Source: Candidatus Shapirobacteria bacterium S2_F12
GTDB taxonomy: Bacteria > Patescibacteriota > Microgenomatia > UBA12405
Direction of reading: 5' to 3'
Length of the DNA: 42,641 nt
NCBI GenBank assembly: GCA_019248165.1
Contig: JAEHHB010000001.1
Location: 1 to 42,641 of the forward strand
Position numbers and translations under genes: made by a program. Below the pieces are notes generated by a model. The model saw nothing but the letters and a program-made list of their open reading frames with translations. It searched no databases and was not told the DNA's origin. Positions 1 through 42,641 of this stretch are shown here, piece by piece; positions within the stretch are counted from its first letter, which is position 1, and each line of letters starts with the position of its first letter.

Positions 1-1
1 T

Positions 2-256
2 GAAGAAAATAAAACCATGTTTTTTATTCCCAAGGGCTTTGCTCATGGTTTTTTAGTTTTGAGTGATATCGCTGATTTTCAATACAAATGTAGTAATTTT
101 TATAGTAAAGAATCTGAAGGTGGAGTTTTATATAATGATCCGGCCATAGGTATTGATTGGCCAAAATTAGATATAGAATTAATCTTGTCTGACAAAGACA
201 AACTTTGGCCCACTCTTTCTCAAGCCAAAGAAGATTTATTAAAACTTAATTGGTAA
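2..256 (+). CDS. rmlC: dTDP-4-dehydrorhamnose 3,5-epimerase (RmlC), C-terminal fragment; 5' end lies outside the window
   Basis: The reading frame is open from the window edge. The peptide FIPKGFAHGFLVLSD...FQYKCSNFYSKESEGGVLYNDPAIGIDWP matches the conserved C-terminal cupin region of RmlC epimerases. Confidence 0.8.
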   Translation, partial: EENKTMFFIPKGFAHGFLVLSDIADFQYKCSNFYSKESEGGVLYNDPAIGIDWPKLDIELILSDKDKLWPTLSQAKEDLLKLNW

Positions 257-271
257 AAAATTTATTAATTG

Positions 272-317
272 CCCTTTTTAAGGGAAATCCCGAGCTCGTC
301 GAGGGAAAGGGTTTTTT
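272..317 (+). terminator. Putative intrinsic terminator / GC-rich repeat element copy E1
   Basis: CCCUUU (272-277) can pair with AAAGGG (306-311), followed by UUUUUU (312-317). Inner GGGAAAUCCC hairpin. Lies between the rmlC stop and the rmlD start. Shares the exact 14-mer GCCCTTTTTAAGGG with 38090-38103. Confidence 0.35.
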
Positions 318-1205
318 ATGAAACAAAAAATTATCGGTACTGGTCTTTCTGGTTTAGTTGGTTCTCGTATTGTCGAGCTTTTAAAAGATAAATATGAATT
401 TATTGATTTTTCCCTTGATAGCGGTGTTAATGTTTTAGACAAAGAAAACCTCGCTACTGCGTTTGAAAAACACAAAGATGCCGTTGCGGTACTACACCTA
501 GCTGCTTTTACTGACACTAATGCAGCCTGGGAGCAAAAAGGGGACAAAACCGGTCTATGCTATCGCCTCAATGTTGATGGCACTCAAAATATTTTAGATT
601 TAGCCCAAAAGTTCAATCAATATCTAATCTATATTTCTACTGACTTCGTTTTTGATGGTACTCAGACTACTCCATATATGGAAACCGACACGCCTAACCC
701 AATCGAATGGTACGGAGAAACCAAATATTTAGGCGAAAAATTAATTCTCGATTCTGGTTATCCTAACTTCAATATCTCACGTATAACTTATCCATACCGT
801 GCCAACTTCGAGACAAAAGTCGATATTATTCGAAAGGTTTTGGCTAAATTAAAAAACAGCGAAGAAGTCAAAATGTTTTCTGATCAAGTTTGTACCTATA
901 CTTTTATCGACGATATTGCCGCCTCTTTGGGGTATTTTTTAGAAAATAAGAACACTGGTATTTATCACTTAGTCGGATCATCGTCACATAGTCCATATGA
1001 AATGGCCAAATTGGTGGCCTCCACTTTTGGTTTTGATCAAAGCCCAGTCAAACCTTCAAGTTTAGAAGATTATATTAAATCTCAACCAGGGGGTTCTCGT
1101 CCTTGGCAAAAAACATTAGTTACTTCAAATCAAAAAGCCACCAGTATAGGTCTTAGTTTTAAAACTCTTGAAAAAGGTTTAGAAGAAATCAAAAAACAAA
1201 TATAA
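318..1205 (+). CDS. rmlD: dTDP-4-dehydrorhamnose reductase (RmlD family, short-chain NAD(P)-dependent)
   Basis: N-terminal Rossmann motif GTGLSGLVGSRI. ISTDFVFDG and the catalytic YGETKYLGE (YxxxK) are typical of RmlD. Adjacent to rmlC. Confidence 0.75.
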   Translation: MKQKIIGTGLSGLVGSRIVELLKDKYEFIDFSLDSGVNVLDKENLATAFEKHKDAVAVLHLAAFTDTNAAWEQKGDKTGLCYRLNVDGTQNILDLAQKFNQYLIYISTDFVFDGTQTTPYMETDTPNPIEWYGETKYLGEKLILDSGYPNFNISRITYPYRANFETKVDIIRKVLAKLKNSEEVKMFSDQVCTYTFIDDIAASLGYFLENKNTGIYHLVGSSSHSPYEMAKLVASTFGFDQSPVKPSSLEDYIKSQPGGSRPWQKTLVTSNQKATSIGLSFKTLEKGLEEIKKQI

Positions 1206-1221
1206 AATTAGAAATTGGATA

Positions 1222-2421
1222 TTAGATATTAGAAATTATTTTATTTGCTTCTTTAACTGCAAAATTTACTCCTCTGTCCTGTGGGTATATTTGAGCAAAA
1301 TTCAATCTAAGTATTTTTTTATTTATGATATATTTTGGTACTTGGTATTCGACGTTAACTATGTGTTGGGCAAAGAGTGATCTAAATACTTTAATTTCAG
1401 AAATTTCTGTCTTGTTAAATTCAGGTTTAATTTTGACCAAATAATCAAAAAATTCTTGTTGAATCTTTTTGTCGTCACTCTTAAAGTATTTATGATCCTG
1501 AGGTACATAGGCTCCAAGATAATATATGTGTTTATTACGATATTTAGACTTGTCGACCAGGTTGGTGTGCTGAATAAAAGCAATAAAGGGAGACTTTAAA
1601 TCATTAATATTATGCCAATAATAATCACTTAAATTCTGCTTCGAACTAAAAACTACCGTTATTGCCCCAAGATACTTAATTTCGTTAATAGGTCTAGTGT
1701 CAATTATAAAATCATATTTATTTTCAAAATTTAACATTTCTTTGTCATTAATCTCTTTATTTAAGACTATTTCTCCTCCAAAATCCGATATCTTCTTAAC
1801 TAACTCTCTAGTTATTTGCCCAAATCCTCCATCTAAATATCCTAAAACTTCTTCTCCTTTTTCGTTCCTCGATCCACCTCGAGTGTGAATCCTAGCCCAC
1901 AACCAAGCCATTGAGATTTTATCGCTATAATGGTGAAATTTACCCTTAATTAACGGTTCCCAAATTACTTTGTAAGCTTTTGCGCCTGCTCGCTTTTTCA
2001 TCCATTCGATTGCTGTAATTTTTTGATATTTTTGCCATTTTTTGTCAAATTTCAACCAAAGATAAACCACCCCTAGTCTTAGTTTAGAAATCAAATCTAG
2101 CCCTTTAAATTTTAATAAATCTATTGAACCGTTAAACGGATAAAACTTATTATCATAAAAAAGCGATACCGAGCTTTTGTACCATTTAAGTTTATTATCT
2201 AACCCCAAATCATTTATAAGTTTAATAATATCTGTATCAGTCTTAAAAATATGATGATAAAATTTTTCTAAATATTGTCCTTCAATCTTAAAATCATCTA
2301 TCAATCCACCGAGTTGTTTTTCTTTTTCATAAACTGTGACCTTATTGCCCTCACTACTTAATCTATAAGCTACGATTAAACCACCAATCCCTCCACCAAC
2401 TATTGCAATTTTCTTGTTCAT
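1222..2421 (-). CDS. FAD/NAD(P)-binding oxidoreductase (protoporphyrinogen oxidase / phytoene desaturase-like superfamily)
   Basis: N-terminal dinucleotide-binding motif KIAIVGGGIGGLIVAYRL...VTVYEKEKQLGG. Internal GYLDGGFGQI motif. 399 aa. The exact substrate cannot be assigned from the sequence. Confidence 0.65.
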   Translation of the reverse strand: MNKKIAIVGGGIGGLIVAYRLSSEGNKVTVYEKEKQLGGLIDDFKIEGQYLEKFYHHIFKTDTDIIKLINDLGLDNKLKWYKSSVSLFYDNKFYPFNGSIDLLKFKGLDLISKLRLGVVYLWLKFDKKWQKYQKITAIEWMKKRAGAKAYKVIWEPLIKGKFHHYSDKISMAWLWARIHTRGGSRNEKGEEVLGYLDGGFGQITRELVKKISDFGGEIVLNKEINDKEMLNFENKYDFIIDTRPINEIKYLGAITVVFSSKQNLSDYYWHNINDLKSPFIAFIQHTNLVDKSKYRNKHIYYLGAYVPQDHKYFKSDDKKIQQEFFDYLVKIKPEFNKTEISEIKVFRSLFAQHIVNVEYQVPKYIINKKILRLNFAQIYPQDRGVNFAVKEANKIISNI

Positions 2422-2455
2422 ATTTATTAATCAATATGCTATCATAATCAATCTT

Positions 2456-2480
2456 CTGTTGCACCTCTGCAACAGTTTTT
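2456..2480 (+). terminator. Orphan terminator-like hairpin upstream of fusA (possible attenuator)
   Basis: CUGUUGCA-CCUC-UGCAACAG (perfect 8-bp stem) followed by UUUUUAUUUAUUUU. No + strand gene lies upstream of it. Confidence 0.35.
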
Positions 2481-2507
2481 ATTTATTTTATATTTATTTT
2501 ATTTTAG

Positions 2508-2543
2508 TTCTAAAGCTCTAATGCTCTAAAGCTCTAAAGCACC
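2508..2543. repeat. Tandem octamer module (about 4 x CTCTAAAG, then CAC), copy 1, just upstream of the fusA start
   Basis: gTTCTAAAG CTCTAATG CTCTAAAG CTCTAAAG CACC. Related copies at 12259-12291 and 16054-16083. Confidence 0.7.
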
Positions 2544-2548
2544 AACCT

Positions 2549-4657
2549 ATGGCTGACCAAATTAAACTTACTAAAAATCGTGACGTTGCTATGGAAAAAG
2601 TCCGAAATATCGGTATTATAGCCCACATCGATGGAGGGAAAACAACCACCACAGAGCGTCTTTTATTTTATACTGGAAATATTCACAAGATTGGCTCAGT
2701 TGACGACGGGACCACGACTACTGATTCGATGATTCAAGAGAGAGAGCGGGGAATAACCATTCAATCTGCCTGTGTCACCACTTTTTGGAAAGAACACCGC
2801 CTAAACATTATCGATACCCCTGGACACGTCGATTTTACAGCTGAGGTTGAGAGATCTCTCCGTGTACTAGACGGCGCTATTATGATTTTCGACGGCAACG
2901 CCGGAGTTCAAGCTCAATCAGAAACTGTTTGGCGACAAGCCGACAAGTATGGAGTTCCCAGAATTGCTTTTGTCAATAAAATGGATAAAATCGGTGCCTC
3001 TTTTGATAACACCTTACATAGTATCCACGAAAAACTTCGAGCCCCTGTGGTTCCAGTCGTTATTCCTATTGGTGAAGAACACGATTTCATTGGAGTAATC
3101 GATTTAATGAACCAAAAAATGATAATTTACGACAAAGATGAAGAGGGTATGGAGTTTACGGTTAAAGATGTTACTGATGACTATAAAGACAAGGTCCACA
3201 AGTATCGTTCCCAAATGGTAGAAAAAATTGCTGGTGAAGACGAAACCTTGATGGAAAAATTTCTAAATGACCAAGAGATTTCGGTTCCTGAGTTAAAATC
3301 TGTTTTAAGAAAGGCTACAATTGATAGAAAATTATTTCCAATATTTTGTGGTGCTGCTTGGAGAAACAAAGGTATTCACCCTGTTCTTGATGGAATTATT
3401 GACTATCTTCCATCTCCTTTAGACTTACCTCCAATTGAAGGATTTAATCCCGAAAATAACGAGGTTATCACTCGAAAACCAATTAAATCAGAGCCTCTTT
3501 CCGCTCTTTTGTTTAAGGTCCAGTCTGATCCACATGTTGGCACTTTGTCCTATGTTAGGGTATATTCAGGAACTCTGAAGTCTGGTTCTGAGGTCTACAA
3601 CACTACCAAACAGAAGTCTGAGCGCATTGGTCGTTTACTTTTAATGCACGCCGACAAGCGGGAAGGTCTTGAGGAAGGTTTCGCCGGAGAAATCGTTGCT
3701 TGTATTGGGTTAAAGGAATCCACCACTGGTGACACTCTTTGCGATGCTAATAGTGTAATTTCTCTTTCTCCAATTCAATTTGCCGAACCAGTCATTTCAC
3801 TCTCAATTGAACCATCAACCGCTGACGATCAAGAAAAAATGGGTGCGGCTCTAAACCGTTTAGCCATTGAAGATCCAACTTTTAAAGTTTCTTATAACCA
3901 TGAAACCGGTCAGACAATCATTGCCGGTATGGGGGAGCTATACCTAGAAATTATTGTCGATCGTCTTAAGCGAGAGTTTGGGGTCAATGTCAAAACCGGT
4001 TCTCCTCAGGTCGCTTATCGTGAAACTATTTCTCAAAATGCTGACGGTGAAGGTAAATATATCCACCAATCAGGTGGTCACGGTCAATACGGTCACTGTA
4101 AGATAAAAGTGGAGCCAAAAAATCGTGGTGAAGGGTATGAATTTATCAATGCCGTCAAAGGTGGTGCTATTCCAGCTAATTTTATTCCAGCAATTGAAAA
4201 AGGTATTAAAGAAACCCTTCAAAAAGGAATTATTGCTGGTTACCCATGCACTGATATCAAAGTCACTGTTTACGACGGAACCTATCATGAGGTCGATTCT
4301 TCTGAAATGGCATTTAAACTAGCTGGGTCTTATGCTATTAAAGATGCCTTCCAGGCCGCTAAACCTTTAGTATTGGAACCAATCATGAAATTTGAAGTTA
4401 GTACTCCTTCAGAATTTTTAGGATCAGTTATTGGTGATTTATCTTCCCGTCGAGGTCAAATTAACGGGACAGTAGATTCAGCCAACTTTACTACCATTGA
4501 TGCTTTTATCCCCCTCGAAGATGTTCGAGGATATGCAACAGTTATCCGAAGCCTAACTCAAGGTCGAGGTTCTTTTTATATGGAACCAAGTCATTATGAC
4601 CCAGTTCCTCGTGATATCCAAGAACAACTTACTACCAAAGTTAATACAGGAAAATAG
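2549..4657 (+). CDS. fusA: Translation elongation factor G
   Basis: 702 aa. G1 motif AHIDGGKTT, DTPGHVDF, NKMD. Full-length EF-G architecture. Directly upstream of tuf. Confidence 0.97.
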   Translation: MADQIKLTKNRDVAMEKVRNIGIIAHIDGGKTTTTERLLFYTGNIHKIGSVDDGTTTTDSMIQERERGITIQSACVTTFWKEHRLNIIDTPGHVDFTAEVERSLRVLDGAIMIFDGNAGVQAQSETVWRQADKYGVPRIAFVNKMDKIGASFDNTLHSIHEKLRAPVVPVVIPIGEEHDFIGVIDLMNQKMIIYDKDEEGMEFTVKDVTDDYKDKVHKYRSQMVEKIAGEDETLMEKFLNDQEISVPELKSVLRKATIDRKLFPIFCGAAWRNKGIHPVLDGIIDYLPSPLDLPPIEGFNPENNEVITRKPIKSEPLSALLFKVQSDPHVGTLSYVRVYSGTLKSGSEVYNTTKQKSERIGRLLLMHADKREGLEEGFAGEIVACIGLKESTTGDTLCDANSVISLSPIQFAEPVISLSIEPSTADDQEKMGAALNRLAIEDPTFKVSYNHETGQTIIAGMGELYLEIIVDRLKREFGVNVKTGSPQVAYRETISQNADGEGKYIHQSGGHGQYGHCKIKVEPKNRGEGYEFINAVKGGAIPANFIPAIEKGIKETLQKGIIAGYPCTDIKVTVYDGTYHEVDSSEMAFKLAGSYAIKDAFQAAKPLVLEPIMKFEVSTPSEFLGSVIGDLSSRRGQINGTVDSANFTTIDAFIPLEDVRGYATVIRSLTQGRGSFYMEPSHYDPVPRDIQEQLTTKVNTGK

Positions 4658-4784
4658 TTTAAGTTTATGTGTTGCATAACCTTAAACTTGCTGATACAAT
4701 CTAACAGCGTTTTAATCTAAAATATTATTAATTAGAAATTAAGTCTCAACAGACTACAACAAAAAATAAAAAAAAGGAGAATCT

Positions 4785-5957
4785 ATGGCAGATACATATC
4801 AAAGAACTAAGCCACACGTTAATGTCGGAACTATTGGACACGTTGATCATGGTAAAACAACCTTGACCGCTGCAATTTCCAAAGTTCAAGGAAGTGCCAA
4901 ATCTTACGCCGATATTGCCAAGGGTGGTACCGTTCGTGATGCTTCCAAAATCGTTACTATTGCTATTTCTCACATCGAATACGAAACCGATAAAAGACAC
5001 TATGCTCATATCGACTGTCCTGGACACGCTGACTACGTCAAAAACATGATTACCGGTGCTGCTCAAATGGATGGAGCTATTCTCGTCGTTTCTGCACCCG
5101 ATGGTCCAATGCCTCAAACCCGTGAACACGTTCTTTTGGCTAACCAAGTCAACGTTCCAAAATTAGTCGTCTACTTAAACAAATGTGATTTAGTTGAAGA
5201 TCCAGAATTCTTAGACTTAGTAGAAATGGAAATCAGAGATCTCTTAACCAAATACGGTTTCCCAGGTGCCGATACTCCAATTATCCGAGGATCAGCCCTA
5301 AAAGCCTTAAATGGTGAAGCTGACGGTGTCGAATCAATCAAAAAATTAATGGATGCTCTCGATACTTATATTCCTGAACCCGCACGTGAACTTGATAAAC
5401 CATTTTTAATGCCAGTTGAAGATGTATTTTCGATCAAAGGTCGAGGTACTGTTGCTACTGGAAGAATTGAAAAAGGTATCGTCAAAATCAACGACGAAAT
5501 TGAAATTGTCGGTCTAAAAGACACTCGAAAAGCAGTTGTTACTGGAGTAGAAATGTTCCACAAACAACTTGATCAAGGTCAAGCTGGTGACAATGTTGGT
5601 ATTTTACTTCGAGGTGTTGAAAAAGACGACATCGAAAGAGGACAAGTATTAGCCAAAATTGGCTCTATTACTCCTCATACCGAATTTAAAGCTGAAGTTT
5701 TGTTACTCAAAAAAGAAGAAGGTGGTCGCCACACTCCTATCTTTACTGGGTACAGACCCCAAGTTTTTATCGGAACCACTGATGTTACTGGAGATATCTC
5801 CCTTGCCGAAGGCATGGAAATGATAATGCCAGGAGACAACGCCAACGTCTCAGTCAAATTAATTAAACCAGTCGCTATGCAAGAAGGTCAAAGATTCGCT
5901 ATCCGCGAAGGTGGTTTGACTGTTGGAGCTGGCGCTATTACAAAAATTATTAAATAA
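4785..5957 (+). CDS. tuf: Translation elongation factor Tu
   Basis: 390 aa. [22 protein letters not shown] motifs. AAGGAG Shine-Dalgarno 6 nt upstream of the ATG. Confidence 0.98.
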
Positions 5958-6001
5958 AGGAAAATCAATAAACAATATATTGTTAATTGAAAATTAATAA
6001 A

Positions 6002-6313
6002 ATGGCCAAAGGTAACCGCATCCGAATTAGATTAAAATCTTTTGATCATCGAATTATCGATGAAGCAGCTATCAAAATAGTTGAGGCTGCGGTTACTGCT
6101 GGAGCAAAAGTCGAAGGACCTATTCCTTTACCTACAGAACAAAAAACCATTACTGTTTTAACCAGTCCTCACACCGATAAGAACGCCCGTGAACACTTTG
6201 AAATAAAGACTCACAAACGACTTATCGATATTTCCAATACTAGTCTTCGCACTGTCGATAGTCTTCAACATTTGGATTTACCCTCAGGAGTGGAAGTAGA
6301 AGTTAAAATGTAA
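6002..6313 (+). CDS. rpsJ: 30S ribosomal protein S10
   Basis: [22 protein letters not shown] is the canonical S10 N-terminus. The ORF-track start at 5987 is a TTG extension; the ATG at 6002 fits the family. Confidence 0.93.
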
Positions 6314-6317
6314 AATT

Positions 6318-6938
6318 ATGATTTCCGGATTTTTAGTCAAAAAAGGTCGCATGACCAGTGTTTATACCCCAGAAGGTAAAAGAATTGGGGTAACTAGGTG
6401 TGTCGCTAATCCTTTAGTTGTCACCCAGGTTAAGACGTCACAAAAAGACGGCTACCAGTCAGTTCAAGTAGCCTATGGTTTCAAAAAGAGGCCAAACAAG
6501 GCTGTTTCAGAAAAACTATCCAAACTAAAACTTGATATCAAACCTAAGTCTTTCAAAGAATTTAAACTAACCACCGACCAGATTCCTGAAGTTGGAAGCA
6601 ACATTTCTGTTGATTCTGTATTTAATAATGGTGATTCTGTCAGGATTACTGGAATATCAAAAGGTCGAGGTTTTGCTGGTGTTGTCAAACGACATGGATT
6701 TAAAAAACAACCGCTTTTGGGTGCCTCAAATTATGTCCGCCGACCAGGATCAATCGGAGCTCAAACCCCAAGTAAGGTTGTAAAAGGAAAAAAGATGCCA
6801 GGCCATTTTGGAGTCGAAACTACTACAATTTCTGGTTTAGAAATTTTTTCAATCAATACTGAAACAAACGAAATATTAATTAAAGGCTCAGTTCCTGGAA
6901 GCTTTAACTCTTGGGTTATTCTAAAAAAGGGAAACTAA
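6318..6938 (+). CDS. rplC: 50S ribosomal protein L3
   Basis: GFLVKKGRMTSVYT...GISKGRGFAGVVKRHGF. Position after rpsJ. Confidence 0.95.
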   Translation: MISGFLVKKGRMTSVYTPEGKRIGVTRCVANPLVVTQVKTSQKDGYQSVQVAYGFKKRPNKAVSEKLSKLKLDIKPKSFKEFKLTTDQIPEVGSNISVDSVFNNGDSVRITGISKGRGFAGVVKRHGFKKQPLLGASNYVRRPGSIGAQTPSKVVKGKKMPGHFGVETTTISGLEIFSINTETNEILIKGSVPGSFNSWVILKKGN

Positions 6939-6939
6939 T

Positions 6940-7572
6940 ATGAAATCAGATATATATAATATAGAAGCAAAAAGAGTCGGGGAATTAACCCTTACCAAAT
7001 CAGTTTTTGATACTGATTATTCACCAAGTTTAATTGCTCAAGCAATTCGAGTTTTTTTGTTTAACCAACGCTCTTCATATGCAAAAACCAAGACTAGATC
7101 TGAAGTTGCTGGCACTCGGAAGAAGGTTTGGTCACAAAAAGGAACTGGTAATGCTCGTCACGGCAATCGAACGGCCCCTATTTTTAAGGGCGGCGGAGTT
7201 GCTCTTGGACCAGACGGCATGCAAAATTATTCACTCAAAATGAATAAAAAGATGAAAAAACAAGCTTTAAATGCTGTTTTGACAAAGTTTGCACAAGATA
7301 AAAAAATTATGGTTATTGATGATTTTTCTAAATTAGAACCAAAGACCAAGGTCGGAAACAAATTAATCACTGGACTTAAAGGCAGCGATAGCGTATTATC
7401 AAAAAGTAAAAAAATTGGGGTTATTACTGAAACAACAATTGATTCGGTCAAACGAGCTTTTGGTAATATCAAAAGCGTTAATTTGCTAACCCTTAATTCT
7501 CTAAATGTTTATGACTTGTCAAAACAAAATTATTTAATTTTTAGTCAACAAGCCATAGAAAAACTTAAATAA
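6940..7572 (+). CDS. rplD: 50S ribosomal protein L4
   Basis: KVWSQKGTGNARHG motif. S10-operon order. Confidence 0.95.
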   Translation: MKSDIYNIEAKRVGELTLTKSVFDTDYSPSLIAQAIRVFLFNQRSSYAKTKTRSEVAGTRKKVWSQKGTGNARHGNRTAPIFKGGGVALGPDGMQNYSLKMNKKMKKQALNAVLTKFAQDKKIMVIDDFSKLEPKTKVGNKLITGLKGSDSVLSKSKKIGVITETTIDSVKRAFGNIKSVNLLTLNSLNVYDLSKQNYLIFSQQAIEKLK

Positions 7573-7573
7573 A

Positions 7574-7870
7574 ATGAACCAACTTATTATTTTAAAACCA
7601 ATAATTACTGAAAAGATTCTTTCTGTTCAACAAGCATTGGATAAATATGCTTTTTGGGTAAGCCCAAAGGCTACTAAAAACCAAATTGAAGCTACCTTTA
7701 AATCAGTCTTTGGTATTGCTCCATTAGCAGTAAATACAATTATATTAAAAGGTAAAACTAAGACCAATTGGAAGACTCGACAACCGATTGAAAAGTCTAA
7801 CCGTAAAAAAGCAATCATTACTGTTGCTAAGGGAACAAAAATAGAATTATTAAAACTAAACACAAAATAA
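7574..7870 (+). CDS. rplW: 50S ribosomal protein L23
   Basis: 98 aa. ILKPIITEK...FWVSPKATKNQI. Operon position. Confidence 0.92.
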   Translation: MNQLIILKPIITEKILSVQQALDKYAFWVSPKATKNQIEATFKSVFGIAPLAVNTIILKGKTKTNWKTRQPIEKSNRKKAIITVAKGTKIELLKLNTK

Positions 7871-7873
7871 TTT

Positions 7874-8617
7874 ATGCCTATTAAATCCTTATTAACCATC
7901 AAAAAGAAAACTAGTGGACGCGATTCGCAGGGCCATGTTTCTATCCGACATCGTGGTGGCGAAGAAAAAAGGTTTCTTCGAGAAATTGATTGGTTTCGAA
8001 ATCAACTTAATATAAAAGCAAAAGTTGTTTCTATTGAATACGATCCCAATAGAACTGCCGACATTGCTCTACTTTCCTATGAAAATGGTTCAAAAAGTTA
8101 TATTTTAGCTACTACTAATTTAAAGGTTGGCGATGTTGTCATTTCATCTGACATTGCTCCAATCAAAGACGGTAATTCTTTGCTTATAAAAAATATTCCA
8201 GTTGGGGTTCCAATCCATGCTATCAGCTTTCAAATTGGAAAACCAGCTCAATTAGTTAAGAGCGCCGGATCTGCAGCTTACATTCAAAGTATCGACGGAA
8301 ACAAGGCTATTATCAAATTACCTTCTGGTGAGGTTAGAATTTTTAGTTCAGAATCACGGGCTACTATTGGTCAGGTTTGTAATGCCGATCATTCAAATGA
8401 AAAATTAACTAAAGCCGGACAATCTCGCCATCGAGGAATTCGTCCAACAGTCAGAGGTGTGGCTCAAAACCCACACTCACATCCACACGGAGGCGGCGAA
8501 GGCCGAAGCTCTATTGGTATGAATCCAAAAACCAAGTGGGGGAAACCAGCCTTTAGACGCACTCGAAAACATAAAAAAGCATCAAATAAATTAATCGTTC
8601 AAAGAAGAAAGAAATAA
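7874..8617 (+). CDS. rplB: 50S ribosomal protein L2 (short N-terminus)
   Basis: EYDPNRTADIALL, RGVAQNPHSHPHGGGEG motifs. 247 aa. Confidence 0.96.
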   Translation: MPIKSLLTIKKKTSGRDSQGHVSIRHRGGEEKRFLREIDWFRNQLNIKAKVVSIEYDPNRTADIALLSYENGSKSYILATTNLKVGDVVISSDIAPIKDGNSLLIKNIPVGVPIHAISFQIGKPAQLVKSAGSAAYIQSIDGNKAIIKLPSGEVRIFSSESRATIGQVCNADHSNEKLTKAGQSRHRGIRPTVRGVAQNPHSHPHGGGEGRSSIGMNPKTKWGKPAFRRTRKHKKASNKLIVQRRKK

Positions 8618-8623
8618 TAATTT

Positions 8624-8896
8624 ATGTCAAGAAGTTCAACTAAAGGTCCATATATCGACAAAAATATTGTGGATAAAATCAACAAAGGCGGTAATCAAGT
8701 AATCAAAACTTACGCTCGTCGTAGCTCGATTGCCCCAGAATTTGTTGGAAAAAATTTCGAAGTTCACAATGGTAAAAAATTTATAAACGTTTATGTAACT
8801 GAAGACATGGTTGGTCACAAATTTGGAGAATTTTCTCCCACTCGAACCTTCAAGGGACACGGACGTGTAGTTAAAAGAGTTATTGAAAAAACGTAA
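8624..8896 (+). CDS. rpsS: 30S ribosomal protein S19
   Basis: [11 protein letters not shown]...FEVHNGKKF...[18 protein letters not shown]. Confidence 0.96.
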
Positions 8897-8902
8897 CAAA
8901 TT

Positions 8903-9403
8903 ATGGCAAAAGTTATTAAAAAAAATACTATTATTAAAAAAACATCAGCTGATAAGGTTGTCAAAAAAACAACTTCAACTAAGGTCAAAAAACCGGTTGT
9001 CAAAAAAAATATCAACAAGATCGAAAATAAAGTGGTTATTAAACCAGAAACAACCTTACAATTGGTTAAATTTGTTAACAAAAATATCCAAATTTCACCT
9101 CGAAAATTACGCCTCTTAGTTGATGAAGTTCGAAAACTAAGTCCACAAGAAGCCCTTAATCGAGTAAAGTTTGTTAATACTAAGTCTGCTCGAATTTTGG
9201 TTCAAGCTTTAAAGAATGTTATTGCTGATGCTAAAAATAATTTTAACTTAGATACAAATACATTAAAATTTGATACCATCAAAGCCGACGAGGCCATCAA
9301 GATCAAACGTATGGACAAATCTCATGGTTCACATTTTGCCCGTGGTCTTATCCAAAAAAGGCATAGTCGTCTTGTCATAATTGTTAAAGGAATTAAAAAA
9401 TAA
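8903..9403 (+). CDS. rplV: 50S ribosomal protein L22 with a roughly 55-aa Lys-rich N-terminal extension
   Basis: Core ISPRKLRLLVDEVR...ALKNVIADAKNN is L22. It is preceded by KKTSADKVVKKTTSTKVKKPVVKK. Confidence 0.9.
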   Translation: MAKVIKKNTIIKKTSADKVVKKTTSTKVKKPVVKKNINKIENKVVIKPETTLQLVKFVNKNIQISPRKLRLLVDEVRKLSPQEALNRVKFVNTKSARILVQALKNVIADAKNNFNLDTNTLKFDTIKADEAIKIKRMDKSHGSHFARGLIQKRHSRLVIIVKGIKK

Positions 9404-9404
9404 T

Positions 9405-10046
9405 ATGGGACAAAAAGTTAATCCTATCAGCTTTAGATTAGAAACTGTCAAAAACAGCCCAGAATGGCAATCTAGTTGGTTTGCCAATTCAAGAAAATAT
9501 CCTATATTACTTTTAGAAGATAAGAATATTCGTGATTTTTTACAAAAAAGACTATATTCTGCTGGGATAGTTAGTATTAGGATCGAAAGATCAGTTAAAA
9601 AAATAAAAGTATTAATAGTTGTATCCCGACCTGGTCTAGTTATTGGTCGTGGAGGTAAAGAATTAGAGTCTCTCAAAAAAGAAATTCAAAAACTATTAAC
9701 CAAAGTAAGTGGAAAACAATCAATTGAAATTCAAGTTGAAGAATTTAAACACGCTGATCTTTCAGCCAAATTAGTCGCAGAGAAAATAGCTTATCAGCTT
9801 ACCAAGAGAATGCCGTACCGACGCGTCGTCTTGTCTGCTATTGAAAAATGTATGTCTGCTGGTGCAAAGGGTATTAAAGTAGTTTTGTCGGGTCGTATAA
9901 ATGGAGCCGAAATCGGCCGCCGAGAAAAATTTTCTGAAGGAAAAATTCCATTAAGCACTATTCGATCAAAAATTGACTATTTCGAATGTCCATCTTTAAC
10001 CAGATCAGGATATATTGGAGTTAAAGTTTATCTTTGCTTAATTTAA
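9405..10046 (+). CDS. rpsC: 30S ribosomal protein S3
   Basis: MGQKVNPISFRL is the canonical S3 start. KH-domain GRGGKELE. The ORF-track start at 9381 overlaps rplV and is rejected. Confidence 0.94.
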   Translation: MGQKVNPISFRLETVKNSPEWQSSWFANSRKYPILLLEDKNIRDFLQKRLYSAGIVSIRIERSVKKIKVLIVVSRPGLVIGRGGKELESLKKEIQKLLTKVSGKQSIEIQVEEFKHADLSAKLVAEKIAYQLTKRMPYRRVVLSAIEKCMSAGAKGIKVVLSGRINGAEIGRREKFSEGKIPLSTIRSKIDYFECPSLTRSGYIGVKVYLCLI

Positions 10047-10077
10047 AATATTTTATTTATAACTATTAATCTAAACT

Positions 10078-10479
10078 ATGTTGCAACCAAGTCGAACCAA
10101 ATATCGAAAACAATTTCGCGGTAAAATGCGCGGTAACTCAAAGGGAAATCTTGTTTCTTTTGGTGAATATGGGTTAAAAAGTCTAGACTGTGGTTGGATT
10201 ACAGCTAATCAGTTAGAATCTGCCCGTCGAGCTATTTCTCATGAAACAAAAAGAAACGGTCGAGTTTGGGTAAGAATTTTTCCTGACAAACCTGTTACTC
10301 AAAAGGGAACTGGCACTATGGGTGCTGGAAAAGGAGATGTCAAAGGGTACGTTTGTGTTGTCAAACCAGGCAGAGTAATATTTGAGGTTTCCGGGATTAC
10401 CAAAGAACAAGCAGATACCGCCTTAAAATTATCTTCAGCTAAATTACCAGTTAGGTGCAAAATTGTTACCAAAAAATAG
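10078..10479 (+). CDS. rplP: 50S ribosomal protein L16
   Basis: MLQPSRTKYRKQFRGKMRG...GAGKGDVKGYV. Confidence 0.96.
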   Translation: MLQPSRTKYRKQFRGKMRGNSKGNLVSFGEYGLKSLDCGWITANQLESARRAISHETKRNGRVWVRIFPDKPVTQKGTGTMGAGKGDVKGYVCVVKPGRVIFEVSGITKEQADTALKLSSAKLPVRCKIVTKK

Positions 10480-10490
10480 GGCTAGATTTT

Positions 10491-10694
10491 ATGAAAAAAA
10501 CTGATAAAATTTCCTACATACAAAAAAGTTCAGACGAGCTTAAAAAGGACCTTCTTGATTTGCGTAAAAGTTTGGTTGAGACCAATGCTAAATATGCCAC
10601 TGGAAACCAAAAGGATAGCTCTGTCTTTACAAAAACCAAGCGAAAAATAGCGCTAGTATTAACTCTTTTAACTCAAAAGAAAAATGAAAAATAA
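10491..10694 (+). CDS. rpmC: 50S ribosomal protein L29
   Basis: 67 aa, helical. ELKKDLLDLRKSL pattern. Position between rplP and rpsQ. The start is moved to the ATG at 10491. Confidence 0.85.
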   Translation: MKKTDKISYIQKSSDELKKDLLDLRKSLVETNAKYATGNQKDSSVFTKTKRKIALVLTLLTQKKNEK

Positions 10695-10953
10695 AACTAA
10701 TAATATCGGTAAAACATTTATCGGACAAGTAGCCTCAAATAAAATGTCTGGTACTATTGTGGTGTCTCTCGAATATACTAGCCGTCATCCTAAATACCAA
10801 AAAATTATTACAAAAAATAAAAACATTTATTCAGATAATAATTTATCTGCCGAAATCGGTGATATTGTAAAAGTTAGAGAAACTCGACCGATCAGTAAAT
10901 TGAAAAGATTTACTACAGTTGAAATTATTAAAAAAGCTGTTCAAACTTTATAA
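10684..10953 (+). CDS. rpsQ: 30S ribosomal protein S17
   Basis: GQVASNKMSGTIVVSLE...HPKYQK...GDIVKVRETRPISKLKRF. Overlaps the rpmC end by 11 nt. Confidence 0.93.
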   Translation: MKNKTNNIGKTFIGQVASNKMSGTIVVSLEYTSRHPKYQKIITKNKNIYSDNNLSAEIGDIVKVRETRPISKLKRFTTVEIIKKAVQTL

Positions 10954-10992
10954 CTAATTAACTATTCAACTATTAAACTATTTAACTAAAAT

Positions 10993-11361
10993 ATGGTTCA
11001 ACTAAGAAGTATTATTAAACCAGCAGACAACTGTGGGGCTCGAAGTGTCCAAGTTGTCCATGTTTACAAGGGTCATTTTCATAAGAAAGGTACTATTGGA
11101 GACATTGTCTTGGCTGTTGTCAAAGATGCTATTCCAAATGGTTTAGTAAAAAAGAAAGAAAAAGTTAAGATGGTTATAATCAGAACTAAAAAAGAATTTG
11201 GACGCGTTGATGGTTCTTATATTCGTTTTAGTGATAATGCCGGAGTAATTATTGATTCTCAAAATAACCCACGAGGAACTCGTATTTTTGGACCAGTAGC
11301 TAGAGAGATTAAAGATTTAGGATTCAACAAGATTGCTTCCATGGCTCAGGAGGTATATTAA
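10993..11361 (+). CDS. rplN: 50S ribosomal protein L14
   Basis: MVQLRSIIKPADNCGAR...IRFSDNAGVII...RIFGPVAREI. Confidence 0.97.
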   Translation: MVQLRSIIKPADNCGARSVQVVHVYKGHFHKKGTIGDIVLAVVKDAIPNGLVKKKEKVKMVIIRTKKEFGRVDGSYIRFSDNAGVIIDSQNNPRGTRIFGPVAREIKDLGFNKIASMAQEVY

Positions 11362-11363
11362 TT

Positions 11364-11708
11364 ATGAAAATTTTAAAAGGTGACAAAGTTCAAGTATTAA
11401 TTGGTAAAGACAAAGGTCGAGAAGGGGAGGTTGTTAAAAGTTTCCCTAAAAAATCAACTTTAGTTGTCAAGGGTTTAAATATATTTAAAAAACATATCAA
11501 ACCTACTCAAAATCAACCAGGTAAAATTATCGAAAAAGAAAGACCTATTTATATTTCAAAATTAGTGTTAATCTGTCCAGAATGTAAAAAACCAACTCGA
11601 GTTGGGTACAAAATCGACAAATCTGGATCTAAATACCGAATTTGCAAAAAATGCCAAACAATCATTAATTCGCCCAAAATCCCCCAAAGTTCTGGTGGTA
11701 AAAAATAA
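11364..11708 (+). CDS. rplX: 50S ribosomal protein L24 (Cys4 zinc-ribbon-containing form)
   Basis: KOW motif KGDKVQVLIGKDKGREGEV. C-terminal CPECKKPTRVGYK...RICKKC (CxxC...CxxC). Confidence 0.93.
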   Translation: MKILKGDKVQVLIGKDKGREGEVVKSFPKKSTLVVKGLNIFKKHIKPTQNQPGKIIEKERPIYISKLVLICPECKKPTRVGYKIDKSGSKYRICKKCQTIINSPKIPQSSGGKK

Positions 11709-11710
11709 CT

Positions 11711-12262
11711 ATGTTAAAGAATATTATCCAAACAACCGTAAAAAACGATCTAATTTCTCAATTGGACAAAAAGAGAAACGTGTTTTCTCTTCCACGATTA
11801 GAAAAAATCGTAATCAATTATCGTGTAGCTGAGGCCAGGGAAAGCCAAGAATCACTAACTGCCGCAATCGAAGAACTTACCGCCATCGCTGGTCAAAAAC
11901 CACAACTTTGTCGTGCTAAAAAAGCCGTTTCTTCATTTAAAATTCGTGAGAACGACCCTTTAGCCCTCAAAGTAATTCTTCGCGGATCAAGAATGTATGA
12001 TTTTATTGAAAAACTTTTTAATATTATTTTGCCCCGTCTTCGTGATTTTAAGGGCATGAGCGCAAATGCTTTCGACAATGCCGGTAACTACAACCTTACA
12101 ATCAAAGACCAAACTTTGTTTCCAGAAATAAATTTGGACAAAGTCAACAAAATAAGATCAGTCCAAATTACCCTAAATATTCGTGCCTCTTCAAAAGACG
12201 AAGCAAAAATGTTATTATCAACCCTAGGTTTCCCATTCGAGAAAAATGGAGGTTCAAACTAA
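11711..12262 (+). CDS. rplE: 50S ribosomal protein L5
   Basis: LPRLEKIVINYRV...GQKPQLCRAKKAVSSFKIRE...RDFKG. Confidence 0.95.
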   Translation: MLKNIIQTTVKNDLISQLDKKRNVFSLPRLEKIVINYRVAEARESQESLTAAIEELTAIAGQKPQLCRAKKAVSSFKIRENDPLALKVILRGSRMYDFIEKLFNIILPRLRDFKGMSANAFDNAGNYNLTIKDQTLFPEINLDKVNKIRSVQITLNIRASSKDEAKMLLSTLGFPFEKNGGSN

Positions 12263-12291
12263 AGCGCTAAAGCTCTAATGCTCTAACGCAC
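12259..12291. repeat. Tandem octamer module, copy 2, upstream of rpsN
   Basis: CTAAAGCG CTAAAG CTCTAATG CTCTAACG CAC. Overlaps the rplE stop codon. Confidence 0.7.
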
Positions 12292-12299
12292 TTATATCT

Positions 12300-12485
12300 A
12301 TGGCTACTACAGCAAAAATAGTTCGAGAACAAAAAAAACTAAAATATAGCGTTCGACATCACAATCGATGCGCTATCTGCGGCCGTCCTCGCGGTTTTAT
12401 TCGTTTATTTGGCATCTGTCGACTTTGTTTCCGCAAGTTGGCCCACCAAGGTATGCTTCCAGGTGTCAAAAAATCAAGTTGGTAA
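12300..12485 (+). CDS. rpsN: 30S ribosomal protein S14, short zinc-binding (type Z) form
   Basis: 61 aa. [22 protein letters not shown] (CxxC...CxxC). C-terminal KSSW. Confidence 0.95.
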
Positions 12486-12491
12486 AATATT

Positions 12492-12881
12492 ATGTTGCAA
12501 TCATTTCCTATAGATTTTTTAATTAGAATCAAAAACTCTTCTCGGGCTGGCAAAAAAAAGATGACAGCTCCTTCATCAAAGTTTTGTGTAAGCATCGCTG
12601 ATCTTCTCAAAAGATACGGATACATTTCAAATTATTCAGTTAGTGATGATGACAAAAAACAAATAACTATAGATCTTAGTTACCAAAACAATCAGCCAAA
12701 AATATCTGAAGTTAAGCTTTTCTCAAGACCCGGTCGTCGAGTCTATGGAAAAGTTACCCAACTACCATGGGGAAAAACACCTTATTCATTAATTATTGTT
12801 TCCACCTCTAGCGGGCTTATGTCTCAAAAAGAAGCTAAGACTAAAAAATTAGGGGGAGAAATTATTGCTGAAATTTATTAA
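12492..12881 (+). CDS. rpsH: 30S ribosomal protein S8
   Basis: DFLIRIKNSSRAGKK...IIVSTSSGLMSQKEAK..GGEIIAEI. Confidence 0.95.
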   Translation: MLQSFPIDFLIRIKNSSRAGKKKMTAPSSKFCVSIADLLKRYGYISNYSVSDDDKKQITIDLSYQNNQPKISEVKLFSRPGRRVYGKVTQLPWGKTPYSLIIVSTSSGLMSQKEAKTKKLGGEIIAEIY

Positions 12882-12885
12882 TACT

Positions 12886-13434
12886 ATGTCAAGAATTGGA
12901 AAACAACTAATCACTATTCCTACTGGGGTCACCGTCACTGTTGCTACCGACCAAAATCGAAAAGTTACCGTTTCTGGTCCAAAAGGTAGTCTTGAACTTA
13001 GTATACCTTTCAAAATCAATGTTGAAATTGTCGATAGCCAAATTAAGGTAACCCGTGTTTCAGAAGACAAAAAAGTTAAAGCTTGTCACGGAGCTACCAG
13101 AGCCCATTTAAATAATATGGTCAAAGGGGTTCAAAATTTATGGACCAAGGAATTAGAAATTAAAGGGACAGGTTATAAGGCTTCCGTAAACGGAAATAAA
13201 CTAAAATTATTGGTTGGCTTTATTCATCCAGTTGAAATTATTGCTCCTGTTGGGGTAGAATTCCAAGTTCCAGAAGAAACCAAGATTATTGTTTCTGGAG
13301 CTGACCGTATGAAAGTTGGTCAAGTCGCCAGTAATATTCGAAAAGTACGACCACCAGAACCTTACAAGGGTAAAGGCGTTCGCTACTTAAATGAATTTAT
13401 AAAATTAAAAGCTGGTAAAAAAGCCAAAGCCTAA
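12886..13434 (+). CDS. rplF: 50S ribosomal protein L6
   Basis: MSRIGKQLITIPTGVTV is the canonical start. KGTGYKA...PEPYKGKGVRY. The ORF-track start at 12865 overlaps rpsH. Confidence 0.95.
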   Translation: MSRIGKQLITIPTGVTVTVATDQNRKVTVSGPKGSLELSIPFKINVEIVDSQIKVTRVSEDKKVKACHGATRAHLNNMVKGVQNLWTKELEIKGTGYKASVNGNKLKLLVGFIHPVEIIAPVGVEFQVPEETKIIVSGADRMKVGQVASNIRKVRPPEPYKGKGVRYLNEFIKLKAGKKAKA

Positions 13435-13484
13435 CAATTATTAAAATATTAATCTACTAAACTAATAAACTATTTATCTAAACC

Positions 13485-13829
13485 ATGATTCAGTATAACC
13501 AAAAAATCAGACGTCTACGTCGAGTTCGAAGCAAAATTGCTCAAAATATAGGTATTCCTCGTTTATCTGTGTTTAGGAGTAATCAACATATTTGGGCTCA
13601 AATCATTGATGATAAACATGGAAAAACACTAGTATCTTATTCAACAAAAAATATCAATGAAGCTAAGGGTACGAAATCAGAAAAGGCTACTATGGTTGGT
13701 CAAGAAATTGCCAAATTAGCATTAGAAAAAAAGATTATCAACATTAGATTTGATCGTGGGCTTTATCGATACCACGGCCGAGTGAAAGCTTTGGCCCAAG
13801 GTGCCCGCGATGGAGGTTTAAAATTTTAA
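13485..13829 (+). CDS. rplR: 50S ribosomal protein L18
   Basis: [10 protein letters not shown]...[16 protein letters not shown]...[26 protein letters not shown]. Confidence 0.96.
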
Positions 13830-13830
13830 T

Positions 13831-14313
13831 ATGGCTTACAATAATAATCAAAATCAACACAAAAACGAAAGATTTGAAAAACCAGTTAGTGAATTTACTG
13901 ACAAAGTTTTACAAATAAAACGGGTATCCAAAAAAACTAAGGGTGGTAATCAGATTCATTTTACTGCCTTAGTAGTCTCTGGTGATAAAAAATCACGAGT
14001 TGGTGTTGGTCTGGGAAAAGCCAAAAGTGTTGCTGATGCAATCCAAAAGGGAATTAAAAAAGCCCAAAAATCATTAATTGAAATCCCAATTGTTAATGGT
14101 ACTATTTCTAGCTCTATTCAATTAAAATTTAAAGGTGGAATTGTTTTGATTCGTCCAGGTAAGACAGGAAGTGGGTTGATTGCTGGTGGTCCAGTTAGGG
14201 CTGTGGTTGAATTGGCCGGGATAAAAGATATTGTTAGTAAAATTATTGGCTCAAGAAATAAATCGATTAATGTTTGGGCTACTCTTAAAGCTCTAAGTTT
14301 ACTTCAAAAATAA
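13831..14313 (+). CDS. rpsE: 30S ribosomal protein S5
   Basis: IKRVSKKTKGGNQIHFTALVVSGD...GVGLGKAKSVADAIQKG...GSGLIAGGPVRAV. Confidence 0.96.
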   Translation: MAYNNNQNQHKNERFEKPVSEFTDKVLQIKRVSKKTKGGNQIHFTALVVSGDKKSRVGVGLGKAKSVADAIQKGIKKAQKSLIEIPIVNGTISSSIQLKFKGGIVLIRPGKTGSGLIAGGPVRAVVELAGIKDIVSKIIGSRNKSINVWATLKALSLLQK

Positions 14314-14315
14314 CT

Positions 14316-14765
14316 ATGGAAATTTTATCAAATCTTTCAAAAGTTACTCAAAAACCAGCTCGCCGTTGTGGTCGTGGAATTGGTTCTGGTCTTGGCGGTC
14401 ACACTTCTGGTCGTGGTCAAAAAGGTGCTAAATCTAGAGGCTACATCAAACTAACTTTTGATGGTACCAAAATTAAAAAAGGCTGGATCAAAAGACTTCC
14501 TTTTTTGCGAGGTAAAAATCGACTTAATAATCAAAAAAACATAATAACCTTTAACTTGTCACAACTTAACAAGTGGTACGAGTCAGGGGACCTGGTCGAT
14601 ATTAATACCTTGTCTCAAAAAACAAAAATATCTTTTAAACGACTCAATGCTACCGTAAAGATTTTATCTTTCGGAGAATTATCCAAAAAACTTAATATCA
14701 AAGGGCTTTTAGTGTCAAAAATTGCTCATGAAAAAATTATTACTGCTGGTGGTAATATAGAGTAA
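14316..14765 (+). CDS. rplO: 50S ribosomal protein L15
   Basis: RCGRGIGSGLGGHTSGRGQKG. Starts 2 nt after the rpsE stop, so no L30 gene lies between them. Confidence 0.95.
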   Translation: MEILSNLSKVTQKPARRCGRGIGSGLGGHTSGRGQKGAKSRGYIKLTFDGTKIKKGWIKRLPFLRGKNRLNNQKNIITFNLSQLNKWYESGDLVDINTLSQKTKISFKRLNATVKILSFGELSKKLNIKGLLVSKIAHEKIITAGGNIE

Positions 14766-16045
14766 TGAATCAGTTGACTAAATATCTTTCATTATATTTC
14801 GAAGGTTTCAAAACCACCCTTTTTCGAAAAAAACTTTTATTTACTATCGGTATTCTTGTTGCTTTTCGTTTTATTGCTCATATTCCAGTCCCAGGGGTCA
14901 ACTTGACTTTATTACGACAGTTTTTTGCTCAAAATCAACTATTATCACTAATTGATATGTTTTCTGGCGGAACATTGGCTAATTTTTCCATTTGCGCTTT
15001 AGGACTAAGTCCTTACATTAGTGCCTCAGTAATGATGCAATTGTTAGCACTTGTAGTTCCTCAGCTTGAAGCTCTCCAAAAAGAAGGGGAGTATGGAAGA
15101 TCAAAAATCAACCAATATGTTCGTATTGCTACTATCCCTTTTGCAATTATCAACGGACTTGGAATGTTTGCTATACTCCGGTCTCAAAATATCATCACTC
15201 AGTACAATTTGTTAACCATTATTGCCTTAGTATCTAGTATGCTAGCGGGAACCATGATTATGATTTTCTTTGGTGAATTAATAAATATTTATGGAGTTGG
15301 CAATGGAATTTCAATGTTAATTTTTGCTGGTATTATTTCTCGACTACCAATTAGTATGGTTCAGACACTCACAGTTACTGATTTTTCCAATCCCCAAAAT
15401 AGCCTTAATATTATTATCTTAATAGCCATGGCTTTACTTTTAATAGGAGCAATAGTTTTTGTTGAAGAAGCAGTTTTAAGGATACCTATAAATTATGCCA
15501 AAAGAGGTCAAACGACCTATCTGCCTATCAAAGTTAACACCGCCGGTGTTATGCCGATTATTTTTGCTGTTTCACTAGCCACCGTCCCATCCCTAATGGG
15601 TCAGTTTCTTGGGAAAGTCCCGAATCAGACAATAGCTAATATCGCCAATAACATTGCTCACATATTTCGTACAGACGGTTATTTTTATATGTTTTTTTAC
15701 TTTCTATTAGTAATTGGCTTCACCTTTTTTTACACATCAGTTGTATTTAAACCAAAAGACATCGCCGAAGAACTACGCAAATCTGGTGGCTTTATCCCGG
15801 GTATCCGTCCGGGGCAGTCAACTGAAAAAAGATTGCAATATCTCATCAATAGAGTTTTGTTAATTGGTGCAGTATTCCTAGGGACAATCGCCGTAACCCC
15901 ATCAATAGTTCAAAAAATTACTAATATTACTACGTTGACCATTGGTGGTACTAGCGTCCTAATCGCTGTCTCTGTTATTCTTGAATTGACAAGAAAAATG
16001 GAAAACGTCGTCCAAACATACAATTACGACAAATTAAGTTATTAA
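14765..16045 (+). CDS. secY: Preprotein translocase subunit SecY
   Basis: 426 aa, 10 predicted TM segments. IPVPGV, FSGGTL..FSICALGLSPYISASV, GGFIPGIRPG motifs. Confidence 0.96.
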   Translation: MNQLTKYLSLYFEGFKTTLFRKKLLFTIGILVAFRFIAHIPVPGVNLTLLRQFFAQNQLLSLIDMFSGGTLANFSICALGLSPYISASVMMQLLALVVPQLEALQKEGEYGRSKINQYVRIATIPFAIINGLGMFAILRSQNIITQYNLLTIIALVSSMLAGTMIMIFFGELINIYGVGNGISMLIFAGIISRLPISMVQTLTVTDFSNPQNSLNIIILIAMALLLIGAIVFVEEAVLRIPINYAKRGQTTYLPIKVNTAGVMPIIFAVSLATVPSLMGQFLGKVPNQTIANIANNIAHIFRTDGYFYMFFYFLLVIGFTFFYTSVVFKPKDIAEELRKSGGFIPGIRPGQSTEKRLQYLINRVLLIGAVFLGTIAVTPSIVQKITNITTLTIGGTSVLIAVSVILELTRKMENVVQTYNYDKLSY

Positions 16046-16053
16046 TTTAAAAA

Positions 16054-16083
16054 CTAAAGCTCTAACGATCTAAAGCACTAAAA
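16054..16083. repeat. Tandem octamer module, copy 3, upstream of adk
   Basis: CTAAAG CTCTAACG ATCTAAAG CACTAAA. Confidence 0.65.
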
Positions 16084-16087
16084 AAAT

Positions 16088-16669
16088 ATGTCATTAAATC
16101 TTTTTATAATTGGTCCATCAGGTTGTGGTAAATCCACTCAAGCCAAATTAATTGCCGCTAAATACAATTTAACCCATCTTTCTATGGGTCAACTGCTTCG
16201 TAACGAAATTGCCGCTGGATCAGTAGAAGGTTTACAAGCCAAAACCTATCTAGATAGTGGCACCCTAGTTCCAGAAGAATTATCATACAAAGTTTTAACC
16301 AATTCTTTGGTAAAAATAAATAATAAAAATTTTATTATCGACGGTTTCCCTCGTACTTATCTTCAAGGTCAATTTATTGAAAATTATTTAACCACTCAAA
16401 ACGAGCCACTCGATTTAATTATTCATCTTGATGTCACTTTTGAAGAAATTCAAACACGTCGTGCTAAAATGGGTGACGAATTTCAAGACAAGAATCGAAC
16501 CGACAACACCCCCGAGGCTATGGCTGCTCGTCAAAAGTTTTATGATGAAAACAATGGGTTAATCATGGATTATTTCCAGCCTAAAAATTTAATTTTTCGT
16601 GTGGACGGCAATCGCCCAATCGAGCCAATCTTTGCCGACATCGACCAAAAAATTAATCAATTGAAATAA
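16088..16669 (+). CDS. adk: Adenylate kinase (short-LID form)
   Basis: P-loop [27 protein letters not shown] motifs. 193 aa with no Cys4 LID insertion. Confidence 0.93.
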   Translation: MSLNLFIIGPSGCGKSTQAKLIAAKYNLTHLSMGQLLRNEIAAGSVEGLQAKTYLDSGTLVPEELSYKVLTNSLVKINNKNFIIDGFPRTYLQGQFIENYLTTQNEPLDLIIHLDVTFEEIQTRRAKMGDEFQDKNRTDNTPEAMAARQKFYDENNGLIMDYFQPKNLIFRVDGNRPIEPIFADIDQKINQLK

Positions 16670-16692
16670 AATATATTATTAATTAATTAAAA

Positions 16693-16899
16693 ATGCCCAA
16701 AGAACCAACTGTCAGAGGTCAACTAACCGAAGTTTTACCAAACTCACTTTATCGAGTGAGGCTAGAAAACGGCGAGGAAATAATCGCCCATCTTGCTGGT
16801 AAATTAAAGATGAACCACATTCGTGTCATCGCTGGAGATTTTGTTTCTCTAGTCCTTAGTCCCGATGGTAAAATGGGTAGAATAGTTTATCGAGGGTAA
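16693..16899 (+). CDS. infA: Translation initiation factor IF-1
   Basis: 68 aa S1-like OB fold. GQLTEVLPNSLYRVRLENGEEIIAHLAGKLKMNHIRVIAGD. Confidence 0.95.
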   Translation: MPKEPTVRGQLTEVLPNSLYRVRLENGEEIIAHLAGKLKMNHIRVIAGDFVSLVLSPDGKMGRIVYRG

Positions 16900-16913
16900 A
16901 TTAAATTTACTCT

Positions 16914-16942
16914 TTGATATTGTCACAAAATTAGGTTACAAT
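16914..16942 (+). promoter_or_regulatory. Candidate sigma-70-type internal promoter for rpmJ-rpsM-rpsK-rpsD-rpoA-rplQ
   Basis: TTGATA (16914-16919), 17 nt, TACAAT (16937-16942), in the infA-rpmJ spacer. Confidence 0.4.
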
Positions 16943-16958
16943 ATCCAAGTCTATTTTT

Positions 16959-17072
16959 ATGAAAGTAAAATCTAGTATCAAACGTCGTTGCCGAAATTGC
17001 AAGGTGGTTATTCGCCGCGGTATTCGACGTATTATTTGTTCCACAAAAAGACATACCCAAAAACAGGGTTAA
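16959..17072 (+). CDS. rpmJ: 50S ribosomal protein L36
   Basis: Below the ORF-track size cutoff. Translates to [37 protein letters not shown], the canonical L36 with CxxC...C..H. Sits between infA and rpsM. Confidence 0.93.
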
Positions 17073-17078
17073 ACAAGC

Positions 17079-17498
17079 ATGAGAATTCTTGGTGTTGAAA
17101 TTCCAGACAATGAGAGAGCTGAAATAGGCTTGACTCGTTTTTTTGGAATTGGTCGTACAAACGTTAAACAAGTTGCCAGCATGGCTAAAATTGATTTAAA
17201 CACTCGTATCAAAGATTTATCGCGTGATGACGTTTCTGTTCTTATGAAAGTGTTGGAAAGTTTTAAAATTGAAGGTGACCTAAAAAAAGAAATTCGCGAA
17301 AACATTGATCGACTCAAGGCTATTAAATCTTATCGGGGTGTTCGCCATATTGTCAGTTTACCCGTTCGAGGACAACGAACAAAAACTAACGCTCGTACCA
17401 GGAAAGGTAAGAAAAAGACAGTTGGTTCTCTTACTAAAGAAGCTTGGGCAAAAATTGAAACTTCTCAAAACGCTGCTTCAAATAATACAAATAAATAA
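17079..17498 (+). CDS. rpsM: 30S ribosomal protein S13
   Basis: MRILGVEIPDNERAEIGLTRFFGIGRTN...YRGVRHIVSLPVRGQRTKTNARTRKG. Confidence 0.96.
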   Translation: MRILGVEIPDNERAEIGLTRFFGIGRTNVKQVASMAKIDLNTRIKDLSRDDVSVLMKVLESFKIEGDLKKEIRENIDRLKAIKSYRGVRHIVSLPVRGQRTKTNARTRKGKKKTVGSLTKEAWAKIETSQNAASNNTNK

Positions 17499-17512
17499 TT
17501 ATTTTAAATTAT

Positions 17513-17914
17513 ATGGATCAACCCTCAACTAATAAAACCACTATCAAAAAGAAAGTATTTAAAAATATTGCTGAAGGCCGTCTTTATGTAAAATCAACCT
17601 TTAATAATACTTTAGTTAGTGTTACTGATTCCAAAGGCAAGGTTTTAACTTGGTCAAGTGCTGGTAATTGTGGTTTTAAAGGGTCTCGCAAATCAACTCC
17701 TTATGCTGCTTCTACTGCTATCGAAAAAGCTCTAGAGGAAGCCAAAAAACATGGTATTAAAAAAATTGATGTTTATTTAAAAGGACCAGGTGTCGGCCAT
17801 GATGCTGCTCTTAGGTTCCTTCGTTCTAAAAGGGATTTTGATATCGACAAGATTTCCGATATTACTCCAATTCCCCACAACGGACCTCGTCCTCCAAAAC
17901 AACGTCATGTATAA
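17513..17914 (+). CDS. rpsK: 30S ribosomal protein S11
   Basis: GRLYVKSTFNNTLVSVTDSKGKVLTWSSAG..GFKGSRKSTPYAA...TPIPHNGPRPPKQR. Confidence 0.96.
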   Translation: MDQPSTNKTTIKKKVFKNIAEGRLYVKSTFNNTLVSVTDSKGKVLTWSSAGNCGFKGSRKSTPYAASTAIEKALEEAKKHGIKKIDVYLKGPGVGHDAALRFLRSKRDFDIDKISDITPIPHNGPRPPKQRHV

Positions 17915-17967
17915 AAATTTAAAATTAATTAACTATTAATCTACTCAACTAATTATCTAAAAAAAAT

Positions 17968-18597
17968 ATGTCAAGAATTACTTTAGACACCAAATGTCGA
18001 CTTTGTCGAAGTGCTGGAACTAAACTTTATCTCAAAGGGATTCGTTGTTTTTCAGCAAAATGTCCTATCGAAAAAAAGGGTGCTGTTAAGCCGGGTATGC
18101 ATGGAGTTAAAAAGAGTGGAAAAATAACCGATTTCGGTATTCAATTACGAGCAAAACAAAAAGCAAAACGTATTTATGGTGTCCAAGAAACTCAATTCAA
18201 AAACTATTATTTAAAAGCTAAAAAATTAAAAGGGCTTGTTGGTAACAATTTGTTAACTTTATTAGAAAAAAGACTTGACAACGTTCTTTATTTATCTGGA
18301 CTTTCTTTATCAAGATCTTCAGCTAAACAATTAATAAGTCATGGTCATGTAATGGTAAACGAAAAACCTTTTAATATTCCTTCATACCAAGTAAACCTAA
18401 AAGACGTAATTACTTTAGATAAGAAAATTATTGAAAAAGTTGGAGCTCTTCCTTCTGACGAATCTGATTTTAAAGCCCCAAACTGGCTAGACTTAAATAA
18501 ACAAAAAAACACTGTCAAAATCATTTCTGAACCTCTTATTGAAGAGATTGGTAATGATATCGACATCAATTTAATAATTGAATATTATTCAAGATAA
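17968..18597 (+). CDS. rpsD: 30S ribosomal protein S4
   Basis: N-terminal CRLCRSAG..LKGIRCFSAKC zinc-finger-like region. S4 domain RLDNVLYLSGLSLSRSSAKQLISHGHVMVN. Confidence 0.95.
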   Translation: MSRITLDTKCRLCRSAGTKLYLKGIRCFSAKCPIEKKGAVKPGMHGVKKSGKITDFGIQLRAKQKAKRIYGVQETQFKNYYLKAKKLKGLVGNNLLTLLEKRLDNVLYLSGLSLSRSSAKQLISHGHVMVNEKPFNIPSYQVNLKDVITLDKKIIEKVGALPSDESDFKAPNWLDLNKQKNTVKIISEPLIEEIGNDIDINLIIEYYSR

Positions 18598-18610
18598 AAA
18601 GGAGCATTTT

Positions 18611-19528
18611 ATGATTGAAACTAATAAGTTTAATATCAAAACAGTCAAATCTACCGATAAATATGGTAAATTTGAACTAAGTCCTCTAGTTGGTGGTTTT
18701 GGTCATACTCTCGGCAACAGTCTTCGTCGAGTTTTGTTAATCACTATTCCTGGTGCTGCCATCACTCGAATCAAAATTGACGGTGCTAACCATTTATTTA
18801 CAACTCTTCCTGGAGTAAAAGAAGATTTGGTCGATATTTCTTTGAACCTCAAAAAAGTTAAATTTAACTATTCAAAAGAAGAACCAATAGTTTTAAAACT
18901 TGACAAAAAAGGACCAGGCGTTGTTACTGCTGGAGATATTATTGACAATGATTTGTGTAAAGTATCAAACCCAGACCAACATATTGCTACCTTGTCTGAT
19001 TCTAAGTCTAGCCTAAAAATAGATTTAACAATCGAAAGGGGCGTAGGTTACACAATGGCAAAAGAGCAAAAAACCGATGTCGTTGGAGAGATTATTCTCG
19101 ATGCCACTTTTACTCCAGTTATAAAAACTAATTATACAGTCGAGCCAACCCGCTTAGGTAAAAAATCTAATTACGACAAGTTAACCCTAGAAATTTGGAC
19201 CGACGGTTCAATTGACCCTCTTTATGCTTTAAAAATGGCCGCCAAAGACCTAATTAATGCTTTTGGTCAAATTGCCGACCCCAAGGAATTCGAAGATGAA
19301 ATCGTAACCATAAATACTTCAATCTCTTCTCAGGGAAGTGATATCTCAGTCGAAGAAATTGAACTACCACTTAGAGTAACTAATGCACTTAAGAAAGCTG
19401 GTTATCCTACTGTTGAAGCACTAATTAAAGCCGGTCGATCTGATGTTAGCCGGGCTAAAAATGTCGGCGAAAAATCACTCAAAGTTATTGATGCTTGGCT
19501 CAAGGAGCGTAATTTTTCTTGGAAATAA
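18611..19528 (+). CDS. rpoA: DNA-directed RNA polymerase subunit alpha
   Basis: GKFELSPLVGGFGHTLGNSLRRVLL. C-terminal domain IEELELPLRVTNALKKAG. AAAGGAG SD at 18598-18604 precedes the ATG at 18611. The ORF-track start at 18578 is rejected. Confidence 0.95.
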   Translation: MIETNKFNIKTVKSTDKYGKFELSPLVGGFGHTLGNSLRRVLLITIPGAAITRIKIDGANHLFTTLPGVKEDLVDISLNLKKVKFNYSKEEPIVLKLDKKGPGVVTAGDIIDNDLCKVSNPDQHIATLSDSKSSLKIDLTIERGVGYTMAKEQKTDVVGEIILDATFTPVIKTNYTVEPTRLGKKSNYDKLTLEIWTDGSIDPLYALKMAAKDLINAFGQIADPKEFEDEIVTINTSISSQGSDISVEEIELPLRVTNALKKAGYPTVEALIKAGRSDVSRAKNVGEKSLKVIDAWLKERNFSWK

Positions 19529-19529
19529 T

Positions 19530-20030
19530 ATGAAACATCGTATTTTTGGAAAAAAACTAGGACGTAACCACAACGAACGTAAAGCTTTGTTTAATTCTTT
19601 AACCAAAGCCATGTTTATAAGTGGGTCTATCAATACCACCCAGGCCAGGGCTACCGCAATTGTGTCTACTGTTGAGTCGTTATCAAATACTATTATCACC
19701 AAACCAGATCTGGTTGCCAGAAGAGAGCTTTTTAGAGTTCTTCAAAATCAAACTTGGGTAAACAATGTTTTTAAAAAATTTAAAGAAACATTTGCCGACC
19801 AAACTAGTAATTTTACGAAAATTACTAAAGTAAAACGACGCTTTGGCGATGATGCCCTGATAGTCAAATTAAGCTTTGTCAAGCCAATTAAATTTGAAAT
19901 TACCAAAGAAGTAAAAATAGATCCTAAAAAAACTGACAAAAAGGAATCAAAAACCACAAAAGAAACTAAAAAAAAATTACTTACTAAAAAAATCCTGAGC
20001 AAAACCGAAGGAAAAAAGGAGACTAAATAA
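19530..20030 (+). CDS. rplQ: 50S ribosomal protein L17 with a Lys/Thr/Glu-rich C-terminal tail
   Basis: MKHRIFGKKLGRNHNERKALFNSL is the canonical start. The tail is KIDPKKTDKKESKTTKETKKK. The ORF-track start at 19443 overlaps rpoA. Confidence 0.93.
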   Translation: MKHRIFGKKLGRNHNERKALFNSLTKAMFISGSINTTQARATAIVSTVESLSNTIITKPDLVARRELFRVLQNQTWVNNVFKKFKETFADQTSNFTKITKVKRRFGDDALIVKLSFVKPIKFEITKEVKIDPKKTDKKESKTTKETKKKLLTKKILSKTEGKKETK

Positions 20031-20446
20031 TGAAAACTACTGTCTTAAAAGGAAACCAAGTTGAAAGATATTGGCACCTAATTGATCTTTCTGGTCAAAC
20101 CTTAGGTCGTGTTTGTACCCAAATAGCTACCATTCTTATGGGAAAAGACAAACCCACCTTTTCTTATCATCGTGATGACGGTGATTATGTGGTTGCAATC
20201 AACGCTGAGAATATCAAGGTCACTGGTAAAAAATTAAAAGAAAAAATTTATTATCATCATACTCACTGGTCTGGTGGCTTAAAAGAATTAACTTTAGCCG
20301 AAATGCTCAAAAAAGACCCCCGAAAAGTTATCTCACATGGTGTCTATGGTATGTTACCAAAGAACAAACTTCGAGACATTCGAATGACTCGATTAAAGGT
20401 TTTTGTCGGGATTGACCATCCTTATACTGATAAAATTAAAAAATAA
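20030..20446 (+). CDS. rplM: 50S ribosomal protein L13
   Basis: RYWHLIDLSGQTLGRVCTQIATILMGKDKPTFSYHRDDGDYVV..NAE. ATGA overlap with rplQ. Confidence 0.96.
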   Translation: MKTTVLKGNQVERYWHLIDLSGQTLGRVCTQIATILMGKDKPTFSYHRDDGDYVVAINAENIKVTGKKLKEKIYYHHTHWSGGLKELTLAEMLKKDPRKVISHGVYGMLPKNKLRDIRMTRLKVFVGIDHPYTDKIKK

Positions 20447-20448
20447 TT

Positions 20449-20859
20449 ATGACTAAAAATAATTCAAAAAATTCATATATCCGCTCCCTTGGTCGCCGAA
20501 AAAGTGCCATCGCTACTATTAAATTATTTTCTGGGAAAGGGGATTCTCAGGTTAACAAAACTGATTTAATAAAATATTTTCCCACAAAAACAGAAAAAAT
20601 TATTTACGAAAAACCATTTGAAATTACCAAAACACTGGGTAAGCACTATTATCTAGCCAAAATAGTTGGTGGTGGAAAAACCGGACAGGTCCAAGCTCTT
20701 AGTTTGGCTATTTCTCGAGCCTTAATAAAAATAAACGAATCTTTTAAACCAGACCTCCGAGCCGCAGGTTTGTTAACTGTCGACTCTCGAGTCAAAGAAC
20801 GCCGAATGGTTGGTACTGGTGGTAAGTCACGACGCCAAAAGCAATCTCCAAAGCGATAA
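20449..20859 (+). CDS. rpsI: 30S ribosomal protein S9
   Basis: GRRKSAIATIKL..G.G...VGGGKTGQVQALSLAISRAL...LTVDSRVKERRMVGTGGKSRRQKQSPKR. Confidence 0.96.
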   Translation: MTKNNSKNSYIRSLGRRKSAIATIKLFSGKGDSQVNKTDLIKYFPTKTEKIIYEKPFEITKTLGKHYYLAKIVGGGKTGQVQALSLAISRALIKINESFKPDLRAAGLLTVDSRVKERRMVGTGGKSRRQKQSPKR

Positions 20860-20913
20860 TTTATAGCTATTTACTATTAGCTACTGGCTAATTTACTAGG
20901 CTATAATTAATCC

Positions 20914-21642
20914 ATGACTTTTATCCAATCAATTATACTAAGCATAGTCCAGGCTATTACTGAATTTTTACCAGTCTCTTCGGATGGACACCTTAATTTA
21001 TTTCAACATTTATTCAAACTAACCCCCTCCCTCGATTTTGATATTTTTTTACACACTGCCACTTTTTTATCAGTCATTTTTTTCTTTCGACATCAGACCA
21101 AATATTTTTTTGCAAATTTAAAATATATTGTTGTTGGTTCTATTCCAGCTGCAATCGTTGGTATTTTGTTAAAAGATCAAATTGAGTCTATCGCTAGTTC
21201 GCCTTACTTATTACCATATTTTTTCCTATTTACTGGAATTATGGTTTTATCTACTAAATTTATTACTACAAAAGATAAACCGTTAAACTTTTTTTCTGCT
21301 TTTATAATCGGAGTTTTCCAGGCGCTCGCAATATTGCCAGCCATATCTCGATCTGGCGGTACTATTTTTTCTGCTTTATTATTAGGTTTATCACCCCAAA
21401 ACGCTTTTAATTTTTCTTTTAGTTTATTTATTCCAGCTAGTCTAGGAGCAATTATCCTTAGTCTAAAAGATATTATATCTTCCGATTTTCTTACCCTAAA
21501 CAACCTAATTTCTTTTGTAATGGCTTCTATTATTGGTTATTTTGTTTTAAATATTTTTCAAAAAATCACCATCAATAAAAAATTTTGGGTTTTTGGTATT
21601 TACGTAATTATTCTAGCCCTTGTTCTGTTTGTTGTTTTCTAA
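20914..21642 (+). CDS. uppP: Undecaprenyl-diphosphate phosphatase (BacA/UppP)
   Basis: ITEFLPVSSDGHL signature and PAISRSGGT motif. Polytopic membrane protein, 242 aa. Confidence 0.9.
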   Translation: MTFIQSIILSIVQAITEFLPVSSDGHLNLFQHLFKLTPSLDFDIFLHTATFLSVIFFFRHQTKYFFANLKYIVVGSIPAAIVGILLKDQIESIASSPYLLPYFFLFTGIMVLSTKFITTKDKPLNFFSAFIIGVFQALAILPAISRSGGTIFSALLLGLSPQNAFNFSFSLFIPASLGAIILSLKDIISSDFLTLNNLISFVMASIIGYFVLNIFQKITINKKFWVFGIYVIILALVLFVVF

Positions 21643-21798
21643 TTAACACTCACCACAGCGGCCACTTAGTTTATTCAAAATAAGTTTTTTAAAATTTTTT
21701 TTAGCAGATCTTATTGTTTTAACAGAATTGCTTACCTTTCCTACTTCGACCACTTCTAGCTCAATTTGGTATTTTTTTTCTTCGATATTAGTTTTCAT
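21643..21798 (-). CDS. Hypothetical small protein (51 aa, C-terminal CGEC)
   Basis: Open frame missed by the ORF track: MKTNIEEKKYQIELEVVEVGKVSNSVKTIRSAKKNFKKLILNKLSGRCGEC. Lies 35 nt downstream of, and co-directional with, the exonuclease gene. No obvious SD and no recognisable family. Confidence 0.25.
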   Translation of the reverse strand: MKTNIEEKKYQIELEVVEVGKVSNSVKTIRSAKKNFKKLILNKLSGRCGEC

Positions 21799-21833
21799 GT
21801 ATTGCTATTTACTACTTACTATTTACTAATTTT

Positions 21834-22805
21834 CTATACTTCTCCACTCATAAACTCTTTCCAAATTAAATATAGTTGGTTTGTTGAATAGGCGTCTCTG
21901 GCTACATAGTCAGCAATTTTTTGATAGTCTTTTTTATCAAAAAGTTCGTTTACATCACCCCCGTGCACTCCGGCTTCTTTGGGGTTGTCGATACCAAATG
22001 CTTTACAGAGCATTTCTAGTTTAAACCCGTGTGATTGTCTGATTTTGTTTTGCAAATCAACAAATTTGTCTCCGCCCCATTTTTTGATTTCAAAGGGAAC
22101 TTTTACTCGGTTAACTCCTGACCTGATTTGTAAGTAAGGAAAATCAAAAGTATCTCCATTGTAGGTTACAAAAAGTTCATAATCTTTAGCAATTTCCCAA
22201 AATCCGACTAATAAATCTTTTTCAGTTTTAAAAATTTTATAAGTATAGTTTTCTTTTTCTGGTTTAAGCTCGTTATCTCCAAGTAAGAGTACTATTCCTT
22301 TTTTATTGTTTGGATCAAACGCTCCAATAGCGCACACCATCCCAAAAATAGAATAAAGCCCAGTCTTTTTCTTGGCAACCTCTTTGTCGCTTTCACCCTT
22401 TTCCAAATTATTTAGTAAATAATCCTGTTCAACTTTATCAAGTTCTTCAAATTTTTTCCCAACAGTTTCGATGTCAAAAACCATAGTTTTTACTAATGCC
22501 TTATAACTCTCAACATCTTCGTTTTCAACTATTTGGCAACTGTCGACAATTAGGCTAATTTGGTTATTATATTCCTGGGTTTTACCATTAACTTCGATTA
22601 TTTTCCCAACCTCAACCTTGCAAGCGGGTAGACTGTTATTCCAGATTTTGGCATCGATTTTTCCTTCTGGTCTAGTCAGCTCAAGTTGATAATATTCATC
22701 ACCCTTACTCGTTTTTTTAATTTCCTTTTTGGTAACCAAAAAATGTTCATCTCGAACAACATCATTAGGACCGTATTTTATAGTCATCAGAGAATTATAA
22801 AACAT
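21834..22805 (-). CDS. OB-fold nucleic-acid-binding domain fused to a PolB-type (DEDDy) 3'-5' exonuclease domain (RNase H-like fold, COG3298-like)
   Basis: N-terminus FLVTKKEIKKTSKGDEYYQLELTRPEGKIDAKIWN...IIEVNGKTQEYNN resembles an OB fold of the YhaM/anticodon-binding type. Exo I VFDIETVG, Exo II TYNGDTFDFPYL, Exo III DYVARDAYSTNQLY. Confidence 0.65.
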   Translation of the reverse strand: MFYNSLMTIKYGPNDVVRDEHFLVTKKEIKKTSKGDEYYQLELTRPEGKIDAKIWNNSLPACKVEVGKIIEVNGKTQEYNNQISLIVDSCQIVENEDVESYKALVKTMVFDIETVGKKFEELDKVEQDYLLNNLEKGESDKEVAKKKTGLYSIFGMVCAIGAFDPNNKKGIVLLLGDNELKPEKENYTYKIFKTEKDLLVGFWEIAKDYELFVTYNGDTFDFPYLQIRSGVNRVKVPFEIKKWGGDKFVDLQNKIRQSHGFKLEMLCKAFGIDNPKEAGVHGGDVNELFDKKDYQKIADYVARDAYSTNQLYLIWKEFMSGEV

Positions 22806-22929
22806 TTTTACTAACTATATCCAATTAATTTATTTCTAAATATTAAAAATATAAAAAATATAAAATACTATTGAGTTTATTGATATTAACACTAGTTTTT
22901 AAGAGAATATTTAGCTATGATTAAATATC

Positions 22930-25900
22930 ATGGTATGGTTGTTTTTTAATAAAATAAAATTAGTTTTTACCTTCACTAAAACAGTACTTTACTGCATATT
23001 TATATTTAATATTTTTTATTTTTTCCGCTCTCCAGTGTTTGCTGCCACGTATTATTGGAACCAAGCGGATTGGGCTGGAGGTGAAGATACTACTAACTAC
23101 CCCAATCATTCAAATAACCAGTCCAATTGGACAAAATATTTTTCTAAAGATGTTGGAATTAGTGTCGGCTCTGGAGTCGTCACTCTACTCTCGACCACAG
23201 CTGTTGTCACCCACAGTTCTTCATCAGATTTTACTTCAGGAACTACTAATAGTACTAGTATCAATGGTTCAGGCCAAATTCAGCTTTCAATGAACTCTGG
23301 AAACGTAAGTCTGGATGGTGGTGGGGCCCATACTTGTGCTACTACTTCAGACGGTAACGCCTTTTGTTGGGGAAACAACGCGTCTGGTCAATTAGGTATT
23401 AATTCAACCACTCAATCACTTGTTCCAGCGCAAGTGAAAGGTATTGGTGGTGTTAGTACTCTAAGCGATGTTAAACAAATTTCAGCAGGAACAAGCCATA
23501 CTTGTGCCGTAAAAAATGATGGCACGGTTTGGTGTTGGGGATTAAATACGGAGGGAAGATTGGGGAACGGCAACAATACCCAGCAATTATCACCTGTACA
23601 AGTAAAAGGTCTGGGTAATACTGGGGTTTTGACTAATATTTTAAAAGTTTCTGCTGGCGACACCCACACCTGTGCTATTAGTAACAGTGGCTATGCCTAT
23701 TGTTGGGGTTCAGGAAATTGGGGGCAGCTTGGAAATAATCAACAGTCAAACTCTACTTATCCTGTTGCAGTTAGCAATTTAACCAATCTTGTCGATATTT
23801 CTACAAGCGAAAATTTCAGTTGTGCTGTAAAAAGCGATGGGATTGGTTGGTGTTGGGGTCTAGGACAATGGGGACAAATTGGAAATGGTATTTTAGCTGA
23901 TGCAAACATTATTCCTAAACAAGTAAGTGTCGTTACTAATTTTGAAAAAATCGTTACTGGATCTCATTATCACAGTTGTGGCCTGACTACTGACAAAAAA
24001 ATATATTGTTGGGGTTATGGTGAGTATGGCAATCTTGGTAGTGGTAGTTTTCTAGGTGCACAAGCAACTCCTGTTCAAGTAACAGGAATCACAGATGCTG
24101 AAGATGTTAGTGCAGGCTACTATCATAGCTGTGCCACGAGAACTAACGGTAGCGTTGTTTGTTGGGGTGGTAGCGACGATGGTCAGCTCGGAGATGGTAC
24201 TAATATTCATAGAATTAGCACTTTTGTCACCGTAAGTAATATTTCTACTGGCAGTATAGTAACTAATGGCGCTTATCAAAGTTGTGCTCTAAAGACTGAT
24301 GGTTCGGTAGTTTGTTGGGGTAATAATGGCAGTGGACGTTTAGGTAATAATAGTACTACCAATACTAATATTCCTGTAAATACGCTTAACAACACTGGTG
24401 ATGCCCAACTTTTTTTAACTGGCTTTGCTAGTCAAGGGACTTTTGTTTCACCTGTTATAAATTTAACCAAAGAAGGTGGATTATTTTATTTAGCGTTAGG
24501 TACAACTAAACCCTCTGGAACAACAATTAAGCTTGAATTTAAAACAGCTGCCTCAGAAATAGGCTTGTCCTCAGCAAGTTGGTTTGGCCCGAGCGGAATG
24601 AATACTTATTTTACTAACGATTCTTATAGCCCAGATCCAACCCTTGGTCTTTTACAATATGTTCAGTATCGTGCAACATTAGAAACGACAAATTCATTGG
24701 CCACCCCGTCACTCGGTTTAGTTCAATTTAAATATCAATCATTTAGTGATTCTGGTTTTTTAATTTCTTCTCCATACGACTCAGAAACTAATGAAAATTT
24801 AATATCTAATATTACCTGGTTAAAAAGTACTCCTACCGATACATCGGTTAAATTTCAGATTCGTACTTCTGCTGAAATGTCGGGTTTAGTGGCACAAGAC
24901 TGGATCGGGCCTGATGGCACTTCATCGACTTATTTTACAAATAATTTAGGGACGGTTACGCCTAATATCTTAAAAGACCAGTCTGCTGATAGGTGGGTTC
25001 AATACAAAACAATACTAGAAACCACTAATAATAGTTTTTCTCCAATTCTGTACGATGCCTCTATTACTTATGTGGTCAACGCTCCTCCTCAGTTTGACTC
25101 AACGTATCAAACGGATGGATTTGGCATCACTCGAGCCGCCACTCCTGGAATACTAAATTTTCTCTATAAAGTTCGTGATATTGACACTGATCAGGGGTCT
25201 GAAGGAAATCAATACAAATTATGGCCGTCTTTTCAGTACAGTATTGATAATGGTGTAAACTGGAACACTATTACACCAGATCAACTGACTGGATATACCA
25301 CAAACAATCCGATCACCTTATCTGATAATTCAACTTATTTTGAGGCGGCCACTGTTTGGGATGCTTCATCTGTTTTACCTGACACGTTTACAACTATGAA
25401 AATTAGGGTTATTGTCGACGACCACGAAGCCGCCAATAATACCACCGCCGTTACTTCCGATGCTTTTTATTTTGATACTAAACAGCCGACAATAAATACT
25501 GTAGAAGGCGGGGGAACGGGAATTAATATTAATCACAATCAACTCACCTCTTTAAATACAGATAAAACTAATAATAGTGGAGTTACACTTTATTTTTCCG
25601 CAACCGACGACTCTAATCTTTTAGTTCGTTATTCTACTAATTCTTCTTTTACGGGGGCTAATTATCAAGATTATGTTGCTTCGGTTGGGTTCACACTTCC
25701 AGTAGGTGATGGTGTCAAAACTGTTTATGCCCAATTTAAGGATATATATGGCAACGAGTCGAATGTCTATTCAGACACAATTCAACTGGATACCACCCCA
25801 CCAAGCAACCCCTCTTCAATATTATCCAAAGATATTTCAAATGAGGAAAATAATGAATATCGGATTTTTATTAATTGGCCAATTAGTATTGATCCTGACT

Positions 25901-28683
25901 GGATTGGTTATAAAATTTACAGGTTTGATGGTAGCGTCTTTGTTTTGGATCAAACAATTAACAATGTCAACACTAATTATTTAGTAAAAGATTCTTTAGC
26001 CAATCAAACAGAATATACTTACAAGGTAAGTAACTTTGACGATTTAAACAATGAATCTGTCGGTACTACCGTTATTCAAGTTACTGGTAGTACCCCTAGT
26101 GATACAACTTCTCCAATTATTAGTGGTATTAGTACTAATAATGTTGATGAAAACTCCGCCACCATCTCCTGGTCTACCAACGAAACAGCCACCACCACCG
26201 TCTTGTATTCCTTAACCAATGATAACTTTGAAACAACTAAAGGTGTCGATGGTTATAGTCTAAGCCATAGTGTTACTTTATCTGGTCTATCTCCGTCTAC
26301 AAATTATTTTTACAAACTTCGCTCAGTTGACGCTGCTGGAAACATAACCGAAACTACTGTAAGTTCATTTACTACCTTATCTGTCGATAATTCCGGCCCA
26401 ACCATTTCCACAGTTAATAATTCTAATATTACTCCTACCGGGGTCACTATTAGTTTTGCTACCAATGAGCTATCCAGTTCTTTTATTGAATATTCTACTC
26501 AATCAGGTTTTACCCAGGGTAATATTTTTGGACAAGCTGATTTAGTCACATCTCATACTGTCATTCTTAGGTCACTATCTCCTTCAACTACTTATTATTA
26601 CAAAATTAGATCAGCTGATTCTTTATCAAACGAGACCATTTCTACCCAGTATTCTTTTACCACATTAGCTGACCCATCAGATGTCACCAGTCCAACTATT
26701 TCTGGAGTTTCCGTCTCTGACATAACTTATTATTCCGCAACTATTAGTTTTACCACCGACGAAACTGCCTCTTCATTTGTAGAGTATGGTTTGACTGATA
26801 GTTACGGTAGTATCTACGGAAACAACACAGACACTACCACTCACACTATCAATCTTCCGGATAGTCTTTCTCACCAATCAACTTATTATTATCGCGTTCG
26901 AGTCAAAGATGCTGCCAACAATGAAACTATTGGTGTTGGCTATACTTTTATCACAGCTTCTAATCCAGCCGACATCACTCCACCAGTAATCTCCAATATC
27001 GATGTTGGTTTACCTTTACAAAATTCAGTTACTATTACTTGGGAAACTAACGAGCTATCAACTTCTTACATTGGATTTTCTACTGATTCTAGTTATTCAT
27101 CTGAACAAGGCAGTTCTTCTTTGACCACCAATCATTCCGTTACCTTAATTGGATTAAGCCCAGGAACTTCTTATCTATTGAGAATTAAATCAGCCGATTC
27201 TTCAGGAAATACGACCATTAATGATAATAGCGGTTCTGGTTACAATTTTATTACCCAAAGTGGTCACGCCCCTCCAGTCATCTCATCAATTGTTACTAAT
27301 AATGTTGCCACCAATTCCGCTAGAGTTAAATGGAACACTGACACTTCTGCCAATTCTTTTGTTGAATATTGGCTAAATGAAGATTCAGTTAATTGGTTTG
27401 GAAACAACACCCTTACTCAATCGCACGAAGTTACTCTTCCAAATCTCTTGTCTCAATCAACTTATCACTATCGGGTTCGATCAAAAGATTCCTCAGAGGC
27501 TGAATCAGTTTCTGCTTCTGGTACTTTTACGACACTCAATATTGGTGCAACCACAACGGAAGATTCAGACGATTTAAGGGACGAAGATTCAATCCTTGAT
27601 AGAATTAAAAACGGCACGGTTGAGTTTGTAAAAAAAGTAATAGACATCCTGCCTAGTACTTCAATCTCAGAAGACGATTTCATTGATAAAATGAATTCTA
27701 TGTCTCCAAAAATTGTTTCTTCTCCTTCAATTTCCTCAAATAATATAACTGTTGACCCGGGTGTTGACAGTATTACTGTTACCTGGACTACTGATAAAAA
27801 ATCTAATTCAATAGTTGCTTATGCTCCAGAAGATCAATACGATTCCAAAAAAGACAACCCTTATATGACTCTTGTCGGAAACCCTGATGAGTGGGTTACT
27901 AATCACTCAGTTACCATCAAAAATCTAAACCCAAATACTGTTTATCATTATGAAGTTAGGTCAAAATCCGAATATGGAAACTGGGCTGATAGCGATGATT
28001 TCACTTTTACTACTCTTTCAATTAACTCCGAAGTTAAAGATTTTCGTTTTACCGAATTAGGACAAAAGTCTGTTAGCGCCAACTGGTCTACTACTTTCGA
28101 ATCCCGCGCCATGGTCGAAGTTATTGATATCGAGAGTGGCAAAACCCTTACTAAATTTGAAGAAAAAGGTTTTAATCGTAACCACGAATTCGCGACTGAT
28201 CTACTACAAGCATCAAATAATTATCAATTAAAAGTTATAACAGTAGCCAAAGATGGTACTCTTTCTAAAGAATCTTTTTTTCCTTTCTCTACCACAACAA
28301 GTTCTGGGCCACCCATTATAAGTAATGTTCGTGTATCCAATGCGTTAATCTCAGGTTCTATTGAACAAGTCCAAACCATAATTTCTTGGAAAACAGACAA
28401 ACCATCTACTTCTAGAATTTTATATAATGAGGGGATGTCTGATGATTTATCTCAGTCTAGTAATCTTGATAAATCTTATGTTGTCGACCATATAGTAGTT
28501 ACTACCAACTTTAAACCAGGTAAGGTTTATAAATTTAAAGTTGAGAGCACTGATTCTAGCGGCAATAAATCTCTTTCTAAGGACTTTTTAATCATGACAC
28601 CGAAAACTCAAGAGTCAGTCATTAACCTTATTATTGACAATTTTATGGAGTCTTTTTCATTTGTTACAAAAGGAAAGAAATGA
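22930..28683 (+). CDS. Giant secreted/cell-surface protein: signal peptide, 7-blade RCC1-like beta-propeller, two beta-sandwich modules, about 9 fibronectin type III-like modules
   Basis: 1917 aa uninterrupted ORF. Hydrophobic N-terminus ending VFA-AT. Seven repeats of the type HTCA..DG...CWG.N..GQLG (about 23302-24397). Paired W.GP.G....YFT...YVQY+..LET modules. From about 25795 to about 28600, repeated modules of the type TSPxISxv....sATIsWtTdE.sss.veY....HsvtL.gLsPsT.YyY+v+S.D..GN. Confidence 0.85.
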   Translation: MVWLFFNKIKLVFTFTKTVLYCIFIFNIFYFFRSPVFAATYYWNQADWAGGEDTTNYPNHSNNQSNWTKYFSKDVGISVGSGVVTLLSTTAVVTHSSSSDFTSGTTNSTSINGSGQIQLSMNSGNVSLDGGGAHTCATTSDGNAFCWGNNASGQLGINSTTQSLVPAQVKGIGGVSTLSDVKQISAGTSHTCAVKNDGTVWCWGLNTEGRLGNGNNTQQLSPVQVKGLGNTGVLTNILKVSAGDTHTCAISNSGYAYCWGSGNWGQLGNNQQSNSTYPVAVSNLTNLVDISTSENFSCAVKSDGIGWCWGLGQWGQIGNGILADANIIPKQVSVVTNFEKIVTGSHYHSCGLTTDKKIYCWGYGEYGNLGSGSFLGAQATPVQVTGITDAEDVSAGYYHSCATRTNGSVVCWGGSDDGQLGDGTNIHRISTFVTVSNISTGSIVTNGAYQSCALKTDGSVVCWGNNGSGRLGNNSTTNTNIPVNTLNNTGDAQLFLTGFASQGTFVSPVINLTKEGGLFYLALGTTKPSGTTIKLEFKTAASEIGLSSASWFGPSGMNTYFTNDSYSPDPTLGLLQYVQYRATLETTNSLATPSLGLVQFKYQSFSDSGFLISSPYDSETNENLISNITWLKSTPTDTSVKFQIRTSAEMSGLVAQDWIGPDGTSSTYFTNNLGTVTPNILKDQSADRWVQYKTILETTNNSFSPILYDASITYVVNAPPQFDSTYQTDGFGITRAATPGILNFLYKVRDIDTDQGSEGNQYKLWPSFQYSIDNGVNWNTITPDQLTGYTTNNPITLSDNSTYFEAATVWDASSVLPDTFTTMKIRVIVDDHEAANNTTAVTSDAFYFDTKQPTINTVEGGGTGININHNQLTSLNTDKTNNSGVTLYFSATDDSNLLVRYSTNSSFTGANYQDYVASVGFTLPVGDGVKTVYAQFKDIYGNESNVYSDTIQLDTTPPSNPSSILSKDISNEENNEYRIFINWPISIDPDWIGYKIYRFDGSVFVLDQTINNVNTNYLVKDSLANQTEYTYKVSNFDDLNNESVGTTVIQVTGSTPSDTTSPIISGISTNNVDENSATISWSTNETATTTVLYSLTNDNFETTKGVDGYSLSHSVTLSGLSPSTNYFYKLRSVDAAGNITETTVSSFTTLSVDNSGPTISTVNNSNITPTGVTISFATNELSSSFIEYSTQSGFTQGNIFGQADLVTSHTVILRSLSPSTTYYYKIRSADSLSNETISTQYSFTTLADPSDVTSPTISGVSVSDITYYSATISFTTDETASSFVEYGLTDSYGSIYGNNTDTTTHTINLPDSLSHQSTYYYRVRVKDAANNETIGVGYTFITASNPADITPPVISNIDVGLPLQNSVTITWETNELSTSYIGFSTDSSYSSEQGSSSLTTNHSVTLIGLSPGTSYLLRIKSADSSGNTTINDNSGSGYNFITQSGHAPPVISSIVTNNVATNSARVKWNTDTSANSFVEYWLNEDSVNWFGNNTLTQSHEVTLPNLLSQSTYHYRVRSKDSSEAESVSASGTFTTLNIGATTTEDSDDLRDEDSILDRIKNGTVEFVKKVIDILPSTSISEDDFIDKMNSMSPKIVSSPSISSNNITVDPGVDSITVTWTTDKKSNSIVAYAPEDQYDSKKDNPYMTLVGNPDEWVTNHSVTIKNLNPNTVYHYEVRSKSEYGNWADSDDFTFTTLSINSEVKDFRFTELGQKSVSANWSTTFESRAMVEVIDIESGKTLTKFEEKGFNRNHEFATDLLQASNNYQLKVITVAKDGTLSKESFFPFSTTTSSGPPIISNVRVSNALISGSIEQVQTIISWKTDKPSTSRILYNEGMSDDLSQSSNLDKSYVVDHIVVTTNFKPGKVYKFKVESTDSSGNKSLSKDFLIMTPKTQESVINLIIDNFMESFSFVTKGKK

Positions 28684-29960
28684 AACCATTAATAGAAATA
28701 AAGAATCTTAATGTTATTTACAATTTAGGTAAACTTAACGAGTTCACTGCTCTGAAAAATATTAATTTAGAAATTTATCCAGGTGAATATGTGACTTTTT
28801 TTGGGCCATCTGGATGTGGCAAGTCAACCTTACTTTACACTATTGCCGGACTTGAATTTCCAACATCTGGGGAGGTTATAATTGATCAAAAAAAACCACA
28901 TGAATTAACTAAACAAAAACTGGTTGATTTTCATCGGTACACAATTGGCATGGTTTTTCAGGCTTATTATCTAATTCCTCATCTTAATATTATCAACAAT
29001 GTTATGTTGCCTGAAATATTTTCTGGTACGGATGTTCATCAAAGAGTATTAAAGGCCGAAGAGTTAATGAAGCGTTTTGGTATCGAATCCTTAGCCAAAC
29101 GAAAACCTTCTCAATTGTCTGGTGGACAACAACAACGAGTTGCTATTGCTCGTGCGCTTGTAAATGATCCTCTAATTCTTTTGGCGGACGAACCAGTTGG
29201 AAATTTAGATTCTAAAAATTCTGAAATAGTCTTAAAACTACTTGATGATATTCATCAAAAAGAAAAAAAGACAATTATTCATGTTTCTCACAACCCCAAA
29301 GATTTACAGTATTCAGACCGAAATTTTTTCATGAAAGATGGCCAAATCGAAAGTATTGTTCAAAATAAAAGAGTTGACCGAAATTTATCAAGCAATGATG
29401 CTGACTCCCTCCTCAAGGCTTATCCGTATTTAGATAAAAGTGAAATAGAATCTAAGCTGATTTTAAATCATATTATTTCTGATTATTCCATTGAGACTCA
29501 ACAACAAATGGAGAAAACTATCACTCGTTTTATAAAAGGCGAGATTAGTGAAAAACAATTAATTAGTTTGTTCGATAAACCACTTGAAGATGGTGGTTTT
29601 AATCTTTACAGTCAAACAGCCAAACAAATTGGACAAAAAGTTCAACAACTAGTGAAAAACGTCAATATTGTAAACCAAGAGGTTAATACAGAGTCTGATT
29701 TGGAGAAAAGAGTTAAATTGATCAAGTCTTATTTAACAGAAAAATATAAATTAAAATTAAATTATGATCAATTTCAAAGATTGGAAGAATTTTTAACTGA
29801 CCGTTTTACCTTTAAGCTAACCGAAAATAGATTCAACCAAAAAATTGACCAACCTTGGAGTCAGGGAGGGTTAGGGTTAAATAGTTCAACAGTTAAAAAA
29901 ATTTGCAGGGAAATTAAACTTATTTTATTTAAAAAGAAATTTAGAGATAATGAGAGCTAA
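28680..29960 (+). CDS. ABC transporter ATP-binding protein (MacB/LolD-like) with a roughly 200-aa C-terminal extension of unknown function
   Basis: Walker [10 protein letters not shown], signature LSGGQQQR, Walker B LLADEP, H-loop VSHN. ATGA start overlaps the stop of the giant gene. Residues from about 226 to 426 have no ABC counterpart. Confidence 0.88.
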
Positions 29961-31152
29961 AGATTTAATTGAAATCAGTTTACAAAATTTTAAAAATAGA
30001 AAATCAAGAATTTTCTTTACAATTTTAGGTGTATCTGTTGCTATTGGAGCAGTATTATTTTTAGTTTCATTTGGTTATGGATTACAAGCAAGTTTACTTG
30101 AAAAAATTACAACTACAGATTCTCTTCTGAGCCTTGACGTCATGTCTCCTGATTCCGAATTGATTAAACTAGACCAAGATACTTTAAACAAAATTTCTTC
30201 CATCAAGCATGTTGATAAAATAAGCCCTTATGTTGCCTACGCTGGTAATTTAACTATAAATGATCTTACTTCAGAAGCTATGGTTAATATTATCGATAGC
30301 AATTATTTAAAGTTTGACGGTATCACTCCAAAAATTGGTCGAAACTTTGAATCATCTGATGTAAATAAAGTTATTGTCAACAAAAGTGTTGCCGATCTTT
30401 TTAATCTCAATGGTAGTGATTTAATTGGTAAAAAAATTAAAGCCACAGTATTTATCCCCGAAATTGACGGTGAAAGTATGGTTGAAGAAGTTAAAGCTTT
30501 AGATTTAGAAAAAGATTTTGAAATTATTGGGGTTATCGAAGACGCTAATACTCAAGCTTGTCTTTTTATTCAAAAAAATGATGTTGTTCTGACAATTAAC
30601 GAATACAGCTCAGTTAAAGTTAAGATTGATAATGAATCAAACCTTAATACATCTAGAGAAGTCCTAACCTCTATGGGTTTTTTAGTTTCAGCTCTTTCCG
30701 ATACTATCGATCAAGCTAATAAAATTTTTGGAATAATTCAAATAGTTCTTGGTGTTTTTGGTACGGTCGCACTTATAGTTGCTGCAATTGGACTAATTAA
30801 CACAATGACAATTTCTTTACTTGAAAGGACAAATGAAATTGGTATTATGCGAGCCATTGGTGCTTCCCCGAGTGATGTAATGTGGTTATTCTTAGGGGAG
30901 TCTCTAATGATTGGTTTCTTGGGAGGGTTTAGTGGTATTTTATTGGGTGTAATCCTTAGTCAATTATTCCAAATGATTATTAATCTTTTGTCTCGTAGTC
31001 TAGGTGGTGAAGCTCTAAATCTTTTTTCTTACCCACTGTGGTTTATGTTTTTTATCATAATTCTGTCTACTTCAGTCGGGTTAATTGGTGGTTTATTCCC
31101 AGCTCGTCGTGCTGCTAAACTCAACCCTCTCGATGCTTTAAGGTATAAATAA
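29950..31152 (+). CDS. ABC transporter permease, MacB/FtsX-like (4 TM with a large extracytoplasmic domain)
   Basis: N-terminus LQNFKNRKSRIFFTILGVSVAIGAVLF. C-terminal FtsX domain LLERTNEIGIMRAIGAS...FPARRAAKLNPLDALRY. Overlaps the ATPase gene by 11 nt. Confidence 0.88.
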   Translation: MRAKDLIEISLQNFKNRKSRIFFTILGVSVAIGAVLFLVSFGYGLQASLLEKITTTDSLLSLDVMSPDSELIKLDQDTLNKISSIKHVDKISPYVAYAGNLTINDLTSEAMVNIIDSNYLKFDGITPKIGRNFESSDVNKVIVNKSVADLFNLNGSDLIGKKIKATVFIPEIDGESMVEEVKALDLEKDFEIIGVIEDANTQACLFIQKNDVVLTINEYSSVKVKIDNESNLNTSREVLTSMGFLVSALSDTIDQANKIFGIIQIVLGVFGTVALIVAAIGLINTMTISLLERTNEIGIMRAIGASPSDVMWLFLGESLMIGFLGGFSGILLGVILSQLFQMIINLLSRSLGGEALNLFSYPLWFMFFIIILSTSVGLIGGLFPARRAAKLNPLDALRYK

Positions 31153-31226
31153 AAAACAAGACTTCTTTTCCAAGCCTTATTCGATATTACATTTGTGACA
31201 TCCCTATCTTGATAAATAAAAAAAAG

Positions 31227-31300
31227 TCGGGGATACAGGATTTGAACCTGCAGCCTCACGGACCCCATCCGTGCGCGCTAGCCAATTGCGCCAATCCCCG
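31227..31300 (-). tRNA. tRNA-Pro (anticodon GGG), CCA not encoded
   Basis: The reverse complement CGGGGAU-UG-GCGC-AAUUGGCUA-GCGC-G-CACGG-AUGGGGU-CCGUG-AGGCU-GCAGG-UUCAAAU-CCUGU-AUCCCCG-A folds as a 74-nt cloverleaf. The anticodon loop AU-GGG-GU gives anticodon GGG. A T-tract follows on the minus strand. Confidence 0.9.
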
Positions 31301-31432
31301 AAGTACTAGCTATTTTACTCATATTATATTAATTTTACTAGGTCTTCGTCTTTTGTTCGTGTTTTGATACCTTGACTTGATATAGTCAACTTTGTTATCA
31401 ATATACTTGTTATCAATAAAATTTTAAATATT

Positions 31433-32518
31433 ATGAAAAAGAAAAAAGAAGTTCAAAAAGGTTCTCCTGTTGGCGGTAATCAAAGTCAAAAAAATGAAGC
31501 TATTCGAGTTGCTATGGAGCAAATTACTAAAGCTTATGGTGATGGTGCCATTATGAAAATGGGAGAAAAACGGGCTGATATGACTGTCGAAGTTATCCCA
31601 ACTGGCTGTTTACCTTTAGATATTGCCCTTGGCGTGGGTGGCTTGCCTCGTGGACGAGTCACAGAAATTTTTGGCCCCGAAGCTTCTGGTAAAACAACTG
31701 TATGTTTGCATGTAGTTGCTGAGGCTCAAAAAATGGGTGGAACCTGTGCTTTTATTGACGTAGAACACGCTCTTGACCCTACTCGCGCTGCTACTGTTGG
31801 TGTCAATCTTGATAGTCTTTTAATTTCACAACCTGATAATGGTGAACAAGCTTTAGAAATAGTTGAAACCTTGGTTCGCTCAAACGCAGTCGACGTAATT
31901 GTGGTCGACTCAGTTGCTGCTTTGGTTCCCAAAGCCGAAATCGAAGGTGAAATGGGGGACTCGATGATGGGTGTCCAAGCTCGTCTTATGTCTCAAGCTC
32001 TCCGAAAACTTACTGGTGCCATTTCCAAATCAAAAACAGTTGTTATTTTTACCAATCAGATCCGTCAAAAAATCGGCGTTATGTTTGGCAACCCTGAAAC
32101 TACTCCTGGTGGATTAGCTCTAAAATTTTATTCATCAGTCAGAATTGATTTACGGAAAATTGCCAATATTAAAACTTCTTCAGGTGATCCTATTGGTTCT
32201 CAACACCGAGCTCGAATCATCAAAAACAAAATTGCACCACCTTTTAAAGAGTGTGAGTTTGATATTATGAATACCGAGGGGATTTCTGTATTTGGCGGAC
32301 TAGTAGACTTGGCTGTTCAATATGGGTTTGTTGTAAAATCTGGCGCTTTCTTTAAAATTGGTGACCAAAATATCCAAGGTCGGGAAGGTGTAAAAAAACA
32401 TTTCAAAGAAAATCCCAAAACGGCCAAAGAATATCGAGATAAGATATGGGAAAAAGTTCAAAATGCAGCTGAGGCTGACAATTCTTCAAAATCTTCTAAA
32501 GAAGACGACCAAGAGTAA
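31433..32518 (+). CDS. recA: Recombinase RecA
   Basis: [65 protein letters not shown]. Confidence 0.98.
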
Positions 32519-33159
32519 TGATTTCTATTGTCAATATAAAAACTAGCCGGATAAAAAATCGAGTCAATCTCGTTTTTTCAGATAAAAACTATTTACCATT
32601 TTTTATCGACGACATAGTTCGCTTGTCGCTTGTCAAAAACCAAGAACTAAATTTAGAAGTCATGGAAAAAATTAAATTTCTTTCACTTCTTTATTTAGGT
32701 AAAGAATATGCCTTACGTCAGGTCGCTATCTCACCAAAAACTGAAAAAGTTTTATTTTATAAACTAAAAAATTTCTTAAAAAGAACAACTCATAAATTTA
32801 ATTTATTATCAGGAACCAATATTGATTTGGTCGCTCGCCAAATAATCGACGAATTAAAAAACAAAAAATTTTTAGACGAATCAGATTTTGTTGATTATTT
32901 TATTAAAAAAAACAAATCTAAATCAATCGTTCAAATTAAGTATTTATTACAGCAACAAGGGGTAGATGTCTCTAAATTTAAAATTTCTTCAACAAACGAA
33001 GTAGAAACTATAAAAAATTTTTTAATCAAAAAGAAGTTTGATCAAAACTTATTATCCGATTACAACTATAAAAACAAACTCTATGCTTCACTTTTTCGCA
33101 AAGGCTTCTCTGTTTCTACAATAAAAACTGCGATTGACGAATATCTCTCTTTACAGTAA
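32518..33159 (+). CDS. recX: Regulatory protein RecX (tentative)
   Basis: 213-aa helical repeat protein immediately downstream of recA with an ATGA overlap. The pattern L.KKGF....I is RecX-like. Assigned mainly from position and size. Confidence 0.6.
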   Translation: MISIVNIKTSRIKNRVNLVFSDKNYLPFFIDDIVRLSLVKNQELNLEVMEKIKFLSLLYLGKEYALRQVAISPKTEKVLFYKLKNFLKRTTHKFNLLSGTNIDLVARQIIDELKNKKFLDESDFVDYFIKKNKSKSIVQIKYLLQQQGVDVSKFKISSTNEVETIKNFLIKKKFDQNLLSDYNYKNKLYASLFRKGFSVSTIKTAIDEYLSLQ

Positions 33160-33303
33160 AATATACTGACTTTTAATTATACTTATTAATTATTAAATTA
33201 AATTTTTATACTTTTTATTTGTACACTCAATATGTTAGTTAAGTTTTCAATTTCGGCGTCTTTATAGGTATTTTTGTGTCATAAAAAGTAATTGGAGGTT
33301 TAC

Positions 33304-34890
33304 ATGTTAGATTTTTTCCTTACGAAAGTTAAGGGTCTTTTTTCTGCCCCTGTTGATAATTCGAAAACATCAAAAAAAGAAAAAAATATTACAAAAAGTA
33401 GTAGCAAGACAGTTGTTAGCCAGCCGACCGAGGAATCAAATGACGAAAAGAATCGGGTAGTTTTTTCCCCTACCAAAATTGCCCCGCCAGCAACCGTTGT
33501 AGATACTTCAAGAATTGAAGCCCAAATTGAAGCTTCATTGCAAAACGCCAAAAAAATTGAATCTGAGGCCAAAGCCAAAGAATCAGAAATTTTTAGAAGA
33601 TTAACTTCTCTTGATGAAAAAGAACGTTATTTAATCCAAAAAGAAAAATCATTAGATCAACAATCTTTAGACTTAAAAAAGAAACTCGACAGTGTTGATG
33701 ACCTATATCGAAAACAATTGGACAAATTAGAGGCTATTTCTGGCCTAGATGTCGAAAAGGCTAAAAAATTAGTCATAAGTAGCACTGAGAAAAAAATGGT
33801 TAGTTGGATTGCCAAAAAAATCGAAGAAGCCAAAGATGAAATACGTCAAAAAGAAGAGGAAATTACCAAAGAAATTATTGTCGACAATATTCGTCATGGT
33901 TTGACTGATTATGTAGCTGAATACACAGTTTCAACTATTTCTTTGCCAGACGAAACCGTAAAAGGGAAAATTATTGGTAGGGAAGGTCGCAATATTAGAG
34001 CTTTTGAAAAGGCTACTGGTGTTGAATTGGAGCTTGATGAAACCAATGATATCCGAATCTCTTCATTTGATTCAACTAGACGTGAAATTGCTCGTTTATC
34101 ACTTGAAAAATTAGTTAAAGACGGCCGAATTCAACCTCTCAAAATCGAACAAATTGTTGCCCAAACAAAGACTGAAATCGACAAAATTTTAATCAATGAA
34201 GGCAAGAGAATCTGTCAAGAGGTCGGCGCATTTAATTTACCTATCGACTTGATGAAAGAAATTGGAAAGTATAAATTTAGATTTTCATATGGTCAAAATT
34301 TAGCCAAGCACACTATTGAAGCAACCAAAATTGCTCTAGGAATCGCTTATGAATTAAAAGCCGACATCAACACTGTCAGATTAGGTGCATTACTTCATGA
34401 TATTGGTAAAGTAGTTGCTGATCAGGAGGGTACACACGTTGATTTAGGAATTGATTTACTTAGAAAATATAAAATCAGCGATAAAATTATTAACTGTGTT
34501 GCCGAACACCATGAAGATAAAGAGTTTTCCTCGGTTGAGTCGGTCATCGTGTATATTGGAGATGCTGCTTCTGGTGCTCGACCTGGGGCTCGTTATGAAG
34601 TTCATGAAGAGTATTTAAAAAGGATGAAGAATATTGAAGAGGTGGCCAAAGCCTTCCCGGGTGTTATTAGTGTGGCTGCTTATCAAGCTGGTAGAGAAGT
34701 GGTTGTAATTGTGGAACCATCAATGGTTTCAGATTCCGAGTCAGAAGTTTTAAGTCAAAATATTGCCGAAAAATTGGAAGAAGAAGCCAAATGGGCTGGT
34801 CAAATAAAGGTTACCGTAATTCGTGAGCTGAGAGTGAACAGTATTATTACTGGTAATAAAATCAACAAAAATGCGGTAAAAGATGACTAA
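33304..34890 (+). CDS. rny: Ribonuclease Y
   Basis: Coiled-coil N-terminal half. KH domain GKIIGREGRNIRAFEKATGVELELDE. HD domain LGALLHDIGK...AEHH. GGAGG SD at 33294-33298 supports the ATG at 33304 rather than the TTG at 33292. Confidence 0.92.
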   Translation: MLDFFLTKVKGLFSAPVDNSKTSKKEKNITKSSSKTVVSQPTEESNDEKNRVVFSPTKIAPPATVVDTSRIEAQIEASLQNAKKIESEAKAKESEIFRRLTSLDEKERYLIQKEKSLDQQSLDLKKKLDSVDDLYRKQLDKLEAISGLDVEKAKKLVISSTEKKMVSWIAKKIEEAKDEIRQKEEEITKEIIVDNIRHGLTDYVAEYTVSTISLPDETVKGKIIGREGRNIRAFEKATGVELELDETNDIRISSFDSTRREIARLSLEKLVKDGRIQPLKIEQIVAQTKTEIDKILINEGKRICQEVGAFNLPIDLMKEIGKYKFRFSYGQNLAKHTIEATKIALGIAYELKADINTVRLGALLHDIGKVVADQEGTHVDLGIDLLRKYKISDKIINCVAEHHEDKEFSSVESVIVYIGDAASGARPGARYEVHEEYLKRMKNIEEVAKAFPGVISVAAYQAGREVVVIVEPSMVSDSESEVLSQNIAEKLEEEAKWAGQIKVTVIRELRVNSIITGNKINKNAVKDD

Positions 34891-34955
34891 AATCACTTGC
34901 ATTTTCCAATAAATTCGTTATTATTAAAATAATTATTAATTAAAAATAATAAAAA

Positions 34956-35228
34956 ATGACCAAAAAAGATCTTATCGAATCAGTGTCCCAAAAAGCTAAG
35001 CTTAGTAAAAAAGCTGCCAAACAAGCAGTCGAAACTTTCCTCAGTGAAATTATGAAAACACTCGCCAATGGCGAAACTGTTAAATTGTCTGGTTTTGGAA
35101 CATTCAAAACCAAAATGTTCAAAGCTAAAACCATTAAAGCTATCAATTCAAAAGAAGCCAAAAAAATTGTTGCCCGAAGAATGCCTCGCTACATTCCTGG
35201 TACCAAAATCAAGAAAATGGTCAAATAA
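34956..35228 (+). CDS. hup: DNA-binding protein HU/IHF family
   Basis: MTKKDLIESVSQKAKLSKKAAKQAVETFLSEI...GETVKLSGFGTFKTK...IPGTK. 90 aa. Confidence 0.92.
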   Translation: MTKKDLIESVSQKAKLSKKAAKQAVETFLSEIMKTLANGETVKLSGFGTFKTKMFKAKTIKAINSKEAKKIVARRMPRYIPGTKIKKMVK

Positions 35229-35247
35229 TTTCACTTTTGAAATTTTT

Positions 35248-35278
35248 AAAGCTCTCCGATATTTCGGAGAGCTTTTTG
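35248..35278 (+). terminator. Rho-independent terminator after hup
   Basis: AAAGCUCUCCGA-UAUU-UCGGAGAGCUUU, a perfect stem of 9 bp or more followed by a U-tract (35273-35277). Confidence 0.8.
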
Positions 35279-35293
35279 TTGATACAATACACC

Positions 35294-35995
35294 ATGAGAG
35301 ATATAAAAAACCTTGAATCAAAAATTATTGATGGAATAAAAAAATATGTCGGTAAAAAAAATGTTTTTATAGGTATTTCTGGAGGTATAGATTCAGCTCT
35401 TACTGCTTTTTTATGTGTCAAGGCGTTAGGGAATAAGAGGGTTTTTGGTATTTTGATGCCATACGGTCGTCAGTCAGATATCCTTGATTCATTTTCTGTG
35501 GTCAAACAACTAAATATAAAATATTATCAAAAAGACATTAAACCTATAGTTGATAAATATAAAATTTCTCCTAACAAATTTGTCTTGGCCAATTTAATGT
35601 CTCGTACAAGAATGGCTATACTTTATGCTTATGCCAATCATAAAAACGGATTAGTTATTGGTACTACCAACAAGTCAGAGATGTCTATCGGGTACTATAC
35701 AAAATTTGGCGATGGTGGCTGTGACCTTGAGCCGATTGCTGATTTGTATAAATCAGAGGTTTATGAACTTTCAAAAATTTTAAATATCCCCCAAAAAATA
35801 ATTGATAAGCAACCGACCGCTGGTCTGTGGCCAAATCAAACAGATGAAAACGAATTTGGTTTCACATATAACCAACTAGACAGATTTTTACAAGGTAAGC
35901 ACACTGACCCAGAAGCTGAAGTTAAAATTCAAGATTTAATAAAAAATTCCGAACATAAGCGTAAACTTCCTCAGATAATTTCAGTTCAACAATGA
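35294..35995 (+). CDS. nadE: NH3-dependent NAD+ synthetase
   Basis: PP-loop GISGGIDSALTA. TTNKSEMSIGYYTKFGDGG. PTAGLW. The start is moved to the ATG at 35294 because the ORF-track start at 35237 runs through the hup terminator. Confidence 0.9.
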   Translation: MRDIKNLESKIIDGIKKYVGKKNVFIGISGGIDSALTAFLCVKALGNKRVFGILMPYGRQSDILDSFSVVKQLNIKYYQKDIKPIVDKYKISPNKFVLANLMSRTRMAILYAYANHKNGLVIGTTNKSEMSIGYYTKFGDGGCDLEPIADLYKSEVYELSKILNIPQKIIDKQPTAGLWPNQTDENEFGFTYNQLDRFLQGKHTDPEAEVKIQDLIKNSEHKRKLPQIISVQQ

Positions 35996-36498
35996 AAACA
36001 AAAAAGGAATTTGGTTTAATCATCGGCCGTTTCCAGCCTCCCTGTCTTCATCATCTCCAATTTATTAATCAAGTAATTAAATCCGGAATCAAAAAATTAT
36101 TAATCGGTATTGGTGACGCTGAGATTATCGATGATAAAAATTTTCTGACCGCCAAACAGGTAGAATCTCTTCTAATTCCCAATCTAAATATTTTAAATTT
36201 TCCTTACGAACTAAAAATTATTCCAGATATTCACAACCCCCCAAAATATGCCAAACACGTCAAAAGTTATTTCCCGTTAATAAACGAATCCAACACCTGT
36301 CTTTTTACTGACAATAACTACACCTCTGATTGTTTTAATAATTATGGTCATAATTTTGAAATTATTACTCCAAAAATTCTACCAATCCGTGCCACCAATA
36401 TCCGTCAAATGATTTTAGACCAAAATTATCAATGGCAAAACTTAGTCCCTGTAAATGTATTTGATTTTATTACCAATAATAAGCCTAAATTTTGGTAA
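35992..36498 (+). CDS. Nicotinamide-nucleotide adenylyltransferase-like protein (archaeal NadM type) with a divergent HxGH motif
   Basis: GLIIGRFQPPCLHHLQFI aligns with the GRxQPFHxGH signature of the cytidylyltransferase superfamily. ATGA overlap with nadE. Confidence 0.6.
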   Translation: MKTKKEFGLIIGRFQPPCLHHLQFINQVIKSGIKKLLIGIGDAEIIDDKNFLTAKQVESLLIPNLNILNFPYELKIIPDIHNPPKYAKHVKSYFPLINESNTCLFTDNNYTSDCFNNYGHNFEIITPKILPIRATNIRQMILDQNYQWQNLVPVNVFDFITNNKPKFW

Positions 36499-36507
36499 AA
36501 TAGACTT

Positions 36508-37578
36508 ATGAAATTATCTATCGGAATTGTTGGGCTACCCAATGTTGGCAAGTCAACACTTTTCAATGCTTTATTGGGCAAGCAAGTTGCTGACGCTAGT
36601 AATTATCCTTTTTGTACCATCGATCCAAATGTTGGCGTGGTTGAAGTTCCTGACGAAAAATTGCCTGTTCTGGCAAACATAGTTAAAACAGATAAAATTG
36701 TTCCTGCTGCAGTAGAATTTGTGGATATTGCTGGACTGGTTAAAGGAGCTTCACAAGGCGAAGGTCTGGGTAATAAATTTTTAACCAATATTCGTGATTG
36801 CGACGCTATTTGTCATGTAATAAGGGCTTTTTCTGATACTAATATTATTAAAGAGGGCTCTATCGATCCTCAGAATGATTTTGAAGTTATTTGTGCTGAA
36901 TTAATAATCAAAGATCTGGAAACGATTGATAAATTTATCTCAACTAATCAAAACAACCCCAAAGAAAAAAATAGTAAAAAATTTTTGTTAGCAAAAAGGC
37001 TTAAAAGCGAATTAGAAAAAGGCGTTTTAGCTGTCAATCTCCAATATGATGATGAAGAGAAAGATTTATTAAAAGAATTTTTTTTATTAACCACCAAACC
37101 ATATTTTATAGTTGCCAATGTTGACGAAAATACCTACATTGACATTAAAAATTTCAAATTAAAAATTTCAAATTGGGAAAGCGTGGTTCCTGTTTGTGCC
37201 AAAATTGAATTCGAATTATCTGAATTGTCTTCGGAAGAGCGACTTTCCTACCTCAAAGAATTGGGTGTTCAACAGTCCGGACTCGAACGAGTTATCCAAA
37301 AAGCCTATGAGACTCTTGGTCTTCAGTCTTATTACACTGCAGGCGTAAAAGAGGCCCGAGCGTGGACAATTAAAAAAGGTTCAACTGCCCCACAAGCTGC
37401 AGGAGCTATTCACACTGATTTTGAGAGAGGATTTATTATGGCAGAAATTATTTCGTATGGTGACTTCGTCAAACATAACGGCTGGTTGGGTGCAAAAGAG
37501 CTAGGACTTCTCCGCCACGAGGGTAAAGATTATATTATGCATCCCGACGACATCGTCGAATTTCGATTTAATGTTTAA
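36508..37578 (+). CDS. ychF: Ribosome-binding ATPase YchF
   Basis: [44 protein letters not shown]-terminal TGS-like domain [23 protein letters not shown]. Confidence 0.95.
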
Positions 37579-38530
37579 CAAACTTTTAATAATCTCTGGC
37601 CCGACAGCTACTGGTAAAACTGATCTAGCCGTTAAATTAGCAAAAAAATATAACGGTGAGTTAGTTTCGGGAGACTCCTGTCAAATTTATAAGGGTATGG
37701 ATATTGGTACTGGTAAAGATCAGCCAAATGGCACCCCAATTCACTTAATCGACATTATTACCCCTGACAAAAAATTTTCTGTTGCTGATTTTCAAAAAAT
37801 TGGTCTAAAAACCATCAAAGAAATTCAATCCCGAGGCAAACTCCCGATTTTGGTCGGTTGTAGTGGTTTTTATATTGATTCTTTGATTAATCCACACTAC
37901 AACACTTTTTCTATAAAACCCAACAAATTCTTGCGTTTTATTTTTAAATATTTTTCCCTAAATACTTTACAAAAAATATATAAATATCTCGACAAAGATG
38001 AATTTTCCAAACTTAATCACTCTGACGTCAACAATCACTATCGTCTCACCCGCAAAATCGAAATAAAATTATTTTCTCGAAAAAAAGTTGCCCTTTTTAA
38101 GGGGGATGTCCGAAGGACAGAGGGTTTCAACATCTTACACATTTCCCTCACCGCCCCCCTTGAAATCCTCTACCAGCGTATTGACGCTCGTGTTAACAAG
38201 CGGATGGAAATTGGGTTTTTGGACGAAATAAGAAGATTATTAAAGAAATATAAATGGACCGATCCTGGGATGCAAATTGCCGCGTATCAATGCCTTCGTC
38301 CGTATTTCGAAAATAATAAAAAAGTAATCAAGATTCCACTTCATCAAGGGGAGCTGCCCGAAGGGCTGAGGGGTTTAGTGAAACTCTGGTCTTATGCTGA
38401 ACATAGTGATGCCCGACGTCAAACTTGTTGGTTTAAAACAAAAACAAATGCTTTTTTCTTTGATATTACCAAAAATAAATTTCAAGAAAATATTTTTAGA
38501 CACGTAGATAAATGGTACAATAAACTATGA
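37571..38530 (+). CDS. miaA: tRNA dimethylallyltransferase
   Basis: IISGPTATGKTDLA...LVSGDSCQIYKGMDIGTGK...ILVGCSGFY. Overlaps ychF by 8 nt. Contains two GC-rich repeat copies (see repeat features). Confidence 0.9.
   Translation: MFNKLLIISGPTATGKTDLAVKLAKKYNGELVSGDSCQIYKGMDIGTGKDQPNGTPIHLIDIITPDKKFSVADFQKIGLKTIKEIQSRGKLPILVGCSGFYIDSLINPHYNTFSIKPNKFLRFIFKYFSLNTLQKIYKYLDKDEFSKLNHSDVNNHYRLTRKIEIKLFSRKKVALFKGDVRRTEGFNILHISLTAPLEILYQRIDARVNKRMEIGFLDEIRRLLKKYKWTDPGMQIAAYQCLRPYFENNKKVIKIPLHQGELPEGLRGLVKLWSYAEHSDARRQTCWFKTKTNAFFFDITKNKFQENIFRHVDKWYNKL
38090..38127 (+). repeat. GC-rich repeat element copy E2, in frame inside miaA
   Basis: GCCCTTTTTAAGGG GGAT GTCC-GAA-GGAC AGAGGGTTT. The first 14 nt are identical to 271-284. 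Central 4-bp hairpin at 38108-38118. Confidence 0.55.
38346..38376 (+). repeat. GC-rich repeat element copy E3 (partial), in frame inside miaA
   Basis: AAGGGG AGCT GCCC-GAA-GGGC TGAGGGGTTT. Same layout as E2 but read in a different codon phase. Confidence 0.45.
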
Positions 38531-39501
38531 AAAACAAGAAAATAGAAATTTCCTATAAGAATATTGTCTTTACGGTATTATTTTTATTAGGGCTTGTTGT
38601 TTTGTGGCAAATTAGGACCTTAATCGTCTTACTGTTCATTAGTTTTGTTTTAATGGAAGCCCTAAATCCAGCTGTAACCCGGCTCGAAAAATACCGAATT
38701 CCTCGACCTCTTGGAATATTAATTTTATATATAATTATTTTAAGCGTAATCTCTTTTGTTGTTGCCGGGATCGTTCCAATTTTAACGGAACAAACCACTG
38801 GTCTAATTCAGACTCTCCCTCAAGCCCTAAAAAATATTAAAATTTTTGGTTCTGACGCTGTTGATCTATCGTCACAATTTAAAATATTAGAAAATATTCC
38901 AGGTGGTATTGCTAAAATTGCAATATCAATCGTATCAAATGTCGTCTCTGGTTTTGTAATTTTATTTTTGACTTTTTATCTCTTACTTGAAAAAAAGAAT
39001 TTTTCAAAATACGGTCTTGATATGTTTGGTGAACCAGGTAAAGAAAAATTTGTTGCCATAGTTGAAAAATTAGAAACTAGGCTGGGTAGTTGGGTCAATG
39101 CAGAACTATTTTTAATGACCATAATTGGGGCTCTTTCTTATATTGGTTATACAATCTTAGGACTTCGATACGCAGTTCCGTTGGCAATATTTGCTGGTCT
39201 TCTTGAAGCAGTGCCATCAATCGGACCGACTGTTGCAACAGCTTTAGCGGCGCTAGTCGGTTTTACAATTTCTCCTCTCACTGGGATACTCTCAGTTGTT
39301 GTTGGTACTATTATTCAACAGCTAGAAAACAATATTATTGTTCCTCGTATCATGAAACAAACCGTCGGGTTTAATCCTTTAGTAACAATCCTACTAATTG
39401 CTTCTGGAGCCAAACTCGGTGGTGTAGTTGGAGCAATACTAGCTTTACCCTTATTTTTAACACTTCAAACTATTTTTAAAGTACTAATTGAAAAAAAATA
39501 A
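38527..39501 (+). CDS. AI-2E family transporter (PerM/UPF0118-like permease)
   Basis: 324 aa with about 8 TM segments. Conserved C-terminal block AVPLAIFAGLLEAVPSIGP...IIQQLENNIIVPRIM...G.NPLVTIL. ATGA overlap with miaA. Confidence 0.8.
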   Translation: MKNKKIEISYKNIVFTVLFLLGLVVLWQIRTLIVLLFISFVLMEALNPAVTRLEKYRIPRPLGILILYIIILSVISFVVAGIVPILTEQTTGLIQTLPQALKNIKIFGSDAVDLSSQFKILENIPGGIAKIAISIVSNVVSGFVILFLTFYLLLEKKNFSKYGLDMFGEPGKEKFVAIVEKLETRLGSWVNAELFLMTIIGALSYIGYTILGLRYAVPLAIFAGLLEAVPSIGPTVATALAALVGFTISPLTGILSVVVGTIIQQLENNIIVPRIMKQTVGFNPLVTILLIASGAKLGGVVGAILALPLFLTLQTIFKVLIEKK

Positions 39502-39564
39502 TTTTTGCGCCTTAGTAAAAAGACACCTATTTCTTGTTAAGTAATAATTTTGTTACCTATAATA

Positions 39565-39593
39565 TTGACAATTTATGTGTTTAAAGTTATAAT
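39565..39593 (+). promoter_or_regulatory. Consensus sigma-70 promoter of the 39.8-42.1 kb cassette
   Basis: TTGACA (39565-39570), exactly 17 nt, TATAAT (39588-39593). A second candidate, TTGTTA-18-TATAAT, ends at 39563. Confidence 0.6.
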
Positions 39594-39826
39594 CCCGCGA
39601 CAATAAAAATATCAAAAATACGTGTATAGCAACGTATAATTTAATATTTTTAGAACTTTAACAAACTAAAGAGTGTTTATTATCATGTCAACAGTTTTAT
39701 AGACTCTACTAAGAGTAGAAACAGTATATTTCTATTTTCAGTGGAGTCTATAAAAAGGAGAATGTTGTTGATGGTTTAACAAAAAATAGGTACAAAAAAA
39801 CAAACTAAGAAAAGAGGTGTCAGGAA

Positions 39827-40324
39827 ATGAAGCAGCGGTTTTGGATTGTGTCACTAATCTTTGTCGTCGTTGTTGTCTTGTGTGGATTGCTTTTTTTGGG
39901 TGTCTTCCAGTCAAATAGAAATGACTATTCAATAACCGAAAAAACAGCGGTTACAAGCAGTCCTAATCCTTCAGTTGAAAGTAATTCAGAACAGCCCCAA
40001 GGTTCAAACGGAAATCTTTTTGGTTGGCCTTGGAGTTGGAGTTGGGGATTTGGCGGTAATAGCGACAATTCAGGCTCAAGTTACAACTCCGATTCGAATA
40101 GTAATTCGGGATCGAACTCTGACTTTGGATCAAATTACGACTATGATTTTGGAAACGATTCGGGTTCTAGTTGGGATTTCGGTCAAGACAGTTGGGGTTC
40201 CGACAGTTGGGATTTTGGTTCCGACAGTTGGGGATTTGATAGTTTTGATTCGGGAAGCGACAGTTGGGGTTCCGACAGTTGGGATTTTGGTTCCGACAGT
40301 TGGGGCGGCAGTGATGGTTGGTAA
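39827..40324 (+). CDS. Hypothetical TM-anchored protein with an acidic Ser/Asp/Gly/Trp/Phe low-complexity repeat ectodomain
   Basis: N-terminal hydrophobic helix FWIVSLIFVVVVVLCGLLFLGVF, then GWPWSWSWGFGGNSDNSGS...(SDSWG/SDSWDFG)n. AGAGG SD upstream. No recognisable family. Confidence 0.65.
   Translation: MKQRFWIVSLIFVVVVVLCGLLFLGVFQSNRNDYSITEKTAVTSSPNPSVESNSEQPQGSNGNLFGWPWSWSWGFGGNSDNSGSSYNSDSNSNSGSNSDFGSNYDYDFGNDSGSSWDFGQDSWGSDSWDFGSDSWGFDSFDSGSDSWGSDSWDFGSDSWGGSDGW
40187..40305 (+). repeat. Perfect 47-nt direct duplication (40187-40233 and 40259-40305) built from a GACAGTTGGG sub-repeat
   Basis: GACAGTTGGGGTTCCGACAGTTGGGATTTTGGTTCCGACAGTTGGGG occurs twice with a 72-nt period (24 codons). 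It encodes DSWGSDSWDFGSDSWG. Confidence 0.9.
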
Positions 40325-40349
40325 TTAACAAATTCGAAAGGAGATAAGT

Positions 40350-40910
40350 ATGAATAATAATTTAACTGATAAGTTCATGGGGTCGTCCACTGGAAACATT
40401 GTTGAATTTACCCCTGATATCGAAAAGACTCCGGTTAATCAATTTAAGATCAAAGGAACCGGGGTTCTTGTTGCCCAAAATCTCAAGGATGGACAGCTTT
40501 ATCCTAAGGGAGAGTCCTATCCAGTGTTCTTTTTGGACAACAACACTATGATAATCCGGCTAAACTATGGATTCTACTATTTTGACCGACCCACAATTTT
40601 AACAGGCGAATCAGCCAAAGAATTTGTCCCTCACGCTATTGAATTTGGTAAAAGAAATCAAGCCCCAGGTAGCTATTCATTTCAATGGCAAGGGATGGAA
40701 TTGTCGTTTATTGACATCGGTTATTTGATCTACGCAAACAGGAGTGGAAGTTGTCACCTCAATGACAAAACCGCCATTCGGTTTATACTTGCCCAACTTG
40801 GCAACGGAGACAGGTTTTACCTCGAAGATTGCAAAAACGGGACCGATCGTTGTTGGTTGGGTACATTTTTAGGGAGCAGTCTAGAACAAAACATTCTCAG
40901 CATCAACTAA
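40350..40910 (+). CDS. Hypothetical soluble protein (186 aa), no recognisable family
   Basis: AAGGAG SD 9 nt upstream. No TM segment. Aromatic-rich. C-terminal Cys cluster SGSCH...EDCKNGTDRCW. Confidence 0.6.
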   Translation: MNNNLTDKFMGSSTGNIVEFTPDIEKTPVNQFKIKGTGVLVAQNLKDGQLYPKGESYPVFFLDNNTMIIRLNYGFYYFDRPTILTGESAKEFVPHAIEFGKRNQAPGSYSFQWQGMELSFIDIGYLIYANRSGSCHLNDKTAIRFILAQLGNGDRFYLEDCKNGTDRCWLGTFLGSSLEQNILSIN

Positions 40911-40931
40911 AAAAAAGGAGGGCTTGTTGAC

Positions 40932-41498
40932 ATGTCTAATTCAAAAATCTCACCCAAAGGTATCAAAGGTTGGTTGTTTCTGTTATTAGAGTTTATTTTT
41001 CTCGGAGTACTTTTCTTCATTGCTTTGGAATTTGTCGCCCCTAATACTCAGGTAACTCAAGATACCGTAAAGAGTCTTACTGGGTATTTTATAAAAATCG
41101 GGGGTAAATTTCTCTTGGCCATTGTAATCAGTTTTCTTGAAGTGTGGGTAGTTTTTAAACATGTATTGGACACAAAACTATCCAACATGTTAGACAAACT
41201 AAAGATTCACTACAACGATAGTTATGCCATTATCTTGGTAGGTTTGATTACAAGTGTTGCCATAATGATTGCTTCCGTGGGTGACTCATCGGTACAATAT
41301 TTGTTGTACCAGATACTTACTCGAGGAAGTATTGGTTTTGCTGTTGCCACTATTTTCACTGTGATATTTGCAAAAATATTAGGTATGAATAGTATGGATG
41401 AGCTTCGTTTTTGGATAGACGAAAAGGCCAATAATTCCTATGTCATCATTATTGTCGGTGTCCTAATAGTTTCTACAATCCTGTCAATGAATGCCTAA
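40932..41498 (+). CDS. Hypothetical polytopic membrane protein with an internal duplication (tentatively DUF350-like)
   Basis: GGAGG SD. About 5 hydrophobic helices. Repeated N(D/N)SY(A/V)II(L/I)VG(L/V).I....I segments at residues about 94-116 and about 167-188. Confidence 0.6.
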   Translation: MSNSKISPKGIKGWLFLLLEFIFLGVLFFIALEFVAPNTQVTQDTVKSLTGYFIKIGGKFLLAIVISFLEVWVVFKHVLDTKLSNMLDKLKIHYNDSYAIILVGLITSVAIMIASVGDSSVQYLLYQILTRGSIGFAVATIFTVIFAKILGMNSMDELRFWIDEKANNSYVIIIVGVLIVSTILSMNA

Positions 41499-41515
41499 TC
41501 ACAAGAGGAGGACTT

Positions 41516-42061
41516 ATGACAGAAATTTTTGGGATAGTACTGTTAATAGTTTTTTTGATCTATCTATTTAGGTCACACGTCTTAGATCTGATTGGTGGCT
41601 GGTTGATACCGATTGTTCGTAAACATTGGATATCGGTAACCAATTGGTTTCAGAGAACTAATGTTAAATCAGAAAAATCGGACATTGAAGTTCAATACCA
41701 CCAGTGTCAACAAGTTCTATCATCAATTAAAAAAGCCCGATACGACACCGAAACCTCGATTGAAGAAATCAACTCAGAAAATAGAAAGCTCGAACTTGCG
41801 ATCAAAACCGCCTCTGATTCCCACCTGTCGACAGAAGATTATGACAAGCGGATAGAAAGAAACAAAACGCAACAGCATAAATTACTGATACAGTGCAATG
41901 AATTGGTAACAAAAGAACAAAGCCTTGAATCCATTATGGGAAAATTAAATATTGGTGTCCTTTTGACCACTTCAGAATTAGACAATCTAACCAGGGAAAT
42001 TTCTCGGTCAACAGAATATGTCAATAACATTTTGAACCAGTACCCAAAAGACACTTTTTAG
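41516..42061 (+). CDS. Hypothetical N-terminally TM-anchored coiled-coil protein
   Basis: GAGGAGG SD. TM IFGIVLLIVFLIYLF, then about 120 aa of heptad-like charged sequence (IEEINSENRKLELAIK...KEQSLESIMGKLN). Any PspA/LemA-like relationship is unproven. Confidence 0.6.
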   Translation: MTEIFGIVLLIVFLIYLFRSHVLDLIGGWLIPIVRKHWISVTNWFQRTNVKSEKSDIEVQYHQCQQVLSSIKKARYDTETSIEEINSENRKLELAIKTASDSHLSTEDYDKRIERNKTQQHKLLIQCNELVTKEQSLESIMGKLNIGVLLTTSELDNLTREISRSTEYVNNILNQYPKDTF

Positions 42062-42084
42062 TAAAAGACATCATTATGTCTGAT

Positions 42085-42148
42085 AGTCGGCTCTGGAGAG
42101 GGGTGAATGCTTGCAGTCTATCTGCCCATTCATCCCTCGAGCCGGACT
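42085..42148 (+). other. Long imperfect GC-rich hairpin (about 25 bp) between the cassette and the hammerhead
   Basis: AGUC-GGCUC-(UGGA)-GAGGGGUGAAUG...GCAG-UCUAU-CUGC...CAUUCAUCCCUC-GAGCC-(G)-GACU. No U-tract follows on either strand. Confidence 0.6.
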
Positions 42149-42152
42149 ATTA

Positions 42153-42203
42153 ACGTTAAATCGATGTGTATCGATTCTGATGAGTCCAAAAGGACGAAAA
42201 CGT
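42153..42203 (+). ncRNA. Type III hammerhead self-cleaving ribozyme (predicted cleavage between 42158 and 42159)
   Basis: ACGUU-A | AAUCGAU-GUGU-AUCGAUU - CUGAUGA - GUCC-AAAA-GGAC - GAAA - ACGU. All invariant core positions are present (C3 U4 G5 A6 N7 G8 A9, G12 A13 A14, A15.1-U16.1, H17=A, G10.1-C11.1). Stem I 7 bp, stem II 4 bp, stem III 5 bp and open. Confidence 0.85.
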
Positions 42204-42237
42204 AAAAAACTCTGTATTAAGGTTTAAGCCCACAAAA

Positions 42238-42530
42238 AACCCCCAAAGAAACTGTTAAGCTGGATTCTGTTTATGTGTCATCTATCTATTCTCTTTACCT
42301 GGAGCTCTCAAAAACTAGATATTAACGCCCCATCTTAAGATTTCCACCAGGAGGATGCTCGTTTCACTTGGGCTCGCCGTATCTTCTTGCGAAGGCGGTT
42401 CGCTTACTCGTCTCTGTAGCATTGCCGTCCAATCACTTGGACTCCTACTTATTTAGATCCTGTGTTTTTTGTGGTCCAGACTTTCCTGTCCGAAAAATCG
42501 GACTTGACACTTCAATTTCTTTAGAGGTCA
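42238..42530 (-). ncRNA. rnpB: RNase P RNA (bacterial type, compact, about 290 nt; ends approximate)
   Basis: The reverse complement contains the universally conserved P4 strands ACAGGAAAGUCUGGAC and AACAGAAUCCAGCUUA (compare E. coli GAGGAAAGUCCGGGC and ACAGAACCCGGCUUA). Also GCUACAGAGA...ACCGCC, a 16-bp P1 (CCUCUAAAGAAAUUG with CAGUUUCUUUGGGGG), P2 (GUGUCA/UGACAC) and a P3 hairpin (GUCCGA-UUUU-UCGGAC). Confidence 0.85.
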
Positions 42531-42641
42531 ATTTATTTTACCGTAATTATTATAGTAAAGCGGCATCAGCTGCTGATAAGATTTTGAACATTTTAGTTCC
42601 GGTTTCAGGATCTATAGTTTGAGCTGCTGGTCTACCATTTT

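Follow-up and report, generated by a model that had tools for sequence, protein, structure and literature searches.

A conserved four-gene bacterial operon that looks like a compact relative of PspA membrane-protection systems and ends in a predicted hammerhead ribozyme

A four-gene cassette in a 42,641-nt stretch of DNA from Candidatus Shapirobacteria bacterium S2_F12 (the whole stretch is hereafter called the window) resembles the phage-shock (PspA) systems of membrane protection, of which it looks like a reduced relative. Our best explanation, to which we give about an even chance, is that positions 39556–42203 form one self-contained transcription unit encoding a compact PspA-type system for membrane or envelope maintenance. 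The original prediction for this DNA had recognised no family with confidence for any of the four products and had mentioned Psp/YjfL-type modules as a speculation. Three of the four proteins (P2, P3 and P4) can now be placed, and the Psp/YjfL idea has become the best-supported reading: P3 is linked to DUF350, P2 to DUF4178 and the counterparts of P4 to PspA_IM30, although the P4 protein of the window itself has no PspA match.

Gene order and conservation of the cassette

The four open reading frames (ORFs) of the cassette lie on the plus strand and encode P1 (39827–40324, 165 aa), P2 (40350–40910, 186 aa), P3 (40932–41498, 188 aa) and P4 (41516–42061, 181 aa). As had been described, they are tightly spaced, with gaps of 17–25 nt, and each start codon follows a strong Shine–Dalgarno sequence (AGAGGTG for P1, AAGGAG for P2, GGAGG for P3 and GAGGAGG for P4). 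The location between a permease gene and rnpB was also confirmed: the gene on the upstream side encodes an AI-2E permease (Pfam E = 4e-57), and the RNase P RNA gene (rnpB; 42246–42521, minus strand, 105 bits) is convergent to the cassette. The neighbours are core genes (ychF, miaA and rnpB) and do not form a variable island.

When the gene neighbourhood was followed into other genomes, a check that the original prediction had proposed, the order P1–P2–P3–P4 was retained in all related contigs that extend far enough, representing about eight lineages (the window with L001, L006, L008 with L009, L017, L010–L013, L015/L016, L019/L020 and L021). Among the loci that keep this order, the identity of P2 drops to about 26%. 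In L006, the permease–cassette–rnpB arrangement is identical to that of the window, and L009 has the same 3′ junction of the cassette with rnpB. A MazE/PIN toxin–antitoxin pair lies upstream of the cassette in L010, L015 has other neighbours, and a Band_7 gene is found two genes upstream of the cassette in L020. P2 and P3 form the conserved core of the module, with 67–73% identity compared with 52% for P1. Judged from these sequences, the four genes are a real operon that is conserved across several uncultivated bacterial lineages.

Family relationships of the four proteins

P3 has five transmembrane (TM) segments and is internally duplicated, as had been predicted: an extra N-terminal TM segment is followed by a duplicated two-TM unit. 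TM2–3 align with TM4–5 with z = 4.3, and the two repeats (HYNDSYAI and KANNSYVI) share the motif N(D/N)SY(A/V)I. This arrangement reproduces a feature of DUF350 proteins, namely tandem two-TM units in which a conserved polar N-x-x-A motif precedes the second helix. Consistent with this, P3 of the window matched Pfam DUF350 (PF03994) over profile positions 10–129 of 133, with E = 8e-4 and 19.9 bits, which is below the gathering score of 26. DUF350 was matched by three of the seven P3-family members, with a best E of 1e-5, and P0006 has a precomputed PF03994 match. The genes in third position in L010, L012 and L013 encode homologues of P3 (BLAST 1e-8 to 1e-11). The second repeat of P3 aligned with residues 1–66 of E. 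coli YjfL with z = 3.2, and hhalign, working from shallow alignments, gave no significant match between P3 and YjfL. These results suggest that P3 is a DUF350/YjfL-like protein with five TM segments.

P2 has neither a signal peptide nor a TM segment, in agreement with its description as a soluble protein of 186 aa. The cysteine cluster that had been attributed to it did not hold up: of the three cysteines in P2, one is already replaced by serine in a relative with 97% identity, and the family conserves none of them. An exhaustive profile search with P2 returned just 35 representative clusters. Most P2 relatives have an N-terminal TM helix, and because basic residues follow this helix, the domain would be cytoplasmic. 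Although P2 of the window did not match Pfam DUF4178 (PF13785) at E ≤ 10, the family member P0031 matched both the P2 profile (E = 2.7e-13) and Pfam DUF4178 (26.2 bits with a cut-off of 25, profile positions 11–136 of 136); it is the only one of the 36 P2-family members to reach the DUF4178 model. An AlphaFold2 model of P2 (pLDDT 97.1, pTM 0.91) contains 11 strands and two helices; with the lack of a signal peptide and TM segment, this agrees with the beta-rich intracellular character predicted for DUF4178 (PMC11237479). Foldseek searches of PDB and BFVD with P2 returned nothing at E < 0.009, with TM-scores of at most 0.27. The match of P0031 links P2 to DUF4178, and together these results suggest that P2 is a cytoplasmic beta-rich protein with a divergent DUF4178-like domain.

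P4 begins with one TM segment at its N terminus, followed by long helices, which agrees with the TM-anchored coiled-coil protein proposed earlier. A single-sequence AlphaFold2 model of P4 (pLDDT 79) has helices at residues 2–101, 107–145 and 152–175, in which residues 55–101 and 107–145 form a hairpin that is followed by the third helix. The best Foldseek matches of this single-sequence model, archaeal ESCRT-III CdvB2 filaments (E = 0.036, TM-score about 0.32), are non-significant, as is CHMP2A–CHMP3, which was also listed. P4 of the window did not match Pfam PspA_IM30 (PF04012) and reached no PspA or Snf7 threshold, and PDB profile searches with P4 returned neither PspA nor Vipp1. Fourth-position genes elsewhere did match PspA_IM30, with E = 2e-7 in L020, 3.4e-7 in L019 and 2.6e-4 in L021, and P4 of L006 gave E = 0.094. 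The matches of these relatives cover profile positions 33–168 or 36–210 of 220, and all fall below the Pfam gathering score of 33.9 bits (31.3 bits for L020). A profile of the window-clade P4 scored the L020 protein at 24.8 bits, compared with 15.7 bits for the best of 2,700 shuffled decoys, and hhalign aligned P4 of the window with these counterparts over 119 columns with E = 0.0012 and a probability of 19%. The hhalign probability for P4 and E. coli YjfJ, again from shallow alignments, was below 1%. A hydrophobic TM helix begins P4 and all its positional counterparts. Together, these comparisons suggest that P4 is probably a divergent membrane-anchored PspA/IM30-like protein.

P1 has a single N-terminal TM segment (residues 7–25) and a net charge of −18 over the whole protein, bearing out the description of a TM-anchored acidic SDSW-repeat protein. 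Its mature part contains 37 serines, 21 glycines, 19 aspartates and 12 tryptophans with just one lysine and one arginine. The tail consists of Ser/Asp/Gly/Trp repeats (GSDSWDF units) that are encoded by a 36-nt tandem repeat, and it has a C-terminal DGW. P1 of L001, which is from the same species, is 24 residues shorter, in frame, and P1 of L006 carries a lipobox-like sequence (LSFSGC). Positional counterparts in L010, L012, L015, L019/L020 and L021 share the plan of a TM segment, an acidic aromatic repeat tail and an aromatic C terminus, and the distant ones are extended by a long ectodomain of helices and by a Pro-rich stalk. No protein family was matched by P1 in searches that included Pfam, PADLOC and PHROGs, and no homology to DUF1190 was detectable. 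By these sequence features, P1 would be a surface protein that is signal-anchored and carries a polyanionic tail. By the positive-inside rule, the tail of P1 would lie outside the cell and the helices of P4 inside.

Promoter, leader and 3′ RNA elements

A promoter at 39556–39593 (plus strand, as are all the elements in this section) consists of a conserved upstream motif, CCYATART (39556–39563), a −35 element TTGACA (39565–39570), a 17-nt spacer and a −10 element TATAAT (39588–39593). All 12 positions of the predicted TTGACA-17-TATAAT promoter (39565–39593) agree with the consensus. The combination of CCYATART and a following TTGAY is found a single time, on the plus strand and upstream of P1, in each of eight sequences (the window, L001, L006, L010, L012, L015, L016 and L020). 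The structured 5′ leader that follows measures 233 nt (39594–39826), close to the roughly 230 nt estimated before, and contains the motif TTAACAAACTAAAGAGT (39658–39674), a long hairpin (39695–39755) and a five-codon mini-ORF, MLLMV (39762–39779), with a Shine–Dalgarno site before it. TTAACAAACTAAAGAGT is present once per locus in four lineages, compared with an expectation of 0.03 per window. The leader folds with z = −5.2 and has no match in Rfam. Its first 170 nt are 81% identical to those of L006, whereas the fourfold synonymous sites there are only 38–43% identical. In L010, L012 and L015, a hairpin of unrelated sequence occupies the same place in the leader, each time with a short ORF behind it.

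Downstream of P4, the 3′ untranslated region contains a small hairpin (42066–42081) and a long imperfect hairpin (42082–42151) that is not followed by a U-tract. These hairpins (42066–42151) fold with −59 kcal/mol and z = −7.2, and the element is 83% identical to that of L006, compared with about 40% at fourfold sites. In a four-sequence alignment, 96% of the cells are paired in the proposed structure, compared with 31–43% in slid controls, and two helices contain compensatory changes. These alignments show purifying selection on both the 5′ leader and the 3′ RNA element.

The terminal hammerhead that had been claimed was located at 42153–42203, where a type III ribozyme core has a predicted self-cleavage site after A42158. 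The window scores 25.7 bits against Rfam Hammerhead_3 (RF00008), below the gathering threshold of 48.5, and we count the hammerhead as real because of the comparative evidence and not because of the Rfam score. In all five instances (the window, L002, L006, L009 and L013), CUGAUGA, GAAA, a U16.1–A15.1 pair and A or U at H17 are present and all 16 stem pairs form. The instances are distinguished by seven compensatory pairs, four in stem III, two in stem I and one in stem II. Similar to RF00008, the cassette hammerhead has a canonical catalytic core and three stems, of which stems I and II are capped and stem III is open. Against RF00008, the instances of L006, L009 and L013 score 22.5–26 bits, whereas a copy on a phage contig (L018) reaches 44.6 bits; this copy lies beside a terminase gene and has the same loop and stem II. 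In L013 and L018, a long hairpin likewise precedes the hammerhead.

In the cassette, the ribozyme is the 3′-most element of a chromosomal operon, right after the long hairpin and facing the convergent RNase P RNA gene. A distant lineage also has it behind the cassette, and it is co-inherited with the operon across lineages with about 26% protein identity. In L020, a classical terminator occupies the place of the hairpin and hammerhead, which fits a role in 3′-end formation. The cassette mRNA is predicted to end in this hammerhead, such that its 3′ end would arise by self-cleavage just past the long hairpin and without an intrinsic terminator. Assembled metatranscriptome contigs of low depth span positions 40704–41168 of the cassette and show no read ends at 42158.

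Comparison with known systems and alternative explanations

Ravi et al. 2024 (mSystems, PMC11237479) described PspA operons in which DUF350 is accompanied by a lipoprotein and by a DUF4178 protein predicted to be beta-rich and intracellular. [quoted passage not shown] Similar to this class, the cassette encodes DUF350-type, beta-rich intracellular DUF4178-type, surface-anchored and PspA-like proteins in one operon, a co-occurrence that we found at the level of divergent relatives. By contrast, the cassette has four genes rather than six or seven and lacks two defining components of the published classes, the CesT/Tir (DUF2170) chaperone and the polyamine synthase: DUF2170 or a fifth gene was absent from the window and every related locus examined, as was a 7TM-fused spermine/spermidine synthase-like gene from the cassette and flanks of all loci examined. 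The PspA-like protein of the cassette is much diverged and has its own TM anchor, the DUF350 protein has five TM segments instead of eight, and the surface protein carries acidic Ser/Asp/Trp repeats in place of the Ctha_1186 lipoprotein. The conserved structured leader and the 3′ hammerhead also set the cassette apart. In this composition, the cassette matches the uncharacterised class of PspA-associated DUF350/DUF4178/lipoprotein operons.

The E. coli operon yjfIJKLMC encodes a DUF2170 protein, the PspA-family protein YjfJ, a DUF2491 protein, the DUF350 protein YjfL, the DUF1190 lipoprotein YjfM and the peptide–spermidine ligase YjfC. Here too, PspA-family, DUF350 and acidic-stretch lipoprotein genes lie together, and in YjfM a lipobox is followed by an acidic Asp/Ser/Gly stretch; however, the cassette lacks DUF2170, DUF2491 and the ATP-grasp ligase, and it has the DUF4178-like P2 where yjfIJKLMC has DUF2491. 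Like PspA, IM30 and Vipp1 of the ESCRT-III superfamily, P4 as modelled combines a long hairpin of helices with additional helices behind it, and its tip motif (A-x-x-A...polar loop...ED/DL) aligns with that of the PspA-like relatives. P4 of the window is shorter (181 aa) than these classical proteins, and at its N terminus it has a true TM helix where classical PspA has the amphipathic helix α0.

The argument for a PspA-type system is one of guilt by association. In such a system, transcription would begin at the consensus sigma-70 promoter and run through the long structured leader with its conserved motif, hairpin and mini-ORF. P1 would display a disordered, polyanionic, Trp-rich tail at the cell surface, where it may bind or sense cations (Ca2+/Mg2+, polyamines or cationic peptides) or respond to the condition of the wall. 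P3 would be the membrane core, with two conserved cytoplasmic amphipathic loops, and P2 a cytoplasmic adaptor, tethered by a TM helix in most relatives but free in the window lineage. The PspA/IM30-like hairpin of P4, anchored in the membrane through a TM helix of its own and not through the classical amphipathic helix, may oligomerise on the inner leaflet and stabilise or remodel damaged membrane. We infer the protein–protein contacts, the ligand and the membrane-protective function by analogy, and with them the role in envelope or membrane maintenance.

An unlikely alternative is that the cassette serves an episymbiotic CPR-like bacterium as a surface or host-interaction module, with P1 as the effector (an adhesin, a protein that binds matrix or minerals, or a cation reservoir) and P2–P4 as the machinery for its membrane insertion, anchoring or quality control and not a stress system. 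Of the four products, P1 evolves fastest and is the most unusual, its repeat number varies between near-identical strains, and the helical ectodomain and Pro-rich stalk of its distant counterparts are typical of surface-displayed proteins. The organism occurs in biofilm-rich habitats (wastewater, bioreactors and drinking water), and the window looks CPR-like in that the S5 and L15 genes are adjacent with no L30 gene between them, in line with published CPR features. However, the higher identity of P2 and P3 (67–73%) than of P1 (52%) runs opposite to the pattern that a system centred on P1 should show, and domain searches of the cassette found neither adhesin nor sortase nor secretion domains. 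In their family links, P2, P3 and P4 indicate PspA-type systems instead.

A further alternative concerns the origin of the cassette and is compatible with the functional explanation. A by-eye estimate of 45–50% G+C for the cassette against 25–35% elsewhere proved wrong, because the bulk G+C of the four genes is 0.35–0.44, compared with a window mean of 0.352, and several housekeeping stretches reach 0.40–0.415. The shift in composition did stand at third codon positions: the GC3 of the four genes (0.365–0.433) exceeds that of all 43 other window genes (background 0.256 ± 0.037, maximum 0.341, n = 43; Mann–Whitney p = 6e-6, pooled Fisher p = 1e-13). One explanation, which we consider quite improbable, is that the cassette is a horizontally mobile promoter-to-ribozyme unit from a higher-GC donor, with the hairpin and hammerhead as a phage or mobile-element relic. 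In its favour, besides GC3, the promoter motifs, leader layout and hammerhead travel with the genes into the unrelated flanks of L010 (with MazE/PIN upstream) and L015, and the terminase-associated phage hammerhead resembles that of the cassette. An acquired module had been suggested, but recent acquisition was not supported, given the identical insertion site in L006, the rnpB junction shared by L009 and the saturation of synonymous sites between the window and related lineages (38–43% identity); any transfer would therefore be old, and the composition of the donor should have decayed by now. Moreover, the cassette flanks contain no integrase, transposase, repeats or tRNA target, and no relative was found in viral contigs with P2 as the query or in plasmids with a P2-family member as the query. 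The purifying selection and compensatory changes in the attached hammerhead argue that it is maintained and is not a relic.

Highly improbable, finally, is an anti-phage defence, abortive-infection or toxin-immunity module acting on the membrane: a MazE/PIN pair adjoins the L010 cassette, the GC3 of the cassette is atypical and the pairing of small membrane and coiled-coil proteins is common in defence systems, but PADLOC-DB gave only weak noise from the P4 coiled coil (best match LmuB, E = 0.0039) and no match for P2 or P3, PHROGs matched none of the cassette proteins, P2 lacked viral or plasmid relatives in the searches above, the cassette has no nuclease, NTPase or sensor domain, and its neighbours are core genes.

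The four-gene cassette and its relatives

The four genes of the cassette lie head to tail on the + strand, with P1 at 39827-40324, P2 at 40350-40910, P3 at 40932-41498 and P4, the last of them, at 41516-42061; the gaps between them measure 25, 21 and 17 nt, and a strong Shine-Dalgarno site can be read in the sequence ahead of all four ORFs. A promoter of the form TTGACA-17-TATAAT (39565-39593, + strand), which matches the consensus at 12 of 12 positions, stands 233 nt before P1. The upstream gene encodes an AI-2E family transporter (Pfam, E = 4e-57), and downstream the RNase P RNA gene, rnpB (42246-42521, - strand; Rfam, 105 bits), converges with the cassette. The tightly spaced ORFs, consensus promoter, Shine-Dalgarno sites, permease gene and convergent rnpB of the original prediction are all present. 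That prediction had also held the region to be more G+C-rich than its surroundings. This failed for bulk composition, which is 0.35-0.44 in the four genes compared with a window mean of 0.352 and reaches 0.40-0.415 in the ribosomal and EF-Tu regions of the window, but a shift is real at third codon positions: the GC3 of the four genes (0.365-0.433) exceeds that of all 43 other window genes (mean 0.256, maximum 0.341; Mann-Whitney p = 6e-6).

Close relatives of the cassette proteins are very rare. A word-indexed search of 5.8 billion proteins returned three relatives of P2 and four of P3, and 1.84 billion representatives, searched exhaustively with a profile, yielded a P2 family of 35 clusters. 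No relative was found in the GTDB genome_contigs collection with P2 and P3 alignments as queries, and neither the P2 alignment nor an exact hammerhead 27-mer had a match in the JGI metagenome_contigs collection, outside which the known JGI relatives evidently lie. Co-occurrence of the four genes elsewhere, on which the original prediction had made the cassette depend, was found: the order P1-P2-P3-P4 is identical in every fetched contig of sufficient length. Because the genes co-occur in other genomes, we regard the quartet as a conserved module. Among the related contigs (L-numbers), L001 is from the same species as the window and has miaA and the permease gene upstream of the cassette. L006, whose P2 is 71 % identical to the window P2, runs from the end of the permease gene to that of rnpB, with leader, quartet, hairpin and hammerhead in between. 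L008 and L009 represent a third lineage with the quartet, and further loci are found on L017, L010/L011/L012/L013, L015/L016, L019/L020 and L021. Between the window and the L010 group, BLAST E-values are 1e-9 to 1e-13 for P2 and 1e-8 to 1e-11 for P3, at 26-30 % identity. L020 has a Band_7 (flotillin/stomatin-type) gene at 852-1610, two genes ahead of the cassette; Band-7 is among the partners reported for PspA systems (PMC11237479).

Family links of the four proteins

Scans of the four window proteins with Pfam, NCBIfam, PADLOC and PHROGs gave only a sub-threshold match to DUF350, and P1 has no detectable family in these collections. Hydropathy agrees with the earlier descriptions of P1 as a TM-anchored acidic Ser/Asp/Trp protein (composition agrees as well), of P3 as an internally duplicated membrane protein (five TM segments; duplication z = 4.3) and of P4 as a TM-anchored helical or coiled-coil protein (one TM segment, then helices). 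The description of P2 as a Cys-cluster protein did not survive, and we rejected it as a metal protein, since none of its three cysteines is conserved across its family.

P4 is likely to be a strongly diverged PspA/IM30-like protein in which a TM anchor would replace the amphipathic helix alpha0. We make this assignment because of comparative evidence from the fourth genes of related loci. The fourth-gene products of L020, L019 and L021, which have a TM anchor and helices as in the window P4, match Pfam PspA_IM30 (2e-7, 3.4e-7 and 2.6e-4, respectively) over profile positions 33-168 or 36-210 of 220. A window-clade P4 HMM scored the L020 P4 at 24.8 bits, whereas none of 2,700 composition-matched shuffles scored above 15.7 bits; the reverse profile scored the L006 P4 at 19.6 bits against 13.6 bits, and hhalign aligned 119 columns (E = 0.0012). 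The window P4 gave only noise against Pfam, and in three PDB profile searches P4 alignments matched generic coiled coils only. With shallow alignments, hhalign was negative for P4 against E. coli YjfJ and gave nothing usable between window-type and L010-type P4. A single-sequence AlphaFold2 model of P4 (pLDDT 79) has a TM helix that continues into a helical hairpin, and a third helix; its best Foldseek matches, archaeal ESCRT-III (CdvB2) filaments, fall short of significance (E = 0.036).

P3 matches Pfam DUF350 nearly end to end below threshold, and three of seven members of its family match DUF350, with a best E-value of 1e-5. Both halves of P3 share the motif N(D/N)SY(A/V)I, which precedes a TM helix. 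Comparison of P3 with YjfL, the E. coli DUF350 protein, by hhalign with shallow alignments gave nothing usable.

P2 is linked to DUF4178 through P0031, a database relative that matches the P2 profile at E = 2.7e-13 and, at 26.2 bits over profile positions 11-136 of 136, clears the gathering score of Pfam DUF4178. Most P2 relatives begin with a TM helix, after which come basic residues and a linker, an order that would place the P2 domain in the cytoplasm. The AlphaFold2 model of P2, built from a 36-sequence alignment, is beta-rich and very confident (pLDDT 97.1, pTM 0.91). Foldseek found no counterpart for it in PDB (best E = 0.014) or BFVD (best E = 0.0096), with TM-scores of 0.27 at most, which makes this fold without a solved relative a good target for structure determination. 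Because the residues conserved in the family (F78, F92, F99, Q104, D122, G124 and G171) do not look catalytic, we treat P2 as a putative binding or adaptor domain. Two large proteins retrieved in the searches, P0036 (2457 aa) and P0037 (2235 aa), contain 6 and 12 separate stretches, respectively, that match P2 profile residues 90-160 (E ~3e-5), so a sub-domain of the P2 fold may occur as a repeat in these proteins.

P1 has a single N-terminal TM segment and a net charge of -18; its mature part contains 37 Ser, 21 Gly, 19 Asp and 12 Trp, with a single Lys and a single Arg. The positive-inside rule predicts that the tail is extracellular. At all loci the first gene encodes a TM anchor, a variable middle, an acidic Ser/Asp repeat tail with aromatic residues (Trp or Phe) and an aromatic end; in distant lineages the middle is a long helical domain with a Pro-rich stalk, and P1 of L006 has a lipobox-like LSFSGC. 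The GSDSWDF units of the window P1 are encoded by a 36-nt tandem repeat (40169-40305). Compared with L001 2663-3088, on a contig that is ~97 % identical, this repeat differs by 72 nt, or 24 aa, in frame (165 aa in the window, 141 aa in L001), which indicates that the length of the surface tail varies between strains and supports the reading frame used. Automatic gene calls choose the wrong frame in P1-type repeats at L006 629-967, L020 2714-2983 and L019 368-634 and at the N-terminus of the database protein P0015, yielding T-, V-, I- and Q-rich products; for this reason the P1-type family is probably under-represented or garbled in protein databases.

The leader and the 3' hammerhead

A common layout of the upstream regulatory region recurs in very distant lineages (window 39556-39826, L010 1533-1882, L012 1619-1935, L015 8193-8737 and L020 2141). 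Over its first 170 nt the window leader is 81 % identical to that of L006, compared with only 38-43 % identity at 4-fold degenerate sites, which are thus saturated. CCYATART stands directly 5' of the -35 element and is common to distant loci. A second motif, TTAAMAA(N)CT(N1-3)AAGART, is found in four lineages (window/L001, L006, L010-L012 and L015/L016) and not in L020; it occurs once in the window (39658-39674), with 0.03 occurrences expected by chance. These motifs were spotted by eye and then pattern-checked, and because the patterns derive from the same sequences, in three lineage groups, only their uniqueness at each locus counts as evidence. A long leader hairpin (window 39695-39755) keeps its position, with a sequence that is unrelated between lineages; we rejected it as an intrinsic terminator because no U-tract follows it on either strand. 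After the hairpin come a strong Shine-Dalgarno site and a very short ORF, which encodes MLLMV in the window (39762-39779), MYLNC in L010 and MLLQE in L012, and which is longer in L006 and L015. The leader matches no Rfam family, and blastn-short between leaders of distant loci returned only noise. The upstream region may be a cis-regulator or an operator for a factor.

The 3' UTR consists of a small hairpin, a long hairpin (42082-42151; z = -7.2) and a hammerhead (42153-42203). The hammerhead core noted originally is present, at 25.7 bits in Rfam against a threshold of 48.5 bits, and the hairpin and hammerhead are 83 % identical between the window and L006. One 51-nt template describes five instances (window, L002, L006, L009 and, from a distant lineage, L013), and 16 of 16 stem pairs form in each. 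It runs from a 5-bp stem III and the cleavage-site nucleotide H17 through a 7-bp stem I closed by a GUGU loop, the CUGAUGA core and a 4-bp stem II capped by an NAAA loop to the GAA element. Across these five instances, compensatory double changes occur at seven pairs, and none has lost the U16.1-A15.1 pair or carries G at H17; the L010 contig ends within the same hammerhead. In the high-GC lineage the P4 stop codon lies ~300 nt ahead of the hairpin and hammerhead, and the RNA between them is structured, conserved and non-coding (L013 2354-2648, L010 5165-5440); in the window this stretch measures only ~20 nt.

We rejected the long hairpin as a terminator because no U-tract lies behind it. In L020, a textbook intrinsic terminator stands where the window has the hairpin and hammerhead. 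A near-identical hammerhead (Rfam 44.6 bits) occurs at 3501-3555 of L018, a phage contig with a terminase-like 571-aa ORF; it has the same GUGU loop I and stem II (GUCC-AAAA-GGAC) as the window and stands directly after a GC-rich hairpin and before a Shine-Dalgarno site and gene start. The simplest reading of this arrangement is that the hairpin and hammerhead would form a device for 3'-end formation or cistron separation, and they may be a general processing device between cistrons. The predicted cut falls after A42158, ~90 nt before the convergent rnpB. RNA data comprise low-depth assembled contigs over 40704-41168 and over rnpB. A wastewater metatranscriptome contig (run X25, record 3) matches only the 37-nt hammerhead core (window 42163-42199) and has unrelated flanks, indicating that related hammerheads are transcribed elsewhere in such communities. 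Retention of the hammerhead across deep divergence, with a terminator in one relative, offers an unusually clean natural test of the role of a bacterial hammerhead.

Function, origin and genomic setting

To our knowledge, PspA/ESCRT-III membrane-repair systems are universal, and their partner proteins are lineage-specific and mostly without experimental study. In the literature that we searched, DUF350 and DUF4178 appear together in one comparative paper, and DUF4178 in no other (PMC11237479). The PspA operon class described there (Ravi et al. 2024, PMC11237479) includes a CesT/Tir chaperone, a 7TM-fused spermine-synthase-like gene, YjfL/DUF350, a novel lipoprotein and a DUF4178 protein that is rich in beta strands and has a predicted intracellular location. 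Of such parts, the cassette has DUF350, DUF4178, the surface protein and the PspA-like protein, whereas the chaperone and every polyamine enzyme are missing from it. With four genes, no enzyme and no chaperone, the cassette is the smallest form of the DUF350 and DUF4178 association seen here; it comes from organisms with very reduced genomes, which suggests its four parts as the functional core of that association and makes the cassette a practical starting point for experiments. A related class, E. coli yjfIJKLMC, includes DUF350, a metal-chelating lipoprotein (DUF1190), DUF2491 and an ATP-grasp ligase (PMC11237479). In E. coli YjfM, a lipobox is followed by an acidic D/S/G stretch, a resemblance to P1 that we treat as analogy. 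The nearest relative with phenotypes (biofilm, rhamnolipid) is the P. aeruginosa bac cluster (PMC10948618), which has the PspA theme alone in common with the cassette.

The family links of P2, P3 and P4 relatives thus favour the Psp/YjfL-type reading that had been offered as speculation, and the earlier observation was largely right. We see an even balance for and against the cassette being a minimal variant, with a putative function, of the described PspA-associated module class. Two conserved RNA elements set the cassette apart as unusual. From anatomy and association, P1 would sense surface cations or the state of the envelope, P3 would form the membrane core, P2 would serve as an adaptor and P4 as a membrane-anchored PspA-like effector; each of these steps is less probable than the class assignment. 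We consider it unlikely that the unit from promoter to hammerhead is an ancient, co-inherited minimal PspA system controlled largely by RNA, through a leader regulator of a new class and a hammerhead 3'-end device. The leader, with its motif, hairpin and mini-ORF, would then adjust expression to stress of the membrane or from cations. The operon would depend on the hammerhead to make its 3' end: cleavage would yield a hairpin-protected mRNA with a cyclic-phosphate end and would free it from any read-through transcript antisense to the gene that converges on the operon, rnpB in this case. If true, a natural bacterial hammerhead would gain a defined physiological job, and a membrane-anchored ESCRT-III/PspA relative would be placed in reduced CPR-like genomes.

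One possible explanation for the distribution of the cassette is old horizontal spread as one unit, which is in keeping with the elevated GC3 and with the promoter motifs and ribozyme that accompany the cassette into different flanks in distant lineages. The original prediction also raised an acquired module. As a recent event this is not favoured: the insertion site is identical in L006, L009 has the same 3' junction to rnpB, and neither mobility genes nor flanking repeats were found. Synonymous sites are moreover saturated between syntenic lineages, so we rejected GC3 as a sign of recent transfer. A defence module, the other alternative raised, is not favoured either, as PADLOC and PHROGs scans of the four proteins lent it no support; viral contigs searched with a close P2 alignment yielded no P2 relative, and tblastn of plasmids with P0031 no match.

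Metagenomes from drinking water, landfill, bioreactors, wastewater and manure contain the organism. In the S10-spc-alpha ribosomal cluster of the window, the S5 and L15 genes are separated by 2 nt with no L30 gene (13831-14765). The lack of L30 between S5 and L15 is a hallmark of CPR/Patescibacteria, and this gene order points to such a placing for the window. The RNase P RNA fits the Rfam archaeal model best, not a bacterial one; the rest of the window is bacterial (miaA, S10-spc operon, EF-Tu). A 1917-aa ORF at 22930-28683, whose product has a hydrophobic segment at its N-terminus, probably encodes a giant surface protein; ABC-transporter-like genes come after it (28680-31152).

Follow-up and report, generated by a model that had tools for sequence, protein, structure and literature searches.

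A conserved type III hammerhead ribozyme beside a long hairpin: a candidate protected mRNA 3′ end for an inserted four-gene unit in a CPR bacterium

Hundreds of hammerhead ribozymes were reported in bacteria by Perreault et al. in 2011 (PMC3088659), many of them near integrases or prophages; they flank genes or short gene blocks, and a role in transcript processing was proposed for them. A 2019 review (PMC6765202) lists the function of bacterial and phage hammerheads as unresolved, and cites the proposal that cleavage by twister and hammerhead ribozymes in 3′ UTRs or polycistronic RNAs alters the stability of parts of the transcript. The hammerheads known from bacteria and phages number in the thousands, and those of the type described here are common in phage DNA.

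The ribozyme described here lies on the plus strand of a 42,641-nt stretch of DNA, hereafter the window, and belongs to this known kind. It shares with the bacterial and phage hammerheads of Rfam family RF00008 (PMC3088659) the catalytic core, the three-way junction open at stem III, the NUH cleavage triplet and a location in intergenic DNA where a short gene block ends. However, it scores below the Rfam gathering threshold, carries the triplet UUA instead of the usual GUC, sits in the chromosome of an uncultivated CPR bacterium without integrase or phage genes around it, and occurs as a single copy and not as half of a flanking pair. The 3′ UTR proposal mentioned above (PMC6765202) matches the role that we favor, in that cleavage changes the stability of transcript parts, but it is untried at natural loci and comes with no description of a conserved partner hairpin. 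Our literature search returned nothing on hammerheads in CPR bacteria, on a hairpin–hammerhead module or on the RNase P RNA of Patescibacteria, and the sequence class described below was not found in the part of the Perreault et al. supplements that was searched (PMC3088659). In this limited literature, a regular hairpin partner on the 5′ side, a chromosomal example in a CPR bacterium and conservation at the level of rnpB appear not to have been described.

The hammerhead motif occupies positions 42153-42203 (+) and is identified by direct reading, descriptor search, a class-specific covariance model, family covariation and conservation among copies of the surrounding cassette. From 5′ to 3′, the RNA opens with the first strand of stem III, ACGUU (42153-42157), which pairs over 5 bp, including A15.1-U16.1, with AACGU at the very end (42199-42203). 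It is followed by H17, A42158, the last base of the triplet UUA, and by stem-loop I (42159-42176), in which AAUCGAU (42159-42165) and AUCGAUU (42170-42176) form 7 bp closed by a GUGU loop. The core segment C3-A9, CUGAUGA (42177-42183), then leads into stem-loop II (42184-42195), where GUCC (42184-42187) pairs with GGAC (42192-42195) around an AAAA loop and provides G10.1-C11.1, and G12, A13 and A14 follow as GAA (42196-42198). All 16 stem pairs (7, 4 and 5 bp in stems I, II and III) are Watson–Crick, the core bases C3, U4, G5, A6, N7, G8 and A9 as well as G12, A13 and A14 are all present, and the pairs flanking the core, A42199-U42157, G42184-C42195 and A42159-U42176, are intact. Stems I and II are closed by loops and stem III is open, which defines the type III topology, and H17 is A rather than G, in agreement with the NUH rule. 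Hammerhead numbering places the predicted self-cleavage site 3′ of A42158 (42158/42159, +). The first-pass annotation of this DNA, made from the letters alone, had called a complete type III hammerhead with all invariant bases and three paired helices and had predicted the same cut; our reading agrees with it on both points. Its further argument, that 16 pairs plus a fixed core are unlikely by chance, also holds up: the site is the sole match, on either strand of the window, of a relaxed descriptor (stems of at least 4, 3 and 3 bp, G-U permitted) that finds 0.15 matches per window in 400 first-order Markov simulations of the window, and only 1 of the 400 simulated windows yielded a chance match with at least 16 bp.

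Hammerhead cleavage leaves a 2′,3′-cyclic phosphate on the upstream product and a 5′-OH on the downstream product, and in minimal hammerheads UUA is a slower cleavage triplet than GUC. Fast cleavage at physiological Mg2+ requires a tertiary contact between a loop or bulge of stem I and loop II. The loops UGUGUA (loop I with its closing bases) and AAAA (loop II) are conserved across the class to which the window site belongs, which suggests that a contact between loops I and II has been selected. For the isolated 51-mer, the minimum-energy fold (-13.5 kcal/mol) is a different one, in which stem I runs on into the core, and the predicted active hammerhead fold, at -11.5 kcal/mol, is 2 kcal/mol less stable than this competitor. 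A competing minimum-energy fold is likewise seen in other class members. Neither Rfam nor the class model yielded a second ribozyme in the 42.6 kb window, be it at the start of the cassette or outside it.

Related sites in viral DNA were collected from IMG/VR with the pattern CTGATGAGTCC-N2-8-GGACGAAA, which has at least 126 matches. Among the 126 matches listed, 33 are type III hammerhead-like, and most of these share the architecture of the window site, namely a stem-loop I of 18 nt whose loop reads UGUGUA or UGAGUG, together with a stem II of the form GUCC-NAAA-GGAC. From the matches listed, 17 viral hammerheads were picked with a pairing filter and built into a covariance model, R1, from which the window sequence was left out. 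R1 recognizes window positions 42151-42205 with 64.1 bits (E = 2.4e-16), covering model positions 1-55 of 55 with no indels and no non-canonical pair, while the second-best match in the window reaches 10 bits. With its gathering thresholds applied, Rfam recovers nothing in the window except rnpB and one tRNA, and Hammerhead_3 (RF00008; threshold 48.5 bits) reports nothing there; run in E-value mode on 301 nt, Hammerhead_3 gives the site 25.7 bits (E = 0.0018) in an alignment that misplaces stem III. The first-pass annotation had named a Hammerhead_3 score below the gathering threshold as grounds for giving up the ribozyme. The score does fall below it, but we regard it as uninformative, because eight other class sites at seven loci, all with perfect structures, also score below 48.5 bits (29.4-45.4 bits). 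These comparisons indicate that the RF00008 threshold under-calls this hammerhead class, a limit of the model rather than structural counterevidence. Routine annotation thus probably misses the class, every tested member of which lies below the Hammerhead_3 gathering threshold.

Because the 17 viral sequences had been selected with a pairing filter, metagenomes were scanned with a pattern in which loop I, the core, stem II and GAAA were the sole fixed parts and neither stem III nor the 5′ strand of stem I was constrained. The scan returned at least 120 loci, with 118 usable sites among the matches listed. In these listed sites, the free positions nevertheless pair: stem I is fully paired in 116 of 118 and stem III has at least 4 bp in 115 of 118. 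H17 is G in none of the 118, and the cleavage triplet is UUA in 6 and UUC in 25 of them. A family alignment, A3, combines 103 metagenome sequences from the matches listed with the window sequence (104 in total). Its stem cells are paired in 97.9% of cases, compared with 69% in shuffles and 31-45% when the partners are slid against each other, and its covariation score is 0.754 versus 0.16. Ten of the 16 pairs have changed on both sides, and all four Watson–Crick pair types occur at most positions of stems I and III. Judged by this pairing and covariation, the window hammerhead is unexceptional within a large family of hammerheads that is clearly real. The class is very abundant and occurs chiefly in DNA from phages and environmental samples. 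With the phage and metagenome members it shares the 55-nt architecture without indels, loop I UGUGUA, loop II AAAA, a stem I of 6 bp plus a closing U-A or U-G, and stem II GUCC/GGAC. The exact 40-nt hammerhead has no match in JGI metagenome contigs, and blastn found none in GenBank phages, whether the query was the hammerhead or a viral hairpin together with its hammerhead. The genes upstream of the viral hammerheads are varied and mostly without known function.

The window has a bacterial gene content that includes the EF-G/EF-Tu and ribosomal-protein operon region, RecA/RecX, RNase Y, YchF and MiaA; the S5 gene is directly followed by L15, with no L30 gene between them. Its AI-2E transporter gene matches relatives labelled Candidatus Shapirobacteria, other Microgenomates or Patescibacteria. 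Across 15 related species, about 1-45 nt separate the stop codon of this transporter gene from the 3′ end of rnpB, and blastn joins window position ~39500 to ~42225-42235 with about 1-45 nt between. Because the transporter gene abuts rnpB in these species, the segment between the transporter stop and the rnpB 3′ end (39502-42231, +) reads as a 2.7 kb insertion forming one plus-strand unit, and rnpB itself (42246-42521, -; Rfam RNaseP_arch, 105.2 bits) is a convergent neighbor outside the element. The comparison thus indicates that one Shapirobacteria-like CPR sub-lineage gained a self-contained four-gene unit at the junction of its AI-2E transporter gene with rnpB. The ribozyme lies at a distance of 43 nt from rnpB. 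It is directed at the rnpB 3′ end and belongs to the 3′ UTR of the cassette, as the first-pass annotation had said. Since R1 found no hammerhead in 80 related CPR loci (1.17 Mb), the ribozyme belongs to the cassette and is not ancestral to rnpB. The idea of a conserved rnpB partner is ruled out by the same 80 loci and by the 15 species in which rnpB abuts the transporter gene. A viroid-like or circular-RNA origin is likewise ruled out for a single copy on one strand of a chromosomal operon.

The unit begins with a promoter-like site, TTGACA-17 nt-TATAAT (39565-39593, +), which matches the consensus at 12 of 12 positions and of which both hexamers are kept in one diverged cassette copy (L332). 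It is followed by a leader of about 230 nt (39594-39826, +) that is highly conserved between the window and L332 though the ORFs have diverged; the leader contains an inverted repeat found by repeat search (39695-39755, +) and has no family match in Rfam. ORF1 (39827-40324, +; 165 aa) has an N-terminal hydrophobic segment followed by low-complexity S/D/G/W repeats, carries tandem 36-nt repeats and has no significant family match in Pfam, PHROGs, PADLOC or NCBIfam. ORF2 (40350-40910, +; 186 aa) is an orphan from the ORF list, with only 3 homologues in 5.8 billion proteins, all within copies of the same cassette. ORF3 (40932-41498, +; 188 aa) is hydrophobic and probably membrane-spanning, with a Pfam DUF350 match of 19.9 bits that is under the cut-off and four homologues in the 5.8 billion proteins. 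ORF4 (41516-42061, +; 181 aa) is fast-evolving, has an N-terminal hydrophobic segment, a probable coiled coil and one close homologue, and ends at a stop codon at 42059-42061. For all cassette ORFs, Pfam, PHROGs, PADLOC and NCBIfam gave nothing above curated cut-offs or with a convincing E-value, and tblastn of the cassette proteins against the viral hammerhead loci found no relatives. The sub-cut-off signals comprise the weak DUF350 match of ORF3 and probable coiled-coil noise in ORF4. No integrase, mobility or phage genes were found in the cassette and no terminal inverted repeats were seen at the insertion junctions. The suggestion of the first-pass annotation that the ribozyme is part of a mobile element is borne out insofar as the cassette is an insertion, but its mobile character finds no counterpart in a mobility gene, terminal repeat or phage gene. 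A direct repeat, AAAAGACAC..., at 39518 and 42046 was considered as an insertion-site duplication and rejected, as a rough estimate for 3 kb of AT-rich DNA gives several such repeats by chance.

Copies of the same cassette, found through homologues of ORF2, ORF3 and ORF4, are present on contigs L001 and L327-L334. Where the contigs are long enough, the copies sit at the same locus, with the transporter gene upstream in L327 and L332 and rnpB reached downstream in L328, L332 and L334, and every sufficiently long copy keeps the order hairpin, hammerhead, rnpB. R1 scores the hammerheads of L328 and L329 at 64.9 bits, that of L332 at 58.9 bits and that of L334 at 58.3 bits. Identity to the window (L332 and L334, respectively) is 54% and 59% in ORF4 DNA and 54% and 50% in the spacer after the ribozyme, whereas it is 81% in both for the hairpin, 94% and 96% for the hammerhead and 95% and 97% for the 3′ part of rnpB; at the amino-acid level, ORF4 is 39-42% identical in these two contigs. 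The ribozyme is therefore conserved like RNase P RNA while the adjoining proteins diverge, and the hairpin is always alongside. The hammerhead core is unchanged in all four copies, and every substitution in the hammerhead preserves pairing: the stem III pair C16.4-G15.4 is replaced by A-U in L332 and L334, and two U-A pairs have turned into U·G, one in L332, within stem I, and one in L328, where it closes the loop. The first-pass annotation had proposed to seek covariation of the stems in related genomes and had held that uncompensated disruption there would speak against a ribozyme; covariation is found both in the family alignment and in the cassette copies, and the changes that do occur keep pairing, the opposite of disruption. 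In the hairpin, four copies have the same architecture, three pairs are altered on both sides and nearly all substitutions preserve pairing. This substitution pattern indicates that purifying selection acts on both RNA structures, the hairpin and the hammerhead, and we hold with high confidence that the hammerhead is genuine and selected.

The hairpin, at ~42082-42150 (+), is long and bulged, with 27-28 bp in about 69 nt, as judged by folding and by the four copies. It ends 2 nt 5′ of the ribozyme, folds on its own at about -41 kcal/mol, and lies in a 186-nt region with a folding energy of -61 kcal/mol (z = -5.8). None of the cassette copies departs from its 4-nt internal loop, UGGA/UGGU. The first-pass annotation had rightly seen a hairpin here, but its 4-nt gap and 64-nt length are replaced by 2 nt and ~69 nt according to folding. 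The window site thus shows a stable predicted hairpin next to stem III, past the stop of a co-oriented ORF, and this arrangement recurs in the class. In viral members, the ribozyme lies 20-53 nt past the stop of a co-oriented ORF, with a GC-rich hairpin without U-tract immediately on its 5′ side, often GUGUCUUCAAAGACAC. The 40 nt upstream of the ribozyme fold at -10 kcal/mol or below in 80% of 30 viral members, versus 11% of random and 3% of downstream windows, although many viral contigs are interrelated and such hairpin counts overstate independence. In the metagenome set (104 members, being those among the matches listed plus the window), an abutting hairpin is predicted in 52%, versus 21% at random positions (Fisher p = 2e-10). 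By these predictions, the association of hairpin and hammerhead in the class is frequent but not universal (52-80%). The window differs from the phage and metagenome members, which often have a hairpin directly 5′ of the ribozyme and after the stop of a co-oriented ORF as well, in the length of its hairpin (27-28 bp versus 6-16 bp in most viral members), in its cellular host, and in having a convergent RNA gene rather than another ORF downstream. Separately, pairing of 41957-41978 with the hammerhead core (inverted repeat I4) was considered as a regulatory switch and rejected, its left arm being unconserved in L332 and L334.

The explanation we judge probable is that a functional type III hammerhead, together with the hairpin at 42082-42150, constitutes the 3′ end of the inserted four-gene unit and gives its mRNA a terminator-independent, hairpin-protected end. 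We infer transcription, cleavage and a stabilizing effect at this site. RNA polymerase would start at the cassette promoter, traverse ORF4 and the hairpin and go on to transcribe the ribozyme, which would fold and cut itself between A42158 and A42159. The mRNA would be left with the hairpin and an 8-nt tail bearing a 2′,3′-cyclic phosphate, an end that should resist 3′ exonucleases, and the ribozyme body with the read-through RNA, antisense to rnpB, would be freed as a separate 5′-OH fragment. 3′ exonucleases act poorly on RNAs in which a strong hairpin is followed by a short tail. Hairpin and ribozyme would in this way act as a pair, producing a terminator-like protected 3′ end without transcription stopping, and in phages the same pair could stabilize one gene while transcription proceeds into the next. 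Among the functions put forward in the first-pass annotation, trimming of the cassette mRNA to a hairpin end is the one best supported by comparison, the arrangement recurring in phage and metagenome members. That no intrinsic-terminator-like site was found from ORF4 to rnpB also speaks for a protected end of this kind.

An analogue in working is found in the early mRNAs of phage T7, where RNase III sites likewise combine an endonucleolytic cut of a read-through transcript with a hairpin, and the upstream mRNA keeps a protective 3′ hairpin without termination. The likeness is one of working only, with no sequence or structural homology, and the agents differ: in T7, a host protein cuts within the hairpin, whereas here the RNA would cut itself 8 nt past it. 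Synthetic insulators of the RiboJ type also use a hammerhead and an adjacent hairpin to give a defined, context-independent structured RNA end. However, they are engineered and placed in 5′ UTRs, and in them the hairpin follows the ribozyme on its 3′ side, remaining part of the downstream mRNA.

The position of the ribozyme, 43 nt from the 3′ end of rnpB and aimed into it, raises the alternative that it is kept mainly to detach the cassette mRNA from about 280 nt of antisense RNase P RNA, so that the essential rnpB is spared duplex formation and co-degradation. The order hairpin–hammerhead–rnpB in all sufficiently long copies fits this idea, as does the lack of any intrinsic-terminator-like site found between ORF4 and rnpB. 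Cleavage does not stop the polymerase, however, and antisense rnpB RNA could still arise; cutting thus leaves synthesis of the antisense fragment unprevented. Phage contigs carry the pair between co-oriented ORFs with no rnpB nearby, and relatives that lack the cassette do not face this problem and have no ribozyme, so that protection of rnpB can only be a secondary benefit. As the main reason for which the ribozyme is kept, we consider it unlikely, and as the original purpose, which the first-pass annotation had also entertained, it does not survive the comparison with phages and with cassette-less relatives. A different product might be matured instead, with the hairpin released as a small RNA or protein-binding element, or a structured 5′-OH end stabilizing the RNA downstream, which in phages could concern the following gene. 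The hairpin is conserved beyond pairing, in that its internal loop is the same in all copies, and the distance from the ribozyme to the start of the next co-oriented ORF is often 8-40 nt in viral members, both of which speak for maturation of this kind; yet in the window, the ribozyme is followed by nothing coding, only by antisense rnpB, no second processing site was found 5′ of the hairpin, and the hairpin matches no Rfam family. We accordingly rate this reading as rather improbable.

Conservation speaks against the view that the ribozyme is an inactive relic, brought in by phage-derived or mobile DNA and now without a role in the host. The abundance of the class in viral contigs and the nature of the cassette, an insertion of orphan genes, would suit such an origin, but a ribozyme that is 94-96% identical where the adjoining DNA is 50-59% identical, and in which all changes keep pairing, is hard to regard as decaying, and the cassette is without phage or mobility genes; the view is already strongly disfavored and, in our judgment, very unlikely. 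That ordinary hairpins between convergent genes merely resemble a hammerhead could draw on the Rfam score under the gathering threshold and on the many windows scanned, so that a 1-in-400 event is possible. Against such a chance match stand the 64.1 bits of the class model, loops I and II identical to those of an abundant covarying family, and conservation of the site in cassette copies with compensatory change. The comparative data already refute it, and we assign it a negligible probability.

Beyond this locus, the favored reading of a hairpin-protected, self-cleaved mRNA end raises the tentative possibility, which we would put somewhat short of an even chance, that hairpin plus type III hammerhead forms a widespread, undescribed 3′-end-forming module, used by phages between genes and by a CPR bacterium to close an inserted operon. 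Such a module would be a self-contained RNA device, conferring on a gene a terminator-like end that resists exonucleases without halting transcription, and the CPR bacterium would have kept it as strictly as its RNase P RNA, where the operon meets rnpB head-on. If true, it would give the many hammerheads of bacteria and phages a function that is, for the first time, concrete and testable, and would be the ribozyme counterpart of the T7 RNase III sites. "Transcript processing" becomes, at the present locus, a specific hypothesis that can be tested with reporters, namely that hairpin plus self-cleavage yields a protected 3′ end. The locus is an unusually clean case, with a single ribozyme ending a compact operon that has its own promoter-like site. 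The insertion site is occupied in other ways too: two close relatives (L122 and L124) carry a different insert at the same position, a minus-strand DUF1861 gene.

The AI-2E transporter gene and rnpB are separated by a short gap, with its junction at 39501/42232 of the window, that is a variable site. In 15 species the gap carries no insert, in two relatives it is occupied by a minus-strand DUF1861 gene (6446-7440 of locus L122 and 914-1903 of locus L124, both from related CPR bacteria), and in the window lineage it is filled by the four-ORF cassette.

Comparison of the window with L332 (~200-500), a contig that bears a diverged copy of the cassette, shows high conservation of two features at the cassette's 5' end: a promoter-like site and a leader of ~230 nt (39594-39826, including an inverted repeat at 39695-39755). 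In contrast to this highly conserved leader, the proteins encoded by the cassette ORFs share only 39-71% identity between the two copies. The leader is a candidate cis-regulatory leader RNA, and a search of it against Rfam returned no match. Within ORF1, three 36-nt tandem repeat units (40168-40305) encode a low-complexity S/D/G/W motif (SWDFGSDSWG) that lies C-terminal to a hydrophobic N-terminal segment.

Near the 3' end of the cassette, a 22-nt stretch of ORF4 (41957-41978) is 82% complementary to the core and stem II of the hammerhead (42174-42195), and its minus-strand reading resembles a decayed hammerhead, scoring 9.4 bits in L328, another contig carrying the cassette. However, the stretch is not conserved in the diverged copies on L332 and L334, arguing that its complementarity to the hammerhead is probably due to chance. 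Downstream of the ORF4 stop codon, and ahead of the long hairpin that directly precedes the ribozyme, there is a small hairpin, GACAUCAUUAUGUC (42066-42081), which is only partially conserved in L332 and L334.

Among the matches listed, the hammerhead class with an 18-nt stem-loop I is represented two or three times within a few kilobases on several viral contigs, as exemplified by L020 (3316-3370, 4182-4237 and 5993-6047) and L051 (2477-2529 and 4428-4482). On these and many other viral loci, every hammerhead sits after a gene, the upstream genes belong to two recurring protein families, and a preceding hairpin, GUGUCUUCAAAGACAC, is common to many of the ribozymes. In a metagenome subfamily of the class (L235, L249, L261, L269, L290, L293 and others), the ribozyme has in common an upstream hairpin built as GGGAGTTCTCA..AAAACTCCC, often with GTTCTTT downstream; these shared flanks suggest a larger conserved unit around the ribozyme. 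Separately, viral contig L011 contains a DUF805b RNA motif (Rfam RF02914, 3733-3765; 42.7 bits, above the gathering threshold) ~530 nt downstream of a hammerhead.

The best Rfam model for the window rnpB (42246-42521, minus strand) is the archaeal RNaseP_arch (105 bits) rather than a bacterial model, and the same model scores best for the RNase P RNA of eight relatives (89-115 bits; loci within L125-L134). The preference for an archaeal model is seen in a bacterial clade of Shapirobacteria-like CPR members; a literature search found no paper on Patescibacteria RNase P RNA.

Elsewhere in the window, the gene for ribosomal protein L15 comes immediately after that for S5, with no L30 gene between them (13831-14765), an order that is typical in CPR bacteria. 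At 22930-28683, adjoining an ABC/FtsX pair, lies the gene for a 1917-aa protein that contains both RCC1 repeats and fibronectin type III domains.
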